Below, in pieces: positions 1 through 64,000 of a stretch of DNA of 64,000 bases; the stretch's first letter is position 1; each line of letters begins with the position of its first letter. The notes under the pieces are model-generated. The model did not search any database and was not told the DNA's origin. It saw only the letters and a list, made by a program, of their open reading frames with translations. A program made the translations under genes and the position numbers. The DNA comes from an uncultured Verrucomicrobiae bacterium (lineage in GTDB: Bacteria > Verrucomicrobiota > Verrucomicrobiia > Limisphaerales > Palsa-1400): assembly GCA_963702845.1 (NCBI GenBank), contig OY969763.1, positions 3,840,001 to 3,904,000 of the forward strand, written 5' to 3'.

Positions 1-1
1 G

Positions 2-166
2 CAGATTATTCGCGCACGAAATCTTCTGCGCCTGCTGTTTGGCCCGAGCCAGCGCGGGCAGCAGCATACTGGCCAAAATGCCGATGATCGCGATGACCAC
101 CAACAACTCGATCAGTGTAAAAGCGGCCGTCTTCGTCAACCACCTGTTCACTTTTGTTGTTTTCAT
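2..166 (-). CDS. Prepilin-type N-terminal cleavage/methylation domain protein (5' part; runs off window start)
   Basis: Manual translation from ATG at 166: [55 protein letters not shown]; classic [13 protein letters not shown] motif. Not in the ORF track. Confidence 0.9.
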
Positions 167-413
167 TCGCTCAATTTCAGACGTTCTTCACAGCGCTAAC
201 GTTACGGCAAAACATCAACGTATCGGCGCGAGGCGGATATCCCGCTCGCCACGTTTGACGTGACAGCCGGGGCCAAAGATTCAACAAAACTTGCCCTATT
301 GCGGCAGTATCTTGACCTCAGCATCAGCACCATGATCTGCGCCGACCCGTAGATTCTGAACACTTTAGCATTTAGCGATGTGCAGTTCCCCTTTAGGCTG
401 CCCCCTTTCCTCA

Positions 414-773
414 ATGAGATTGCCGACCAAACTTCGCCTTGCCCTCGTCGTCATCGTGGTCCTGCTGATTGCCCACGCGTGCTGGTTCGATCGCGCCACG
501 TGGTACGGTGAATCATGGCGCGGCAAGCCCATGGCCAACGGCAAACCTTACAATCCCGACGCTCTGACCTGCGCCAGTTGGCACTACCCGCTCGGCACTA
601 AACTCCGTATTTCCCACGAAAAACGATCCGTCACCGTCCAGGTCACCGACCGCGGCGGCAAAAACCAGTGGTATCAATTCGGCAAAACCGTCGACCTCAG
701 CCCAGCCGCATTTAGCAGGCTCGGTTCGCTCAAGGCTGGCACGCTCCAAATCAACATCCGCCGCACCGATTAG
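414..773 (+). CDS. rlpA: RlpA-family (DPBB) septal ring lytic transglycosylase-like protein
   Basis: ATWYG...GKPMANG...LTCAS...PLGT...VQVTDRGG...VDLSPAAF motifs; N-terminal hydrophobic segment. Confidence 0.85.
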   Translation: MRLPTKLRLALVVIVVLLIAHACWFDRATWYGESWRGKPMANGKPYNPDALTCASWHYPLGTKLRISHEKRSVTVQVTDRGGKNQWYQFGKTVDLSPAAFSRLGSLKAGTLQINIRRTD

Positions 774-799
774 TGCGTTGCGAAAAAATTCATCGAAAT

Positions 800-850
800 G
801 TTGCAACTTCCTGCAACCTCCGCCTCCTTCCTGCAATTAGTTGCAAAGTG
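800..850. repeat. 10-bp-phased TGCAA repeat array
   Basis: TGCAA at 802, 812, 832 and 842. Confidence 0.7.
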
Positions 851-944
851 GAGCGGTTTTTTAGAGGGAAATGCTGCAACTTTATCAACAATCATATCCG
901 GGTTGCACTTCCCCGAATGCCGATAAGAACCGGCGGCCGAAGGG

Positions 945-972
945 ATTATAATGTGCAGTTACGGCTTGTCAA
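945..972 (-). promoter_or_regulatory. Consensus sigma70 promoter TTGACA-N16-TATAAT with no obvious downstream CDS
   Basis: Plus strand ATTATA at 945-950 and TGTCAA at 967-972. Confidence 0.7.
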
Positions 973-1028
973 TTATTGTAGGATAGACGCGGAGCACATA
1001 TCCAGCCGCCCAAAAAACACGGTTTTCA

Positions 1029-1976
1029 TTAGTGATTCAAAAGACTACTACTCACGCACTCATCGCGATAAGGGCTGTCCTCGAGAGCATGACGGTCCCA
1101 ATGGCCCAGATCAGCAGCAGCTTCATAGGTGCTTTGGGCAAAATCTACTATCGCTTCAGCCGAATCCGACGATTCTCGCACTTCATCATAAGGCATTAAA
1201 AACTCCCGAAGCTTTGGTTGAAAAAACGCACCCGGCCCTTTGATTTTCGCGGACGAAAAACCTTCCGGCGCAGGATAAGCGTAACTGTAAAACGCCGCCT
1301 GCGGATACGCCGCATTGCCCGGCCAGAATCCAAAACTGCTCACCTCGTGCGAATAAGCCTCGCGCGCCACGCGGTTCGCAAGATGCGGCACACCACCGGG
1401 ATGCGGAGGAGCCGTGCGTCCCGAAAATCGCGTAACAGCCAGATCAAAACTCCCCCAAAAGAAATGGACGGGGCTGCACTTGCCGATGAACCGCGAACGA
1501 AACACTTTCAGGACATTATTTATCGGCACTAGCGCCCGCCAAAACGTATTGGCCTGATCACGGTCATAGATCTTGTGGCGAGTGTCATCGAAGAACGGCG
1601 TCCCATCCTCCATCTCATTCGGGATAGGACTAAAATGAGTTTCAATCTCGAGGTCGGTCAGCACGTTCATCACACGCCGATAAAACGAAGCGACATCTTC
1701 GGCCTGAAGCGCAAAATCAAGACCGCGCCCGTCGCTGACCTGAAAAATCAAACGATGACTGATGAAATCGAATTCGATCGAAAAATTTTTGTCACCGTCA
1801 GAAATCGCCGACGTGCCCAAGCCGCGAGGGGTGACATACAGCGTAGAGAACCACGAATGATTGGCCCAGGGTTCTTTCGAGAGACGAATCTTGCCGACGA
1901 TTTGGGTCCAGAGGTGAATAGTTTCATAGGTATCTTTCCACACCTCGTAATCCAACTGCGGCCACGTCTCCCTCAT
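1029..1976 (-). CDS. DUF5996-family protein
   Basis: WKDTYETIHLWTQIVGKIRL, SPVHFFWGSFDLAVTRFSGR, EAYSHEVSSFGFWPG motifs. Confidence 0.85.
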   Translation of the reverse strand: MRETWPQLDYEVWKDTYETIHLWTQIVGKIRLSKEPWANHSWFSTLYVTPRGLGTSAISDGDKNFSIEFDFISHRLIFQVSDGRGLDFALQAEDVASFYRRVMNVLTDLEIETHFSPIPNEMEDGTPFFDDTRHKIYDRDQANTFWRALVPINNVLKVFRSRFIGKCSPVHFFWGSFDLAVTRFSGRTAPPHPGGVPHLANRVAREAYSHEVSSFGFWPGNAAYPQAAFYSYAYPAPEGFSSAKIKGPGAFFQPKLREFLMPYDEVRESSDSAEAIVDFAQSTYEAAADLGHWDRHALEDSPYRDECVSSSLLNH

Positions 1977-2527
1977 TCGCGACGTTCACCCCAAACGCAG
2001 ACGAAATCAAGAGGACAATTTCCGTCGCTTGTCCCCATCTGGCTGCTCTTCCTCAGAGACGGAAGAACCCGTTCGCTTTCATTATTAAGCGCAACCTGCG
2101 CCGGGCCTGCATGGATGCAATGAGGGAATTGCTCTATTCTGCCTACCGAAATCGGGCCGGTTCAAAAAACGCTTTTGGTGAAACCCGATTTGCAGACGAA
2201 CCCTCGGATTGAATTACGACACCCCGCCTGATGTTGGTATGTGTCATCTCACGTTAGCATGTAGTCGTAGCAAAATGTTGATCCTATGCAACCGCATCAA
2301 ACCCAACCAACCCGCGCGCAGAAAGGCGGCCCGCGCCTGCCAGCACTTGCCCGCCAACCAGCCGCGCAACAATCCCGTCGAGCCGCAGCAAAGGCCGCGG
2401 CCCTCGCTGCACGCGCCAAGCCATTTGTCGCGACCGCCAGGCGCGTGCCGTGGCGACGGCTGCAAATAAATGATGTGGATGGTCCAATCCAAGTCTGGTC
2501 CGAACCGGGTTACAAAGGAGTTTGAGT

Positions 2528-4900
2528 TCAGCGATGTACCACGAGCCGGAAAAATCTCACGCCGATCGCATTCACCAATGCTGAATCTTTGACGGTGACA
2601 TTGACGAATTGATTTGGTGCCGTTCCAATGGCGCTCGACTCCGAAACGGTCGCACCGGCAATGTTCACGATCCATCCGCTCCCAGCCGTGTAAGTCACGA
2701 GCGGATTCCACACCTTCAAATCGCTGCTCACCTGCAAAGCGTAAGTGAGCTCGAGCGCGCCGGTATTTCGGCGCAGCGTCAGGTTCAGGCGACTGGTGAG
2801 GATCGTTGCCGAAAGACTTCCTTCTTTGCCAAAAACATTCGGGTCACCGGCGACCGCATATTCCAAAAGATTCGGCATGCCATCGCCATCGCCATCCACC
2901 AGGTCACCTGCGATCGCGTTGTTCGTCGCATTATTACCAAAATGCGCCGTCTTCCAGGCGTCATACGGAGTGTTCGTGATCGTCAAAACGGCGGTGGATG
3001 GCGAGATGACATAAGCACCGGCCGAGTTGCTCAAGACAAGATTCACCGTGACCGTTGGCCCAGCCGGATTGTTCGAAGTGAAAACTGAAAACGCCTTTGC
3101 CGCCGAATCACCCGCCGCCCAAATCAACGTCCCCGACGCGCCGGCATAATCCACACCGGCGCTCGCAGTGCCACCGCTCGTAGTCGCGTACGAAACCGAC
3201 ACTGAGCCGTTTGTTCCGCCGGTCCGATTAACGGCGATGGTCGCCGTTGCCCCTGCCCGGACTGAAATGGCATTGGTGTTGAACGCCAAATTTCCACCGA
3301 GCAATCCGAAGCCGTAGACCGAAAATTGACTGCCGACATACACCTTCCCATTAACCACAGTGGGCACGGCAAATTTCACGCCATTCGTCATGCCGTCTCG
3401 AGTGCTGTTCTGTCCGCTGTGATAAATCTCCGAAAGATTCGTCGCGTTATACGCACTCAAAATTCCCGGAGACGCCAACTGTAACGCCCACACAATCCCG
3501 TTGCTCGTACCGTTCGCGCTGATGCTCGGTGTGCAACCTGGGATCGCGTAACTGCGCGAACCGGTCGCTGTTGCGCTGGGCGGTAGAAGGCCATTGTTGA
3601 GTTTGAAGCCGGTGAGCCCGTGGGTCCACCCGCCGTAATAAACCCAACCATTGAAATAAGCCGGCGTGCCCGTTGATCGACCGGTGGCGTCGGCGATTAC
3701 TTGCAACACGGCATCATTGGTTGCACCGGCGTTGAAGTGATTGTTGTTCGTCGTGAACTGGTCGCGATTGATGTTATACATTTTGCCTTCTTTGCCGTTG
3801 CCGACCAGCAAGTGCGTCACGTTCCCCGGTTGATCAGGCAGAAGGATCAAACCGCCGGAGCCGAGATCCGTATCGCCCAACGCCAACGCTGCCTGGTTGT
3901 AAGGCGTGAAATAATCAGCCACAGCCAGCTTGTTGTTGGACGTCGAGAGCTTGATAATGCTGTCGCCGTATTCGGTGCCGCCTGTGCCGTTGGTGGCGGT
4001 GAAAACTCCATTGCCCACTTCGAAATATAGATTCGTATTCGCGTCGACCGACAGCGCGCAGCCAGCCATCCAAATTCCACCCTCACCGGCGTCGCTGCCA
4101 AAATTGGCGATGGTCGAATTCGGCGTTGTGACAAAAATATTATTCGTTTTCAACTGCAACGTGGCCGCGTCAAAGCCGATGATCCAGCCGTGATACGGAT
4201 TCGTATCGGCATAGCCGGCATAACACACATAAACGATCCCGCCCGCCAACGTCAGCGCCGTGCGTTGCAGTTGTTGTTGCGGATTAAAAGTCAATTGCGT
4301 GCCGTTGCCGCCAACACCCGTTCCCGGATACGTGGGAGCAATCGTGGTCGGCGTCATTCGCTCCGTGCCATTGGTAATATTGATCGCGTGCAGCCGATGA
4401 AAATACGAACTCCCCTCGTGCGTGAAGGTATCCACATAAAGAGTGCCCGACGCGAGGTCGATCACCGGCGTTCCCGTGATGCCCACTTCATTAGTGATGT
4501 CGGTGTATATCCCGTTGTGATAACGCGTGCCGAAATCCGGGCTCGGTGTCACCGCTGAAATTCCCAGGTTCGTTTTCCACAACTGCCCGCCGCCATCCGC
4601 ATCAAAGGCATAAACCGAATCATGCTCGGTGGCGATGAACAGCACGTTGCGAATCCCCTGCCCTTGCACGTTGAGCTGCGAAACGTAAAGAGGCTGCGCA
4701 TACACAAATCCGTCCACCGTGTATTTGAATAATTTCCCGAACGCGTTCGAATTGACGTTCGCCAAGGTCAACAGCTTTTCACTTAAATTATCGCCCGACC
4801 GAGAGGTATTGTTGTGATACGTGAGGACATTGACTTGGGCCAAACCCGACGCGGCCACAGCCCAAATACAAACGGCAAAAACCCTGCCCAGCGCCTTCAT
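2528..4900 (-). CDS. Secreted PQQ-like beta-propeller protein with Calx-beta domain
   Basis: Signal peptide; VLTYHN...LTLANVN...FGKLF...VDGFVYAQPLYV; C-terminal Calx-beta-like segment (VSVSYATT.GGTA.AGVDY) and DGDGDGMPNLLEYA motif. Confidence 0.75.
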   Translation of the reverse strand: MKALGRVFAVCIWAVAASGLAQVNVLTYHNNTSRSGDNLSEKLLTLANVNSNAFGKLFKYTVDGFVYAQPLYVSQLNVQGQGIRNVLFIATEHDSVYAFDADGGGQLWKTNLGISAVTPSPDFGTRYHNGIYTDITNEVGITGTPVIDLASGTLYVDTFTHEGSSYFHRLHAINITNGTERMTPTTIAPTYPGTGVGGNGTQLTFNPQQQLQRTALTLAGGIVYVCYAGYADTNPYHGWIIGFDAATLQLKTNNIFVTTPNSTIANFGSDAGEGGIWMAGCALSVDANTNLYFEVGNGVFTATNGTGGTEYGDSIIKLSTSNNKLAVADYFTPYNQAALALGDTDLGSGGLILLPDQPGNVTHLLVGNGKEGKMYNINRDQFTTNNNHFNAGATNDAVLQVIADATGRSTGTPAYFNGWVYYGGWTHGLTGFKLNNGLLPPSATATGSRSYAIPGCTPSISANGTSNGIVWALQLASPGILSAYNATNLSEIYHSGQNSTRDGMTNGVKFAVPTVVNGKVYVGSQFSVYGFGLLGGNLAFNTNAISVRAGATATIAVNRTGGTNGSVSVSYATTSGGTASAGVDYAGASGTLIWAAGDSAAKAFSVFTSNNPAGPTVTVNLVLSNSAGAYVISPSTAVLTITNTPYDAWKTAHFGNNATNNAIAGDLVDGDGDGMPNLLEYAVAGDPNVFGKEGSLSATILTSRLNLTLRRNTGALELTYALQVSSDLKVWNPLVTYTAGSGWIVNIAGATVSESSAIGTAPNQFVNVTVKDSALVNAIGVRFFRLVVHR

Positions 4901-4967
4901 CAGGGTGCCAAAACTAACACCGCGCTATGTGCAATCAAATAGGCGACAGCCTTACAAATCGATGCAG

Positions 4968-6289
4968 TTAAACCGCGTAATGTTTTGCGACTTTCCTCAC
5001 TGCCCGGGCGACGCCTTGAATATAATTCTCATCCATCGCTTCATTGAGTCGGAACAGCATGCAGGTTTTCAGAATATCTTCCGTTACCGAACATTTCACT
5101 TTGGTGTAATCCATCGTGGTCAGGCCAAATTCTTTGATCGGCCAGCGACCGGCGAAAAACGAATGATTCTGGAACATCGGCAAGCCATAAACCGGCACGG
5201 GAATATAACCAGCACCGAACGTGACGCCTTCCGCCGCGAGCGCCTTCACGAATTGCGCTCTGTTACACTTCAATTTCTCCGGAACGACGCGCGTCATGTA
5301 AAACCAGTAAACACAACGGTCCTGCGGATCAACGTGGTGCGGGGTGATTCCTGGAATTCCCGCCAGTTCCTGCGTGAGCAACGCACCGAGTTGACTGCGC
5401 CGTGACGCAATGCCTTCCAAGCGCTCCAACTGCGCGGCCACGAACGCCGCTTGCAGTTCGCTGATGCGGTAATTAGTGCCCAAAGCAGTGGCCGTGTCTT
5501 TCGGGTTGTAACGGTTAGTGCCTTTGTCGCCGAACTTCGTCAACAGCGGACCGAACTTTGGATCACTGGTAACAGCCACGCCGCCGTCGCCGCAGGTAAT
5601 GTGTTTGGAATCCTGCAACGAAAAACAACTGATCGGCCAACCGAGCTGATCGGTTTACCGCGATACAACGCGCCCCACGCCTGCGCGCAATCTTCGATGA
5701 GAATTAATTTGTGCCGATCCGCAACCTCCTTCAGCTCAGCCAGCCTGCAAGGATTTCCGGCAAGGTGAACCGCGATGATCGCTTTCGTCTTCGGCGTTAT
5801 CTTGCGTTCAACATCCGCGACGTCAAGGCAGCCGGTGTTCGGTTCAAGATCAGCGAAGACCGGCACGCCCTGCTGGAACAACACGCCAACGACAGTGCCG
5901 ATGTCCGTGACACCCGAAGTAATCACTTCATCACCCGGCCCGATACCTGCGGCAGCCGCGGCGATATGCAACGAAGCGGTGCCTGACGAACAGGGTTGCA
6001 CATATTTGTGCCCGTAAATTTTTTGATGCCGATCGATGAGCAGTGCGGTCTGGTGATTCTTCCAGTAATAAAGCGAGTCCTGCTGCACCGCGGCGGCGAG
6101 TTGGTCCAATTCCGGCTTGCCCCAGCGCACCGGCTTGGGCATCGGAACAGTGACCGCTTTCGCTCCACCTTCCAGCGCGAGTTTCTCGGTTTCATTCTCC
6201 GCGCCTTTCACTCCGAATTGGCTCGCTGCCAGCAATACAGAAGTCGACGCAATAAATTTACGACGGGAAACTTGCGAGTTGGTTTTCAT
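4968..6289 (-). CDS. DegT/DnrJ/EryC1/StrS-family PLP aminotransferase with Tat-like leader, split by one frameshift near 5634
   Basis: SSGTASLH, IEDCAQAWGA, then in the other frame SCFSLQDSKHITCGDGG; ORFs 5540-6343 and 4968-5618 join with a 1-nt indel; N-terminal SRRKFI. Confidence 0.85.
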
Positions 6290-6472
6290 GGCTTGGCCAA
6301 GCTTAGACCGACGATCGCAAGACACGCAACAAAGGTTTGGCATGAAAGAGCCGGAATGGAAAAAGCATCATGGCAGTCAAACAAATCCGATTGCATCAAA
6401 CCCGGTTTTGTTTCACTCTCCCGCTCATCCCGCCATCTCAAATGGCAAAACAACCAAAGGAAAGGATCTGGC

Positions 6473-7396
6473 ATGAACAAGTTTCAGCGCAGTTGGCAGT
6501 TGTTCCGGAGTTCACTCACCGTTATGCAGCAAAACAAAAAGCTGCTCATTTTCCCGATCATCATCAGCGGACTGATGCTCCTCATCGCGCTCTTTTTCTT
6601 CGGGGCATTCGCCTTCCAGCCTACCGGCTACAGCTACACCTCGTCCGCCCATTGGAAGACCGTCGCCAACAGCGCCTGGGTTTCCGCTCCGGCGCAACAA
6701 GGCTCACGTCATTCCGAGGGCGCTCTCAAACCTCTCGCCGTCGTTTACCTCGCGATCATGTATTTTGTTTCCATGTTTCTCGCCACGTTCTGCAACGTTG
6801 CGTTCTATAACGAAATTCTCAAAGCGCTCAACGGCCAGGCTGTCTCGATTCGTGCCGGATTTCAATTCGCCTGCACGCGCTGGAAATCCATTCTCCTCTG
6901 GGCTGCCTTTGCCGGCGTCATCGGCTACATCATTAAATCGCTCGAAGAACGCTTCGGCCTGTTCGGTAAAATCGTACTGCGCCTCGTCGGCACTGCCTGG
7001 AGCGTCGCGTGCGTGTTCGTCATTCCCATCATCATCACCGACCCGGAATCCAATCCGTTCACGATCCTGAAAAAATCTGCGCTAACTCTGAAAAACACTT
7101 GGGGCGAATCATTGATTGGCTACGCCGGAGTTGCCTTCGGCAGCCTGATTGTCATGGTCGGCTCAGTCATTTACCTCGGCGCGGCGTTTGCTGGTTCGAT
7201 GGCCTTGAACAATTTTTGGCTGTTCGGCTTCGCTTTCGTGGCTTGGCTGATCGGCATCTTCGCCTTCAGTTACGTGGTCAGCGTCGCCAGTCAGATTTTC
7301 CGTTGCGCACTATATCTCTACGCGACCACCGGCAACGTGCCCCCGCCCTACAACGCCGACATGATGACGATGGCGTGGAAGACGAAGAAAGCTTAA
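6473..7396 (+). CDS. Membrane protein, DUF6159-like
   Basis: MNKFQRSWQL...LLIFP...LKKSALTLKNTWGESL; multiple TM helices; AAGGA RBS upstream of ATG 6473. Confidence 0.7.
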   Translation: MNKFQRSWQLFRSSLTVMQQNKKLLIFPIIISGLMLLIALFFFGAFAFQPTGYSYTSSAHWKTVANSAWVSAPAQQGSRHSEGALKPLAVVYLAIMYFVSMFLATFCNVAFYNEILKALNGQAVSIRAGFQFACTRWKSILLWAAFAGVIGYIIKSLEERFGLFGKIVLRLVGTAWSVACVFVIPIIITDPESNPFTILKKSALTLKNTWGESLIGYAGVAFGSLIVMVGSVIYLGAAFAGSMALNNFWLFGFAFVAWLIGIFAFSYVVSVASQIFRCALYLYATTGNVPPPYNADMMTMAWKTKKA

Positions 7397-7417
7397 GCCG
7401 CGCTAGACGTTAGTCGT

Positions 7418-7726
7418 GTGAAGGCAAAACCAAATAAGTGGCCTGAATTTTTATTCGCGCTCGCAGTCCGATTCGTGTGCGGATTTATTCTTGGCTGCCT
7501 CGCGTGCGCGGTGTTCTTTTTCAAAGGCATCTTGCGTTCCTTTTCTCACAACAACACGCACCTGCCATTCATTCTGATGCTCCTGTGCGGCGCTGTCGGC
7601 AGCATCGTGGCGATGTGTAATATCCCGCACTGGCAACGGCCGTGGTACAAGCGACAGAGCAGTGCATTAGACGCGCTCGCCGCTGACGAAGCTCTAAGTG
7701 TTTACCAGTCAACTTCTGAAGATTAA
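7418..7726 (+). CDS. Hypothetical two-TM membrane protein
   Basis: 102-aa ORF with two hydrophobic segments immediately downstream of the previous gene. Confidence 0.5.
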   Translation: MKAKPNKWPEFLFALAVRFVCGFILGCLACAVFFFKGILRSFSHNNTHLPFILMLLCGAVGSIVAMCNIPHWQRPWYKRQSSALDALAADEALSVYQSTSED

Positions 7727-7785
7727 ATCAACCGGTTCACACAATAAACAGCTCCGTAAAGTCTGTCATGATTGTGCTCAACCCT

Positions 7786-8199
7786 TCACTGATCCGACAC
7801 TTCGCCAATTTCCGTTTGCGGCGATACCACCATAAACGTCCCCTTCAGGCAAAACCACGCGCCCGCAATTCCCACCACCACCGCCATCGCCATCAACTTC
7901 ACGTCGATGTAGCCCACCTGCGCCAGAATCAGCCACAAAATCACCGGCACAAACATCAGCACCACGCCGATGCAGATCTTGCGCACGCCGCGCGCACGGA
8001 TCACTTTCTCCCGCTCCGTGAACATGGCATCAACCATCACGCACGCTTCGTCGTAACCGATGCCTTGCATCTGCAAGAACTTAACCACGTCCTCCGGCAC
8101 ATCGCCCCAGAACACCTTCGCGCGCGCTTCGTGCTGGGCCTGTTCAGGCGTTTTTTGAAATGAACTGAGGTAAGGGTCCTGCGGGTTTTCGATCGCCAT
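7786..8199 (-). CDS. Hypothetical membrane protein
   Basis: 137-aa ORF, two C-terminal TM helices, coding-like composition. Confidence 0.6.
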   Translation of the reverse strand: MAIENPQDPYLSSFQKTPEQAQHEARAKVFWGDVPEDVVKFLQMQGIGYDEACVMVDAMFTEREKVIRARGVRKICIGVVLMFVPVILWLILAQVGYIDVKLMAMAVVVGIAGAWFCLKGTFMVVSPQTEIGEVSDQ

Positions 8200-8402
8200 A
8201 ACTGTAATCCTTCCACATGGGGTTTCCGTTGCCGTCTGGGTTGATTAGCCGGATCCTGAACTTTTCCGATAAAAACGGAAGTGAAAAATGCGCGTTTGCT
8301 TGACGAACTTGCGCCCAATCCGTAAACCAGAGTTATTCAATCCCCACACGGACGTGGGGACGGGCAACGAACAGCGGAAAACGAACAACAACCAATCGGG
8401 AT

Positions 8403-9458
8403 ATGGCTGAATTCACCTTCTCTTGCGCAAGCTGCGGCAACGGCATTATTTGTGACTCACAATGGAGCGGGCACCAGATCGCCTGTCCCTCCTGTCAAGT
8501 TTCCGTCCTCGTTCCGGCGCCCACACCATTGGCAACACCCGCGCCAGTTCCGGCAGCAAACGCCGCAGCTGCCGCTGCCCGCGTACGCATGGCCGCGCGC
8601 ACCGGAGGCGGCAAAAAATCCACCGGCAAAATCGTTGCCTATGTCCTGATAGGAATCGTCGTCGTAGCTGGATTTTTCTATGTCATGAAACGCGGCGCAG
8701 CCGTTGATTCCAACATCGCGGAAAAAACCACCGCAGCCGCCAAAGAAAGTGGCGGCGGCGACCTCGGCCACATCGGCGAACTCTACGATGTCATCGACGC
8801 GACAGACCCCGACAAAATGCGCCATCCGCGCCTATCCAAAGCCGAGCAAGAAGAATTGAAAGCTTCACAAGCAAAATTGGCCGCGCGGTTCGACGCCATC
8901 AAAGCAGATCGCGACAAGCAAGCGGAAGAAGCCGCCAAACTCGCCCCCGCCGAGTGGACCATGGACATCGACTCCGCCCAGCTCCCAACCGGCCGCGCCA
9001 ACGGCATGCTCTCCGGCACCAACTTCGTCGTCGACACCTCGCGCATCGACCGCGCCGGCTACGCGCAAGTCCTCACCTTGCGCCAGGGCGAAGGCACCGC
9101 CGCCAACGCCGAAATGTTCGTCTACCTCAGCATCAGTCCGGGCGAAGTCGTGACCAACCGCACCTGGACCATCACCAAAGACATGAAAGGCAAAGGCGTT
9201 CCCCAGATCATCAAACGTTGGAAAACCAACCCGCGCTACGCCCTCTCCCAAAAAAGTTTCAACACCGGCTACGCCATGAAACTGGAAATCGGCGCTCCCA
9301 CCGACGGCGCGATCCCCGGCAAAATCACTCTATCCTTACCCGACACCGAAAAAAGCTACGTCGCCGGCGAATTCCACGCTGAATCAGCGCTGTACCAAAC
9401 CGCCGCCTCCGGCTATCGTTCCGCGTCGGGTTTAGATCCGCGCTATCGCTCTCCTTAA
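8403..9458 (+). CDS. Hypothetical protein with N-terminal zinc ribbon and one TM helix
   Basis: CASC...CPSC, Pro/Ala linker, TM segment, soluble C-terminal domain. Confidence 0.7.
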   Translation: MAEFTFSCASCGNGIICDSQWSGHQIACPSCQVSVLVPAPTPLATPAPVPAANAAAAAARVRMAARTGGGKKSTGKIVAYVLIGIVVVAGFFYVMKRGAAVDSNIAEKTTAAAKESGGGDLGHIGELYDVIDATDPDKMRHPRLSKAEQEELKASQAKLAARFDAIKADRDKQAEEAAKLAPAEWTMDIDSAQLPTGRANGMLSGTNFVVDTSRIDRAGYAQVLTLRQGEGTAANAEMFVYLSISPGEVVTNRTWTITKDMKGKGVPQIIKRWKTNPRYALSQKSFNTGYAMKLEIGAPTDGAIPGKITLSLPDTEKSYVAGEFHAESALYQTAASGYRSASGLDPRYRSP

Positions 9459-9617
9459 TTGGCGCGCAGTGATAAAGGCCAGCTTCCCCGGCGCTGAAAA
9501 TGATAGAACTGTCATTCAAAATTCGTTGTTGCGATTCGACGTTGAGCTATCGTTTGCGAATCTCCCTGACCCCACGTTTGGGATTATTTGACGAAACCAA
9601 AAATTTAAAAGCTGAAC

Positions 9618-11177
9618 ATGAATGCGAAATCTTTTCTCGTAACAACATCCAGCGCGATGCTCTTCGCCGCCACTCTCTGCTTTAACAGCCACGCAGGCGA
9701 GACGGTGAAATGGGACCAAATTCCGAAAGCCGTCCAGGACACCATCTTGGCCAACGGCGGCAAAATTGATCAATCGGTCGATAAAGAGAGCGGCGCTGAC
9801 ACCGTCGGCAACCAAGCGACTTTCGAAGCTCCAGTGCAAAAAAACGGCAAATCCGTCGACCTTGTTATCACCGGCGATGGCAAACTGGTTCAAATCAAAG
9901 GCGACGATTCAACCGATGCGTCGGCCGAAAAAGTCGACATCGCCAAAAAACTTCTCGCAGACGTGAAATTCAGTCATCCGCGCGATATTACCAACCCTTA
10001 CCTGCCGATTTCCAAGTTGAAGCAGGACATCATTGAAGGCACCGAGGAAGGCAAAAAAATCCGCGTCGAACGCACCTTGCTCCCGGACAAGCACAAGACG
10101 TTCACCATAAATGGCCAGCAAGTCGACAGTCTGGTTTACGAAGATCGCGCCTTTATGAACGGCAAACTCGAGGAACTCGCCATCGACTATTTCGCCCAGG
10201 ACGACAACGGCACCGTGTATTACCTCGGCGAAGAAGTCACTGATTACGACGAAAGCGGCAAAGAACTTCCCTCAGGCAAAGCTGAATCGTGGATGACTGG
10301 CATCGACACCCCGATCCCCGGTGTCGTGATGCCGGCCAACCCAAAAATCGGCATGAAATTTAAATGTGAAGACGTTTCCAAAGACATCAGTGAAGCAGAT
10401 GAAATCATGGGCGAAGGCGAGACCGTCACCGTTCCCGCCGGGACCTTCACCGACTGCATTCGGGTCAAAGAAAAGCTCGCCGATGGCACCATCGAGTACA
10501 AATGGTACGCCAAAGACATCGGGGCCGTCCGCGAAATGCCCGACACGGGCGACGAGTTGTTGATTTCGCACAACGGCAAACCAAAAACGAAACTCAACAA
10601 ACCAGGCGCGAAGAATAGCGCGAACCGATCACCCACCAGCACTCCCACCGCGGCACAAGTCGCCACTTGGATCGCCGAATACAAAACCGCGCACCCGGGT
10701 CGCGGTGGAAAAGATTGGGACATCAACGAAAAAAGTCGTTCGAAAACTGAAGCCGATCCAAACCTGAAACGTTTCTTTGACCTCTGCGGCCCCGACCAGC
10801 GTCCGGTGATTCCTGCGCTTGCGTGGGAATACGGTGGCAAGGATCATCAATGGATTCATCCCGAAGGCTCCGCTTTGGTCTATTGCGTCTACACGCCCGC
10901 CAAACCGAACACCGACCATTGGAAATACGACAAATCGACCGATCACGTCACCACCGACGTTTACGTAAAATTCCCTGACCAAAACCCGTGCAAAAACGAA
11001 ACGGGCCCGGCCCAAGTGATGTCCTGTCTCGGCGACCACAGCAACATCGAAATTCTCGTCGACACTGCCAGCCTGAACGATGGCAAAGCCGCCGGCCTAA
11101 ATCTCGCCGAAGCTTCCACCGACCTCTACCTTCTCCAACCCAACGGCGCCCGCGTCCTGCTTTACCAAGGCAAGTAG
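9618..11177 (+). CDS. Secreted multi-domain hypothetical protein
   Basis: Signal peptide; PepSY-like start (QIPKAVQDTI), central beta-rich domain (ITNPYLP...DYFAQDDNGTVYYLGE), linker, Cys-containing C-terminal domain. Confidence 0.65.
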   Translation: MNAKSFLVTTSSAMLFAATLCFNSHAGETVKWDQIPKAVQDTILANGGKIDQSVDKESGADTVGNQATFEAPVQKNGKSVDLVITGDGKLVQIKGDDSTDASAEKVDIAKKLLADVKFSHPRDITNPYLPISKLKQDIIEGTEEGKKIRVERTLLPDKHKTFTINGQQVDSLVYEDRAFMNGKLEELAIDYFAQDDNGTVYYLGEEVTDYDESGKELPSGKAESWMTGIDTPIPGVVMPANPKIGMKFKCEDVSKDISEADEIMGEGETVTVPAGTFTDCIRVKEKLADGTIEYKWYAKDIGAVREMPDTGDELLISHNGKPKTKLNKPGAKNSANRSPTSTPTAAQVATWIAEYKTAHPGRGGKDWDINEKSRSKTEADPNLKRFFDLCGPDQRPVIPALAWEYGGKDHQWIHPEGSALVYCVYTPAKPNTDHWKYDKSTDHVTTDVYVKFPDQNPCKNETGPAQVMSCLGDHSNIEILVDTASLNDGKAAGLNLAEASTDLYLLQPNGARVLLYQGK

Positions 11178-11317
11178 CCCATTTTGTATGCGGGGTGCCG
11201 CCCGCTCGATCGATCGGCAAATTCACACTAACACTCCGGAAACCCCCTCCTTCCCTTTGGTGCCTTGGAGGCTTGGTGGCTAAGTTAAATGTTTCAGCCC
11301 TCTGCTAATCACCGCCG

Positions 11318-11740
11318 CTACTTCCTCGACCTCTTCCCGAACAATTTCCCCAACCCGGTCCACGCCAACAACCCAAATCCAACCGATGTCCCGGTAATCG
11401 GAGTCGGAATCGCCGCCAATACAGCAAGTACACTAGCGAACGCCAAAGCACGCCCGTTCCCGTCATGCTTCAGGTGTTTTTGAATCAAAAAAGTCGGAAA
11501 GAAAACCGCCACAAAACAAAACGGAATCGCCACAATCCAAATCGGCGGCGCGAAATCAAACACCACCCACAAACTATCCACCGCCGTCAAAATCAAAGCC
11601 GACAACGCATGAATCGGCGCTCCTTCGGCAGTTGACGTTGCGGGCCTTTCGGGCGGCAAAACCTCTATCGGCACGGCCTTCGCCTGCACCTCGCTTATTT
11701 TCGGCGGCATTTCCACAAGCACCGCGAATATTACCTCCAA
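11318..11740 (-). CDS. Hypothetical membrane protein
   Basis: Several hydrophobic helices; start codon uncertain. Confidence 0.55.
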   Translation of the reverse strand: MEVIFAVLVEMPPKISEVQAKAVPIEVLPPERPATSTAEGAPIHALSALILTAVDSLWVVFDFAPPIWIVAIPFCFVAVFFPTFLIQKHLKHDGNGRALAFASVLAVLAAIPTPITGTSVGFGLLAWTGLGKLFGKRSRK

Positions 11741-11835
11741 TCCCCCGCCCTCGCAAGAAACGCCCGATGTCGCTCACCCGTCCAGCGTGCGAGTGTACGC
11801 GGCATCTCGCCGCCGTTCCGACTCACCAGAAAGAC

Positions 11836-12126
11836 CTATTCATCGCTCGCTGCCAATGAATCCATATCGCCCAACTCACGGACGAAAGTCATCTGCGCTG
11901 GCACGATCACTAAGGCATTGGCCGCAGTATGCACACCTCCGCAGGGCGCTGTGAACGGCAGAGTCACAACAAAGGCCACGCTGCCCAGAATCATCGTTGC
12001 GAAACAAACCGGTCGCACCACCACGGCATCAGCCGCAACTTCTGTGGGAGTCCCGGCACGTGCCAACCCACCGGCCAGCAACACAATTACCACGGCACAA
12101 CCAACCGCTATCACCCTCTTTTTCAT
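11836..12126 (-). CDS. Small exported/membrane hypothetical protein
   Basis: MKKRVIAVGC signal peptide; DAVVVRP...FVVTLPF...TFVRELG motif. Confidence 0.65.
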   Translation of the reverse strand: MKKRVIAVGCAVVIVLLAGGLARAGTPTEVAADAVVVRPVCFATMILGSVAFVVTLPFTAPCGGVHTAANALVIVPAQMTFVRELGDMDSLAASDE

Positions 12127-12409
12127 GCCGGAATTTATGGCACGTCGTCTGTCCGCTTGGTATCCGGCATTTCTGTATTCTGAAACCATCGACGTTCCCA
12201 TTTCCTGTGTCGCCCAAACCCTTTTCGCAAACGGCGAAGCCACCTCAACAATTTAACCATTAGATCCGCACCACGTCGTTAGTATTTGCGAGATGAGAAC
12301 CATCCTAAAACCGGTCGCCGCGGAATGTGTCTAACACCGCAGGACAAACTTTTAGGATCATGTTGTGGCTTAGCTGAATTAATATGAAGCCCCTGATGGC
12401 AAGTGTGCC

Positions 12410-12439
12410 TTGGATATGGAAATTGGATATGGAAATTGG
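12410..12439. repeat. 13-bp tandem repeat (TTGGATATGGAAA x2.3)
   Basis: Read directly upstream of the antiporter. Confidence 0.7.
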
Positions 12440-12570
12440 TAGGAAAGGAGAAACCTTTTCAAACGGGCCGAGTTTTACGACGCTGACTGCGAATCAGGAA
12501 CACAAATTCCCGAAGCCGCCGAGCGGAAAATGGAAAAACCAGCCAACTCTAAAGCGCTAGGAAGATCACT

Positions 12571-13791
12571 ATGGGATTCGTCGAAGCCTTACGGCACCAC
12601 GCCTCGACCTTGCCGCTGCTGGCGAAGTTCGCCATCGTCATGGCGATCATTGCCAGCGTCCCGCGGCTCTGCCGCCGGGTCCGGGTCCCGGTCGTCGTCG
12701 GGATGCTCCTCTGTGGGATCGTCGTCGGCCCCTACGGCGTAGACATCTTCGCGAAAGAGGCCCCCATCACCGATTTCCTGGGCGAACTCGGGAAGCTCCT
12801 CCTCATGTTCTTCTCCGGCCTCGAGATCGACCTGGAGCTCTTCAAGAAAGCACGCAACCGGACCATCACCTTCGGCATCGTTACCACGAGCGTCCCGTTG
12901 GTGTTCGGCACCTGCGTGGCCCTCGCGTTCGGCTACCACACGATCCCTGCCATCGTTATTGGGTCGCTCCTCGCCTCCCACACCTTGCTCGCCCTTTCGG
13001 CCGTCACTAAAATCGGCGCCATCCGACTGGAGCCGGTCATCATCACCATCGGCGCGACCGTCATGTCCGACACCCTTTCCCTGATCGTCTTCGCACTCTG
13101 CGTTTCGATGTTCGAACGCGGCTTCTCTGCCAGCGGCCTGATCTGGCAACTGGCTGAGATCGGAATCTTCCTTGCGGTCCTCTTCCTCGTCATCGGGCCA
13201 ATCGGAAAATGGCTCCTGCGCAAGTACGAACACGACGAGGACGTCTACTTCATTTTGATGCTTTTGATCGTCGGAGTCGCAGCTTTACTGGCCGACATCG
13301 TCACCCTCCCGGGGATCGTCGGGGCCTTCCTGGTCGGCCTGGCGGTGAACTCCGCAGCCCACAAAAACCCGGCCCGGGAGAAGCTCGAGTTCCTCGGCAA
13401 CAACTTGTTCATCCCGATCTTCTTCCTGACCATCGGGTTCATCATCAACCCCGTTGCCTTCGCCCACACCATCGCCGACCGGCTCCCCCTTTCGGGCGCC
13501 ATAATCGGCGCGTTGCTGGCCGGCAAGTGGGTGGCTGCCCAAACCGTTGGGCGCTGCTTCCGCTACTCCACGATTGCCCGCCGCACGATGTGGGCCCTCA
13601 CACTTCCGCAGGTCGCGGCCACCCTCGCCGCCGCCCTCGTCGCCTACCAAACCTTCAACTCGGCCAAAGAACGCCTGCTCGACCGTGGGACACTTAACGT
13701 CGTTCTCGTCCTGGTCCTCGTCACGTCCATTCTCGGCCCCGTCCTCGTCGACGTGTTTGCCCCGCGCCTTGTTGCCGAGTCAAAGCGGTGA
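12571..13791 (+). CDS. Cation:proton antiporter (CPA2/Kef-type)
   Basis: About 12 TM helices; LLLMFFSGLEID, LLASHTL, FIPIFFLTIG motifs. Confidence 0.9.
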   Translation: MGFVEALRHHASTLPLLAKFAIVMAIIASVPRLCRRVRVPVVVGMLLCGIVVGPYGVDIFAKEAPITDFLGELGKLLLMFFSGLEIDLELFKKARNRTITFGIVTTSVPLVFGTCVALAFGYHTIPAIVIGSLLASHTLLALSAVTKIGAIRLEPVIITIGATVMSDTLSLIVFALCVSMFERGFSASGLIWQLAEIGIFLAVLFLVIGPIGKWLLRKYEHDEDVYFILMLLIVGVAALLADIVTLPGIVGAFLVGLAVNSAAHKNPAREKLEFLGNNLFIPIFFLTIGFIINPVAFAHTIADRLPLSGAIIGALLAGKWVAAQTVGRCFRYSTIARRTMWALTLPQVAATLAAALVAYQTFNSAKERLLDRGTLNVVLVLVLVTSILGPVLVDVFAPRLVAESKR

Positions 13792-13852
13792 CGGTTGCGT
13801 CAGCTTTTTGGGTCGGTTGTGGACCCGACGGTTTCTACCTTTCCGAAATTTA

Positions 13853-13969
13853 AAAAATGTCGCTCATTGTCGCTCATTCCTTCTCATTGTGGCTCTTTTG
13901 AGAAACATGGAGACACTTGGGAGAAACAAATGAGAAACATTGGAGAAGAATATGTTTCTCATTTATCGC
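13853..13969 (-). repeat. Dispersed repeat copy A (inverted homolog of 55434-55550), internal 10-bp-phased units
   Basis: Hand alignment: 117 nt ungapped, 9 mismatches versus the reverse complement of 55434-55550. Confidence 0.95.
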
Positions 13970-14328
13970 TCCAAGTTTTCGTCTCTGATCCAAGATGCGA
14001 GATGCTGGATTTTTTTAGGTCCGGTTAACTCCGGTTGGCTTCGGATTGACGATAAAGGGCACGATCGTTGTGCGAAGCTCCGGAAAAAACTTTTTTTGGT
14101 GCCGTTTACTGCCGGATGGTGCCGTTTGCTGCCGACCACCGAGGAAGTCGGGACACTGCGGCTACGAACGCAAGGCAAACAATTTTATTTTGGTGTTCTT
14201 AGGGTTCCTTATCGGTATTTTTGGAACACCTTCGGGACCTCTAATTTTGCCGCATGGCACGCTTAAGAACACTTAGCAGATCCGCGAGGGACAGTTAAGA
14301 GCATCTGACGGTTGTCCATTGCCCTAAA

Positions 14329-14461
14329 TTTCAAAGAACGATTCCCCGAGCCAATGCAGAGTTCAAAATGCAGAATGCAGGATGACACAAAGCAATCCTC
14401 GACAGGATGCCGGTAGCGACCGGCTGTTGCATAGTGTGTCGTGAAGCAGCTGCACCGTCAA
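14329..14461 (-). promoter_or_regulatory. Promoter TTGACG-N17-CACACT, hairpin GCCGGT-cgct-ACCGGC and boxA-like CGTTCTTTGAAA (element copy A head)
   Basis: Same blocks in the same order at 55245-55329 on the opposite strand. Confidence 0.7.
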
Positions 14462-14562
14462 GCATTACTGCTTCGGCTTCGCCCCGCCAAAAACCAAAAC
14501 CCCTCCCGCCATTCCGGAAATTAATTTTGGCAATCGCTCTAGGAGTTTCCCCTCCTTTTAAA

Positions 14563-16296
14563 ATGGCGCGATTGATGCAACGTTGCCCCATGAGGTTGGG
14601 GGTCAGAGTCATCCTGCTAACCGTGGGGCTTTTTGCGACGACCGCGCATTTGATTGCCGCGACTAATGCAGTAGAAGCAGGCGGCGTCCCTGTTACTTTA
14701 TCGCCGCAGGAGCGCGAGTGGATCGCCGGGCATCCGGCGATGCGCGTCGGCGTTTTGACTAATTGGGCTCCTTTCACCTATATCGGGCCAGACGGAAACC
14801 CGAGCGGAATAGATATCGATATTCTGGATCTCATCTCGCAACGCACGGGTTTGAGGTTTGAACTCAAACCGTACAAAAGCTGGGAAGACTTGTTGGCGAA
14901 CTCGAACCAAATCGATATGGTATGCAGTACCGTTCAATCGCCGGTTCGGGCCCAAGTGGTCGACTTTACCATACCTTATACCACGTCTCCGTTGGTTATC
15001 GTGCAACGCGAAGGAGAGGAGGCATTCGGCCCCACAGCGGTCCTGGCAAACAAGAGGATTGCGTTGCCTCGAAGCCATCTCACGACGCAAGTAGTGACCA
15101 TTCGCCTGCCTTTGGCGCTGGTGATTTTCGCAGCGACGCAGGAAGACTGCTTCAAATCGGTGGAAAAGAAAAAGGCCGATGCGACCATAGCAAACCTGTA
15201 CATCGCCAGCCAATATCTGAACAGCCATCCGGAAATCAAATTGTCGATCACCGGTGTGATTTCCAGATCCATCATGTCCCAGAGAATGGCGGTCCGTCGC
15301 GATCTTGATCATGGATTGCCAGTGGCCATTTTGGACAAGGGATTGACCTCAGTCACCCACGAAGAACTGGATGAAATCGTGAGCAGACATCTTTTGTTCG
15401 GGTTGGAATCGCGGCAGCGTGTTGGCATAGTGGAGAAACGGGCGAAGCAGGTCTTGATAGCTGCAGCTATTGCCGGACTGCTCGTGGTGTCGTGGAATTA
15501 CTTCATACGGAAAGAGATTGGCGTCCGGCGCAAGGCCGAAGCCGAATTATTGGAGGCCAATAAATCGATGCAGGTCTTTTCTCATTCGCTCTCCCACGAC
15601 CTGCGTGCACCGTTGCGTGGCATCACCGGCTTTGCCCAGGTGCTTAAGGAAGACTGCTACGAAAAGCTGAATCGCGAGGAGCAAGGTTACCTGGAGCGCA
15701 TCATTACCAGTGGTTCTCGTATGGACAATATGATCGCCGACGTCCTCGCTTACAGTCGCGCCACAAGCTCGGACTGGCCGATGGACACAGTCGAGCTCGA
15801 TCCGTTAGTTCATCAATTGATCGACGGAGTTCCACCGGAGCAGCGTCAATATTTTCAAATCGATTCAACACTCCCAGCGGTGCGGGGTAATCCCACACTG
15901 TTGACGCAAATCCTGGAAAACCTCCTTTCGAATGCTGTAAGGTTTGTTCCCAAGGAACGAACGCCACAGGTGGTCATTCGCGCCACACAGGAGGATTCGG
16001 AGGTTACGGTGTTCGTGGAGGACAATGGCATTGGTGTTGAGCCAAAGGATCAGAAACGGATTTTTCAGATTTTCGAGCGCGCGGCGCCTGCAGATTACAA
16101 GGGCACAGGAATTGGATTGGCAGTGGTGGCGAAGGCGGCGGAACGGATGGACGGTAGCGTGGGGGTGGAGTCAGAGGTCGGGAAAGGCAGTCGATTTTGG
16201 ATTCGGTTGCCCGGTGCGAGCGCGGAAAAGGCGGCGCGGGAGCCCAGCCGGACGCAGCCGTTTTGGCATAGGTTTGTACTGCGGAGAGGGACTTAA
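14563..16296 (+). CDS. Sensor histidine kinase with periplasmic substrate-binding (PBPb) domain
   Basis: WAPF...GIDIDIL SBP domain, TM helix, SHDLRAPLR H-box, NLLSNA N-box, DNGIG and GTGIGL G-boxes; start chosen among several ATGs. Confidence 0.9.
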   Translation: MARLMQRCPMRLGVRVILLTVGLFATTAHLIAATNAVEAGGVPVTLSPQEREWIAGHPAMRVGVLTNWAPFTYIGPDGNPSGIDIDILDLISQRTGLRFELKPYKSWEDLLANSNQIDMVCSTVQSPVRAQVVDFTIPYTTSPLVIVQREGEEAFGPTAVLANKRIALPRSHLTTQVVTIRLPLALVIFAATQEDCFKSVEKKKADATIANLYIASQYLNSHPEIKLSITGVISRSIMSQRMAVRRDLDHGLPVAILDKGLTSVTHEELDEIVSRHLLFGLESRQRVGIVEKRAKQVLIAAAIAGLLVVSWNYFIRKEIGVRRKAEAELLEANKSMQVFSHSLSHDLRAPLRGITGFAQVLKEDCYEKLNREEQGYLERIITSGSRMDNMIADVLAYSRATSSDWPMDTVELDPLVHQLIDGVPPEQRQYFQIDSTLPAVRGNPTLLTQILENLLSNAVRFVPKERTPQVVIRATQEDSEVTVFVEDNGIGVEPKDQKRIFQIFERAAPADYKGTGIGLAVVAKAAERMDGSVGVESEVGKGSRFWIRLPGASAEKAAREPSRTQPFWHRFVLRRGT

Positions 16297-16539
16297 GTGA
16301 CGAGTGCGCCAGGAGAGCCAGAGGCCGATTTACTTTAGTTTCATCAATGCTCCGATGTAAATTGTCAGCGGCATCACTCACGCGTCCGTGCGCCTTTCTC
16401 TCAACCCAAAAACCTGTTCTCTGAGTCCATCGGAGGCGCGTTTAAATTTCAGCAGCGACTCAACCAAAACCCTGTGCGCCATTACGTGAAAAATCTCTGT
16501 AGGAAAAAGTATTCCTGAACGGAAGTTACCTCGAGTTTC

Positions 16540-17994
16540 ATGAAGACAGATGCCAATGCTTCATCCAAGACGTCGGTCTTCGCTGCGCTTGACGAAGCGC
16601 CGATGACGCCCGTGCGGTATCTCTACTGGCTGCTGGCTAGCGGCGGCACTTTGCTCGACGGCTTTTCGGTCGTCAGCCTCGGCATCGCCGTTCCCCTGCT
16701 CAAGCGGGACATGACTATCAGCCCGTTTGTGGTCGGGCTGATTGGTTCGGCTCTGGTCCTTGGGGCCGTGCTTGGCGCTGTGCTCGGTGGCGTTGCGGCG
16801 GATAGGCTCGGTCGTAAACGTGTTTTTATTATCGATATGGCGATCCTGACAGTGGGATTTGGCCTGTGCGTGATCGCGCATGATCCGGGGATCATTCTGG
16901 TTGGTCAGTTCGTGATCGGGATCGGCGTTGGGATCGATTTTCCTACAAGCAGCTCTTACGTCTCCGAGATAATGCCGCGAGCCGTCCGCAGCCGGATGAC
17001 GATCGCGACGATTGCGATGCAATCAGTCGGTATGATCGCGGCGGCTCTTACGGCCCTTGCGATTTTTCGGGCGCACCCGTCGCTGACGGATTGGCGGATA
17101 TTACTCGGAGCGGGCGGTTTGATCGGGTTGGCTTTCGTGGTCACGCGCCTGCGCCTTCCCGAAAGCCCGCGTTGGCTGGCGGAAAAGCACCGACTGCGCG
17201 AGGCTGCCGCGGTGTTGTCGCATCTGACCGGAATTCCAGCATCGCTCGCGGGCATGGAGACGGTCGCGAAGGAGGCACCGACCCAACAAGGATCGCCCAA
17301 AGCCCAGGGCATTTCTGCCCTGTTCGCCCCACACTACAGGGCGCGCACGTTGCTCATTTCCCTCCCCTGGCTGATGATGGATGTCGCTACTTACGGCGTC
17401 GGCCTGTTCACACCGGTCATTTTAGGCGCGATGCACTTCGGTTCGCCAGGCAGCGGCACACTGGCGTCCGTCTATGCGGATGCGAAAGGGAGCGGCATCG
17501 TCGACCTGTTCCTGCTATTCGGTTTCATCGCCGGTATGTGGGCAGTTCCACGCTTCCGCCGAATTCCGATGCAGATCGGGGGCTTCGCTGGCATGACCGT
17601 GGGAATGCTTCTTCTGATGTTCGCCGCGAGGGCGGGCAATGGCGCTGGCATGCATGTCGGGATGGTGATCGCCGGTTTCATCATCTTTAACTTCGCGATG
17701 AATGTGGGCCCGAATTCTACGACATTCACCTTGGCGCCGGTTCTCTTCCCGACGGCTATCCGGGCGTCGGCGAGCGGCTTTGCGGCAGCATGCGCAAAGA
17801 TTGGAGCGACCGTTGGGACGTTTGTTGTTCCGCAGTTGCAAGCCGCCTGGGGATTGACCGGTGTCCTTGCGCTCATGGCCTTTGTCAGCATCGGCGGTCT
17901 TGTGGCCACCGCCATTTTCGCGCACGAGGTACATGATGAAGATAAGATGGAAGAGACGCCGGACGAGCACTCGCCCCAGGGAACTGCCGCGTAA
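16540..17994 (+). CDS. MFS transporter (sugar/phosphate porter-like)
   Basis: ADRLGRKR motif A, PESPRWL, 12 TM helices. Confidence 0.9.
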   Translation: MKTDANASSKTSVFAALDEAPMTPVRYLYWLLASGGTLLDGFSVVSLGIAVPLLKRDMTISPFVVGLIGSALVLGAVLGAVLGGVAADRLGRKRVFIIDMAILTVGFGLCVIAHDPGIILVGQFVIGIGVGIDFPTSSSYVSEIMPRAVRSRMTIATIAMQSVGMIAAALTALAIFRAHPSLTDWRILLGAGGLIGLAFVVTRLRLPESPRWLAEKHRLREAAAVLSHLTGIPASLAGMETVAKEAPTQQGSPKAQGISALFAPHYRARTLLISLPWLMMDVATYGVGLFTPVILGAMHFGSPGSGTLASVYADAKGSGIVDLFLLFGFIAGMWAVPRFRRIPMQIGGFAGMTVGMLLLMFAARAGNGAGMHVGMVIAGFIIFNFAMNVGPNSTTFTLAPVLFPTAIRASASGFAAACAKIGATVGTFVVPQLQAAWGLTGVLALMAFVSIGGLVATAIFAHEVHDEDKMEETPDEHSPQGTAA

Positions 17995-18354
17995 TAATTG
18001 AATGGGCTTAAGCAGTGCATTGATTCCCCTTCTGACCGCCGTAAATGCGTTTGAGGTCGGCGAGGGCCTGATCGTGACTGGCATCGTCCGGGACAGCGGG
18101 TTCACCGCAGGCGAGATGACCGAACTCCGTACCGATTTCGATAAGGCGCGCGACGCGGCTTAGCGATGGCAGAGCAGACGACGGGCGTAATTGAGCGGTG
18201 AACTTTACCGAAATAATTGGCGATTGGATTCGAACTTGTCGGAGGATGGGAGTCGCGAACAACTAGAGTAAAATAAACGACCGCGTGGGCGCGGAAATTA
18301 TTAGGTTTTCCCTGATGATAAAGTAAAAAGTGACCCGTCAACCTAGGGCTCCAC

Positions 18355-19314
18355 TCAACGAACCAGGGATGGATCACGATAGACTTTATGGCAGGCGGCG
18401 CAGGACTTGCCGACGGCATCGGTGCTTTTGTCCAGTTCGCCACGCACGGCGGAAGAGTTGTCGGTCTGGAAGCGCCGGAGCAGTTGTTCGAGAGTTTTCG
18501 CGCGGGTTTCGGCGAGTTTTAGTTTTTCAAGGAAGGCATCGCCACGATCGGCGGCGGCTTTGAGACGTTGCGCCTCGCGAAAATGCTCCGAAAGGATGAC
18601 CGCTTCATTGGGCGGGTCCAGATCCGGCTGCTCGCTGGGCGCGCGGTAGCTGGCCTTGCGTATTGCCTTGAGATGATCCCATTGGCCGTCGACGGCGACC
18701 ATGGTGTCCACCAATCCGGGAAGTTTTGCCACTTCCGGAAAATTGGCGGGAAGCTTTTCCAGCAACTCGGGAGGAGGGGTGTGGAAGTCGCGCACGGTCT
18801 TGAATAATCCGGTATAGTTCGTGGCAGTGCCGGCGGTATTGAGCCACTCTTCGGCTCGCGCGTTGCTCCAGCCCGCGGTCGCCATGCAGATAACGGCGGC
18901 GGCGGTTGGCCCGCGGTGTTGGCCATGATGGCAGTGAACGAAGATGGGGCCGGGAAGAATTTTGGACGCTTTGATCAACTCAGCCTGGGTATCGGTGTTG
19001 ATTCCGTTGTAACCGTGCGGCAAATGCGCGTAATGCATGCCGTGTTTGTGGGCCAGATCGATGTCGGGTTTTGAGCCATCGACCGTAATTACACTTTTGA
19101 TGCCTAACCGCTGGAGGGAAGCAAATCCGGCGTCGCCTTCCGGAGCGGAGCCGGAATAGATGCGTCCTGAAAGTTGAAAAAAGTTTTTTATTCCGTCTGC
19201 CTGAAGCGGAATGGGGAATTTTATGACCAGCTTCTGGGGATCAGCTTCGGTGGATTGAACGAAGGTGCAAAGAAGCAGAACTGCGAGGCAACTTGAACAA
19301 AAACTCCGTATCAC
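18355..19314 (-). CDS. Exported PTP/DUF442-like phosphatase domain fused to a cytochrome c'-like C-terminus
   Basis: Signal peptide; P-loop VHCHHGQHRG (HCx5R); helical C-terminal domain ending SCAACHKVYRD (CxxCH). Confidence 0.75.
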   Translation of the reverse strand: MIRSFCSSCLAVLLLCTFVQSTEADPQKLVIKFPIPLQADGIKNFFQLSGRIYSGSAPEGDAGFASLQRLGIKSVITVDGSKPDIDLAHKHGMHYAHLPHGYNGINTDTQAELIKASKILPGPIFVHCHHGQHRGPTAAAVICMATAGWSNARAEEWLNTAGTATNYTGLFKTVRDFHTPPPELLEKLPANFPEVAKLPGLVDTMVAVDGQWDHLKAIRKASYRAPSEQPDLDPPNEAVILSEHFREAQRLKAAADRGDAFLEKLKLAETRAKTLEQLLRRFQTDNSSAVRGELDKSTDAVGKSCAACHKVYRDPSLVR

Positions 19315-19320
19315 GTTGCG

Positions 19321-19348
19321 TTTTTATCGAGACTACTCTCGATGTCAA
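19321..19348 (-). promoter_or_regulatory. Promoter TTGACA-N16-TAAAAA with perfect palindrome ATCGAGA-N4-TCTCGAT in the spacer
   Basis: Read directly, just upstream of GTG 19314. Confidence 0.55.
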
Positions 19349-19382
19349 GAAAGTCTGACTTGTCAGGGTCAAACCACCATCT

Positions 19383-20514
19383 CTAAAGATCCTTAACTAC
19401 ACCGCGATAGCGCAAAAAATACTTGTCGCTTGGCCAGAGAAAAAACTCAGGATGCGTATTGCAGACTTCCGGGTCTTTGCGGGTCAAGTCCACTGGGCAG
19501 GCATATTGCAAATAGTCTTGAAAACTTTCCTCGGCAATTTTTATCGGGTCTTCAATCATTCTTTTTTTGAATCCGTAAGAAACGGATGTGGTTTGTTTAT
19601 CAACAACCATCACCCTGAATTCTATCGGGAGATCCGGGTTTTCGCTTCGCACCAGGGATTGGAAAATCGAGGCGACGCCAAAGTCATCAAAACTTGGAAA
19701 CATTGATCGCGTGCCGTCCGAAGGATGATTATGAAACAAGATCATCGGTTTGCCCGCCTTGATTATCTTGGAAAGTTTTTCGGGATCGTGCCCCACGCTG
19801 TTCATCGCGGAATTGGTGGAGATATCATGAATTTCGCCATTATAAACGAGCAAGTGTTCTTGGCCGTCTGCGATTTTCTTGAAACGTGACCGCTGCCAGT
19901 TTGTCGGCTTCGTCAATTTCGCTCGGCATGCGAAGGAGTTCGACTGACTTCACGGTTTTTAGAAATTGGTCGCACCTTGAATTCGACCAATGTCTGTATT
20001 CGGCATAGGCCCTGAGATATTCCTCATAACGAGATTCTCCCACGAGGTTAAGAACAACGCGTTCCTCGGCTAGCTCGATATTAGCGCCGTTGCGATGATA
20101 ACCCTCGAGGTCATCGTTCATGATATGTGCAACTTCATGAATGGCTGAATGCTCAAACAGGATCTCCGGCTCATTCGCTAAAAAATCGGCGGTAACACTG
20201 ATGATGAACGATTCATTTCTCATGTCCGCATCTCGAACAACATCAGTAAAAACTGGCCCCACGTCGCCGGAATAGGGTGCAAACATGAGACTGCCTATGG
20301 CTCGAAGGCGGATTTTATAGCTCGCCCCTAGCCTTCTCTGCGCTTCGGCGATCTTATGTTCGAAGGTGGCTACTTTCTCTTTGAGACCCAACTCGACAAT
20401 GCAGTCTTGAGAGAGTTCGAAAGCGAGTTTGCAAGGCTCAGATTGTCCAAACAATGATGCAGACGTATTCAACCATGCGACGCATATGCCCAGAACAAGG
20501 ATAATATTTTTTCA
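19383..20514 (-). CDS. Probable single protein: signal peptide, HEXXH metallopeptidase-like domain, JAB/MPN (RadC-like) domain; frameshifted
   Basis: ORF 19840-20472 has IHEVAH; overlapping ORF 19383-19916 has QEHLLVY...FHNHPS...PSFDD; in-frame upstream KNIILVLGICVAWLNTSA ends at a TGA beside an A6 run. Confidence 0.6.
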
Positions 20515-20655
20515 GCGAGCTCGCCCCTTTACTGGCAGCGGATTCAGAATTCATTACTTAGAACGGCGCAATAGTAATGAGGGCGCAGGCGATTCGAAAG
20601 AAAGATTTATCCCTTCGATTTACCGGCTGAACAAATCATCGATTATATTATTGCG

Positions 20656-20949
20656 ATGACTCCGATTCGTGAACTTCTCAGTCGAATCCGGTGGGATCCC
20701 GAATTCGGCCGGGCAAATTTTGAAATCGGCTACTTCGACCGGGTGCTGGGCGTGGTCATCCTTGTGGCTTTTCGAGAGGTTGAATTCACGCCCCACGAAC
20801 AAGCGTTCAAGTTAACCGATGCCGAGGGACAGACGCATCAGGTTCCGTTTCATCGCGTGCGCGAGGTGTATCAAAACGGACACTGCATCTGGCGACGGCC
20901 AGCGAAGGATGCTGACGCCCTGGACGTGAGCACCAAACATAACGCATAG
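20656..20949 (+). CDS. DUF504/MJ1316-domain protein
   Basis: IRELLSRIRWDP...IGYFDR...VPFHRVREV. Confidence 0.8.
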   Translation: MTPIRELLSRIRWDPEFGRANFEIGYFDRVLGVVILVAFREVEFTPHEQAFKLTDAEGQTHQVPFHRVREVYQNGHCIWRRPAKDADALDVSTKHNA

Positions 20950-21057
20950 AGCAACTGCCGAAATTAATTTCGGGAATGGCGGAAGGATTTCATTTTTTGG
21001 AAGGCGGAGGTCGAAGTCGATAGCACTCGTGGATCTGTGACGAGACGGATAACGAGT

Positions 21058-21092
21058 CGCGGGCCGCCCGTCCAGGGCGGCCCGCGTGTTTC
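21058..21092. terminator. GC-rich hairpin between convergent genes
   Basis: CGCGGGCCGCCC-gtcca-GGGCGGCCCGCG followed by TGTTT. Confidence 0.65.
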
Positions 21093-21180
21093 ACAATCGA
21101 AGGAATCGGGTTCATTTGGCTGAACCAAGGTGGCGGCTCTTGCGAGCCGCTCACCAGCTATTCATTTGCACCGCTCCAGC

Positions 21181-22917
21181 TTATTCGCTGGGATGTCCCG
21201 ACTCCTGCACCTTCTTCAAGATCCCGTCCAGGTTATAGGTCTCAGGAGCCTGGAGCGCCGGGAATTCTTTGTAGGACATGAGTTCCTTCTGCCACAGCAA
21301 CTGGCCGATCGGCAGAATGTTCCAGTCATACAAATACGCTGTAACGGGGCCAGCCAGAGAGCCGCCCAAGCCAAGCGCTGTCTTTTGATCCGGTCCGACC
21401 GCCTGCTCGAACGGGTCGCGCAGGATGTTCTGGACCAAGGTGAAGTGGTAGGGAATCAGTGGCTGGATCCAGCCCTGCGCCCCGCCCTGCGCCATGGTGT
21501 AATACATCTTCCAATTCTTGTAGCGCACTGCCGAGGGGGTTGCGCCCGAGTAGAAGAAGAAGGTGTCGCGCGCGGACTTCTCCGACTTGCCGCTGAGGTA
21601 ATCAATCTGGTTGAAGCCATCGAGCGTGGTCTTGACGATGCCTTTGTACGCACCCTTTTCGATCTGGGCCTTCAAGTCGTTGCCCTTGGCCCCGCCGCCA
21701 ATTTCCACCAACGTCGGCAACCAGTCGAGGGACGCGAACATTTCCTTGTAGATAGTGCCGGGCTTGATATGCCCAGGCCAGCGAACGACGCAGGGAGCAC
21801 GGAAGCCGCCTTCCCATGCCTCGCCTTTCTGCCCCTTGAACGGCGTAACGCCGCCGTCCGGGAAAGAAATTGCCTCAGCACCGTTGTCGGTGGTGAAGAC
21901 GATGAGGGTGTTGTCGAGTTCACCCATGTCCTCGAGTTTTTTGAGCACGAGGCCAATGTTGTCATCCATCTGTTTCATCCCGGCTTCGTTGACGCCCCAG
22001 TCTTTGCCGCCCTTGGTGCCGACCATGTCCATATACTTCTGCGACAGCACCGTCGTGACGTGCATGCGGGCCGGGTTGTACCAACAAAAGAACGGTTTGC
22101 CCGTCTGCTTCGGATTGTTGCGGTCGAGGAAGTCAATCACGTGGGAGGAGATTTCCTCGTCCACCGTTTTCGAACGCTCCAGAGTGAGCGGACCTTCATC
22201 CTTGCCCGTCTGATTCTTCGCCGTGCCGTCGGGGGACTTCATCCAAAGGACCGGGCGGGGCGGAGTCATGCAAGTGCCGGTTTTAGGATCAATCGCGCCC
22301 GGGGTTTGCGGAATACCGGGAATCGGCTCCTGCTGGCATGGCGGACAGATGGCCTGCTCGGTCGGGCTCTTGTTGATGTCCGGGAAACTCACCTGCTGCA
22401 TGGCGTCCAGATGATAGAGGTAGCCCCAGAACTCCTGAAAGCCGTGGGCCGTCGGCAGGGCATCAGGATGATCGCCCAGGTGGTTCTTGCCGAACTCACC
22501 GGTGGTGTAGCCCTGATCGAGCAGGAACTTGGCAACCGCCGGCGTGCCCGGTCGCAAATACGACGGACTGCCCGGCAATTGCGGCGGGACCATCCCTGTG
22601 CGCAGCGGATGCATGCCGGTGAAGAAGGCATTGCGTCCGGACGTGCAGCTCGCTTCGGCATAATAGTGCATGAACATGCCGCCTTCCTTCGCGATCCGAT
22701 CAATGTTCGGCGTTTCCCCAACCATCAAGCCCCGATGATAACAACTGGGCTGCATCCACCCGATATCATCGCCCATGATGAACAAGATGTTCGGCTTTTT
22801 ACCTGAAGCCGCGCCTCCGCCGGCTTCGTCCTGCCGCGCCATCGCGCCCGCGCTCCCAAAAATCGCCGCCGCTGTAGTCAGCAGCAACAACCCACGTTTA
22901 ATTACGTTGCTGTTCAT
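21181..22917 (-). CDS. Arylsulfatase (formylglycine-dependent)
   Basis: KPNILFIMGDDIG, CTSGR (CxxxR), FGKNHLG, FTTDNG; signal peptide. Confidence 0.92.
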   Translation of the reverse strand: MNSNVIKRGLLLLTTAAAIFGSAGAMARQDEAGGGAASGKKPNILFIMGDDIGWMQPSCYHRGLMVGETPNIDRIAKEGGMFMHYYAEASCTSGRNAFFTGMHPLRTGMVPPQLPGSPSYLRPGTPAVAKFLLDQGYTTGEFGKNHLGDHPDALPTAHGFQEFWGYLYHLDAMQQVSFPDINKSPTEQAICPPCQQEPIPGIPQTPGAIDPKTGTCMTPPRPVLWMKSPDGTAKNQTGKDEGPLTLERSKTVDEEISSHVIDFLDRNNPKQTGKPFFCWYNPARMHVTTVLSQKYMDMVGTKGGKDWGVNEAGMKQMDDNIGLVLKKLEDMGELDNTLIVFTTDNGAEAISFPDGGVTPFKGQKGEAWEGGFRAPCVVRWPGHIKPGTIYKEMFASLDWLPTLVEIGGGAKGNDLKAQIEKGAYKGIVKTTLDGFNQIDYLSGKSEKSARDTFFFYSGATPSAVRYKNWKMYYTMAQGGAQGWIQPLIPYHFTLVQNILRDPFEQAVGPDQKTALGLGGSLAGPVTAYLYDWNILPIGQLLWQKELMSYKEFPALQAPETYNLDGILKKVQESGHPSE

Positions 22918-23299
22918 TTTTCTCCCTTTCTGGATTTTGTCCTTTGTTTGTTGCCGACCACCCGGAAATCCCCGCCTCGGCTCCGCGGTTCACCGCACCA
23001 GCGAACAATTATGCTCTCGTTTCGCCGCGAGGTTGCACCACGACATCCTGTAATCGCGGCCTTTGTGCGTCGCAATGCGCCAAACCCTGTAACGCGCACT
23101 CAAACAAAGCTGCATGTCGACATCCGATGCGCTAGGCCATCGGCCACAGAAAACCATTAGTCAAAAAAACGAATGGCATCGCAACTTTCCGTCGTCATCC
23201 GGCCCACCTCAACTTCCATGCCAAGCCACCTCGCGTGGAAACTTTTTGTCCTTAAATCTGCCGTTTCTTTCCCTGGCTTCCCTCCTTTCCCTACATTTT

Positions 23300-23327
23300 T
23301 TGACAGATTAGCTACTTCCGGTACAAT
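23300..23327 (+). promoter_or_regulatory. sigma70 promoter TTGACA-N16-TACAAT
   Basis: Near-consensus hexamers read directly. Confidence 0.65.
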
Positions 23328-23427
23328 GCCGACGTGAAAGGAACAGATTGCGACGCCAACCGGGAGCCAGGGATGAATCTGACGCCAGCCGTGTGCCCAG
23401 GGATTATGGGCAAGCTTGGCGGAAGCG

Positions 23428-23525
23428 AATATCACCAGATACCAGTAAATATCACCAAATATCACCAAACTAAAATTCCCTGCTCAATCCGCGCTTATCC
23501 GCACCTATCCGCGGTGATCCGCAGC
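23428..23525. repeat. Two 10-bp-phased arrays (AATATCACCA x3 plus a variant; ATCCGC x4)
   Basis: AATATCACCA at 23428, 23448, 23458; ATCCGC at 23487, 23497, 23507, 23517. Confidence 0.8.
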
Positions 23526-23816
23526 AAAATTGAAATACCCACATCCACCCTGTCCATTAGCGCCCAACTCGCCGACCAGAGGTTGTCCACTTTCACCCAA
23601 TTATGCCCAGACAAGACCAATTACGCCCACTACAGCTCATTAACTGCCCAAAAAAACTTTTGCTCAAAAACACGATTTCTGCCCTTTCCCACACCGAAGC
23701 TCCTTTGCGCCAACTGCCCCCCGGTGCGTCAGTGTTTGTGCTTGCGAACTTATCCTACGAAGGTGGGTATGCGCTTGACGGGTTTTGCGGGTGGACTCAG
23801 AGTTTGCCTACCTTCT

Positions 23817-25124
23817 ATGGAAACAACAGGTCTGAATTCGCAAACTTTTCGTCAACACAACTACTCACGCGTCGTCCGGTTTATCACCGGGATGGTCGCG
23901 ACAGCCGGCGTAGTCCTGACAACGCACGTTGGTCGCGCGGGCACGTTTTTTAATTCGATTCATGACGAGAGCGGATATGCATTCTCGTCGAACGGCGAAC
24001 AGAAGTTTGCGTTCACGGAACGCACGGGAAAATTTTTAATGTGGCCATCGGCATACAGTTCGGATGAGGAATTGATGAAAAATTATGTGCGGCATGAAAG
24101 CCAGGAGTTTCGGTCCTTCGAGGAAGGCCTTTGTTGCACAGAGGTCGGCGGCAAATGGGGATTTGTGCACGATAATGGGAAGCTGGAGATCGCGCCGCAG
24201 TTTGAGGATGTGTGGCCGTTTCACGAGGGGTATGCGTGGGTGAAAAAGGACGGCAAGTGGGGATCGATCGGGCACAACGGCAAATTTGAGATCCAGCCGC
24301 GCTATGAGGAAGGCTCGGTATTCCGTTCGGGTTACGCGCGCATCAAAAGCGGTGGTAAATGGGGTTTTGTGAACAAAAGCGGCAAAGAGTTCGTGGCGCC
24401 GATTTATGATGATGTGTCGAATTTTCGCGATGGTTTTGCGGCGGTGAAGTTTCACGGCAGGTGGGGTTTTATACAATCAAGCAACGGCAAGTCAGTGATT
24501 GTCGCGGATTATGAAGATGCGTTGCCGTTCCGTGATCGGGTGGCAGCGGTAAAAAAGGAGGGTAAGTGGGGCTATGTCGATTCGTCCGGGAAGCTGACGA
24601 TTCAGCCGCAGTTTGAAGAGGCACTCGGATTTTGCGACGGTTTGGCGGCAGTGAAGAAGGATGGGAAATGGGGGTTTATCAACAAGTCAGGTGCATTCTC
24701 TGTACAGCCGCAATTTGAAGATGCGTGGTCGTTTCGCGATGGTTTTGCCGCCGTGAAAAGCCACGGCAAATGGGGCTACTTGACTGGCGAAGGAAAAATG
24801 TCGATTGAGCCGAAGTTTGATGAGGCATGGAATTTCCAAAACAATTACGCGGCGGTGAAGGTGAACGGCAAATGGGGTTATGTCGGGCGATATAGTAAAA
24901 CGAAGTTGGCGATTGCACCGCAGTTCGAGGAAGCTTGGCCCTTCAATCAAGGTTTTGCGCCAGTAAAAAAGGATGGCAAATGGGGTTATATCCGGACGGA
25001 TGGAAAATTCCGAATCCCGCCAGTTTATGACCACGCGTGGAGATTTGAAGGATTAGCGCCTGTGAAATTTCAGGGCAAATGGGGATTGCTGCGTGATAAT
25101 GGAGAAATGGTCTACGGGTGGTAG
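23817..25124 (+). CDS. WG-repeat (KWG) containing protein
   Basis: Nine to ten repeats of F.EG.A.VK..GKWG(F/Y)I...G...I.PQFE. Confidence 0.9.
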   Translation: METTGLNSQTFRQHNYSRVVRFITGMVATAGVVLTTHVGRAGTFFNSIHDESGYAFSSNGEQKFAFTERTGKFLMWPSAYSSDEELMKNYVRHESQEFRSFEEGLCCTEVGGKWGFVHDNGKLEIAPQFEDVWPFHEGYAWVKKDGKWGSIGHNGKFEIQPRYEEGSVFRSGYARIKSGGKWGFVNKSGKEFVAPIYDDVSNFRDGFAAVKFHGRWGFIQSSNGKSVIVADYEDALPFRDRVAAVKKEGKWGYVDSSGKLTIQPQFEEALGFCDGLAAVKKDGKWGFINKSGAFSVQPQFEDAWSFRDGFAAVKSHGKWGYLTGEGKMSIEPKFDEAWNFQNNYAAVKVNGKWGYVGRYSKTKLAIAPQFEEAWPFNQGFAPVKKDGKWGYIRTDGKFRIPPVYDHAWRFEGLAPVKFQGKWGLLRDNGEMVYGW

Positions 25125-25208
25125 CAGGAACAAAGGCTAAAGGATGAAAAGCCGAACATCCACCACGATCATCCAACGGAAATACGCTGCAAGGCGGCGC
25201 AATGCTAT

Positions 25209-26576
25209 CTAGTTTAGGGCGACGCCGCGGCGGATGTAGGTGGGCATGTCCAAATCTTCGCCGCCTCTGATCGTTGGCTCGCTTTTATCGAAGCGGCCTT
25301 TGCTCACAATCTCCAGCGGCAATTCTTTTTGTAGGCGTGAGATTTTTTTCCGGCTGCGCTTGCCTCCGGCGGCGAGGATTTGGTCGCGGGCTTCGGTCGT
25401 GAGTTCAGGGACGGGAGCAACGACGCGTGAGATTGGGCGTTCGGTTTTTGCTGGATCGAGAAATTGCGGGCGATCCAGGCCGAGTGGAGTTGCGCCGGTT
25501 TGGACGCGATCGCTGGTTAAGCCGGGTTCCGGTTTAAGGTCGAGTTTCGGGTTGCGGCTGGCGATAAGGGTGAGGCCGATTTTGTCGGTGTAGGTTTCGT
25601 TGATGCTTGCGCCGAATACCAAATTTGCTTTCTCACAATGACGGTTGATCTGGGTCATCAAACGTTGGACCTGGCCCATGGAAAGATCAGGGCCACCAAC
25701 GAGGCTGACGAGCACGGCGTCGGATTGGGCGAGGACTTCGCCGGCATCCAGGAGCGGGTGCGCGAGAAGTTTTTCGATGACCTGATCGACGCGGCTGTCG
25801 CCAATGCCTTCGACGATTGCAAAGGCACTTTCGGCGTGGCGCGCACGGGTAACGCTGCAAAGGTCGGCGAAATCGACGGGCTTGAGCGCGCTATCGGTGA
25901 GCAGTCGCCAGACACCGCGGACGGCATCGGCGAGCATTTCGTTGCTGGTGTTGAACAGCTCAACGAAGCTCGTATTTTCGTCGAGAATTTTGAAAAGTTT
26001 TTGATTCGGCAGGCAGATGACGGCGTCGGCTGCGGCTGTAAGCGATTGCAGACCGGCTTGAGCCTGTGCCTGACGGCGCATGCCTTCGAAATCGAACGGC
26101 GTGGTGACGATGGCGAGGACGAGTGCGCCGTTTTCTTTAGCGGCCTGGGCAAGGACAGAAGCTGCGCCGGTGCCAGTCCCGCCGCCAAGTCCGCACAGGA
26201 TGAAGACGAGGTCAGCGTCAGTGCAAAGCGACCTGAGATTTTGCAGATCGTCTTGAGCGACGGCACGGCCGAGATCGGGATCGCCACCCGTCCCCATACC
26301 GCGAGTACGACGAGTGCCTAAAGTGATTTTGTTTTGAACGGTCGATTTGTCGAGCGCCTGGGAATCCGTGTTCAGGGCGTAGAAGGTGCCGTTGAAATTG
26401 GAACGCGCGAGGTGGTCGGCAGCGTTGCAGCCGGCGCCGCCGATGCCGAAAATTTTGGCGGTCAAGACACGCGGGCCGGGTGCGGGTGCGGGAGCTGCGG
26501 GAGCCGGTGCGCTTGGCGTTTGATCGAACGACGTTGTCGATTCGGGTGCCGTGATTTCGGGAGATTGGTCGATCAT
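25209..26576 (-). CDS. ftsZ: Cell division protein FtsZ
   Basis: GIGGAGCNA, NTDSQAL, GGGTGTG signature, DFAD, C-terminal EDLDMPTYIR. Confidence 0.95.
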   Translation of the reverse strand: MIDQSPEITAPESTTSFDQTPSAPAPAAPAPAPGPRVLTAKIFGIGGAGCNAADHLARSNFNGTFYALNTDSQALDKSTVQNKITLGTRRTRGMGTGGDPDLGRAVAQDDLQNLRSLCTDADLVFILCGLGGGTGTGAASVLAQAAKENGALVLAIVTTPFDFEGMRRQAQAQAGLQSLTAAADAVICLPNQKLFKILDENTSFVELFNTSNEMLADAVRGVWRLLTDSALKPVDFADLCSVTRARHAESAFAIVEGIGDSRVDQVIEKLLAHPLLDAGEVLAQSDAVLVSLVGGPDLSMGQVQRLMTQINRHCEKANLVFGASINETYTDKIGLTLIASRNPKLDLKPEPGLTSDRVQTGATPLGLDRPQFLDPAKTERPISRVVAPVPELTTEARDQILAAGGKRSRKKISRLQKELPLEIVSKGRFDKSEPTIRGGEDLDMPTYIRRGVALN

Positions 26577-26591
26577 AGTGTGGTCTCCTCT

Positions 26592-27812
26592 TTATTTACG
26601 GAAAATTTCGTCCCAGGCGGTTTTTATGCCGTCGACGACGCCGCCGGGTTTGCGTTTGCGTTTTTGTTGGAACGAACCGAAACGGACCAAACCAATGGCC
26701 GTGGCGAATTCGGGCTGATCGAGAGCTGACTTGAGACCGCTGATTGAATTGCTGCTGCCGCGCGAAACCGGCATATCGAAAACGCTCTCAGCAAGGGTCT
26801 GAATGTGCGAAATGCGCGCACCGCCGCCAGCGAGAAAGACGCCGGCACGAACGTAATTTAGCAGGCCAAGTTCGGAAAGTTCTTGTTCGATGAGTTCAAA
26901 AATTTCTTCGAGGCGCAAGGACATGATGCGGCGCAGGTGCTCGACGTTGATCGTCTTGGAAGGCAGGCCGAGTTCGTTCGGCAGCGAAATTTTTTGGCCT
27001 CTGTCGGCGTCGCACAGAACCGCGGCGCCATGTTCGATTTTGAGTTGCTCAGCGCGACCGAGCGGAAGTTTGAGGCCGTAAGCGAGGTCATTGCTGACGT
27101 GGTCGCCGCCGACGGCGAGGACGCCGGTGTGCTTGATGACGCCATCGCAATAGACAACGTATTCGGTCGTGCCCGCGCCAATGTCGATGACGAGCGCGCC
27201 GAGTTCTTTTTGTTCGGTAGTCAGAAGCGCCAGTGACGAAGCGAGACCGGTGAAGACGATTTCGTCGACGTCGAGCTGGAGGCTTTTGACGGCGCGGATC
27301 GGATTTTTCAAACGATTAACATGGCCGTGGACGACGTGGACATCAACTTCGACGCGTGCGCCGAACATGCCAACTGGATTGGTGATGCCGGTTTGGCCGT
27401 CGATTTGGAACAATTGGCGGACGGCATGGATGACGCTATGGTCGGCGGGAAGGTTGATGGCCTTGGCATTCTTGATGACGTCCTGGACATCTTCTTCAGT
27501 GATTTCGCGATCGGCGCTGACGACGGGATGAACGCCGTGATTGTTAAAGCCGCGAATGTGATTGCCGGTGACGCCGAGGAAAACGCTACGGATTTCGACG
27601 TTGGCCATTTGCTCTGCTTCAACGATGGCGTTGCGAATGTCTTCTTCGGCTTTGACGGGGTCGCAGATTTCGCCTTTGCGCACGCCGTTGGAACGGGCCT
27701 GGCCAATACCGATGATGTTGAGCGCGCCGGCGGAATTGATTTCACCGACGACGGCGCAAATTTTCGAGGTGCCGATTTCCAGGCCAACTATGACGTTAGA
27801 TGGTTCAAACAT
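26592..27812 (-). CDS. ftsA: Cell division protein FtsA
   Basis: GLEIGTSKI, IDIGAGTT, GGDHVSNDLA, FATAIGL; ATG 27812 overlaps the ftsQ stop. Confidence 0.95.
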   Translation of the reverse strand: MFEPSNVIVGLEIGTSKICAVVGEINSAGALNIIGIGQARSNGVRKGEICDPVKAEEDIRNAIVEAEQMANVEIRSVFLGVTGNHIRGFNNHGVHPVVSADREITEEDVQDVIKNAKAINLPADHSVIHAVRQLFQIDGQTGITNPVGMFGARVEVDVHVVHGHVNRLKNPIRAVKSLQLDVDEIVFTGLASSLALLTTEQKELGALVIDIGAGTTEYVVYCDGVIKHTGVLAVGGDHVSNDLAYGLKLPLGRAEQLKIEHGAAVLCDADRGQKISLPNELGLPSKTINVEHLRRIMSLRLEEIFELIEQELSELGLLNYVRAGVFLAGGGARISHIQTLAESVFDMPVSRGSSNSISGLKSALDQPEFATAIGLVRFGSFQQKRKRKPGGVVDGIKTAWDEIFRK

Positions 27813-28761
27813 GTTTTTTCCTGGCTCGGGTGGACTTGATGGTTTTGGGCGCAAGCGGCTGCACAGAGTTTGCAGCCACGGCACGCACCGGCAAATTGTT
27901 GGCGATGGAGAGGTCGATCGAAGCGATGGCCTTGCCCCACTTTTGGTATTGGTCGCAAATGAGACGCCAGCGACGGAATTGGGTTTCGAAGCGGTCGACG
28001 GAAAAGGTGATTTCGGCGTTTTGACTGGTGGTGACCTGCAGGATTTCCGGGCTGGTGATGTTGACGCGTTGGAGTTCAACGAGGCCGACCATCGGTGAGC
28101 GTTCGAATTCGGCGAGCAGTTTCAGGCCGGCGCGCCCCTGGACGTTATCGATTTGGTGGCCGGGTTGGAGTTCGCTGGCGGTCAGGCCGACGATGATGGG
28201 CAGGCGCTCAGGGCCAGCGAGAGGGACGGCGCGCCAACGCGGGTCGATCGGTTGGACGACGTAGCCTTCGGAATCGAGATAGTAGGTGACCTCGAGGAAT
28301 GAGCCGTTAGCGCCGGGTTGCGTGACGACGGTTTGGGCGACAGGTTCGCGTTCGCTCACGCGGATTTTTAAGGTGCGTGGCAGGACGCGCTCGACGGCGA
28401 CGAATTGAATCGGCGGAAGAATTTCGAGGTCGCGCTTTACCTTTAGAATGTCGAGGGCAAGGAGGTTTTGGCCGGCACGAACTTTGGCCCAGTAACGGAT
28501 GACATTCGTCGAGAGGACGCCGTCGGTTTGGACTTCGACCTGTTGAATGGCAAAGGCTTCGTTTTTGTAAATGAGTTTGTCGAGCAGCCACGAACCGCCC
28601 CGCCAGACGACGAGCGCGGCGAGCGTGAGCGAAAAAGCGACAGCGATGCCGACGCCCAGCAAACGTATGCGGTGCGCGCGCGTTTGACTGGTACGCAGCT
28701 TAACGTCGAGCAGCTCCGCGCGCTCAACCATTCGCCGATTTCGTCGTTTTTTGCCGAACAT
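27805..28761 (-). CDS. ftsQ: Cell division protein FtsQ/DivIB
   Basis: Single TM, POTRA segment (VERVLPRTLKIRVSEREP), position between ddl and ftsA. Confidence 0.85.
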   Translation of the reverse strand: MFGKKRRNRRMVERAELLDVKLRTSQTRAHRIRLLGVGIAVAFSLTLAALVVWRGGSWLLDKLIYKNEAFAIQQVEVQTDGVLSTNVIRYWAKVRAGQNLLALDILKVKRDLEILPPIQFVAVERVLPRTLKIRVSEREPVAQTVVTQPGANGSFLEVTYYLDSEGYVVQPIDPRWRAVPLAGPERLPIIVGLTASELQPGHQIDNVQGRAGLKLLAEFERSPMVGLVELQRVNITSPEILQVTTSQNAEITFSVDRFETQFRRWRLICDQYQKWGKAIASIDLSIANNLPVRAVAANSVQPLAPKTIKSTRARKKHV

Positions 28762-29720
28762 TATTTTTTACGTTTCATGGCCAGTTCGACCATGCGCTGG
28801 CAGACTTGCGGGTAATTCATGCCCGCAGCGGCTGCGATTTCTGGAAAAAGACTAACTTCGGTCATGCCGGGCAGTGTGTTCACTTCGAGCACGATGGGGT
28901 TGCCTTGCGCGGTGACCATGACATCGACACGCGAGTAGTCCCGAGCGCCGACGGCTTTGAACGCAGCGAGCGCGGCAGCCTGGATTTTTTTGGTTGTTTC
29001 GGCATCGAAGTCCGCAGGACAAAAATGATCGCTTGCGCCGGGAGTGTATTTATTTTTGTAATCGTTGGGCCCTTGTTTGACGCGGACTTCGGCGACGGGC
29101 AACGCTTCATCGCCAAGGATGCCGACAGTAGTTTCGCGGCCGATGATTTTTTCTTCCATCAACACCTGGGTGTCGTAACGGAAGGCCTCGGCGAGCTTGG
29201 TGGCGAATTCTTCAACCCGATCGACCATCTGCAGACCGACGCTGGAACCTTGACGAACCGGCTTGAGGACGACGGGCGGATTCCAGCCGCGCGGCCAGGT
29301 GGTTTTTGGTGAATCGAACACTTCGAAGCGAGCGGTCGGCACGCCATGGGCGACGCAGGCTTTTTTGGTCAGCACTTTATCGAAGGCGATGCGACTGGCT
29401 TCAGCATCGCAACCGGTATAGGCGATGCCGATTTTTTCCAATTCGGTTTGGACGGTGCCATCTTCACCGTAGGTGCCGTGAAGCGCGAGGAAAACGACAT
29501 CGGTGCCGGGAAGGAGGGACCAACCGGGTACGGATTTTGCGCTGCGTTTGGATTTGGAAGCGGGCGCGGGAGATTCGACTTTCGCGCCGGGATCGACTTC
29601 GTAAACGTCGTGCCCGAGCGAGCGCAATGCTTTCGCGACGGCTGCGCCTGAACGCAATGACACTTCGCGTTCGGCTGAAGGACCGCCCAACATCACTGCA
29701 ATTTTTAAAGGCTTAATCAT
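28761..29720 (-). CDS. ddl: D-alanine--D-alanine ligase
   Basis: GGPSAEREVSL, LHGTYGEDG, GSSVG, LEVNTLPGMT. Confidence 0.95.
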   Translation of the reverse strand: MIKPLKIAVMLGGPSAEREVSLRSGAAVAKALRSLGHDVYEVDPGAKVESPAPASKSKRSAKSVPGWSLLPGTDVVFLALHGTYGEDGTVQTELEKIGIAYTGCDAEASRIAFDKVLTKKACVAHGVPTARFEVFDSPKTTWPRGWNPPVVLKPVRQGSSVGLQMVDRVEEFATKLAEAFRYDTQVLMEEKIIGRETTVGILGDEALPVAEVRVKQGPNDYKNKYTPGASDHFCPADFDAETTKKIQAAALAAFKAVGARDYSRVDVMVTAQGNPIVLEVNTLPGMTEVSLFPEIAAAAGMNYPQVCQRMVELAMKRKK

Positions 29721-29723
29721 TAT

Positions 29724-30656
29724 TTATTCCGGATCTTCGCCCAAAATTTCTACTTCAGTTTCGAGTTCGATGCTGTGCTCGGCTTTCACTTTTTCGCGGA
29801 TGAACTCAATCAGTTGCAATACGTCGGCAGCGGTGGCGTTTTTTTCGTTCACGATAAAATTGCCGTGAACGGGTGAAATCATCGCGCCGCCAACCCGCTT
29901 GCCTTTCAAACCGAGTTCCTGGATCAGCTTGCCGGCAGCAGTTTTTTCCGGGTTTTTGAAAATACAACCGGCGCTGGGGTTTCTGGGCTGCGAACACCAG
30001 CGACGTTCGTTAAAATTATTTGTCCGCGCGACGATGGCTTCTTTGCTATCAGGGTCGCCACGAAAAATCGCGCTCAACGCAATGTGCGTGCGGAGCATCG
30101 GGCAGGAGCGGTATACGACTTCGATTTGGTTGACGAAGACGTCGTGAACCTCCCCTTCCCTATCCATGTAGCTGATTTGTTCGATACGTTCGAAAGTCGC
30201 GCTGCCCATAGCTCCGGCGTTCATGCGCATCGCGCCTCCAACACTGCCGGGGATACCGCCGAGAAATTCGAGGCCGGCGAGACCGTTTTGGCGAGCGGTA
30301 TTACAAACTTCCTTGAGACTGGCGCCTGCGCCGCACTTCAGGTACGGGCCGGAGACTTTGATTTCCGAAAAAGCTTGGTGCCAGAGGCGGACGACAACGC
30401 CGCGAATCCCGCCGTCGCGGATCAGGAGATTTGAACCGCGACCGAGGACGGTGAGCGGGATGTCGGCTTGCGTGCAGAAACGGAACAGGCGCGCGAGATC
30501 AAATACGCTGCACGGTTCGACATAGACGTCCGCAGGGCCGCCGACACGAAGAGTAGTTTTTTTCGCGAGCGATTCGTTCAGCCGGAGAACGGATTCCGGT
30601 GCGAGCACGTGCTTCAGATCGGCAAAAATTTGCTCCTTGTTCATCACATCAAGCAT
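29724..30656 (-). CDS. murB: UDP-N-acetylmuramate dehydrogenase
   Basis: TTLRVGGPAD, LGRGSNLL, IPGSVGGAMRMNAGA, SAGCIFKNP, HGNFIVN. Confidence 0.95.
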   Translation of the reverse strand: MLDVMNKEQIFADLKHVLAPESVLRLNESLAKKTTLRVGGPADVYVEPCSVFDLARLFRFCTQADIPLTVLGRGSNLLIRDGGIRGVVVRLWHQAFSEIKVSGPYLKCGAGASLKEVCNTARQNGLAGLEFLGGIPGSVGGAMRMNAGAMGSATFERIEQISYMDREGEVHDVFVNQIEVVYRSCPMLRTHIALSAIFRGDPDSKEAIVARTNNFNERRWCSQPRNPSAGCIFKNPEKTAAGKLIQELGLKGKRVGGAMISPVHGNFIVNEKNATAADVLQLIEFIREKVKAEHSIELETEVEILGEDPE

Positions 30657-31842
30657 GCAGCGCCTCCGCGGGTTTCGAGGTCGCCGGTTGCGGCGGCTGC
30701 ACTGTGCGAATCTCGCCGGTTTGCGGTGGCAAATCAATGTGGGTCGGGCGACCCAAAATTCTGTCAGCAATTTCGGCGGCGGAAGTCGGACGGTCCCAAC
30801 GCTCGAGCGCTTGTTGCATGCTGGCGCGGCGTTGGGGATTGTTGATGATCTCGATGAGTTCGGCTGCGAGCGTGTGCGGCTCGACACTCGATTGCTCAAA
30901 CATGCGCGCGGCGCCGGATTGGACAAAGGCGCGCGCATTGTGAAATTGGTGATTGTCGGCGGCAGTCGGATACGGAATAAGGACTGCCGGCAAACGAGTC
31001 GCGGCAAATTCAGCGAGCGAGGATGCGCCGGCACGGCTGATGGCGACATCCGACGCGGTCAGCGCGAGGTCCATTTCGTTGAGAAACTCGCGGACAACGG
31101 CGCGGCAGTTTTGCGCAGCGTAAGCTTTTTGGACGATGTCGAAATCTTGTTTGCCGGTGAGGTGCAGGATTTGAAGATTGGGAATCGCTTCACGAAGCAA
31201 CGGCGCGCAGTTGAGTGCGAGGTCGTTGATGCCGGTCGCGCCCTGGCTCCCGCCCATAATTAACAAAACGGGATCTTGTTCTTCCAAACCAAGCAGGCGA
31301 CGGGCGACGGCTGCACGCATTGGTTTGGAAAATTGGGCACGGACAGGCATACCAAGCGCTTCGATTTTCTTCGCGCGCATTGTCGTGCTCGGGAAATAGA
31401 CGAAGGCGAGATCAACAAGGCGCGCGAGCCAGCGATTGGCGCGGCCGGCGATGCTGTTGGATTCGTGCAAATAGGTTTTGGCTTCGAGCAGTTTTCCGGC
31501 GAGGACGGGAGCGACACTGGTGAAACCGCCCATCGCAACGACAACATCCGGACGGTTTTTGCGAAAGTGACGCAGCGCGAGCGCGACAGACTTGGTGAGT
31601 CCGAGGCCAAAGCCGAGGTAATTTTTTCCGCTCAAACCGACGGCCGGAAGGCTGATGATTTGGAATTTACCGGCAACGGATGCAACGGCTTGTTGGTCCA
31701 CTTCTTTTTGCGACACGATCAGGGTCACTTCGCACTCGCGACGGGCGAGTTCGTGTGCAATGGCGATGCCGGGGAACAAATGGCCACCCGTGCCGCCACA
31801 GGCGATCGCAATTTTTTTAGGTGTAGCAAATTCGTTACGCAT
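30649..31842 (-). CDS. murG: Lipid I GlcNAc transferase MurG
   Basis: GGTGGHLFPG, HESN, GGSQGA, SRAGAS. Confidence 0.95.
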   Translation of the reverse strand: MRNEFATPKKIAIACGGTGGHLFPGIAIAHELARRECEVTLIVSQKEVDQQAVASVAGKFQIISLPAVGLSGKNYLGFGLGLTKSVALALRHFRKNRPDVVVAMGGFTSVAPVLAGKLLEAKTYLHESNSIAGRANRWLARLVDLAFVYFPSTTMRAKKIEALGMPVRAQFSKPMRAAVARRLLGLEEQDPVLLIMGGSQGATGINDLALNCAPLLREAIPNLQILHLTGKQDFDIVQKAYAAQNCRAVVREFLNEMDLALTASDVAISRAGASSLAEFAATRLPAVLIPYPTAADNHQFHNARAFVQSGAARMFEQSSVEPHTLAAELIEIINNPQRRASMQQALERWDRPTSAAEIADRILGRPTHIDLPPQTGEIRTVQPPQPATSKPAEALHA

Positions 31843-32981
31843 CGCTTAACTCCGCAGTGGGTATTTCGAACGGGTTATGGCGCTTGCGCACCGGCTCAAC
31901 AGCAAATCGTGAAATGCTCAGCAACAGTCCGGTCGCGACGAGCATCAGCATAAGATTGGAACCTCCGTAACTGATGAACGGCAGCGGCATACCTTTATTC
32001 GGCAGTGTGCTGGTGACAACGCCGATGTTGATGAACGCCTGGAAACCAATCATGAAAGTGATGCCGAGCCCAAGCAGCACGCCGAAGGTGTCGCAAGAGC
32101 GCTTGGCGATAATGGTGCCGCAAACAATGATCGCGATGAAAAGGATCACGACGGCAAGTGTCGCGATGATTCCAAGCTCTTCGCCGATAATGGAGAAAAT
32201 GAAGTCGGTGTGATGTTCGGGGACGAAGCCGAGTTTTTGGCGTCCGTTGCCGAGGCCGAGTCCAAACCAGCCACCAGAACCAAGTGCCAGCATCGCTTCG
32301 TAGGCCTGATAACCGACGCCTTCTTTGTTTTCTTCGGGATGCAGCCACGCGAGGATGCGCCGCAACCGCATCGGGTCGTGCACAAGCGAAAAAGCCAAAG
32401 CGAGGCCGGCGGCGATCACCGGCGGGATGATAAATTTCCAACGAACTCCGGCGATCACCAGCATTGCGGCGCTAACCAGTGCGAGGAGAATGGTACAACC
32501 GCGGTCGGGTTCGATGAATATCAACGCAAGAACCATGGCGATGATGCAACTCGGAATGACGAGACCTTGCTTAAACGTGTGCATCTGGCGCTGGAAGCGG
32601 TCGCAATAGGCGGCGAGAAACAAGAACCAGCGAGAGCTTGGCCAATTCCGAAGGTTGAAAACGTGGGACTCCAGGGATTGCAACCCAGCGTCGCGCGCCT
32701 TTTGTTCCAAAGCCGTATGGTGAAAAAACCACCAGAAGCAAAAACCCGGCGAAAATTAAGAGATACGGAGAAATTGTTTTCAGACGGCGATAATCCATGC
32801 AGGCGATCGCGGCCGCGAGCGCAAGACCCACTGCACACCAGGTGAGTTGGGAAATCAGATACTTTGCGCCGACGGCGGTCTTGCGAATTTCCATGCTCAT
32901 GCTGCAGCTATAAAGCATGACGAGACCAAGGCCGGTCAAAGCCAGGACGCAGCAAATTAGAATGGTCGTCAACCACTTCAT
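31835..32981 (-). CDS. ftsW: SEDS peptidoglycan glycosyltransferase FtsW, 1-nt frameshift near 32625
   Basis: GARRW...FQPSELAK in one frame; PEHHTDFIFSIIGEELG and PFISYGGS in the other. Confidence 0.92.
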
Positions 32982-33149
32982 CAAAAAGGCAAACCTCCTA
33001 ATGCGCTCACGCGCTTAAACGAACAGGCGGCACGCGTGCCGCCCGAGTCAAACCCGACGCGTTGCTGTCGGGTTTCTACACTGCAGGTGCTTAAACTTTT
33101 ACAAACGGGCTCGGATTTCATCCAAACGCATCGCGCTTGGTTGTGAAGA

Positions 33150-33183
33150 GCGGGCGCCAGGGTGAGGACACCTGACGCCCGCC
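33150..33183 (-). terminator. Hairpin just downstream of the LysM gene
   Basis: GCGGGCG(C)CAGG...CCTG(A)CGCCCGC; a second hairpin AAACCCGAC...GTCGGGTTT lies at about 33050-33075. Confidence 0.5.
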
Positions 33184-33195
33184 CATTAAACGAAT

Positions 33196-34035
33196 TTAAT
33201 TATTCGCGGTGCCGGTCGTCACTTGCGCCGTTGTTGTTGGCGTAGCGGAAGCGGCAGGTACCGGAGCGCTCACCGGCGTCGCGTCGGTTGACGCTTTGCC
33301 TGCGGGCATCTTCAGTTTTTGTCCGACCTTCAGCGAGTTGATGGACTTCAACCCGTTCAAAGAAGCGAGCTGCTTCACGGTCGTCCCGTGTGACTTCGCG
33401 ATCTTTTCCAAGCGGTCGCCGCTCTTGACGGTATAGGTGGCACCGTCGGTCGAGGCCGTGTCAGCCGATGCAGGAGTTGCGCTGGTCGCAGCAACTGCGG
33501 ACGTAGAACCGACCGGGATCTGGACCTTCTGACCGATCTGCAAACGCAGCGCGTTCAGGCCGGGGTTCGCGTCTTGCAATGCTTTGAGCGATACGCCGTT
33601 TTTCTTGGCGATCGAGCCGAGCATGTCGCCTTTTTGAATCGCGTATTCGCGAGTTGCGCCGGTTGCAGCAACTGGAGTTGCAGAAGTGATCGGAGCAGCA
33701 GGAATTGCGGTCACCGGAGCACCAGTCGGAGCGGGTACTGCGGTCGGGCTAATCGCAACGGTCGGAGCCTGCGGAATTGCCGCGTTCGGATCCATCGGCG
33801 CGGGATTCGCAGCGAGGTTGTCGGTCGTCGGCATCGAAGCATCAGCGTTTGTCTTCACGCCGTTGGTTCCGCTGTTGTCGGTCGGGGCCGAGTTATCCTT
33901 GGTGCAACCCTGGATGAGCAAACCACCGATGAAAACCACGTGCACGATGAGAATCGTGAAGAAGGCTATTCGGATGGTAGATTTATTTTTCGAAGGCTTG
34001 GTGCCTTGGGGTACGAGTGGGCTTGGAGTGTTCAT
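33196..34035 (-). CDS. Membrane-anchored protein with two LysM domains
   Basis: TM helix, Pro/Ala/Thr linker, [15 protein letters not shown] and [14 protein letters not shown]. Confidence 0.92.
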
Positions 34036-34294
34036 TTTGGTCCTGTCTGGTTTATGTCATTCGTTGAGGTGTTCTTGTTGTTTCTTTTGTATCTGGTCTT
34101 CCCTCACAAAGACCGGATACAAAAATGTTTGGGGTCAAAACCCAGTCATTTTTCTGCAATTTTCCTGCAAAAATCGTCAATTTATTCACAATTTCGCCTT
34201 ATGGCATCCTTCAGGCCGTCTTATCAGAGCCTGCATCTTGTGGGGTTTTTAGGCCCCAGCACTATTCGTTGCGTCCGCCAACGTTCTACCGGTT

Positions 34295-34426
34295 TTAAGC
34301 AACAAAACGGCCTTGAATGATTCTTTTTGAATTTTTCAAGGCTTGAACAAAGCGCTGAACGTCCGTTTCTGTGTTCGCTTGTAACAATTTGTCCAAGTTG
34401 CTGCAACTGTTATTTGGTTGATTCAT
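34295..34426 (-). pseudogene. 43-aa stub in the murD position, possible murD relic
   Basis: MNQPNNSCSNLDKLLQANTETDVQRFVQALKNSKRIIQGRFVA starts 10 nt after the mraY stop; weak resemblance to the MurD C-terminal SPACxSxD...F...V segment. Confidence 0.3.
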
Positions 34427-34435
34427 GTTTTTTTC

Positions 34436-35587
34436 TCACCGGATTTTCAACGTGCTCAGAGCCACCACGGCGCACAAAACGCACATGATGTAAAAGCGGG
34501 TCGTAACCTGTGATTCGTACCAACCTTTTTTCTCAAAGTGATGGTGCAACGGCGCCATCAGAAAAACGCGGCGGCCTTCGCCATATTTGCGTCGGGTGTA
34601 TTTGAAATAGAAACGTTGAATCATGACGGAACCGGCTTCGGCAACAAAGACGCCGCCCGCGATGATCATGATGAGCGGTTGGTGAATGAGGACGGCGATC
34701 ATGCCGAGCGCGCCGCCGAGCGCGAGTGAACCGGTGTCGCCCATGAACACTTTTGCCGGATGACAATTGAACCAAAGGAACCCAAGACCCGCTCCGATCA
34801 TGCCGGCGGCGAAAACGGTCAGTTCGCCGGCGCCGGGCACGTATGGGATTTGAAGGTATTGCGCAGTGCGGAAATTTCCAGCGAGATAGCTCAGGACCAG
34901 AAAAACAAACGAGACAATCACAACACAACCCGTGGCAAGACCGTCGAGGCCGTCGGTCAAATTCACGGCATTTGAGGTGCCGACAATGGTAAGTGCGGTG
35001 AGGATTACGCCCACGGTTGCGCCGATGGAACCCGTCAACACTGGATATTTTACAAATGGCACCATGACTTCGCTGACCATTTTGCTGGTCGCGGGAAGCT
35101 TCCATAGATAGAGGCCGACGAAAATCGCGAGGATCCCCTGGACCCACAGCTTGATGAACTCAGTGATGCCACCGGCATTTTGTTTGGTGATTTTCGCGTA
35201 GTCGTCGAGGAAGCCGAGGCCGCAAAGCACGATGAAGGTGAGCGACATCAATTGCACGAGCGTGTTGTATTGGGTCCACAACATCGCGGTAAGATCGACG
35301 ACGAGAACGATCAAAATTCCACCCATCGTTGGTGTGCCACGTTTATCGACGCGATTGGTCAACGCGCCCTGCTCTTCTGCGCGATCGCGGTATTCCTGGC
35401 CGAACTTCAATTCTTTGAGCCAGCGAATCATTCGCGGACCAAGAATCCAACTCAGCACGAGCGCAGTAACGGCGGCGCCGGCACTACGGAATGTGATGTA
35501 GCGAAAGACGCGCAACGGCGAGACATAGGCTTGCCATTGGCCGTCTTTGGCCCACATCAGAATTTTCTCGGCGAGGTAGTAAAGCAT
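34436..35587 (-). CDS. mraY: Phospho-N-acetylmuramoyl-pentapeptide transferase
   Basis: KRGTPTMGG, NAVNLTDGLDGL, VFMGDTGS, MAPLHHHFE. Confidence 0.97.
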   Translation of the reverse strand: MLYYLAEKILMWAKDGQWQAYVSPLRVFRYITFRSAGAAVTALVLSWILGPRMIRWLKELKFGQEYRDRAEEQGALTNRVDKRGTPTMGGILIVLVVDLTAMLWTQYNTLVQLMSLTFIVLCGLGFLDDYAKITKQNAGGITEFIKLWVQGILAIFVGLYLWKLPATSKMVSEVMVPFVKYPVLTGSIGATVGVILTALTIVGTSNAVNLTDGLDGLATGCVVIVSFVFLVLSYLAGNFRTAQYLQIPYVPGAGELTVFAAGMIGAGLGFLWFNCHPAKVFMGDTGSLALGGALGMIAVLIHQPLIMIIAGGVFVAEAGSVMIQRFYFKYTRRKYGEGRRVFLMAPLHHHFEKKGWYESQVTTRFYIMCVLCAVVALSTLKIR

Positions 35588-36973
35588 TTAGTTCCTGATA
35601 AGTTGCTCGACGATTCGCTCCATCTTCATCGCACGCGAGGCCTTCACCAAAACGAGGTCGCCGTCGCGAACAAACTCTTTGATTTGGGTCGCAGCATCTT
35701 CGACATCGGTAAATTCGGTAACGTTCTTCAGGCCTTTTTTGCGCGCGGCTTCAGCGATGCCGCTGGCGAGGCGGCCAACTGCAAAAAGTTGATCAATTTT
35801 CAGTGAGGCAGCTTTTTCGCCGACTTCTGAATGTGCAGCAGCGGCTTCGTTGCCGAGTTCAGCCATGTCACCAAGCACCGCGACGCGACGAGCGCGCGTA
35901 GGCATTTCGCGCAATGTTTCCAGGGCAGCGAGCATGGAGTCGGCATTGGCGTTGTAAGCGTCATCAAGGACGCCGATGCCTTTGGCCGACCAGAATTGCA
36001 TGCGCATTTTGGGCGGAGCACATTCGCTGACGCCACGCGCGATTTCGGCGTGGCCAAGTCCGAGCTCGTCGCCGACCGCGATAGCGAAGAGGGCGTTCAC
36101 CACTTGATGGCGTCCGAGAAGTTTTAAGCGGTATTCGCCATCGACTTTGCCGGCTCGAGACTTAACCAAAAAGGAAACGCCATGTTCCGAAAGCTTGATA
36201 TCACTCGCGCTGTAATCGTTTTTTCCATTGAGGCCGACTTTAATCACGCGAGCGCGAGTGCGACGCGCGATGGCTTCACTCCACACGTTGTCTCCATTGA
36301 GAAACACCGCTCCACCAGCAGGAACTGCTTCTGCAACCGCCCCTTCCTCGCGGGCAACGCCATCGAGGTCGCCGAAAAATTCGAGATGTTCGCGCCCGAT
36401 GTTGGTTACGACTGCGTAGCGTGGAGCGACCATGAACGCGAGCGGCGCGAGTTCGCCAGGATGATTCGTGCCGATTTCAAGCACGGCAGCTTGATGAGTT
36501 TTTTCAAGCTTCAACAGGGTGAGCGGCACACCGATATCATTGTTGAAACTGGCTTCGCTCCAGAGTGTCGGATTTTCCTGACGCAGCACTGAAGCGATCA
36601 ATTCTTTCGTCGTCGTTTTGCCGTTGGAGCCGGCGACCGCGATGATTGGCAAATCGAAATTGCGACGATAATGCGAGGCTAGCCGGCCGAGCGCTTTGCG
36701 GGTGTCGTCGACTTCGATTGCCGGGAACGGCGCGCGCGGAGCGACGCGCCCTACCTTGTGCTTTTCGACAACGACAGCAGCGACGCCGGTTTCGAGAACA
36801 TGCGGCAAGAATTCGTGCGCGTCGAAATTCTCGCCCGAGAGTGCAAAGAACAAATCTCCAGCCTGTGCCTTGCGCGAATCTGTGCAGATGCGCGAGACGG
36901 TCGTGTCCGGCGTCGCCACCCTGAGTTCGCCCTGGCACGCTTCAGCGACATACTGGAGTGTTCGTGTTTCCAT
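35588..36973 (-). CDS. murF: UDP-MurNAc-tripeptide--D-Ala-D-Ala ligase
   Basis: TDSR, GENFDAH, GSNGKTTTKE, FNNDIGVPLT, DDAYNAN, LGDMAELG, VKASR. Confidence 0.95.
   Translation of the reverse strand: METRTLQYVAEACQGELRVATPDTTVSRICTDSRKAQAGDLFFALSGENFDAHEFLPHVLETGVAAVVVEKHKVGRVAPRAPFPAIEVDDTRKALGRLASHYRRNFDLPIIAVAGSNGKTTTKELIASVLRQENPTLWSEASFNNDIGVPLTLLKLEKTHQAAVLEIGTNHPGELAPLAFMVAPRYAVVTNIGREHLEFFGDLDGVAREEGAVAEAVPAGGAVFLNGDNVWSEAIARRTRARVIKVGLNGKNDYSASDIKLSEHGVSFLVKSRAGKVDGEYRLKLLGRHQVVNALFAIAVGDELGLGHAEIARGVSECAPPKMRMQFWSAKGIGVLDDAYNANADSMLAALETLREMPTRARRVAVLGDMAELGNEAAAAHSEVGEKAASLKIDQLFAVGRLASGIAEAARKKGLKNVTEFTDVEDAATQIKEFVRDGDLVLVKASRAMKMERIVEQLIRN
36728..36755 (-). repeat. GTAG-type REP-like palindrome inside the murF coding sequence
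   Basis: GGTAGGGCGCGTCGCTCCGCGCGCGCCG, read in frame as VGRVAPRAP. Confidence 0.6.
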
Positions 36974-37209
36974 TAATCGTGCAGCGGACTGTTTGATTTG
37001 AAACGGCAACGCGGTCCGCGCAGGGCGCGATTCAGCGCGAAGCGACGGCCTTCCATGTGTTCGGGAACGGCATTCGATTCGAGTTCGGCGATGGCTTGTT
37101 CGACCGGTTCTTTTGAAAATGCTTTCGGAAATGCCGGTCCGCCTTGTGTGGCGAGCCCAAAATTATTGCCGGCCTGCTGCTGATCCGTTTCGAATTTTTT
37201 CATTTTCAT
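36973..37209 (-). pseudogene. 78-aa stub in the murE position, possible murE relic
   Basis: Starts 12 nt after the ftsI stop; stop overlaps the murF start (TAATG); EQAIAELESNAVPEHME resembles the Mur-ligase VPGRME hinge. Confidence 0.4.
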
Positions 37210-37220
37210 AGGTTCAGGTG

Positions 37221-39077
37221 TTATCTGGCTTGCAGTCCCTTTTTGGTGTTCGACGCCTCGACCAGGCGTGGTTGATTATCCATTAAAGGTTCAACTTCGA
37301 TGTCAGGCTTGAGATTCAAATAGTTTGCGGCGCGATCGGCGATTTCTTTGAAAAATGGCGCGGCAGTCTGGCCGCCGAAATGGCCGTTCTTCGGATCGTC
37401 GATCACGACGGAAATGCAAATTTCCGGATTATCCGCCGGGAAAAATCCGATGAATGAGGAGAAAAATTTCTGCACGTAGTGGCCGTGCTCAACTTTTTGT
37501 GCGGTGCCAGTTTTCCCGGCGACGGTGAAGTTTTCCATGTGCGCCTTTTCGGCGGTGCCACCTTTGATCGGCACGGTCTTAAGCGCGGTGATCATGTCTT
37601 TATCGGCGCGGTCGCCGGCGACCGTGCGGACAGGTTGTGGCTGATATTTCGCGACGATCTTTCCATCGGAATTTTCAAGGCGATCAACGAGCATCGGGCG
37701 CATTAACACTCCGTGATTGGCGATCGCGCACATGGCCATGACCATTTGCAACGGCGTGACAGCGATGCCCTGGCCCATCGGAATTTGGGCGATTGAGACC
37801 TTCGTCCACTTCTGCACCGGATGCACGATGCCGGAGACTTCACCGGGCAGCGGAATGCCCGTCTTACTGCCGAAACCGAAATCGGTGATGTAGTGGTAGA
37901 GGCGTTCTTCGCCGAGACGAATACCGATTTTGGCCGAGCCAATATTAGAAGACTTAGTGATGATGTTCATCACGCTCAGGTCACCGTAAGGTTCGTGGTC
38001 ATGCAACGTGCGGCCGGCGTAAGCGAAGTGTCCATGCTCGCAGTTGAACACGTCCGTGAGGCGAACGACTTGTTCGTTCAAACCAGCGCTGATAACGACG
38101 ATCTTGAACGTAGACCCCGGTTCAGCGATATCGCTGATAACGCGATTGCGCAGGGCGTCCATCGGAAATGCGCCGGGACGATTTGGATCGAAGTTCGGGA
38201 TCGTGGCCATCGCGAGAATTTCACCCGTACGAGGCCGAACGATGGTGCACGACGCGCTTACCGGCGTGTGCTTTTTTACGATCTCGACCAACTCAGTTTC
38301 GGCGATGTGCTGGAGGCCGGCATCGATTGTCAGCACGACATTTAAGCCGTCGCGTGGATTAACGGCTTCTTCGCGGAACACGACCAACTCACGTTGGCGC
38401 TTATCGATTTCTGTGCGCAGCCAACCACGAACACCGGTGAGTTTGGAGTTGAAAGCAAGTTCGATTCCGTTCTGGCCGGATTGGAGATCGTCGTTTGCAA
38501 CATAACCAAGAATGTGCGACGCCAAACGGCCATTGGGGTATACGCGAATTTCGTCATCTTCGGCGAACACGGCCTTGGCGCGAAGATTGGTATAGAAACG
38601 CTTGTCGACGGCTTTGAGCTTGGATTCGTCGACGCCAAAAGAGAGCGTCGACATTGTTTTGTTGATTGCTTCCCACGTATCGAGCGTGACTTTGCGTTTT
38701 AAAACGATGTAGCCATTGGTCTTTCCGTCTTGGCGGAGGTGCGGAGCCAATCGCTCAAAGACAAAATCCACGTTTGTTTGCAGCAAGGGTGCGATGGCGC
38801 GAGCGACTTCGGCGCGGCGATCGCCGACCAAACTTGGATCAGCGCAAATGATTTTCGCCGGGATGCTCGTGGCAAGTGGATTGCCACGAATGTCGAGAAT
38901 TGCGCCGCGCATCGGCGGGCGCGAAATCGTGCGATGGGTGTTGTGCTCCGCGCGGGTCTGAAGGTCGTGATGACGGAGAACCTGGAGATCGACCAGACGG
39001 TATCCAAGCGCCGTAAATGCCACCACCAGGAGCCCGGTTACGAGCCCGATTTTCAAATCTGTCGCCGCGAACTTCAT
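37221..39077 (-). CDS. ftsI: Class B penicillin-binding protein (PBP3/FtsI)
   Basis: RGAILDIRG, EPGSTFK (SxxK), SSN, KTGT motifs. Confidence 0.93.
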   Translation of the reverse strand: MKFAATDLKIGLVTGLLVVAFTALGYRLVDLQVLRHHDLQTRAEHNTHRTISRPPMRGAILDIRGNPLATSIPAKIICADPSLVGDRRAEVARAIAPLLQTNVDFVFERLAPHLRQDGKTNGYIVLKRKVTLDTWEAINKTMSTLSFGVDESKLKAVDKRFYTNLRAKAVFAEDDEIRVYPNGRLASHILGYVANDDLQSGQNGIELAFNSKLTGVRGWLRTEIDKRQRELVVFREEAVNPRDGLNVVLTIDAGLQHIAETELVEIVKKHTPVSASCTIVRPRTGEILAMATIPNFDPNRPGAFPMDALRNRVISDIAEPGSTFKIVVISAGLNEQVVRLTDVFNCEHGHFAYAGRTLHDHEPYGDLSVMNIITKSSNIGSAKIGIRLGEERLYHYITDFGFGSKTGIPLPGEVSGIVHPVQKWTKVSIAQIPMGQGIAVTPLQMVMAMCAIANHGVLMRPMLVDRLENSDGKIVAKYQPQPVRTVAGDRADKDMITALKTVPIKGGTAEKAHMENFTVAGKTGTAQKVEHGHYVQKFFSSFIGFFPADNPEICISVVIDDPKNGHFGGQTAAPFFKEIADRAANYLNLKPDIEVEPLMDNQPRLVEASNTKKGLQAR

Positions 39078-39089
39078 CTTCCACTCCTC

Positions 39090-39208
39090 TGGAGCCGCGC
39101 ATTGCGCTCCGGCGCCCATCGTCGCGATGGGTTGAGGCTTGCGCCTCGTCTGGAGTTTCGGCTGCAGGCGGCCCGGCACACGTCGTGCCGCCTAAAGGCG
39201 GGACTCCA
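39090..39208. repeat. Cluster of REP-like palindromes between ftsL and ftsI
   Basis: TGGAGTTTCGGCTGCAGGCGG (39151) pairs with CCGCCTAAAGGCGGGACTCCA (39188); additional GGAGC...GCTCC and CCCATCG...CGATGGG hairpins. Confidence 0.65.
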
Positions 39209-39356
39209 AACAACTACATCAACCAAGCGCCACATGCGCTTAGTTACCGGCCACCCGCGCCCGTTCAGGTCCTCCAACCGAACTAGGCGCGGGCAACCGG
39301 CAAAAATTCACTCTTCACTGTTCAGTATTCAGCTACTGAACACCTGAGACTGGACG

Positions 39357-39722
39357 CTAGTCTCGCTTCGCTAACTCTGTTGCATGAGTGTGCGAAGGTT
39401 GTTGCGTCTGAACCGGGCCGTCGACCAGACGAATCACTTGCGTCAGGGCCGGCGGACCGAGTCCTAAATTCAATTGTCGAACGCGCTCTTCCAACTTCAC
39501 CGGCGAGCACAAAGCCGCCAATTGATCGCGCCGGACTTTGTTTCCGCGTTCCAAATCAGCGAGATGGTTCTCCCGCTCCTTGATTTGATGGCCGAGCAGG
39601 CTGATCTGGTTCTTGTACCAGACATAACCCACTCCAGCCGTGACGAAGAAAGCACAGAGGAGCAGCGCCTTGATGACAGGCGCGAATCTCACTGCTGCAT
39701 CGCTTTTTCTGTTCTTCGCCAT
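39357..39722 (-). CDS. ftsL: Cell division protein FtsL-like
   Basis: Short cytoplasmic N-terminus, TM, coiled coil, L.SP..LE...RQLNLGL; position between rsmH and ftsI. Confidence 0.75.
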   Translation of the reverse strand: MAKNRKSDAAVRFAPVIKALLLCAFFVTAGVGYVWYKNQISLLGHQIKERENHLADLERGNKVRRDQLAALCSPVKLEERVRQLNLGLGPPALTQVIRLVDGPVQTQQPSHTHATELAKRD

Positions 39723-39734
39723 CTTCGTTCTTTT

Positions 39735-39803
39735 GTAGCGGCCGAGGTAATGAGGCTCGAATGTTCCTCCTGCAAGTCAGAGCCTTCTCACATCGGCTGC
39801 TAC
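39735..39803. repeat. GTAG-type REP doublet
   Basis: GTAGCGGCCGAGGTAATGAGGCTC ... GAGCCTTCTCACATCGGCTGCTAC; related half-site at 55336. Confidence 0.65.
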
Positions 39804-39807
39804 GAAT

Positions 39808-40728
39808 TCAAATTTTCTCAAATGCTCTCAGCTGCGCGCTTCTGCTTCGCGGATTATCATGCACTTCAGCTTCCGTCGGTTTAATTGCTTTCCGCGTCAA
39901 AATTTTCAATTGCGGTGGCACGGGCACGCGCAACTCCGGCACATCCACTTCGCCGGGGAATTCGTAACCCCGCGACAGATAGCGGCCGAATTCCTTCACC
40001 ACCCGGTCCTCCAACGAATGGAAAGTAATAACCGCCAACCTGCCGCCGGGTCGTAAAATCTTCATCGCACCCGCCAGGCCTCGTTTCAAAGAGCCAATTT
40101 CATCATTCACCGCGATGCGCAGAGCCTGGAAAACCTGCGTCGCCGGATGCGTCTTATGTCCTGCTCGCGGGGAAATACGTTCAATCAACTGCGCAAGCTG
40201 CCGTGTTGTTTGGAAGGGCCGATCGTGTTCAATTGCTTTCGCAATCCGCCGCGATTTCTCTTCGCCTCCGTATTCCCAAAAAATCTTTGCCAACTCCTCC
40301 GCGCCCGCCGTGTTCACCAGCTCGGCCGCGGTCATGCCTCGCGTTGGATCCATCCGCATGTCCAACGGTCCTTCCCCAACCAGGCTGAAACCGCGTGCGG
40401 CTTCACCCAATTGCAAAGAACTGATCCCCAAATCGAGCAGCACTCCATCCAACGTTCCCAGCTCAATCCAATCCGCTAAATCAGCGTAATTCCCCTGGCG
40501 CAGCTCAAACCTGCCCGCATACGACGACAACTTGCGGGTTGCCGCCTGCAGCGCGACGCCATCGCGATCGCATCCATACAGCCATCCAGTCGGCGAGCTT
40601 GCCTCCAGAATCGCTATGGCGTGTCCAGCTCCACCGACCGTTCCGTCTCCGTAACGGCCGGTGGAGTGGACTGCCATCACTGCCAGCACCTCCTTTAACA
40701 GCACTGGCTTGTGAAATAGTTCCGGCAC
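39808..40728 (-). CDS. rsmH: 16S rRNA m4C1402 methyltransferase
   Basis: HKPVLL, DGTVGGAGH, DLGISSLQL, PLDMRMD, FHSLEDR, NPRSRSAQLR. Confidence 0.96.
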   Translation of the reverse strand: MPELFHKPVLLKEVLAVMAVHSTGRYGDGTVGGAGHAIAILEASSPTGWLYGCDRDGVALQAATRKLSSYAGRFELRQGNYADLADWIELGTLDGVLLDLGISSLQLGEAARGFSLVGEGPLDMRMDPTRGMTAAELVNTAGAEELAKIFWEYGGEEKSRRIAKAIEHDRPFQTTRQLAQLIERISPRAGHKTHPATQVFQALRIAVNDEIGSLKRGLAGAMKILRPGGRLAVITFHSLEDRVVKEFGRYLSRGYEFPGEVDVPELRVPVPPQLKILTRKAIKPTEAEVHDNPRSRSAQLRAFEKI

Positions 40729-40758
40729 TTGGCATTTGTTACTCAGCTTTTTTCTGAG

Positions 40759-40877
40759 CCACAGAGACACAGAGCGTAAAGAGAACGTAAAACGTCACTA
40801 TTTTATTGGCCGTTCTCATTGACTCTGTGTCTCTATGGTTCATTCCTGCAAATCTCAAATCCAAATCTCAAATCTCG
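40759..40877. repeat. Inverted repeat CCACAGAGACACAGAG / CTCTGTGTCTCTATGG plus CAAATCT short tandem
   Basis: Arms at 40759-40774 and 40823-40838; CAAATC(T/C) x4 at 40849-40877. Confidence 0.75.
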
Positions 40878-40880
40878 AGT

Positions 40881-41855
40881 TCAGACACGCGCGATTAATT
40901 CCGGCGTAGGTTCCGTTTGCGGAGCATCCGCAGCGGAATTAATCGCGCTGTCCGTCTTCTTTGTGATTCCACGGCGGCTCGTCGCTGTCGTGGTTATCGC
41001 TTTTTCGGCCGTCGCTGTTTGTAGTTTCCCTGTCCCCACCTTAGCTTCGGCCGAGACCACCTCCAGGTCGGCGTCTAAAAGTTCATTGCGAATCGGGCGC
41101 ACGTTATCTAAAGCGAATTCGCCTTGGACCGCGGGTTGTGCGGCATTGCGTTTGCGTCCAAAAATAGCTTCGCGCAGCTTGGAAGGAACAGATTGGTTCA
41201 CTTCCGACTTGGCAGCCGAATGCAGGACGGGCGTTGCCGGCTTTACCACAACCGGGGCGCTCGCCTTCCTTTCAGTCATTCGCTTTTCGTAAGCGTCGGC
41301 AATTGGATTTGCTTCCGGTTTACCAGGGCAAGTGGCGCCAAAATTGGCCCGTTGTTGCAAATGCTGCGGAGCATCAGTAGCTGGCGCAGATGACTGAACA
41401 GAAACCGCCTCCGAAGAATGCGGCATTTCTCGGCGGAACGTGTTCGTCAGCTTCTCCAATACGGTCGGCTGGACTCTTTTGCCAAGCTCCTGATTGTCCG
41501 TAAAGACTTCGGCGGTTGGCTCACCGGCTTGCACAGTCGCGACGTGTCTCACCGCGTCCTGTTCGGGCAACCGCCGAAAAACCTGATAGCTTTTCTTTTC
41601 CGCAGAGCCACCAAAGGGCTGCGGCTCCTCCGGTTTCAACAACACACGTTTGGCCGCAGCTGCAAACTTCTTCAGCCACGAGGACACCGGATCCAAAACC
41701 GCTGAAGAAACCGAACTTGTCTGCGAAGTAACTGCCGGAGCGCCGGGCTTGCCGAAATTCGGCAACATCCCCGTCGTCTCCAGGTTGTAACCGGCCTGTC
41801 GGCGTTTCATACCGTTGAGCGCGTTACTAAATGATAGCAATTTTGGGAATTGCAT
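40881..41855 (-). CDS. Low-complexity hypothetical protein between mraZ and rsmH
   Basis: 324-aa ORF starting 4 nt after the mraZ stop; Ala/Pro/Thr/Lys-rich with an ordered-looking motif VQGEFALDNVRPIRNELLDADLEVV. Confidence 0.7.
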   Translation of the reverse strand: MQFPKLLSFSNALNGMKRRQAGYNLETTGMLPNFGKPGAPAVTSQTSSVSSAVLDPVSSWLKKFAAAAKRVLLKPEEPQPFGGSAEKKSYQVFRRLPEQDAVRHVATVQAGEPTAEVFTDNQELGKRVQPTVLEKLTNTFRREMPHSSEAVSVQSSAPATDAPQHLQQRANFGATCPGKPEANPIADAYEKRMTERKASAPVVVKPATPVLHSAAKSEVNQSVPSKLREAIFGRKRNAAQPAVQGEFALDNVRPIRNELLDADLEVVSAEAKVGTGKLQTATAEKAITTTATSRRGITKKTDSAINSAADAPQTEPTPELIARV

Positions 41856-41858
41856 AGG

Positions 41859-42323
41859 TTACTCCATTAACTCGAACGCCTGGGCCGACAGAACTTCGTC
41901 TGCCGCTTTCACTGCCTCGTGCGTCTTCGGATTCCAAATTTCAAATTTATCGAGCAGACCGACCATCACCACTTCATCGTCCGATTTGATGTTCGCCGCG
42001 TCTGCGAGGTCCTGCGGAACGCAAATACGCCCCGCACTGTCTAAAGCCACTTGGGCCGACTGACTGCCGATCTGGCGTTTCAATGAGCCGCGCTTATCAG
42101 CCGGCATCGCGTCCAGTTCAGCCATTAACTTGGCCATTTCGGTTGGAGGCAGGACTCTCAAACACACCCCCGCTTTGTGTCTTGGCCAAACAATGAGCGT
42201 AAATTCCGTGCCAGGCTTCGACGGGCGCCATTTAGACGGGATTTGCACACGTCGCTTCTCGTCCACCCCGTGGCGATATCGCGAATTGTATACGCAAATC
42301 TCATTTGTAGGTTCGGTAGCCAT
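41859..42323 (-). CDS. mraZ: Division/cell wall cluster transcriptional repressor MraZ
   Basis: Two AbrB-like repeats: VDEKRRVQIPSKWR and LDSAGRICVP; first gene of the dcw cluster. Confidence 0.9.
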   Translation of the reverse strand: MATEPTNEICVYNSRYRHGVDEKRRVQIPSKWRPSKPGTEFTLIVWPRHKAGVCLRVLPPTEMAKLMAELDAMPADKRGSLKRQIGSQSAQVALDSAGRICVPQDLADAANIKSDDEVVMVGLLDKFEIWNPKTHEAVKAADEVLSAQAFELME

Positions 42324-42336
42324 ATCGGCATTTACT

Positions 42337-42382
42337 CCACACTCTGCCCCACTTCACTACTTTCTGCCCCACCTTTATCCAC
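42337..42382 (-). promoter_or_regulatory. MraZ-box array (GTGG repeats)
   Basis: Minus strand GTGGATAAAG GTGGGGCAGA AAGTAGTGAA GTGGGGCAGA GTGTGG just upstream of mraZ. Confidence 0.75.
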
Positions 42383-42451
42383 GATACGACACTTTGCGTC
42401 AACTATTTTGTTATCAAAAAATCAGGAAATCTTATCCCCAAGTTATTCACA
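42375..42451 (+). promoter_or_regulatory. Three co-oriented DnaA-box-like 9-mers
   Basis: TTATCCACG 42375, TTATCCCCA 42432, TTATTCACA 42443. Confidence 0.5.
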
Positions 42452-42498
42452 ACCGATACTGGGGGAAAACCGATCAACTCGGCTTTTGGAAGTGAACT

Positions 42499-43425
42499 CT
42501 ACTTTTTCGGTCGGAAACCGGGCGGAAGATTGGATTTTGCGGCTAGTTCCGAGTCTTCCGCGACTGCGGGTGCAACAGAGGCTGTGGTTTCTTCTGCGGC
42601 AGATTCGACAGCAACAGCTTCTTCCGGCAAACCCAATTTTTGGCGAGCTTTTTTCGCAGCCGACGTTTGCGGATGCTCGGAGGTGATGCGGTGGAGCAGC
42701 GCCTGCATTTTATCCTGCTGGCCCAGCTTTGCGTAGATATTACACAGATGAATCGCAGCTTTACCCCAATGTTCCGGCGGCAATTTCTGTTTTATCACTT
42801 CTTCGTATTCGAGTGCCGCGGCGAGCGGGTTCTTGAGATCTTTCTCGTAAATTTCAGCGATGCGCAAGGCAACGTATTGTTCGCGCGGATTTTTCTTCAA
42901 GTAATCGCGCATGAGCTGAATTGCCTCGAGATGATTGCCGTTGGCCCATACTTGCTCGGCGTGTTCGTATTCGGGATCGCGCTGGCCTTCGCCGTTGTCG
43001 TTGAATAGAAAATCGACCGCTTGGTTTCCCATGTATTGGGTCACGTCGTAGGCTATCAACAGCCCGAGCAATATCGCACTGATGATAAACGCGGCCAGAG
43101 AACCCATAACGGAACCACCAGTGGCATGTGTAGCAACTTTTGTCTCGTCGTGTGATGCTTTCTTGGATGCGGCATTGGTCGCCGATGGTTGATTCGTAGT
43201 TTGAGCGGCGGCCACGATGTTGGTTGTGCCGTCCGCATTCGTCGTGACGCTAGTCGTGTTAGTGTCGGCGACCGCGTTCGTTGGTTCTACCACAACAACA
43301 TTCGTTTCATCGATGGGCGCCCGGGCGATAGGCATGCTCTTGTAATTGTGATAGAAGCCATAGGCGAACCAGATGACCAGGAACACCAATACCGGATATA
43401 GGTATAATTTGAGCTTCTCGAGCAT
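42499..43425 (-). CDS. Membrane protein with TPR-like C-terminal domain
   Basis: Two TM segments around a Thr/Asn-rich linker; helical repeats (EAIQLMRDYLKKNP, IAEIYEKDL). Confidence 0.7.
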   Translation of the reverse strand: MLEKLKLYLYPVLVFLVIWFAYGFYHNYKSMPIARAPIDETNVVVVEPTNAVADTNTTSVTTNADGTTNIVAAAQTTNQPSATNAASKKASHDETKVATHATGGSVMGSLAAFIISAILLGLLIAYDVTQYMGNQAVDFLFNDNGEGQRDPEYEHAEQVWANGNHLEAIQLMRDYLKKNPREQYVALRIAEIYEKDLKNPLAAALEYEEVIKQKLPPEHWGKAAIHLCNIYAKLGQQDKMQALLHRITSEHPQTSAAKKARQKLGLPEEAVAVESAAEETTASVAPAVAEDSELAAKSNLPPGFRPKK

Positions 43426-43496
43426 GTGCTGTCTGTAAATGAAACAACATTTTGAAAAAACACAAAGGGTTTTTCGACGCACACCCCCCACTGGCA

Positions 43497-43528
43497 AAAT
43501 CCGAAATCCGAAATTCGAAGCACGAAAT
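43497..43528. repeat. 7-bp tandem repeat (AAATCCG-like)
   Basis: AAATCCG AAATCCG AAATTCG AAGCACG AAAT. Confidence 0.7.
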
Positions 43529-43579
43529 GATGAATTTTAGGTTAGAGAGTCGCCATCTTGTCTCGTACATTCCCAGTGA

Positions 43580-44638
43580 GTGCGCACCGCCGATTTTAAC
43601 TTTGAATTACCGCCAGAATTGATCGCGCAAAAGCCAATGCCGGCGCGCGACCAGTCGAGACTTTGTGTGCTGGACCACAAAACAGGCGAGATTCTGCATC
43701 GCCGCTTCCCTGATTTGCTCGAATATTTGAAAGCAGGCGATGTGCTGGTGCTGAACGACTCGCGGGTCATCCCTGCACGGCTGCGGGCCGTGAACCCGAA
43801 AACGGGTGGGCATTTTGAAGTGCTGCTTCTAGAAGAAGTCTCACCGAACAATTGGTGGGCGATGATGAAACCGGGCAAACGCGCTCCAATTGGCACACGG
43901 ATACAACTGCTCGATCTACAAAAACAGCCCACGCCGATCGAGGCGGTCGTGGAAGAAGTGAACAGCGAAGGCCATCGCCGCCTGCGTTTCGAGCACACGC
44001 CAAATATTCTGAACGAGCTCGATCGACTCGGCGAAGTGCCAGTGCCGCCATATATTGAACGCGCGGCGCCACAGTCCGAAGATCGCGAGCGATATCAAAC
44101 AGTTTACGCGCATGACGCGGGTTCAGTGGCAGCGCCGACTGCCGGCCTGCATTTTACCAACGAACTGCTAGAACGAGTTCGAGAGCGCGGGGTCAAAGTC
44201 TGTTTCGTCACATTGCACGTTGGCCTGGGCACATTCGCGCCGGTTAAAGCCGATAGCTTGGAAGAGCACATCATGCACGAGGAGCGGTTCAACATCAGTC
44301 CAGAGAGTGCTGAATTAATTAATGCGAGCGAACGCGTGGTTGCAGTGGGAACGACCACCCTTCGGGTCCTGGAAAGCGTCGCGCAACAAAACAATGGCAA
44401 CACTGTTCCGGGAAACGGCAGAACGAGAATTTTTATTTTCCCACCGTTTGAATTCAAAGTCGTGGACGCGCTCGTCACCAACTTCCATCTCCCCAGCTCC
44501 ACATTATTGATGTTAGTCAGCGCCTTTGCAGCACCCACGGAGACGCGCGGACGCAATTTGATGATGGGAACTTATGAAGAAGCGATTCGCGAACGTTACC
44601 GTTTTTTCAGTTACGGAGATGCGATGCTGATTAAGTGA
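43580..44638 (+). CDS. queA: S-adenosylmethionine:tRNA ribosyltransferase-isomerase
   Basis: LPPELIAQ, ERYQTVYA, AAPTAGLHFT, TLHVGLGTF, TNFHLP, YRFFSYGDAM. Confidence 0.97.
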   Translation: MRTADFNFELPPELIAQKPMPARDQSRLCVLDHKTGEILHRRFPDLLEYLKAGDVLVLNDSRVIPARLRAVNPKTGGHFEVLLLEEVSPNNWWAMMKPGKRAPIGTRIQLLDLQKQPTPIEAVVEEVNSEGHRRLRFEHTPNILNELDRLGEVPVPPYIERAAPQSEDRERYQTVYAHDAGSVAAPTAGLHFTNELLERVRERGVKVCFVTLHVGLGTFAPVKADSLEEHIMHEERFNISPESAELINASERVVAVGTTTLRVLESVAQQNNGNTVPGNGRTRIFIFPPFEFKVVDALVTNFHLPSSTLLMLVSAFAAPTETRGRNLMMGTYEEAIRERYRFFSYGDAMLIK

Positions 44639-45188
44639 TTGTCTCGGGACCCGAAAGCTTTTCATCAGCCTCAACTCGTCGCGCCATCAACCAGAGCACG
44701 TCAGATAATCGGTTTAGGAAAACGATTATCTCCGGGTTTTCCAGAGACTTGTTTTCATGCAAATGACACGCTTGCCTCTCTGCGCGACGGCACATGGTGC
44801 GAGCGACATCCAACGCAGCGGATGACGGGTTTTTGCCGGGAATAACCCAATCGTTGAAAACCAAACCGGCGCCTTCGAGTTCTTTCGCGAACGTGTCCAA
44901 CTTGGCAGTCATGCTTGTAGTCACAACAGAAAACCCGTCCTTCTTAAATCGTTCGAGGTCCTCTGTTTTGGTGGCGAGTTCGCCCATGAGTGCGATGAGA
45001 TCTTTTTGAACAGAAAAAATTCGCTCGGCAATGTACGGGCTGTTCGTGAGAGAGCGCGCCATTCCGAGAGCCGAGGTTAATTCGTCCACCGCGCCGTAAG
45101 CTTCAACGCGCGGATCACATTTTGAGACGCGGCGATTATACATCAAACCTGTGTCCCCTTTGTCGCCGGTCCTGGTAACGATACTCAT
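44631..45188 (-). CDS. ATP:cob(I)alamin adenosyltransferase (PduO-type)
   Basis: TRTGDKGDT, AYGAVDEL, ARTMCRRAER, LNRLSD. Confidence 0.92.
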   Translation of the reverse strand: MSIVTRTGDKGDTGLMYNRRVSKCDPRVEAYGAVDELTSALGMARSLTNSPYIAERIFSVQKDLIALMGELATKTEDLERFKKDGFSVVTTSMTAKLDTFAKELEGAGLVFNDWVIPGKNPSSAALDVARTMCRRAERQACHLHENKSLENPEIIVFLNRLSDVLWLMARRVEADEKLSGPETIT

Positions 45189-45285
45189 AAACGAATGCTA
45201 AGACTAAATTCTAAACGCTAAAGCGCGAAACTTGTATACAGAATTTTTCTTTAGCCTTTTACCTTTAGGCTTTAGGGTTCGCTCG

Positions 45286-45870
45286 ATGACAACTGCCAAC
45301 AAAGTCACGATCATTCGGATTTTGCTGGTCCCGTTTTTCATTGTCCAGGTCATCTACTACAATCGCACGGGCAACGCGGTGAATTGGTATTGCGCAATCG
45401 CCTCGTTTTTTGCCGCAGCGGTCGCTGATGGCATCGATGGCTACATTGCGCGCCATTTCAATCAACGCAGCGAACTCGGCGCAATTCTCGATCCGCTTGC
45501 TGACAAACTATTGCTCGTATCGGGAATTATTCTGTTGAGCATGGAGACCCGCTATTTCGTGCGGATTCCAATTTATCTCACCGCGACGGTCATCAGCCGT
45601 GATGTCATCCTGTTGATTGGAATGGCGATTATTCATTACACGGGGACAAAATTTTCCGTGCGCCCGCATTTGACCGGCAAAATTGCGACGGTTCTGCAGA
45701 TGGCGACGGTGCTGTGGACTTTGATAAAACTAAATCCAACCGTCCTGCCCTACATCACAATCCCGGCGGCTGTCTTTACGGGCGTTTCAGGGCTGATATA
45801 TGTTATCGATGGCATGTCGCACTTGAACACGCATCCATCAAGCGGCCCGACGCCGCCGAATCCAGCATGA
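45286..45870 (+). CDS. pgsA: CDP-alcohol phosphatidyltransferase (PgsA-like)
   Basis: [17 protein letters not shown]...[11 protein letters not shown]. Confidence 0.85.
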
Positions 45871-45905
45871 ACCGGATTACTATTTCCGATGTTATTATCC
45901 ATTTT

Positions 45906-46373
45906 ATGAGTCCAAACATTACGCTCAAAGAAGGCGACCCGGCTCCCGATTTCACTGCGCCAACCAACGGCGGCAGAACAATCAAGTTGTCGGATTTTCG
46001 CGGCAAAAACGTCGTGCTTTATTTTTATCCGAAAGACGACACGCCGGGATGCACGACGGAAGCGTGCAGTTTTCGTGATAACTTAAGCGACCTCACCAGG
46101 CGCGACGTCGTGGTTCTCGGTGTCAGCACCGATTCAGCGAAGTCGCACGACAAGTTTGTTGAAAAATTCAAACTTCCGTTTCCGCTTGTCTCGGACGAAT
46201 CGAAACAAATTGTCGAAGCTTACAATGCGTGGGGTGAGAAAAGTTTCATGGGGCGCAAATACATGGGCACACATCGCATCACGTTTCTAATCGCGCCTGA
46301 TGGAAAGATTAAGAAGATTTGGCCCAAAGTGAAACCTGCCGAGCACGTGGCCGAAATTCTGGAAGCTTTGTAA
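45906..46373 (+). CDS. bcp: Thioredoxin-dependent peroxiredoxin BCP
   Basis: [17 protein letters not shown]. Confidence 0.93.
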
Positions 46374-46375
46374 CT

Positions 46376-46445
46376 AACGCAAAGCCGTGAAAATCGCAAA
46401 GGCGCAAAGGACGAGTAGATCACTCGTTTTTGCGCCTTTGCATCA
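46376..46445. repeat. CGCAAAG / CTTTGCG inverted short-repeat element; related tract at 49648-49672
   Basis: AACGCAAAG...CGCAAAGGCGCAAAG ... TTTTGCGCCTTTGCA. Confidence 0.6.
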
Positions 46446-46449
46446 AAAA

Positions 46450-48322
46450 CTAAACCGGCGCAGGTTGTTCGACGGGCGCTTCAGGTGCAGTAGCAGGAGC
46501 CTCAGCCGTCTTGAAAGCCGCAATCGCATCGATGCGAAGGCGCTTCGTGGCGGAATCGGATTGCACTTCGACTTCTTCGCCGACCTTATGGCCGATCAAC
46601 GACTGCGCCACAGGGGTCAAATAGCTGATGACGCCTTTGTCAGGATCCGAATCCCATGCCCCGAGAACCGTGTATTTCTCCGCATGATTTTGTTCCAGGT
46701 CGGTAACATTGACGATCGTACCGATGCTGACCACGTCAGTCTTGGCGTTGCTGAAATCTGTTCCACGCGCGCGCACGAGTTGTGATTCCAACTCGGATTT
46801 GCGGCGCATGAGAATCTTCTGCATTTCCTTGGCCGCTTTGTATTCGTGGTTTTCGCGCAAGTCGCCGTAACTGCGGGCGATGGCGATTTCCTTTGAGTTC
46901 GCCGGAATCGCTTTTTGCACCAGCTCGGCATACTCGTTTTTGCGGCGTTCGAGACTTTCCCACGAAACCTGATAGGTCGTTTCCTGTTTGGTCGCCTCGC
47001 CAGAAATCATCGACTGCATCGCTGGATAGCTCTTCACGATACGTGCCAGCAATGAGCGCTTGTCCATATCGTCGAAGCACGGCGACAGTTGCAGTGCGCG
47101 GGTCAAATCTTTGATCACTTCGAGATCAGCCGATCCGATGAGTTCAACCAACAAAGTCGAATCATCTAAAATAAAATCGCGCAGCTTGTTGGAACGCTTT
47201 TCATTGAATTGATCGCGTTCCATGGCTGTAAGCATGGCGCGGAACACTTCAGGCCCGAGGATATCAGCGTATGTGTCGGAGCGTTCTTTCGCCAACCAGA
47301 GCAACAAGTCGCTGCTGGCCTGGTGTTGGCTGATCAAACGCGAAAGTAATTCTTTAAGGCGGTCCAATTTACCACCTTCGATCAGCGCGTCGGACATTTC
47401 GGTGGCGAGCTTGGTGGAGACATTGTTCAGCGCCCCAACCAAAGAGTCATCCCACTGAGGAGTCGCACTTTTGAACGATAGCAAAGATCGACGATGTTTC
47501 GCGCCGGGGATTGCTTCGAGCAAATGCCCCATCTTACGCATTTCCTGCTGCCAAATTTGGGCTGGAAGTGATTTCGCCTTCAGCGGCCGGCAGGCTTGCA
47601 GCTTCGCGAATGTCGTCGCGAACGAAAATCGCTTCGAGCGCGACAGATGGTTGCGTACGTTGATGGGTTGCTATTTCCGCGTTCAACGCCGCAATCACTT
47701 CCTTAGACACCACAGGCTTGTCGTTCAGATCCGAAAAATTGCGCAGAATTTCGTGTGCGACCGTGTGACGCGCCTTCAAACCTTTGGCAGCGCGGAATTC
47801 GGTCAGCAAACGGTCCTGCAGTGAAGTTTCCTTCACCTGATAAATGATCGGCTCGGACTTCTTGAGCGGCACCTGAAAATGGCCGTCTTTCTTCAGTTCA
47901 CGCTTCGCTGCTTCCCACCACTTCTTCCAATCATCTTTAATGACGTCAGGAACGAGGACCTGCTGAATCTGGTCCACCGTTGCTCTACCGTTGAAGCTTT
48001 GCAGAACTAATTTGATCAAATCGAGATGGTGCAAGGCTGCCATTTGGCGAAGATTTTCAATATCAGCAACTTTGCGCGCGTAAATGTGATCCTTGGAAAT
48101 GGGTTTGAGAGATTCGGCAGCGAACGCCAAATCCATCTTGTGACCCTTTTTCGTTTGAAAATCGATGACGAACTGGCCAAATACCGCATCAACCGTGGTG
48201 ATTTTTCCGAAACCCCAACTGCGATGCCAGCAATAGCCGTTATCGGTCAGCTGCAGCAGCGCGTCCATTTGGGGTCGGGAAATTTTTCCAGTGGCAACCA
48301 GCTTATCAAATTCTTCTTTCAT
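46450..48322 (-). CDS. greA: Long-form transcription elongation factor GreA with large N-terminal extension, 1-nt frameshift near 47563
   Basis: C-terminal ARSYGDLRENHEYKAAKE and ISYLTPVAQSL; N-terminal YCWHRSWGFGKI; frames join as ...EITS/AQIWQQEMRK. Confidence 0.88.
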
Positions 48323-48364
48323 TGAAATGTTCTCAGATCCCATATAGTCAGTTATTATTACGTA

Positions 48365-49636
48365 GTGAGTCTGCAAAAACCAAGAGAAATTGCCGCGCGC
48401 GTGCTTAAGCGCCGTCGTAGCGTGCACGAATACATCGAACGACTGCTCGAACTCGAACTCGGCGAGCTCGCGCCCGAAGATCGCGCGCTTTGCCAGGAAC
48501 TCGTCTACGGCGTCGTGCGCTGGCAAAAAACACTCGATTGGCTCATCGGCCGAAAAACCGGCGGCCGCGAGCAAATTCCCTTAGTTCACATTCTGCTGCA
48601 ATTGGGACTTTATCAACTTTTCTGGTTGGAACGCGTGCCCGACCACGCCGCCGTCCACGAGACGATTGAAATGGCAAAGAACATGCGCTTGGAGGCGAAG
48701 GCCGGGTTCATGAATGCCGTGTTGCGCGGTTACACCCGGGAACGCGACGAAACCCGAGCCGCGCTGGAAGCAATTGAAACAAACCGATCCCGCCATCGGA
48801 TATTCGCAACCCGATTGGTTCGTCGAACGCTGGCAACAGCGCTTTGGCAAAGAAAAAACGATCGCACTGCTCGAATGGAACAACACGCCCCCGCCGACTT
48901 TTGCGCGCATCAACACATTGAAAGCTGATGCGCGAAAGATAACACAACTGTGGGATTCGGAGCGCGTCATTTACAAAGCCGTCGAACGCGATTGGCTTGG
49001 CACCGACGAAATTTTCGAGCTGGAATCGCACCCATCGCTGAAAACGCTTCGCACATTCCAGGAAGGAATGTTTTATGTCCAGGACCCAAGCACGTTGCTC
49101 GCGGTTGCAGCTTTAGATGCGAAGCCCAGCGAACACGTGCTCGATTTCTGCTCCGCCCCTGGTGGCAAAACAACCTTCATTGCTCAGCGCATGGGCAACA
49201 CTGGCGAAGTCGTCGCCGAAGATGTCGATGCCGAACGCCTGAAATTGGTTGTAGAAAACTGCGACCGCCTCGGCGTGACCTGCGTTGCCACGAGCTCCGC
49301 CACGAAACAGTTTGACCGAATTCTCATCGATGCGCCCTGCTCCAACACCGGCGTGTTACGTCGCCGCGTGGAATTGCGTTGGCGAATTCAAGCCGAGGAA
49401 ATCACGCGTTTGCGCGAAACTGCAACTTTCCATTTTGGGCGATCGCCATCCAACGACTTAAGCCCGGTGGCACGCTCGTTTACAGCACGTGCAGTCTCGA
49501 ACCCGAGGAAAACCAGGAAGTGATCAAATCATTTCTCGCGAAGAACCGGATGTTCACCTTGCAAAACGAACGCCAATTCCTGCCGTTCGAAGATCAAGTT
49601 GACGGCGCGTATGTAGCAACTTTGAAGGCGAAATGA
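48365..49636 (+). CDS. rsmB: 16S rRNA m5C967 methyltransferase RsmB/Sun, several indels (near 48767 and 49418-49437)
   Basis: NusB-like N-terminus (ELVYGVVRW, GFMNAVLR), VQDPS, DFCSAPGGKT, DAPCSNTG, YSTCSLEPEEN across three ORFs. Confidence 0.9.
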
Positions 49637-49674
49637 TCCTGTGAATCTTTGCGTCCTTTGCGTCTTTGCGTTGA

Positions 49675-51182
49675 TCACTTCTGCCCCCCGTTACCTTCTT
49701 CGAAATACTGGACGCCCTTGAACTCAGTGATTTTTAAATACTGCTCCCAGTGCTTCATCAGAATCTGTCTCGTCCTGGTCTGGGGCACGACCAAATTTTC
49801 CGGCAGCGAATTCTTCAGCGCTTCATAAAGAACGCGTCCATCCAGCTTTTCTTTCGGCTCAATCCCGAGCACGTGCAGCACAGTCGGCGTGACATCTAAA
49901 TTGCCGCTCGGCAGCTCGCTTTTGAGGCCTGCACGAAAATCTGGTCCGGCGGCGATGAGCGTATTGTGCATGTCGAATAGGCAAAGCGTCACATGGGCGC
50001 CCTGGCCCGGCTTGTAACTGGTGCCATCGGTCACGACTGTGCCCGGCACTCCGAAGCGATTGCGTCTTTGTTCCAGCGCAATGAGATGACGATGTCCGGA
50101 GCTTCCGGTGAATCGATGTGGACGGGTTTCAACGGGAACGTCGCAGGAATATTGTCGCGAGTAAAAATGACGCCCGTGTATTTCCAGCCCTGCAAAAACC
50201 TGACCACATCGGCAACGATTTTTCGGTCATGACCAATCACATAAACCATCGTCGAACCGCTGTTACTCGCGACAACGATGTCGCCGTCCTTCGGTTTGGC
50301 AGAATACTTTCGCGCTGCGTGAAATCCGGCTCGCGTCAGGTCGCCGGGCAAATCGGCATTGTCGGTGATGGTCGAACAGCCATGATCGGAAACGACGACA
50401 ACGTCTGTCGAATCACGAACACCTTTCTTCTCCAACGCACGCAGAATTTTCGCAAGGTTATCGTCTGAATTACGAATGGCGGCAAGCGCCTGCGGTGACC
50501 CTGGACTGTATTTGTGCTGCGCGAGGTCAGGTTGATTCATCCACACAAACGAAAAGGTCGGCACCTCGTTTTTCCACAAATTATTGAGCATGGCGTCGAC
50601 GGTCCAATCCGTTCGAGACGGCTTCGCTTCTTCTTCGGGAAAAGATCCAAAATGATTCGTCAGTTCCGCGCCCAATGACTCCGGCAACGCACCTCCGGCA
50701 TAGATATTTACTCCCTGTTTTGTGGTCGCGCGAGCTTTGCGATCCAACAACAGCGCAATGGGTTTCGAACCAACGACGACCGCTGTTCCACCGGACGCAC
50801 GAACCGTTTCCGCCAGTGTCGGAGCAGCGATGTATTCGCCGTGCTGAACTTCGTCGCCTTTGCGAACCGACGCCAAAGCTTCAGTATGCACATCCGCGAG
50901 TTCGTCGACGTAAGGCCGGTATTCATGGTTTCCCATGATGTGATTGCGCGCGGGATTCACGCCAGTCGCGATAACCGTGCCGTTCACTTCCGTAGCGCTC
51001 GGGTATGCGGCATGATGTTTGGTAAACGTGACACCCTGTTGCGAAAGCTGGAACAACGTCGGACAATTCGACGCGTTCACAAAATCCGGCCGCATGCCAT
51101 CCCACACGACGAGGACGACGTGTTTGGCGGCGTGGACGTGAATTGCAACGAGCGAAAAGAGACAAACAAGAAAGGAGCGCAT
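49675..51182 (-). CDS. Alkaline phosphatase superfamily (nucleotide pyrophosphatase-like) protein, frameshift near 50055
   Basis: VVWDGMRPD, VVVSDHG, then GAH...DMHNTLIAAGPDF...NLDVTPTVL in the second ORF. Confidence 0.85.
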
Positions 51183-51251
51183 CAAATGTTCAGTGTTTAG
51201 TTTCTAAAGCTGAATACTGAATACTGAAAACTGAACAGTGGCAAACTTGAA

Positions 51252-51464
51252 CTACACCGGAGTTCCGAACGTCTGCGTCTTCAGAATGGTAAGTTCGCTC
51301 AAATCAAACCACTCGCACTCCGGCCCATCCGGTTCCCGGCACATTTTGATTCGCTGACCGTCTGGCGAGAGTTCCATGACAAAACCTTCCAGGACACGCC
51401 GGTCATTGGGCCGATGCAGTTGGAACCGAACCCAATCATACTCCTTCAGAACCTCTGCTTGCAT
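51252..51464 (-). CDS. Small hypothetical protein
   Basis: 70-aa ORF with ATG start and beta-rich composition, co-oriented with the downstream gene. Confidence 0.5.
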   Translation of the reverse strand: MQAEVLKEYDWVRFQLHRPNDRRVLEGFVMELSPDGQRIKMCREPDGPECEWFDLSELTILKTQTFGTPV

Positions 51465-51553
51465 GAATAAAGATAGCGCGAGTCACCGCACCTGTCGCGG
51501 GATCGCTCTTGGCATCAGATGTTCACAGTTCTAGAGTTGGGCGAGGATCACGA

Positions 51554-51973
51554 ATGAGTGAAGAACGATCAATGCGATGGCCGATTTGGATTGCTATCAT
51601 CTTTCTTTGCGCCGTTATCTGCAGCCTTTATCTACCGCAACTCGCAACCAGCGGACGGCCAAGTCCGAAAAGTAATATCATACGAAAATGGCAGCTAGAA
51701 CAGATTGCGGTGGGCTGTGTCTATTACTTTGCGGATTACCATTCTTGGCCGACAAACCTCCAAAACCTATACAAAAATGGAAATGCACGGCATCTCGTCT
51801 TCGTAAACTGCCAAACAAACGATGCGTGGGGTCACTCAATTATGTACGAATCGTTCGATAATGCGCGAGGATTTGGACTGCTGAAGAGTCTTGGGCGAGA
51901 CGGCAACCCCGGCGGCACTGGCCTGGATCAGGACATCGAAATCCGATTCAACGCAAAAGGCGTTCTTCGATAA
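51554..51973 (+). CDS. Type II secretion GspG-like pseudopilin
   Basis: N-terminal TM; WPTNLQNL, DAWGH, SLGRDGNPGGTGLDQDI. Confidence 0.7.
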   Translation: MSEERSMRWPIWIAIIFLCAVICSLYLPQLATSGRPSPKSNIIRKWQLEQIAVGCVYYFADYHSWPTNLQNLYKNGNARHLVFVNCQTNDAWGHSIMYESFDNARGFGLLKSLGRDGNPGGTGLDQDIEIRFNAKGVLR

Positions 51974-51986
51974 GTGAACGAAGACA

Positions 51987-52070
51987 CTGCGCGAAACCTT
52001 GCGCCAACTTTGCCTCAGGCTTGCCGGAAGCTTTGCGGGCGCCTTGCGCTGGCTTTGCGGGGGTTTCCGG
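51987..52070. repeat. About 11-bp-phased TTGC array
   Basis: TTGC at 51999, 52010, 52021, 52033, 52044, 52055. Confidence 0.7.
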
Positions 52071-52371
52071 TCGGGTTCAGGAAGCTATGATGCCGCTGGA
52101 GATAGGCGCTCCGCGTGAGGCTTAAAAAAGTTTAAATCGTGAGAACTGACACGGGATTTAGCCCACGTTTTTTGGTCACACCAGATATGCGAGGCGTTGC
52201 CGGAACGCGCGCTTGCTTTGGGCGGTTTTCGTGAGATCAAACGTCATTCGGTGTGTTTGATTGCTGCAATGGTATTCTTGACGTTCACAGTCCCGGGCAG
52301 TTCCCCCCAATGCCAAAAGCGGTGGCAAGCCACCGCACTCCATTCGCATCGCGACGATCCGATGCTTAACC

Positions 52372-55017
52372 TCAATTCGTTATATACTGCGTCGCGCGGT
52401 GCGTTGGGGTGATGGTGACGGCTGGGGCGGCATAGTCCTCGGGATTAATCGGTCCGGTGTATGGACCAACAGAAGGTAATTCCGGGTAGAGGCCTGGATT
52501 TCGGACGTCCATGCTATCAAAGGTATCCGTGACGATGAAATGTTGGTGCGGCGCGATCTGAATGTCTCGGCGCATGAGCACTTGTACTCCAATTGTCGGA
52601 GGTCCGATTAGTACGTCACGAAGCGACGGAGACGGAGACGGAGGCGGAGGCGGCAGTACCGGCGTCGTGACGAGTTGCCATGCGTCTTGAAAACTGAAAA
52701 ACGCGGTCGCCCCGAGTTCCGCGTCGATTGAGCTTTCGTCAGCCAGGACAAAGCCGTCATCGTATGTTCCCAACGAAGCCAAAGGCGTGGCGCGCAGGAC
52801 TATCAAGACGCTGTGGTCGGTGTCGAGCGTGTAGCCGATGTTTTCGCCGCCAATGAGAGCATTGACGTGAAATGGATTGTGCCCGGCGAAGGTGATCGTG
52901 CCAGCAACCAGGCCCGTCGCCGGATCAAAGGTCAGGTTCATCGTCACATTCGATTGGCCCGGCATGGCGACGATTCGATTGTTCGCCGGCGAATAAATGA
53001 ATTGGGCCGAGTAACTGATCGTATCGTTAGCGATCATAATCTCGCCTACGGCGAAATTGGTCAGGATAGATTTGCCGATGTCGGGTGTATATCTGCCGAT
53101 GACCAGATCCAAATTTTCCACGACCCCAGCGGGATAAACCTTCGCGCTCGCATTGGGCGGCTTCACCCAACGTCCACCGCTGGCACTCAAGGGAAAGAGA
53201 AACTCGAGGTTGAGGGTCGCGAGAATCATTCCGTCGCCGCCGTTAAGCGGGATGAAGATGGCGATCGAATGGTCTTTGCGGACGGGCGTTGAGAACGTCA
53301 CCGCGGGCGAGCCGTCGGCTAGATGCATGACCACATTGGCCTGCCCCTTCGGCGTGACGACGACTGAGCCGTAGCTGGCACCGACGCTCAAGTTAGCTAC
53401 GTCATCCACGAAATTGTAGAGCCCGGGCGCGACGGCATTGGTGGAGGATTGGACCAACGGCATCGGCGACAATATCAGGGACGAAATAGTCATCGAGAGC
53501 GTTGGTGTCGGCAAGAGATGACCAGAGCCGTCGCTCGGGAAACGGATGTTGCCGGATAAAGATCGGTCCGCGCCGGTCGCGAACGTTGAATTGACCGCGT
53601 CGGGGTCCTCGAAGTCGGCATCGAAACGCAATTTGCCGGCAATGGGAAAGCGGCCCGCTCTAAACAAGACGGTGCCGGTGTATGTGCCGTCGGGCTTTAC
53701 CGTGATGATGGTGTAACCGGAATTGGCCGACGATGGATTGTTATGGAGGGGAGGCCGAAAAGTGTCAAAGAACGGGCCCGAGTAAGTGCCAGCGATTGCC
53801 GGGAATGGGTTCGTGACGAAATTCCCGACGATGGTCATGTTCGATTGCATCAGGAAATTCCAGGGATTGAGCGTTGAGAGCACTTTAAAATCGCCGTCGC
53901 GCCAATCGCGGAAGACGGTGTTGGTGTCTTTCGGTTTGCCGGCGACGGTGTAACCGCGTCCGACCTCAAGCATCGCGCCATCGCGCACACCTCTGCTGCC
54001 GATGACGGTGCCATTGCCCGAGGTTAAGAGCGTCAGCGGACTGCGCACGGAGTAGAAGATGCGGCGCGTGACGATCGATGAAACGTTTTGGCACAAGTCG
54101 AAGCCCGACACCCAAAACCAGTTCGTGCCCGGAACGAGATTGACGATATTGAAACCGGTCGTCCACGTCGATTGTTTTGGAAAGTCAGGGGTATTTTCGA
54201 TAGCGTACAACCAACCATTAAAAGCCGACACTCCTAGTGAAGGATCGTCTCCCGGCGCAGCCAAACGCCACACCGGCGCGAAGGTCGCCAGGTTATCGGT
54301 GATCGTGCCGGTCACTTCGATGCTCGGGGTGTTGGTCGCTTGATGCGGCGCAGGCGATGTGATGGTGAGTGTCGCCGGAAGGAAATCGCCCACCACGGTG
54401 CAACTGCCGCTGTTCAATGGTACAGGCGAGGATGCCGGCGTGTTGACCTTGTTGGAGAGATGGTAGACGCAATCGATTATCCGCTCGTACTTTCCGAAAG
54501 CCACGAACGCCGAAATGCCCCCTACAGGCGGATAGGTATAATTAGTCGAGGTCGCCATGTGTTCCAAACCCAGCGCACCAGATCGCCCGGTGGCGGTCCC
54601 GCTCAAAACGTTATGGGCCCAGCTCAGCGTGAGCGTTTTCACGACCGCATAATGCGGATTGCCATTTGTATTAGGAGTGTTGTGGTAAAACTTGAACGTC
54701 GCGCTCGTCGCACCCGGCGTATAAGAACTGATGATCGGGTTGTCGTCGTTTGGCATTCCCCATAAGTCCCCATAAAGCGCTGCACCGGCCCCTCCAATAT
54801 CGAAGAAAGTGTCAAAGCCGATCGGCCCGACGTTGGTCATGACGATCCCGGAAAACACCAGCGACGCCGCGCCATTGGTGACGATGGACGTCGTGTGCGT
54901 GACGGGATTGGTGACGAGGACCTCGTTCCACGTTTCGGACATCGAAAAAGTCGGAACAGCCTGCGCGCTAAGCGTCGTTGCCAGCAGCAAAAGGGATAAC
55001 AGGCGAATTAGTTTCAT
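52372..55017 (-). CDS. Large secreted beta-rich protein (Ig-like and bacterial-repeat domains)
   Basis: Signal peptide MKLIRLLSLLLLATTLSAQA; TLTITSP...VTGTITDN; LEVGRGYTVAGKP...FRDW...MQSNMTIVGNFVTNPF. Confidence 0.75.
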   Translation of the reverse strand: MKLIRLLSLLLLATTLSAQAVPTFSMSETWNEVLVTNPVTHTTSIVTNGAASLVFSGIVMTNVGPIGFDTFFDIGGAGAALYGDLWGMPNDDNPIISSYTPGATSATFKFYHNTPNTNGNPHYAVVKTLTLSWAHNVLSGTATGRSGALGLEHMATSTNYTYPPVGGISAFVAFGKYERIIDCVYHLSNKVNTPASSPVPLNSGSCTVVGDFLPATLTITSPAPHQATNTPSIEVTGTITDNLATFAPVWRLAAPGDDPSLGVSAFNGWLYAIENTPDFPKQSTWTTGFNIVNLVPGTNWFWVSGFDLCQNVSSIVTRRIFYSVRSPLTLLTSGNGTVIGSRGVRDGAMLEVGRGYTVAGKPKDTNTVFRDWRDGDFKVLSTLNPWNFLMQSNMTIVGNFVTNPFPAIAGTYSGPFFDTFRPPLHNNPSSANSGYTIITVKPDGTYTGTVLFRAGRFPIAGKLRFDADFEDPDAVNSTFATGADRSLSGNIRFPSDGSGHLLPTPTLSMTISSLILSPMPLVQSSTNAVAPGLYNFVDDVANLSVGASYGSVVVTPKGQANVVMHLADGSPAVTFSTPVRKDHSIAIFIPLNGGDGMILATLNLEFLFPLSASGGRWVKPPNASAKVYPAGVVENLDLVIGRYTPDIGKSILTNFAVGEIMIANDTISYSAQFIYSPANNRIVAMPGQSNVTMNLTFDPATGLVAGTITFAGHNPFHVNALIGGENIGYTLDTDHSVLIVLRATPLASLGTYDDGFVLADESSIDAELGATAFFSFQDAWQLVTTPVLPPPPPSPSPSLRDVLIGPPTIGVQVLMRRDIQIAPHQHFIVTDTFDSMDVRNPGLYPELPSVGPYTGPINPEDYAAPAVTITPTHRATQYITN

Positions 55018-55244
55018 GGTTGATTTGCACCCATCATCGCGAACAAAAACGGCCAATAGTTTTGGTTGTGCAGGACGACGTTTTTGACACAAATGGGGTT
55101 ACATTCCAAGCGTAATCGCCCCGCCCCCCAGCCGCTGCCACGGTCAAAAAGGGGTCAGTTAATAGTATTGTCACATCAAGGTTACTGCTTAAAAAAGTGG
55201 TTTATTTGAAACCTGAACACCGAAAACTAGCAGCTCCCTGGCGC

Positions 55245-55329
55245 TTGACAATACCGTAACTTCACTACACAGTATGCAGAAGCAGCCGGTCGCTACCGGC
55301 ATCCCCAAAACGGGGATCGTTCTTTGACA
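55245..55329 (+). promoter_or_regulatory. Promoter TTGACA-N17-CACAGT, hairpins and boxA-like CGTTCTTTGACA (element copy B head)
   Basis: Hairpins at 55285-55300 and 55301-55317; homologous to 14329-14461. Confidence 0.7.
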
Positions 55330-55433
55330 TTCGATGTAGCCGCCGAAGTGATGAGGCGGATGGCCGGATTGCACCTAATTGCAGTCAAAATTTAAAAAAC
55401 AGGTGGGGACGATCGCGCTGCGTCGCCCTGGGG

Positions 55434-55550
55434 GCGATAAATGAGAAACATATTCTTCTCCAATGTTTCTCATTTGTTTCTCCGAAGTTTCTCCATGTTT
55501 CTCCAATGTGCCACAATGAGAAGGAATGTGCCACAATGTGCCACATTTTT
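55434..55550 (+). repeat. Dispersed repeat copy B
   Basis: 108/117 identity to the reverse complement of 13853-13969. Confidence 0.95.
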
Positions 55551-55753
55551 GAATTTTTTGGCAAGGGCTTCCCAGATGGTGTGCCCTAAACACCGAAACA
55601 ACCGCCGTGAATCCGCGGGTTGATATCGCATCGCGATAGCAAGAGGTGCAACGTTTCGACCGAATAGCAGAGACGGCGACGTTGAAACTGGACTACGCAA
55701 TCGTATGAGGCGCACGCGCCATCAATATTCCGTTCAGCCTCAAGCCACTACTG

Positions 55754-56935
55754 TCAGCTTTCCAGGTCGCGTTGCCAAACGCGCGGCAGCACTTTCCAAC
55801 TCCACCAAATCACCCCAAGCGACCAGAAAATCGCGCCATAAATATAATGCGACGCCATGATCTTCGGCCAGAAGTCGCCGCTGATACGTGTGATCATTGC
55901 GAACCACATAATACCGGTGACCCAAAGCAGCCATCGATTGGGTTTCGACATTAGCGCCAGGTTTCCGCTGTGTCCGAAGATTACGCGGGTCGCGACGCTG
56001 AACGTGATGACGGCGAAACCACCAACGAGCGTGAGGTGAAGCAAGCCGACGCGCCATTGCGGAAACACGCTCACAAAGAAAAACCCGGCGAGCATTGACG
56101 CGAACGCCAGCTTCAACACGAGACTGAAAGCGTTCTTGATTTTCGCGCGTCGAAACAGCGGCAGTTCGAACACGACATAGAACGCGCTCGTGACAAACCG
56201 TAATGCAGAACCGAGCCGATACCAGCCATCGGCTTCCAACCAGAATGACGCCAGAATCAAGACTGCTGTCAGCAACGCCGGCCATGCCCGAGCCATCCAA
56301 CTGGCACTTGGCCTCTTCGCTTCTGGAAAATCATGCGGATTCGGCAGGCCGAAAAAACGCGGCAGCACAAATGCGCCCACGCCAAGAATCGGGAATAGCA
56401 CGAAGCCTTGATAGGACAACAAATGCTGCAACAACGGACGGGCCGGCGGCTCATCGGAATAACTGGCAACAATCCCCAATACCGCTCCTGCAGCCGCGCA
56501 CAGCAATCCGAGCAGCACGAGAATAAATCCCGGTGGCGGTGTGTCCTGTCGTTTCGGAAATCGCCAGGCAATACAGCCGAAAAAGCAAATGAGCACAGCG
56601 AGGAATAATTCATCGCCCAATGGAATTTTCCCAAAAAAATACGCGCCAGCCATCGCGATATAAATCAAGGCGAGCAAAAATGCTTCGACCACAGTGAACG
56701 GCCGGACCGACAACATCCGCGGCATCGCCGTCCCGAGGAATCCAAATATGAATCCACCGAACAGTCCGTATGCCATGAGCCGCGCATGGCTCAGCCCGGG
56801 ATAGAGTTTCATCACTCCACCGAAATGCAACGGCCACAACAAGACCCCCGCTAGCCCAACGAGAACGGCTAACGGAAGAAATAAACGAAACGGCTCCGCC
56901 GCCAATTCCCGCATTGTGATGCGCGACTGATTCAT
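55754..56935 (-). CDS. nnrS: NnrS-family membrane protein
   Basis: EPFRLFLP, HARLMAYG...GFLGTAMPR, LHLTLVGG, ATRVIFGHSG. Confidence 0.85.
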   Translation of the reverse strand: MNQSRITMRELAAEPFRLFLPLAVLVGLAGVLLWPLHFGGVMKLYPGLSHARLMAYGLFGGFIFGFLGTAMPRMLSVRPFTVVEAFLLALIYIAMAGAYFFGKIPLGDELFLAVLICFFGCIAWRFPKRQDTPPPGFILVLLGLLCAAAGAVLGIVASYSDEPPARPLLQHLLSYQGFVLFPILGVGAFVLPRFFGLPNPHDFPEAKRPSASWMARAWPALLTAVLILASFWLEADGWYRLGSALRFVTSAFYVVFELPLFRRAKIKNAFSLVLKLAFASMLAGFFFVSVFPQWRVGLLHLTLVGGFAVITFSVATRVIFGHSGNLALMSKPNRWLLWVTGIMWFAMITRISGDFWPKIMASHYIYGAIFWSLGVIWWSWKVLPRVWQRDLES

Positions 56936-57067
56936 CGCATTACGATACGAACGACGCGAAGGAACCGCTCACCGTTATTTGCGCTTACCCGCACAATTTT
57001 TGGTGCGGTTTTTGTGCGGTTTTTTCTTCGTTTCAATTCCGATTACCTCCAAAATACCGGCTCTACG

Positions 57068-58378
57068 ATGAACGTCAGCCGTCTGCTCCGTCTTTTTCCG
57101 ATTTTGTTCGCGTTCGCGCAAGTGCCGTTCAGCGCGTTGGCTCAGATTGACGACTACGAACAGCCTCCAATCAACTACTCCAAAGCGCAACCGCACGATG
57201 CGATCAGTCGTTTAGAAAAGCGCCTTGTTTCGGGCGGAGTGAAGTTCGCTGGTGACGACAAAGCGATCGCGCGCTCGCTCTTGCGTGAGTTGCAAATTCC
57301 TGAAGCGAGCCAAATCGTGGTCTTTTCGAAGACGAGTTTTCAACGCAAACGCATTGAACCGACCCATCCGCGCGCACTCTACTTTTCTGATTCCTGTTAC
57401 GTCGGGTGGGTTCCTGGCGGCCTGATGGAGATTACTACGATCGATCCTGAACTTGGTCCGGTCTTCTACTCGTTCGATCCGAGCGCGGTTCCGCAAAAGA
57501 ACTCGCCGCGCTTCACCCGCGACTCCGATTGCCTGACGTGTCACGCCACGAGCGGCGTTAACAACATGCCCGGCGTGTTCGCGCGTTCAGTTTTTCCGGA
57601 CAGCGACGGCGAACCGCTGCTCCGTCACGGTTCTGAAATGGTCGACTATCGCACGCCGTTCGACCATCGCTGGGGTGGTTGGTATGTCACCGGCCAACAC
57701 GGCACCGCGACTCATCGCGGAAATGTTTTCGCACAGGAACGCGGAGATGAGCTTGTCGTTGATTTTCACAAAGGCGCAAATATTATGAACCTCTCGACCT
57801 TTTTTGAATCGGGCAATTACCTTCGCGGTGACAGCGACATCGTTGCCTTGATGGTTTTCGAGCACCAGCTCGCGATGCAAAATGCCATCGTCCAGGCAAA
57901 CTTCCGCTGCCGTCGCATGATGGATTATCAACGCAAACTCCAGCATGATCTAAAAGAGACAGTCACCGAAGAGCCCACCTACGACAGCGTAAAAAGTGTC
58001 TTCGCCAGTTGCTCGCGTGACGTTGTCGATTGTCTTCTTTTCAAAGACGAAGCGGCGTTGCCGGACGACATCAAAGGCTCGGCCGCTTTTCAACGCGCGT
58101 TCGAGGCGAATGCGAAAACCGTCAAAGGCATCGGCTCATTGAAGGACCTCTCGTTGCAAGGCCGTCTCTTCGAGAATCGCTGTAGTTACCTGATCTACTC
58201 CGAATCGTTTCTCGCGCTGCCAAAATTATTAAAGGAACGGATCTACGTCGGGCTCGATAAGGCGCTTAGGAGCAAATCTCCTGACGAACGTTACAACTAC
58301 CTCAACAATGACGAACGCGCGCGCATCGTCAGAATTCTTCGCGCCACCCATCCTGACCTTGCGGTGAAGTGGCGCTGA
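57068..58378 (+). CDS. Secreted hypothetical protein with one CxxCH motif
   Basis: Signal peptide; VFSKTSFQ...PRALYF, CLTCH, RWGGWYVTG, SDIVALMVFEHQ. Confidence 0.75.
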   Translation: MNVSRLLRLFPILFAFAQVPFSALAQIDDYEQPPINYSKAQPHDAISRLEKRLVSGGVKFAGDDKAIARSLLRELQIPEASQIVVFSKTSFQRKRIEPTHPRALYFSDSCYVGWVPGGLMEITTIDPELGPVFYSFDPSAVPQKNSPRFTRDSDCLTCHATSGVNNMPGVFARSVFPDSDGEPLLRHGSEMVDYRTPFDHRWGGWYVTGQHGTATHRGNVFAQERGDELVVDFHKGANIMNLSTFFESGNYLRGDSDIVALMVFEHQLAMQNAIVQANFRCRRMMDYQRKLQHDLKETVTEEPTYDSVKSVFASCSRDVVDCLLFKDEAALPDDIKGSAAFQRAFEANAKTVKGIGSLKDLSLQGRLFENRCSYLIYSESFLALPKLLKERIYVGLDKALRSKSPDERYNYLNNDERARIVRILRATHPDLAVKWR

Positions 58379-58390
58379 CGGTAATCAAAC

Positions 58391-59803
58391 GTGGTGAATT
58401 TCCATTTGCGTTTTTTAGTCGCTGTCGTGTGTGGCGCATTGGCTGGCGGTTGCGCACATCGTTTCGACAGCAATGCCGACAAGCTCCCCGCTGAAGACAT
58501 ATCATTTTTGCGCGATCTCACGCGCGATGTAGTTAATGCTTCACGCGTCAAACCGGGATCAAATGGTGGCGGAAATTGCCCTTTCACCAACACGTGCGGG
58601 TTCAGTTTGATTACGCCCGGCAAAGACACGTATCAGGCGTTTTGGCCGCGCGATTTTTCCATGGCGCTCGGGTCGGGATTCGTCAGCACCGACGAGATGC
58701 GAAATCATCTCCTTCTTTTGTGCCGTGTTCAGAATGGTGCTACGGACAAACAACTCGCGAACGGGTTACACGTGCCGCCGTGGGCCATTCCGGACCATAT
58801 AAACTATGACAGGCGCGCAGTCTGGTTTCCCGGAACGATGAGTTCGGGCGAGGATCAAGGCTCCGGCGTTTGCGGCCGAATTCCCCCGCTGGATGACAAC
58901 TTTGAATTCATCCACATCGCTTTCACGCTTTGGAAAACAACGCACGATTCAAAATTTCTCAGTGAATCCGTCAATGGACTCACGGTATTCGAGCGGCTGC
59001 AAAATGCATTTGAATCGGTGAAAACGGATCCAATGACGGACCTCGTTGAAACCACCGAGGACGACCGAGGAGTCGGTTTCGGATTTTGTGACGCCGAGGC
59101 GCACACGGGCAAATTGCTGTTCGCATCGTTACTTCGGTTCCGCGCCGCTGATGAGATGGCTGAATTGTCCCGTATGTTGCATTCTAAAACGGGCGCCGCG
59201 CACTACAACAGAACGGCACGAAAAATCCGCGACAACATCGTACCCACGTTCCGCGACCCGATCGTTGGCGGTTGGTTGCGAGCATCGACCGGTTTAAGCA
59301 AACAACCTGATGTTTGGGGAACTCTCTATGCGCTTGAGCTTGGTGTGCTCGATAAGAAGTTTGCGAATGCTGCACGGTCAACGGTCGCCAACGCGGTCCG
59401 CTCAGGAACAATCACATTTGAAGGCGGCGTGCGCCATGTCCCGAAGATTTTCGACTTTAGTGCGACAACAGCATGGGAACGATCTATCGTGCCGTTGAAC
59501 ACGTATCAAAACGGCGGCTACTGGCACGCGGCTTCGGGCTGGTTGATCGACGTGTTGTGGACTGAAGATCGATCACTCGCCCTGAATATTTTCAACGATA
59601 TAATCGCACACTTGCGCAACCAAGATTTCCGTAAAGGTCCCGGTCACAGCGCGCCATGGGAGGTTTTTGGACCGAACACTGAGGCATTGCGGAACCCGGT
59701 TTATATGGCATCGGTCGCCTTACCATATTCGACACTCAAGAATCTTAGTGCTACTACCGATCAAAAGGTATTTTCCACGATTGCCGCACGGTCGCGAAAT
59801 TGA
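58391..59803 (+). CDS. Lipoprotein, probable six-hairpin glycoside hydrolase
   Basis: Lipobox LAGGC; YQAFWPRDFSM, YQNGGYW. Confidence 0.65.
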   Translation: MVNFHLRFLVAVVCGALAGGCAHRFDSNADKLPAEDISFLRDLTRDVVNASRVKPGSNGGGNCPFTNTCGFSLITPGKDTYQAFWPRDFSMALGSGFVSTDEMRNHLLLLCRVQNGATDKQLANGLHVPPWAIPDHINYDRRAVWFPGTMSSGEDQGSGVCGRIPPLDDNFEFIHIAFTLWKTTHDSKFLSESVNGLTVFERLQNAFESVKTDPMTDLVETTEDDRGVGFGFCDAEAHTGKLLFASLLRFRAADEMAELSRMLHSKTGAAHYNRTARKIRDNIVPTFRDPIVGGWLRASTGLSKQPDVWGTLYALELGVLDKKFANAARSTVANAVRSGTITFEGGVRHVPKIFDFSATTAWERSIVPLNTYQNGGYWHAASGWLIDVLWTEDRSLALNIFNDIIAHLRNQDFRKGPGHSAPWEVFGPNTEALRNPVYMASVALPYSTLKNLSATTDQKVFSTIAARSRN

Positions 59804-62093
59804 TTTCGTGCGCCCAAAGATTTCCAGAGATGTGTGTGAGCGCAGCCGATTTTTCAGTCAACGGAAAATCAAAATGCGGGTTGAAACCTTTTGGAACGTA
59901 GATGAATAGTTTTCCGCTGATGTCCGGCATCCGTTCGCATTGTCCCGATAGCGCATGGGCTTTGTCGTCCCACGCCAACTGTTTCATTTCGTGATAACCC
60001 TGCAACAAATGCATGTCCGTACCTACAATCTGCGGGTGATCGGATGCCTTATGTATCGCCAGGATGCGGCTCGTCTGTGGCGGTAAAGTTAATGTGAGCT
60101 TGTCGTGTTTAATTCCGAGGAACTGTTGGTCCCAAAACTCAAACACGGTCACGTCCTGATTTGTTTGGAATCCGAGGGTTAAAAAGTCGAGCGTCCGATC
60201 CTCAGATTTATTTTCGAAATTGAACAAGCCAACGATGTCCCATTCATCTGCATCGTTTTTACAATGCACACGCCAGATCGACGGAATCGCACGTTCGAAA
60301 AGATCAATCGGCTTCATCGGCGGATTTCCCGGTGGCAGGCATGCTTGCATCATGCGGATACGCGACGGCGGCAAATATTGAAACTCGTCGCTGAACGAAA
60401 TACTGCAGCCCGCCAAAGTCATAATCGCCAGACGCAGCCGCACCTCTTCCACATCCGCCTGCATGCGGACACTCATGTCGCAAACCTCGCGGTGGTAGTC
60501 GCGATCGTTCAACCAATAACCGGCAGCGAGCGAGCGGGCACTCGTGCGCAGGACTTCAATGTTCCCGTTTAAACCGGCATCCGATGTATCATTCCCGCCT
60601 ATGACACTGTCGGCGAGCCCTGCAGAAAGCACCGGCGGTGTTTGGCAATACCGGATCCACGCGTTCGTTCCCGCACCGCGCCGGAGAGCCTCCATCGCAC
60701 TGCGCAACACGCCCCAGCCGCGTGTCACTTTCGGATTGTTTTGAATGAATTGCTGCCCGCCGGATGCTGCGATGAAATCAATTTTGTAATAGCTCACGCC
60801 CCAGTCAGTGAGTTGTGCGAACGTTTTCTCGATCCACTTGGCTGCTTCCGGATTTGACGCATCGAGTTCGTAACAATTCGGGTTCGGTTTCCAATACCAT
60901 TTCCAATTCACCAGCGGTTGGCCGTTTCCGCCCTTTAACATCCACTCGCTATGTTTCTGGTATGTGTCACTCGGTTCAGCGACATCGGTGGGCGCAATCC
61001 AGGCGCCGAGCCTCAACCCATATCGTTCCTTCAACTGGTCGGACAACCAACGCAACCCATGCGGGAAACGTTCGTTCGGAACCCAATCACCAGTGATATC
61101 GCCGCGTTGCCAACCGTGGTCCATTTGCATGATTTCGAATCCAAGTGGCTTGAAATACTTCGCCGCCACCGCCGCATTCGCCAAGACAAGATCTTCGCTC
61201 ATCGCCATGCGATGCGCATACCAACTGCACCATAGCGCCGTGGCTTTGGTGCGCACGGGTTCTTGGGCAAACGCGGCGACAGCATCTCCATATTGTTCCA
61301 GCGAGACGTAACCGTTTGTGTTCGCGGTGACGTAAACGGGATCCAGCTCAAGCGATTCACCCGGACCAAGCAGCCGTTCATTGAACGCCTCATGCGCTAA
61401 CAATCTCGTGCCGCCTTTGCCGGTTTCAAACTTCGCGTTCAAATTTGGAAACCCCTGCAGCGTCGTTAAAAACCCAACCACAAGCCCGCTCGCCGGCTCA
61501 CGGCTCGACAGCCCGAGAAGGCTGCTACTGCTGTAATCTCGCTCTTTCGAACTGTCCGTGGGCAAACATTGCAGCTCGGAAAATCCGGCAACGTAAACCG
61601 ACGCCGGTGACATCGTCGGCTGGCCGATGCGCCAACCGATGTCGGTCGTCGCGTAGAGATCAACCATGTGCTGCGTGCCAAGGCTCACGTTCGCAGCAGT
61701 GGGGTTTCTAATGAGCGCAGAAATCGTGACGCCCGACCGATCGTCGTAAACGCGAAATGAGTTCAAGACTTCGATACCATTCGTCCACCGTTGCACAACT
61801 TCTGTCCCAGTGCCCCACTTGTCCTGAAACGTTTGGACCGATGCAGTTGCCATTGGAGCATGGAGGGTTTTACTGTCTACCTCCAACGCAAAGCTTGCCT
61901 TGTGAATTGACGCATCGACGCCAGACAACCAATCGGCACTCCAGGTGTTCGCTTTGCGTTCGAACGAAAAGCTAAGATAGTCGTTGCGCAGAATGATCTG
62001 CGAATCGACTTCTGAGCTCGATACGCCGGCATGTGCGGAGACAAGTGCGAGAAGGCAAATAGAAGCCCAGAGACGCGCGGCGTGATTGTGCAT
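59754..62093 (-). CDS. Alpha-galactosidase (GH27/GH36 clan)
   Basis: WCSWY, QMDHGWQ, RFPHGL, YYKIDF; signal peptide. Confidence 0.8.
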   Translation of the reverse strand: MHNHAARLWASICLLALVSAHAGVSSSEVDSQIILRNDYLSFSFERKANTWSADWLSGVDASIHKASFALEVDSKTLHAPMATASVQTFQDKWGTGTEVVQRWTNGIEVLNSFRVYDDRSGVTISALIRNPTAANVSLGTQHMVDLYATTDIGWRIGQPTMSPASVYVAGFSELQCLPTDSSKERDYSSSSLLGLSSREPASGLVVGFLTTLQGFPNLNAKFETGKGGTRLLAHEAFNERLLGPGESLELDPVYVTANTNGYVSLEQYGDAVAAFAQEPVRTKATALWCSWYAHRMAMSEDLVLANAAVAAKYFKPLGFEIMQMDHGWQRGDITGDWVPNERFPHGLRWLSDQLKERYGLRLGAWIAPTDVAEPSDTYQKHSEWMLKGGNGQPLVNWKWYWKPNPNCYELDASNPEAAKWIEKTFAQLTDWGVSYYKIDFIAASGGQQFIQNNPKVTRGWGVLRSAMEALRRGAGTNAWIRYCQTPPVLSAGLADSVIGGNDTSDAGLNGNIEVLRTSARSLAAGYWLNDRDYHREVCDMSVRMQADVEEVRLRLAIMTLAGCSISFSDEFQYLPPSRIRMMQACLPPGNPPMKPIDLFERAIPSIWRVHCKNDADEWDIVGLFNFENKSEDRTLDFLTLGFQTNQDVTVFEFWDQQFLGIKHDKLTLTLPPQTSRILAIHKASDHPQIVGTDMHLLQGYHEMKQLAWDDKAHALSGQCERMPDISGKLFIYVPKGFNPHFDFPLTEKSAALTHISGNLWAHEINFATVRQSWKIPFDR

Positions 62094-62186
62094 CGGGCGA
62101 TTGAACCAGATTCGAAGGTGGTTGGACAAGCTGTGGTTAAATTCAAGTTGGTTGAGTCGGTGGCGCAGGTTATGTCTTAAGTAGTT

Positions 62187-62828
62187 ATGATTGACGTTGA
62201 AACATTGCGGCGCGAATACACTCAGGGGTCGTTGGATGTTACCGATCTCAAACCCAATCCATTCGATCAGTTCACTATCTGGTTCGAGCAGGCCTGCAAC
62301 GCGCAGTTGCAGGACCCGAACGCGATGAGTGTCGCGACCGTTTCGGCACAAGGTCAGCCCAGTCTGCGCACCGTGCTGATGAAGCACTATGACCAGGACG
62401 GCTTTGTTTTCCTCACCAATTACGAGAGCCGTAAAGCGCGCGAGATCAGTGAGAACTCAAATGTTGCACTGATGTTCCCGTGGCTGGCGCTGGAACGACA
62501 GGTCATCATCACAGGGACTGCCACGAAGATTTCCACGAGTGAAGCACTGAAATATTTTCTCAAACGGCCAACGGAGAGCCAGATCAGCGCGTGGGCGTCG
62601 CCGCAAAGTCGGATCGTCGAGTCGCGCAAAGTGCTTCAAATGATGTGGGACAAAATGAAGCAGAAATATGCCGACGGCAAAGTTCCCCTGCCCTCGTTCT
62701 GGGGCGGTTACCGAGTTGCACCGAAAACGGTTGAATTCTGGCAAGGCCGCAAAAACCGTTTGCACGATCGCTTTCTTTATTCCCGGCAACTCGATAATTC
62801 GTGGGCCGTAAACCGGCTTGGACCTTAG
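62187..62828 (+). CDS. pdxH: Pyridoxamine 5'-phosphate oxidase
   Basis: LRREY, PNAMSVAT, TNYESRK, FWGGYR, EFWQGRKNRLHDR. Confidence 0.96.
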   Translation: MIDVETLRREYTQGSLDVTDLKPNPFDQFTIWFEQACNAQLQDPNAMSVATVSAQGQPSLRTVLMKHYDQDGFVFLTNYESRKAREISENSNVALMFPWLALERQVIITGTATKISTSEALKYFLKRPTESQISAWASPQSRIVESRKVLQMMWDKMKQKYADGKVPLPSFWGGYRVAPKTVEFWQGRKNRLHDRFLYSRQLDNSWAVNRLGP

Positions 62829-62903
62829 TTGATTTGCGTCAAGGCGTTTCGCGCGAGGCTTCCGTCAAATAAGTTGTTGAACCAACAACTGACCACCAAC
62901 GTT

Positions 62904-64000
62904 ATGCCCACGCGATTCACCACCACGCCACGCGTCTGTCGATTCATTCTGCTGCTTCTGCTCGTCGCCTGCGCGCGACTTACCTTCGCCGCGCCCGATC
63001 TGGAACAAGGATTTCGCCAGCCGCCTAACTCCGCGCGTCCGTGGGTTTATTGGTTTTGGCTCAACGGCAATTTGTCACGAGAAGGCATCACCGCCGACCT
63101 CGAAGCGATGCAGCGCGTGGGCATCGGCGGCGTGCTCATCATGGAAGTGGATCAAGGCGCGCCCAAAGGCGATGCAGATTTCGGCGGAGCGAAATGGCGC
63201 GGTTTGTTCAAGCACGTGCTCGCCGAGGCCCATCGTCTCGGGCTGCAAGTAAATATGAACAATGACGCCGGTTGGTGCGGTAGTGGAGGTCCGTGGATCA
63301 CGCCTGAACTGGCGATGCAAAAACTCGTTTGGACAAATGTTGATGTCAAAGGGCCGAGCAAGTTCGACCAGTCGTTGCCCCAACCTCAGTCGGTCGCGAA
63401 CTATTATAAAGACGTTGTCGTGTTTGCATTCCCGAAGACCGGCTCGTATCGCATCGACAGCATCCAGGGGAAGTCAGCGTTTATCCCGCAGCACGCGCAA
63501 CCGCAACCGCTCACGTTTCCGACTGTTGAAAAACCCGACGTCATCGACCAAAACCAAATCGTCCAACTCACTGCAAAGATGGGCGCGGATGGACATCTAA
63601 CGTGGGATGTGCCGGCCGGCCAATGGACCATCCTGCGCATGGGCCATACACCGACCGGCAAAGACAATCATCCCGCGCCAGAACCTGGCCGCGGGCTCGA
63701 GTCCGACAAACTCAGCAAGAAAGCTACAGAAGTGATGTTCGATGGGTTGATGAAAAAAAATCATCACCGACTCACCGGCGCTTGTTCCGAGCGCCCTCGT
63801 TTCAACTCACATCGACAGTTGGGAAACCGGCTCACAAAATTGGTCGCGGCTGTTCCGCGAGGATTTCAAACGGCTCCACGGATACGATCCGCTGCCCTAT
63901 TTGCCTGTCGTCACCGGCCGCGTCGTGGACAGCCTCGCGAATTCGGAACGATTTCTATGGGACCTGCGCCAAACCGTTTCCGATTTAGTGATTGAGAATT
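62904..64000 (+). CDS. Alpha-L-rhamnosidase-like glycoside hydrolase (GH106), partial; frameshift in the A8 run 63753-63760
   Basis: RPWVYWFWLNGN, ITADLEAM, GWCGSGGPWI, GLESDKLS; removing one A restores KKIITD...THIDSWETGSQNW. Confidence 0.85.

Follow-up and report, generated by a model that had tools for sequence, protein, structure and literature searches.

The window, which is the whole stretch of 64,000 nucleotides that was analyzed, comes from a Limisphaerales genome (G000) assembled as one contig of 6.0 Mb; its completeness is given as 89.8%, and it carries NRPS-like loci. The minus strand of the window has a dcw cluster, the features of which are listed in Table 1. In a canonical dcw cluster, murE is located between ftsI and murF, murD follows mraY and murC follows murG, and the products of these three genes build the L-Ala-D-Glu-diamino acid tripeptide on UDP-MurNAc. 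The first-pass annotation had claimed that the order here is ftsI, a 78-aa stub, murF, mraY, a 400-bp gap, lysM, ftsW, murG, murB and ddl, and that murF is the only Mur ligase in the window. Gene and family calls bear out this order; MurF passes its family model, and murC, murD and murE are all missing from the window. The lysM gene is a constant member of the cluster across the Limisphaerales, and relatives that have the full set of ligases share both the gene order and the lysM position.

Table 1. Features of the dcw cluster, with positions in the window.
Feature	Position	Strand	Evidence
ftsI, septal transpeptidase	37221..39179	-	PBP family matches; 57% to relative's FtsI; dN/dS 0.07 vs closest relative
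Empty murE slot with 78-codon ORF, probably no gene	36973..37220 (ORF 36973-37209)	-	
murF, the cluster's last Mur ligase	35588..36973	-	TIGR01143 424.7 bits, cut-off 288.6
mraY	34436..35587	-	TIGR00445 325.8 bits; dN/dS 0.05
Empty murD slot, 400 bp, read from alignment as murD 3'-end DNA fossil	34036..34435	-	
Sigma70-like promoter site TTGCAG-17-TACAAG	34378..34406	-	predicted
Conserved RNA hairpin, lysM leader	34064..34125	-	GAGG loop and downstream CCUC, pseudoknot possible
lysM, double-LysM protein	33196..34035	-	LysM-family matches; position same in relatives
ftsW, split near 32621 (probable assembly indel)	31835..32984	-	two TIGR02614 halves
murG	30649..31842	-	TIGR01133 272.5 bits, cut-off 250.25
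murB, stand-alone	29724..30656	-	TIGR00179
ddl, D-Ala-D-Ala ligase	28761..29720	-	TIGR01205 295.8 bits
ftsQ, ftsA, ftsZ	25209..28761	-	

The split of ftsW is probably an assembly indel, because the one extra base is missing in the contigs of three of four public runs (two studies), and because the assembly also splits gatB, alr and a pabC-like gene.

The absence of murC, murD and murE is a real loss and not a relocation. Only three genes of the Mur-ligase fold (PF08245) are present in the genome, typed as murF, mpl and folC, and none of the missing ligases is found elsewhere on the single contig. Order-specific MurC, MurD and MurE profiles run against 118,601 six-frame peptides gave nothing beyond these three genes, and the glutamate racemase gene murI was not found in the genome either. 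Contigs from other public runs, at about 90% identity, span all three empty slots: the murE slot is spanned by contigs of three runs, the murD slot by one contig and the murC junction by a 3250-nt contig. The murC slot is seamless, as the murG stop overlaps the murB ATG at 30656, with GGAGG upstream of the ATG; in relatives, murC precedes murB or is fused to it, for example, in the 811-aa MurC-MurB fusion of G032. Three other families have genomes in the same state, assembled in one, two and seven contigs, and the state recurs in 41 of the 80 clusters that were fetched. Relocation, which the first-pass annotation offered as one option, or a loss in an assembly gap could draw on the completeness figure and on the indel errors, but the single contig, the empty six-frame search and the bridged slots refute it, and we give it practically no chance. 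The suggestion of a fused ligase falls as well, since each of the three Mur-fold genes has a normal length.

The slots themselves hold little. The 78-codon ORF has no family match, and in L046, the closest relative (73% identity), it is interrupted by an in-frame stop; it is probably not a gene, and as a remnant of or replacement for MurE it was rejected (MurE similarity E 0.14). A gene of about 750 nt that some relatives have between ftsI and murF was also rejected as a replacement, being present in a full-set genome too. At the DNA level, the 400-bp gap aligns with the 3' coding end that murD has in relatives, which marks this gap as a murD fossil; it has no trace of murD at the protein level (murD profile E 0.29). 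The promoter-like site within it, which falls inside murD coding DNA in relatives, is predicted to drive lysM-ftsW-murG-murB. Its pattern is present in 46 of 87 lysM upstream regions and in none of 87 murG upstream controls, with 0.05 expected from shuffles, although the pattern was derived from the same sequences in which it was counted and a generic promoter scanner did not list the site. The hairpin in the lysM leader is paired in 89.8% of cells over 38 sequences, and 14 of its 20 pairs have changed on both sides; covariation as high was reached in 0 of 500 shuffles, and a separate test of the hairpin gave a z of -2.58. The leader pseudoknot at 34064..34125 has no Rfam match.

The pattern of losses was followed in 221 genomes of the order, each at least 90% complete, and in a smaller panel of 41. 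Neither a murC nor a murE match is present in 124 of the 221; a search of relatives for the missing ligases and the racemase had been proposed in the first-pass annotation. At least five separate losses are indicated on the tree. The losses are lineage-wide and repeated and therefore selective, as was first proposed, rather than private to this genome. The murI gene is present in 54 of the 97 genomes that have murC or murE vs. one of the 124 that have neither. However, the other 43 of those 97 genomes also lack murI, and so, the order may obtain D-Glu in a different way, perhaps with a bifunctional DapF like that of Chlamydia. Two other candidates were rejected: a second class-IV aminotransferase considered as a D-amino-acid transaminase (Dat) is PabC-like and follows pabB, and the PF01177 matches in G017 and G022 considered as MurI belong to a different type, with the one in G017 scoring as an amino-acid racemase and not as MurI. 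Mpl is present in 213 of the 221 genomes, which implies that it predates the losses; loss genomes have it as often as full-set ones (78 of 80 of the latter), and its persistence is therefore no evidence that it has become essential.

Some genomes display partial states, and murC is missing in every one checked. Families f32 and f46 lack murC and have motif-intact MurD and MurE, and G070 also has murI. Orphan MurDs have lost one substrate motif; in one orphan-MurD clade, dN/dS is about 0.05 and the D-Glu and ATP motifs are kept. The best 120 MurF homologs include no isolate among those that are named. Fontisphaera persica is listed in the supplement of PMC12283558.

Mpl of the studied genome scores 469.7 bits with TIGR01081 (cut-off 388.7) and 317.5 with the murC model TIGR01082, which is under the cut-off of 335.1. 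It keeps the motifs (S/T)AFFDKRSK (here TAFFDKRSK), RR, HH, EPR(S/T)NT and SNG, and it is a canonical Mpl with a predicted tripeptide-ligase activity on UDP-MurNAc. The Psychrobacter enzyme prefers the tripeptide, at 260 per min vs. 0.7 for L-Ala (PMC3060825). In 21 genomes, nothing is conserved in the mpl neighborhood except gatB, in six of them.

Genes that could serve uptake and trimming are also present: nagZ, an AmpG-like permease, anmK, three Amidase_2 matches, oppA/B/C and an ElsL-like YkuD protein. No LdcA was found. The permease gene adjoins nagZ, and its product scores 162.9 bits with TIGR00901, its best and only family match, against a cut-off of 350. The YkuD protein (181 aa, PF03734 at residues 23-178) is stand-alone and, judged by eye, leaderless; with NF040925 it reaches 106.2 bits of the 270 required. 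ElsL orthologs are reported in all Verrucomicrobia orders (PMC8649774). The panel has 35 murC-less genomes; of these, 32 have an Opp binding protein, 27 an ElsL-like protein and 15 an AmpG-like permease, which is under the family cut-off every time. These queries gave no match to any of the three in G040, which is 96% complete, and none to either transporter in G007; the salvage gene set is thus not universal in murC-less panel genomes, which speaks against salvage.

The sole binding protein of the studied genome is closer to OppA (317 bits) than to MppA (275 bits). MppA has Arg402, which is essential in that protein, together with Ala274; the protein here has Gln at 402. Of 20 binding proteins from the order that were aligned, 17 combine Gln at 402 with Arg at the 274/276 position; Arg411 and Asp417 are kept. 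Opp of E. coli, when it works with MppA, takes sugar-free peptides only and is the scavenging transporter for the medium (PMC10622912), which fits the retention of MurA and MurB.

We consider it likely, from this gene content, that the organism is auxotrophic for the stem peptide only. Its own MurA and MurB would make UDP-MurNAc, tripeptide shed by other bacteria would be taken up from outside, and Mpl would ligate it to UDP-MurNAc, after which MurF, Ddl and the later wall enzymes would continue. The peptide would have to come from outside because recycling of the organism's own wall cannot support net growth. Among the options first listed, Mpl ligation of scavenged tripeptide is the best supported, by the canonical Mpl, the uptake and trimming genes and the co-loss of murI. 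The genomes concerned, at 6-8 Mb, are unlike the streamlined kind known for such dependence, which is a point against salvage.

Could the wall pathway instead be decaying, with the organism on its way to losing the wall like several Planctomycetia orders? Mur genes have been lost in Planctomycetia, according to passages of PMC12283558, ftsW and alr are split in the assembly, and a search for a class A PBP motif gave no match, although the patterns used for class A PBP, MltG, DapL, LysA and Slt, all of them without a match, are too crude to count. However, the extra base of ftsW is absent from the contigs of other runs, and the essential gatB is split too. MurA, MurB, MurF, MraY, MurG, Ddl, Alr, FtsW, FtsI, FtsZ and the Rod system (mreB, rodA, pbp2) are kept, so that murA, murF, murG, ftsW and ftsZ, the genes whose loss or relaxed selection would mark wall-less or wall-reduced PVC bacteria, are all in place. 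MurA scores 544 bits here and is kept in 38 of the 41 panel genomes. The cluster genes measured have a dN/dS of 0.01-0.33 in nine close pairs of loss lineages and are under purifying selection. The loss is limited to one module, and decay is highly improbable. About as improbable is a shift in the specificity of Mpl and MurF by which they would make another, shorter stem de novo, with Mpl adding L-Ala as MurC does and the same pair performing the later steps. Overexpressed E. coli mpl does complement a murC(ts) mutant (PMC3060825), and the Mpl of f32 has its own changes in the peptide-binding motifs; together with the missing murC and the intact MurD and MurE, these changes suggest that Mpl probably stands in for MurC in f32 and f46. 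In genomes that have lost all three ligases, including this one, a column comparison gave no signal of altered Mpl or MurF specificity: no alignment column separates the Mpl of 14 such genomes from that of 11 full-set genomes, and the MurF of loss lineages keeps 119 of the 131 columns that are invariant in full-set MurF. In addition, the retained PBPs could not cross-link a stem that lacks the diamino acid.

A de novo route is harder to set aside. Self-sufficient cells might assemble the tripeptide (or dipeptide) off the UDP-MurNAc carrier, in free form, for Mpl to ligate. The supply of meso-DAP is intact (dapF in 41 of 41 panel genomes), D-Glu is evidently obtainable without murI in the 43 genomes noted above, no transporter was found in some loss genomes, the losses are widespread in large genomes, and one orphan-MurD clade is under strong selection and has intact D-Glu and ATP motifs. 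Against this, the searches for Mur-fold and ATP-grasp proteins gave no candidate: the former added no gene to the three known, and the latter gave only the housekeeping proteins Ddl, PurK, pyruvate carboxylase and AccC. Nothing fills the slots of the lost genes, mpl has no conserved biosynthetic neighbors, and murI is missing in 123 of the 124 loss genomes. We therefore regard such a route as unlikely, and peptide salvage remains the explanation that we prefer.

Walled bacteria are held to require MurC, MurD and MurE, which count as antibiotic targets. Nevertheless, 124 of the 221 sampled genomes have no murC or murE match and still possess the remaining wall machinery. It seems rather probable that, in over half of this widespread order, a normal wall is made in the absence of these ligases by an undescribed route. 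This route would be either an obligate harvest of neighbors' stem peptides via an Opp protein with a relocated D-Glu-binding arginine, or enzymes that make the tripeptide free of UDP-MurNAc. The living intermediates that document the change would be an Mpl re-tuned as MurC in f32, a lone retained MurE that finishes dipeptides and a MurD kept partly for its promoter. If these bacteria depend on their neighbors, this would be a testable reason for their resistance to culture, and the stem peptide would be a shared community currency; if they do not, a new stem-peptide route exists. The partial states offer natural enzymes for studying shifts in Mpl specificity.

A literature search found no published description of a peptide-only auxotrophy, and the known systems each resemble it in part. 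The canonical dcw cluster of V. spinosum, with its MurC-MurB fusion, has the gene order and lysM position of the full-set relatives, and passages of PMC4803751 and PMC12283558 describe murC, murD and murE as essential in that species and highly conserved in the phylum. Peptide recycling in E. coli and Acinetobacter uses AmpG or MppA-Opp, NagZ, AmpD/AmiD, LdcA or ElsL, and Mpl, and the genome likewise has Mpl, NagZ, AnmK, Amidase_2, Opp and a leaderless YkuD. However, recycling in those bacteria supplements MurC, MurD and MurE, whereas here it is the sole visible route, without LdcA, with a permease and a carboxypeptidase under their cut-offs and with a binding protein that lacks the Arg402 of MppA. 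Fidelibacter multiformis IA91 (Fidelibacterota, Marine Group A) was shown in culture to build its wall from exogenous muropeptides, as passages of PMC11652737 report. As in IA91, de novo precursor synthesis has been lost lineage-wide and recycling genes are kept, with dependence on neighbors predicted here from genes. IA91, with a genome of 2.79 Mb, is described in the same passages as unable to make MurNAc, D-Ala, D-Glu, DAP and Lys, and it requires muropeptides as a whole. In contrast, the 6.0-Mb genome studied here, from another phylum and with repeated stepwise losses, has lost only the tripeptide module: murA, murB, alr, ddl and dapF are all present, and there is no inability to make MurNAc, D-Ala or DAP. 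Tannerella forsythia, a MurNAc auxotroph, has likewise lost one precursor module that is supplied externally (passages of PMC5790795), but it needs the sugar, whereas for the organism studied here, which makes the sugar, it is the peptide ligases that are missing, and so, the two would be mirror images of each other.

The minus-strand order within the window's dcw cluster is ftsI, a 78-codon ORF, murF, mraY, a 400-bp gap, lysM, ftsW, murG, murB, ddl, ftsQ, ftsA and ftsZ. Relatives that have murC, murD and murE (full-set genomes) have the order ftsI-murE-murF-mraY-murD-lysM-ftsW-murG-murC(-murB)-ddl, and so exactly three genes are gone from the cluster, as the first-pass annotation had stated. 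The assembly is a single contig of 6,027,559 bases with a completeness rating of 89.8%, and its closest MurF relatives carry the titles Limisphaerales or Verrucomicrobia subdivision 3. One relative's locus (L007, genome G037) has a complete murCDE cluster, yet its murB does not adjoin murC.

That annotation had also considered that the three genes were relocated or deleted in assembly, and neither idea held up. The PF08245 and PF02875 profiles each match three places in the genome, MurF, Mpl and FolC. Mpl, the ligase that joins ready-made peptide to UDP-MurNAc, scores 469.7 bits with TIGR01081 (cut-off 388.7) and 317.5 with the MurC model (cut-off 335.1). Searching the genome by tblastn with the relatives' MurC, MurD and MurE gave only cross-matches to MurF and Mpl (<=28% identity), and order-specific profiles (7 MurC, 27 MurD and 14 MurE sequences) run on its 118,601 six-frame peptides added one weak N-terminal match only (E 0.006). 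These Pfam, tblastn and six-frame searches rule out relocation. Contigs from public runs (~90% identity) span all three slots, one contig each at the murG-murB junction and the mraY-lysM gap, and contigs of three runs from one sample at the ftsI-murF gap; an assembly artefact is therefore rejected. In three other families, genomes assembled in 1, 2 and 7 contigs have empty slots and only MurF-, Mpl- and FolC-grade matches. Indels interrupt several housekeeping genes (see the table), which points to assembly errors; the ftsW frameshift base is missing from contigs of three of four runs, from two studies.

Coordinates of features in the window and in the genome
Feature	Coordinates	Strand	Remark
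ftsW frameshift base	window 32621		ftsW split by indel
lysM leader hairpin	window 34064-34125	-	
sigma70-like site	window 34378-34406	-	
324-codon ORF	window 40881-41855	-	between mraZ and rsmH; no obvious family
Mpl	660.6-662.1 kb		
gatB	genome 662.0-663.6 kb		split by indel
NRPS-like loci	genome 780-787 kb; 3.653-3.658 Mb; 5.160-5.164 Mb		contain adenylation domains; a P450-like gene adjoins one
alr	genome 2.932 Mb		split by indel
pabC-like gene	genome 3.060 Mb		split by indel

Synteny among the relatives indicates that empty slots are widespread in the order. Likeness to the MurF studied here was used to fetch 80 clusters, which makes the sample a biased one. Where the slot is visible, murE is missing from it in 73 of 78 clusters and murC in 64 of 67; all three slots are empty in 41. 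A survey of 221 genomes of the order (completeness >=90%), in which PF08245 at E 1e-46 or better served as a threshold proxy for MurE grade, found a MurE-grade score in 94, MurC in 80 and both in 77; 17 have MurE only, three MurC only and 124 neither. Since these genomes are kin and not independent, no p-value is attached to the counts. The three MurC-only cases are one frameshifted murE and two contig ends, and among the MurE-only genomes murC is cut off by a contig end in one and its slot is visibly empty in nine. No genome checked retains murC while murD or murE is truly gone. A tree of eight cluster proteins (FastTree, midpoint-rooted) was built from 97 of 100 loci, after omission of three that had fewer than three genes. 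It shows a single large clade (support 0.94) in which every visible slot for murC and murE is empty, with at least four additional losses outside that clade.

The loss lineages are still making a wall. The genome keeps murA (544 bits; found in 38 of 41 panel genomes), murB, ddl, alr (split in the assembly), mreB, rodA, pbp2 and a MurJ-motif ORF recognised by pattern only, and dapF is in all 41 panel genomes. Between the members of nine close pairs taken from the loss lineages, cluster genes have dN/dS values of 0.01-0.33, and MurF of these lineages retains 119 of 131 invariant columns. Therefore, UDP-MurNAc-tripeptide must come by another way than MurC, MurD and MurE.

Of the enzymes seen, Mpl alone gives this product. 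It retains the motifs named in PMC3060825 and does not differ when 14 all-lost genomes are compared with 11 full-set ones. It needs a ready-made peptide, and a tripeptide scavenged from outside would be joined by it to the cell's own UDP-MurNAc. Searches of the genome found no glutamate racemase gene (murI), no D-amino-acid transaminase and, among Mur-fold and ATP-grasp genes, no spare ligase; murI is missing in 123 of 124 loss genomes and present in 54 of 97 having murC or murE. The genome does have nagZ adjoining an AmpG-like permease, anmK, three Amidase_2 matches, oppA/B/C, and a YkuD protein that has no leader and matches only ElsL in NCBIfam. ElsL trims tetrapeptide for Mpl (PMC8649774), and E. 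coli Opp with MppA takes up only sugar-free peptides, scavenged from the medium (PMC10622912). From this gene content we infer that the bacterium is probably a peptide-only auxotroph, making its own UDP-MurNAc and scavenging the stem peptide.

The ligation of scavenged tripeptide proposed at first pass thus has a canonical Mpl and salvage genes in its favor, but the salvage set is not universal. Of the 35 genomes in the 41-genome panel that lack murC, 32 have Opp, 27 an ElsL-like protein and 15 the AmpG-like permease, which none of the six full-set genomes has; one genome (G040) matched none of the three queries. This last case would suit an unknown de novo route to the stem peptide, as would the lack of murI in 43 of the 97 genomes having murC or murE, which may have another source of D-Glu. 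We consider such a route unlikely, as the Mur-fold and ATP-grasp searches gave no spare ligase for it in the genome studied, though its NRPS-like loci (see the table) or another ligase fold may provide one. Counting against salvage, Mpl is equally frequent in full-set genomes (78 of 80) and overall (213 of 221).

The Opp binding protein also counts against salvage. It has Gln at the position of Arg402, an essential residue of MppA (PMC3173086), and Arg at the position of OppA Glu276, which pairs with that arginine. Twenty proteins could be aligned, from this genome and from 19 of 20 loci fetched (L146:734-2356 and L210-L229); 17 of them, in loss and full-set genomes alike, have the Arg/Gln pair, and the binding protein of the order may have a swapped D-Glu site.

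Intermediate states also exist. In families f32 and f46 (L173-L177, L190-L196) murC is missing and MurD and MurE are motif-intact in the five clusters read; G070 retains murI. All seven f32 Mpl proteins have predicted peptide-binding motifs altered in a way peculiar to their clade, to EPRxQS and LDH in every one and to TNG in six. A murC(ts) mutant can be complemented by overexpressed mpl of E. coli (PMC3060825), and Mpl likely stands in for MurC in these families, which would explain murC going first. Two genomes (G229 and G069) retain murE alone, which would fit the finishing of a salvaged dipeptide.

The MurD GN motif, conserved in solved structures and having a role in the binding of UDP-MurNAc-L-Ala, is present in 11 of 11 murC-positive genomes, in five of seven that lack murC but have an intact MurE, and in one of 16 that have no intact MurE (one locus fetched twice was entered once). 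Relative to MurF and MraY, orphan MurD evolves faster (median ratio 1.32 vs 0.99). The orphan MurD of L073, L087 and L091, which lack MurC and MurE, has no GN motif and keeps its ATP and D-Glu motifs (dN/dS ~0.05); a new function is possible. At 12 loci, a C-terminal scrap alone is left of murD. Of 87 lysM upstream regions, 46 have a sigma70-like site within the 3' end of murD (0.05 in shuffles, 0 of 87 controls). In relatives this site is part of the murD coding DNA, and in the genome studied it persists although murD has gone. Judged from sequence, this promoter-like site is the likely reason that the scrap survived.

The empty murE slot of 15 sister-lineage loci (including L072, L078, L079, L082, L085, L090, L114 and L120-L123) has a short ORF with a conserved 'MNSLPxISHHLFVAA'-like start. 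At four loci (L048, L056, L073 and L088), a gene of ~240-260 codons whose product has an N-terminal membrane anchor is inserted ahead of murF, following ftsI or murE; this insert, which we take to resemble SIMPL/DUF541 proteins, occurs in both loss and full-set genomes.

The lysM leader has a 15-bp hairpin whose GAGG loop can pair with CCUC downstream of it (pseudoknot), and this motif occurs in ~67 of 83 relatives' loci. In an alignment of 38 sequences selected for having this motif, 89.8% of the cells are paired and 14 of 20 pairs vary on both sides, values equalled by none of 500 shuffles; covariation is strong in the stem, and the pseudoknot helix has one covarying pair. No Rfam family matches at this position. 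The hairpin is likely a regulatory leader; the lysM-ftsW-murG-murB unit would be under the control of this candidate regulatory RNA.

In the openly accessible literature searched, neither this loss in Limisphaerales nor peptide-only auxotrophy is described. The three genes have been called highly conserved in Verrucomicrobiota (PMC12283558), and the available text of PMC4803751 notes a missing MurC domain for Opitutae only. Tannerella requires MurNAc (PMC5790795), and Fidelibacter multiformis depends on whole muropeptides, having no MurNAc, D-Ala, D-Glu or DAP of its own (PMC11652737). The system described here would resemble that of Fidelibacter in working as salvage, with a dependence predicted from genes, but it falls outside that type, as the genome keeps murA, murB, alr, ddl and dapF.
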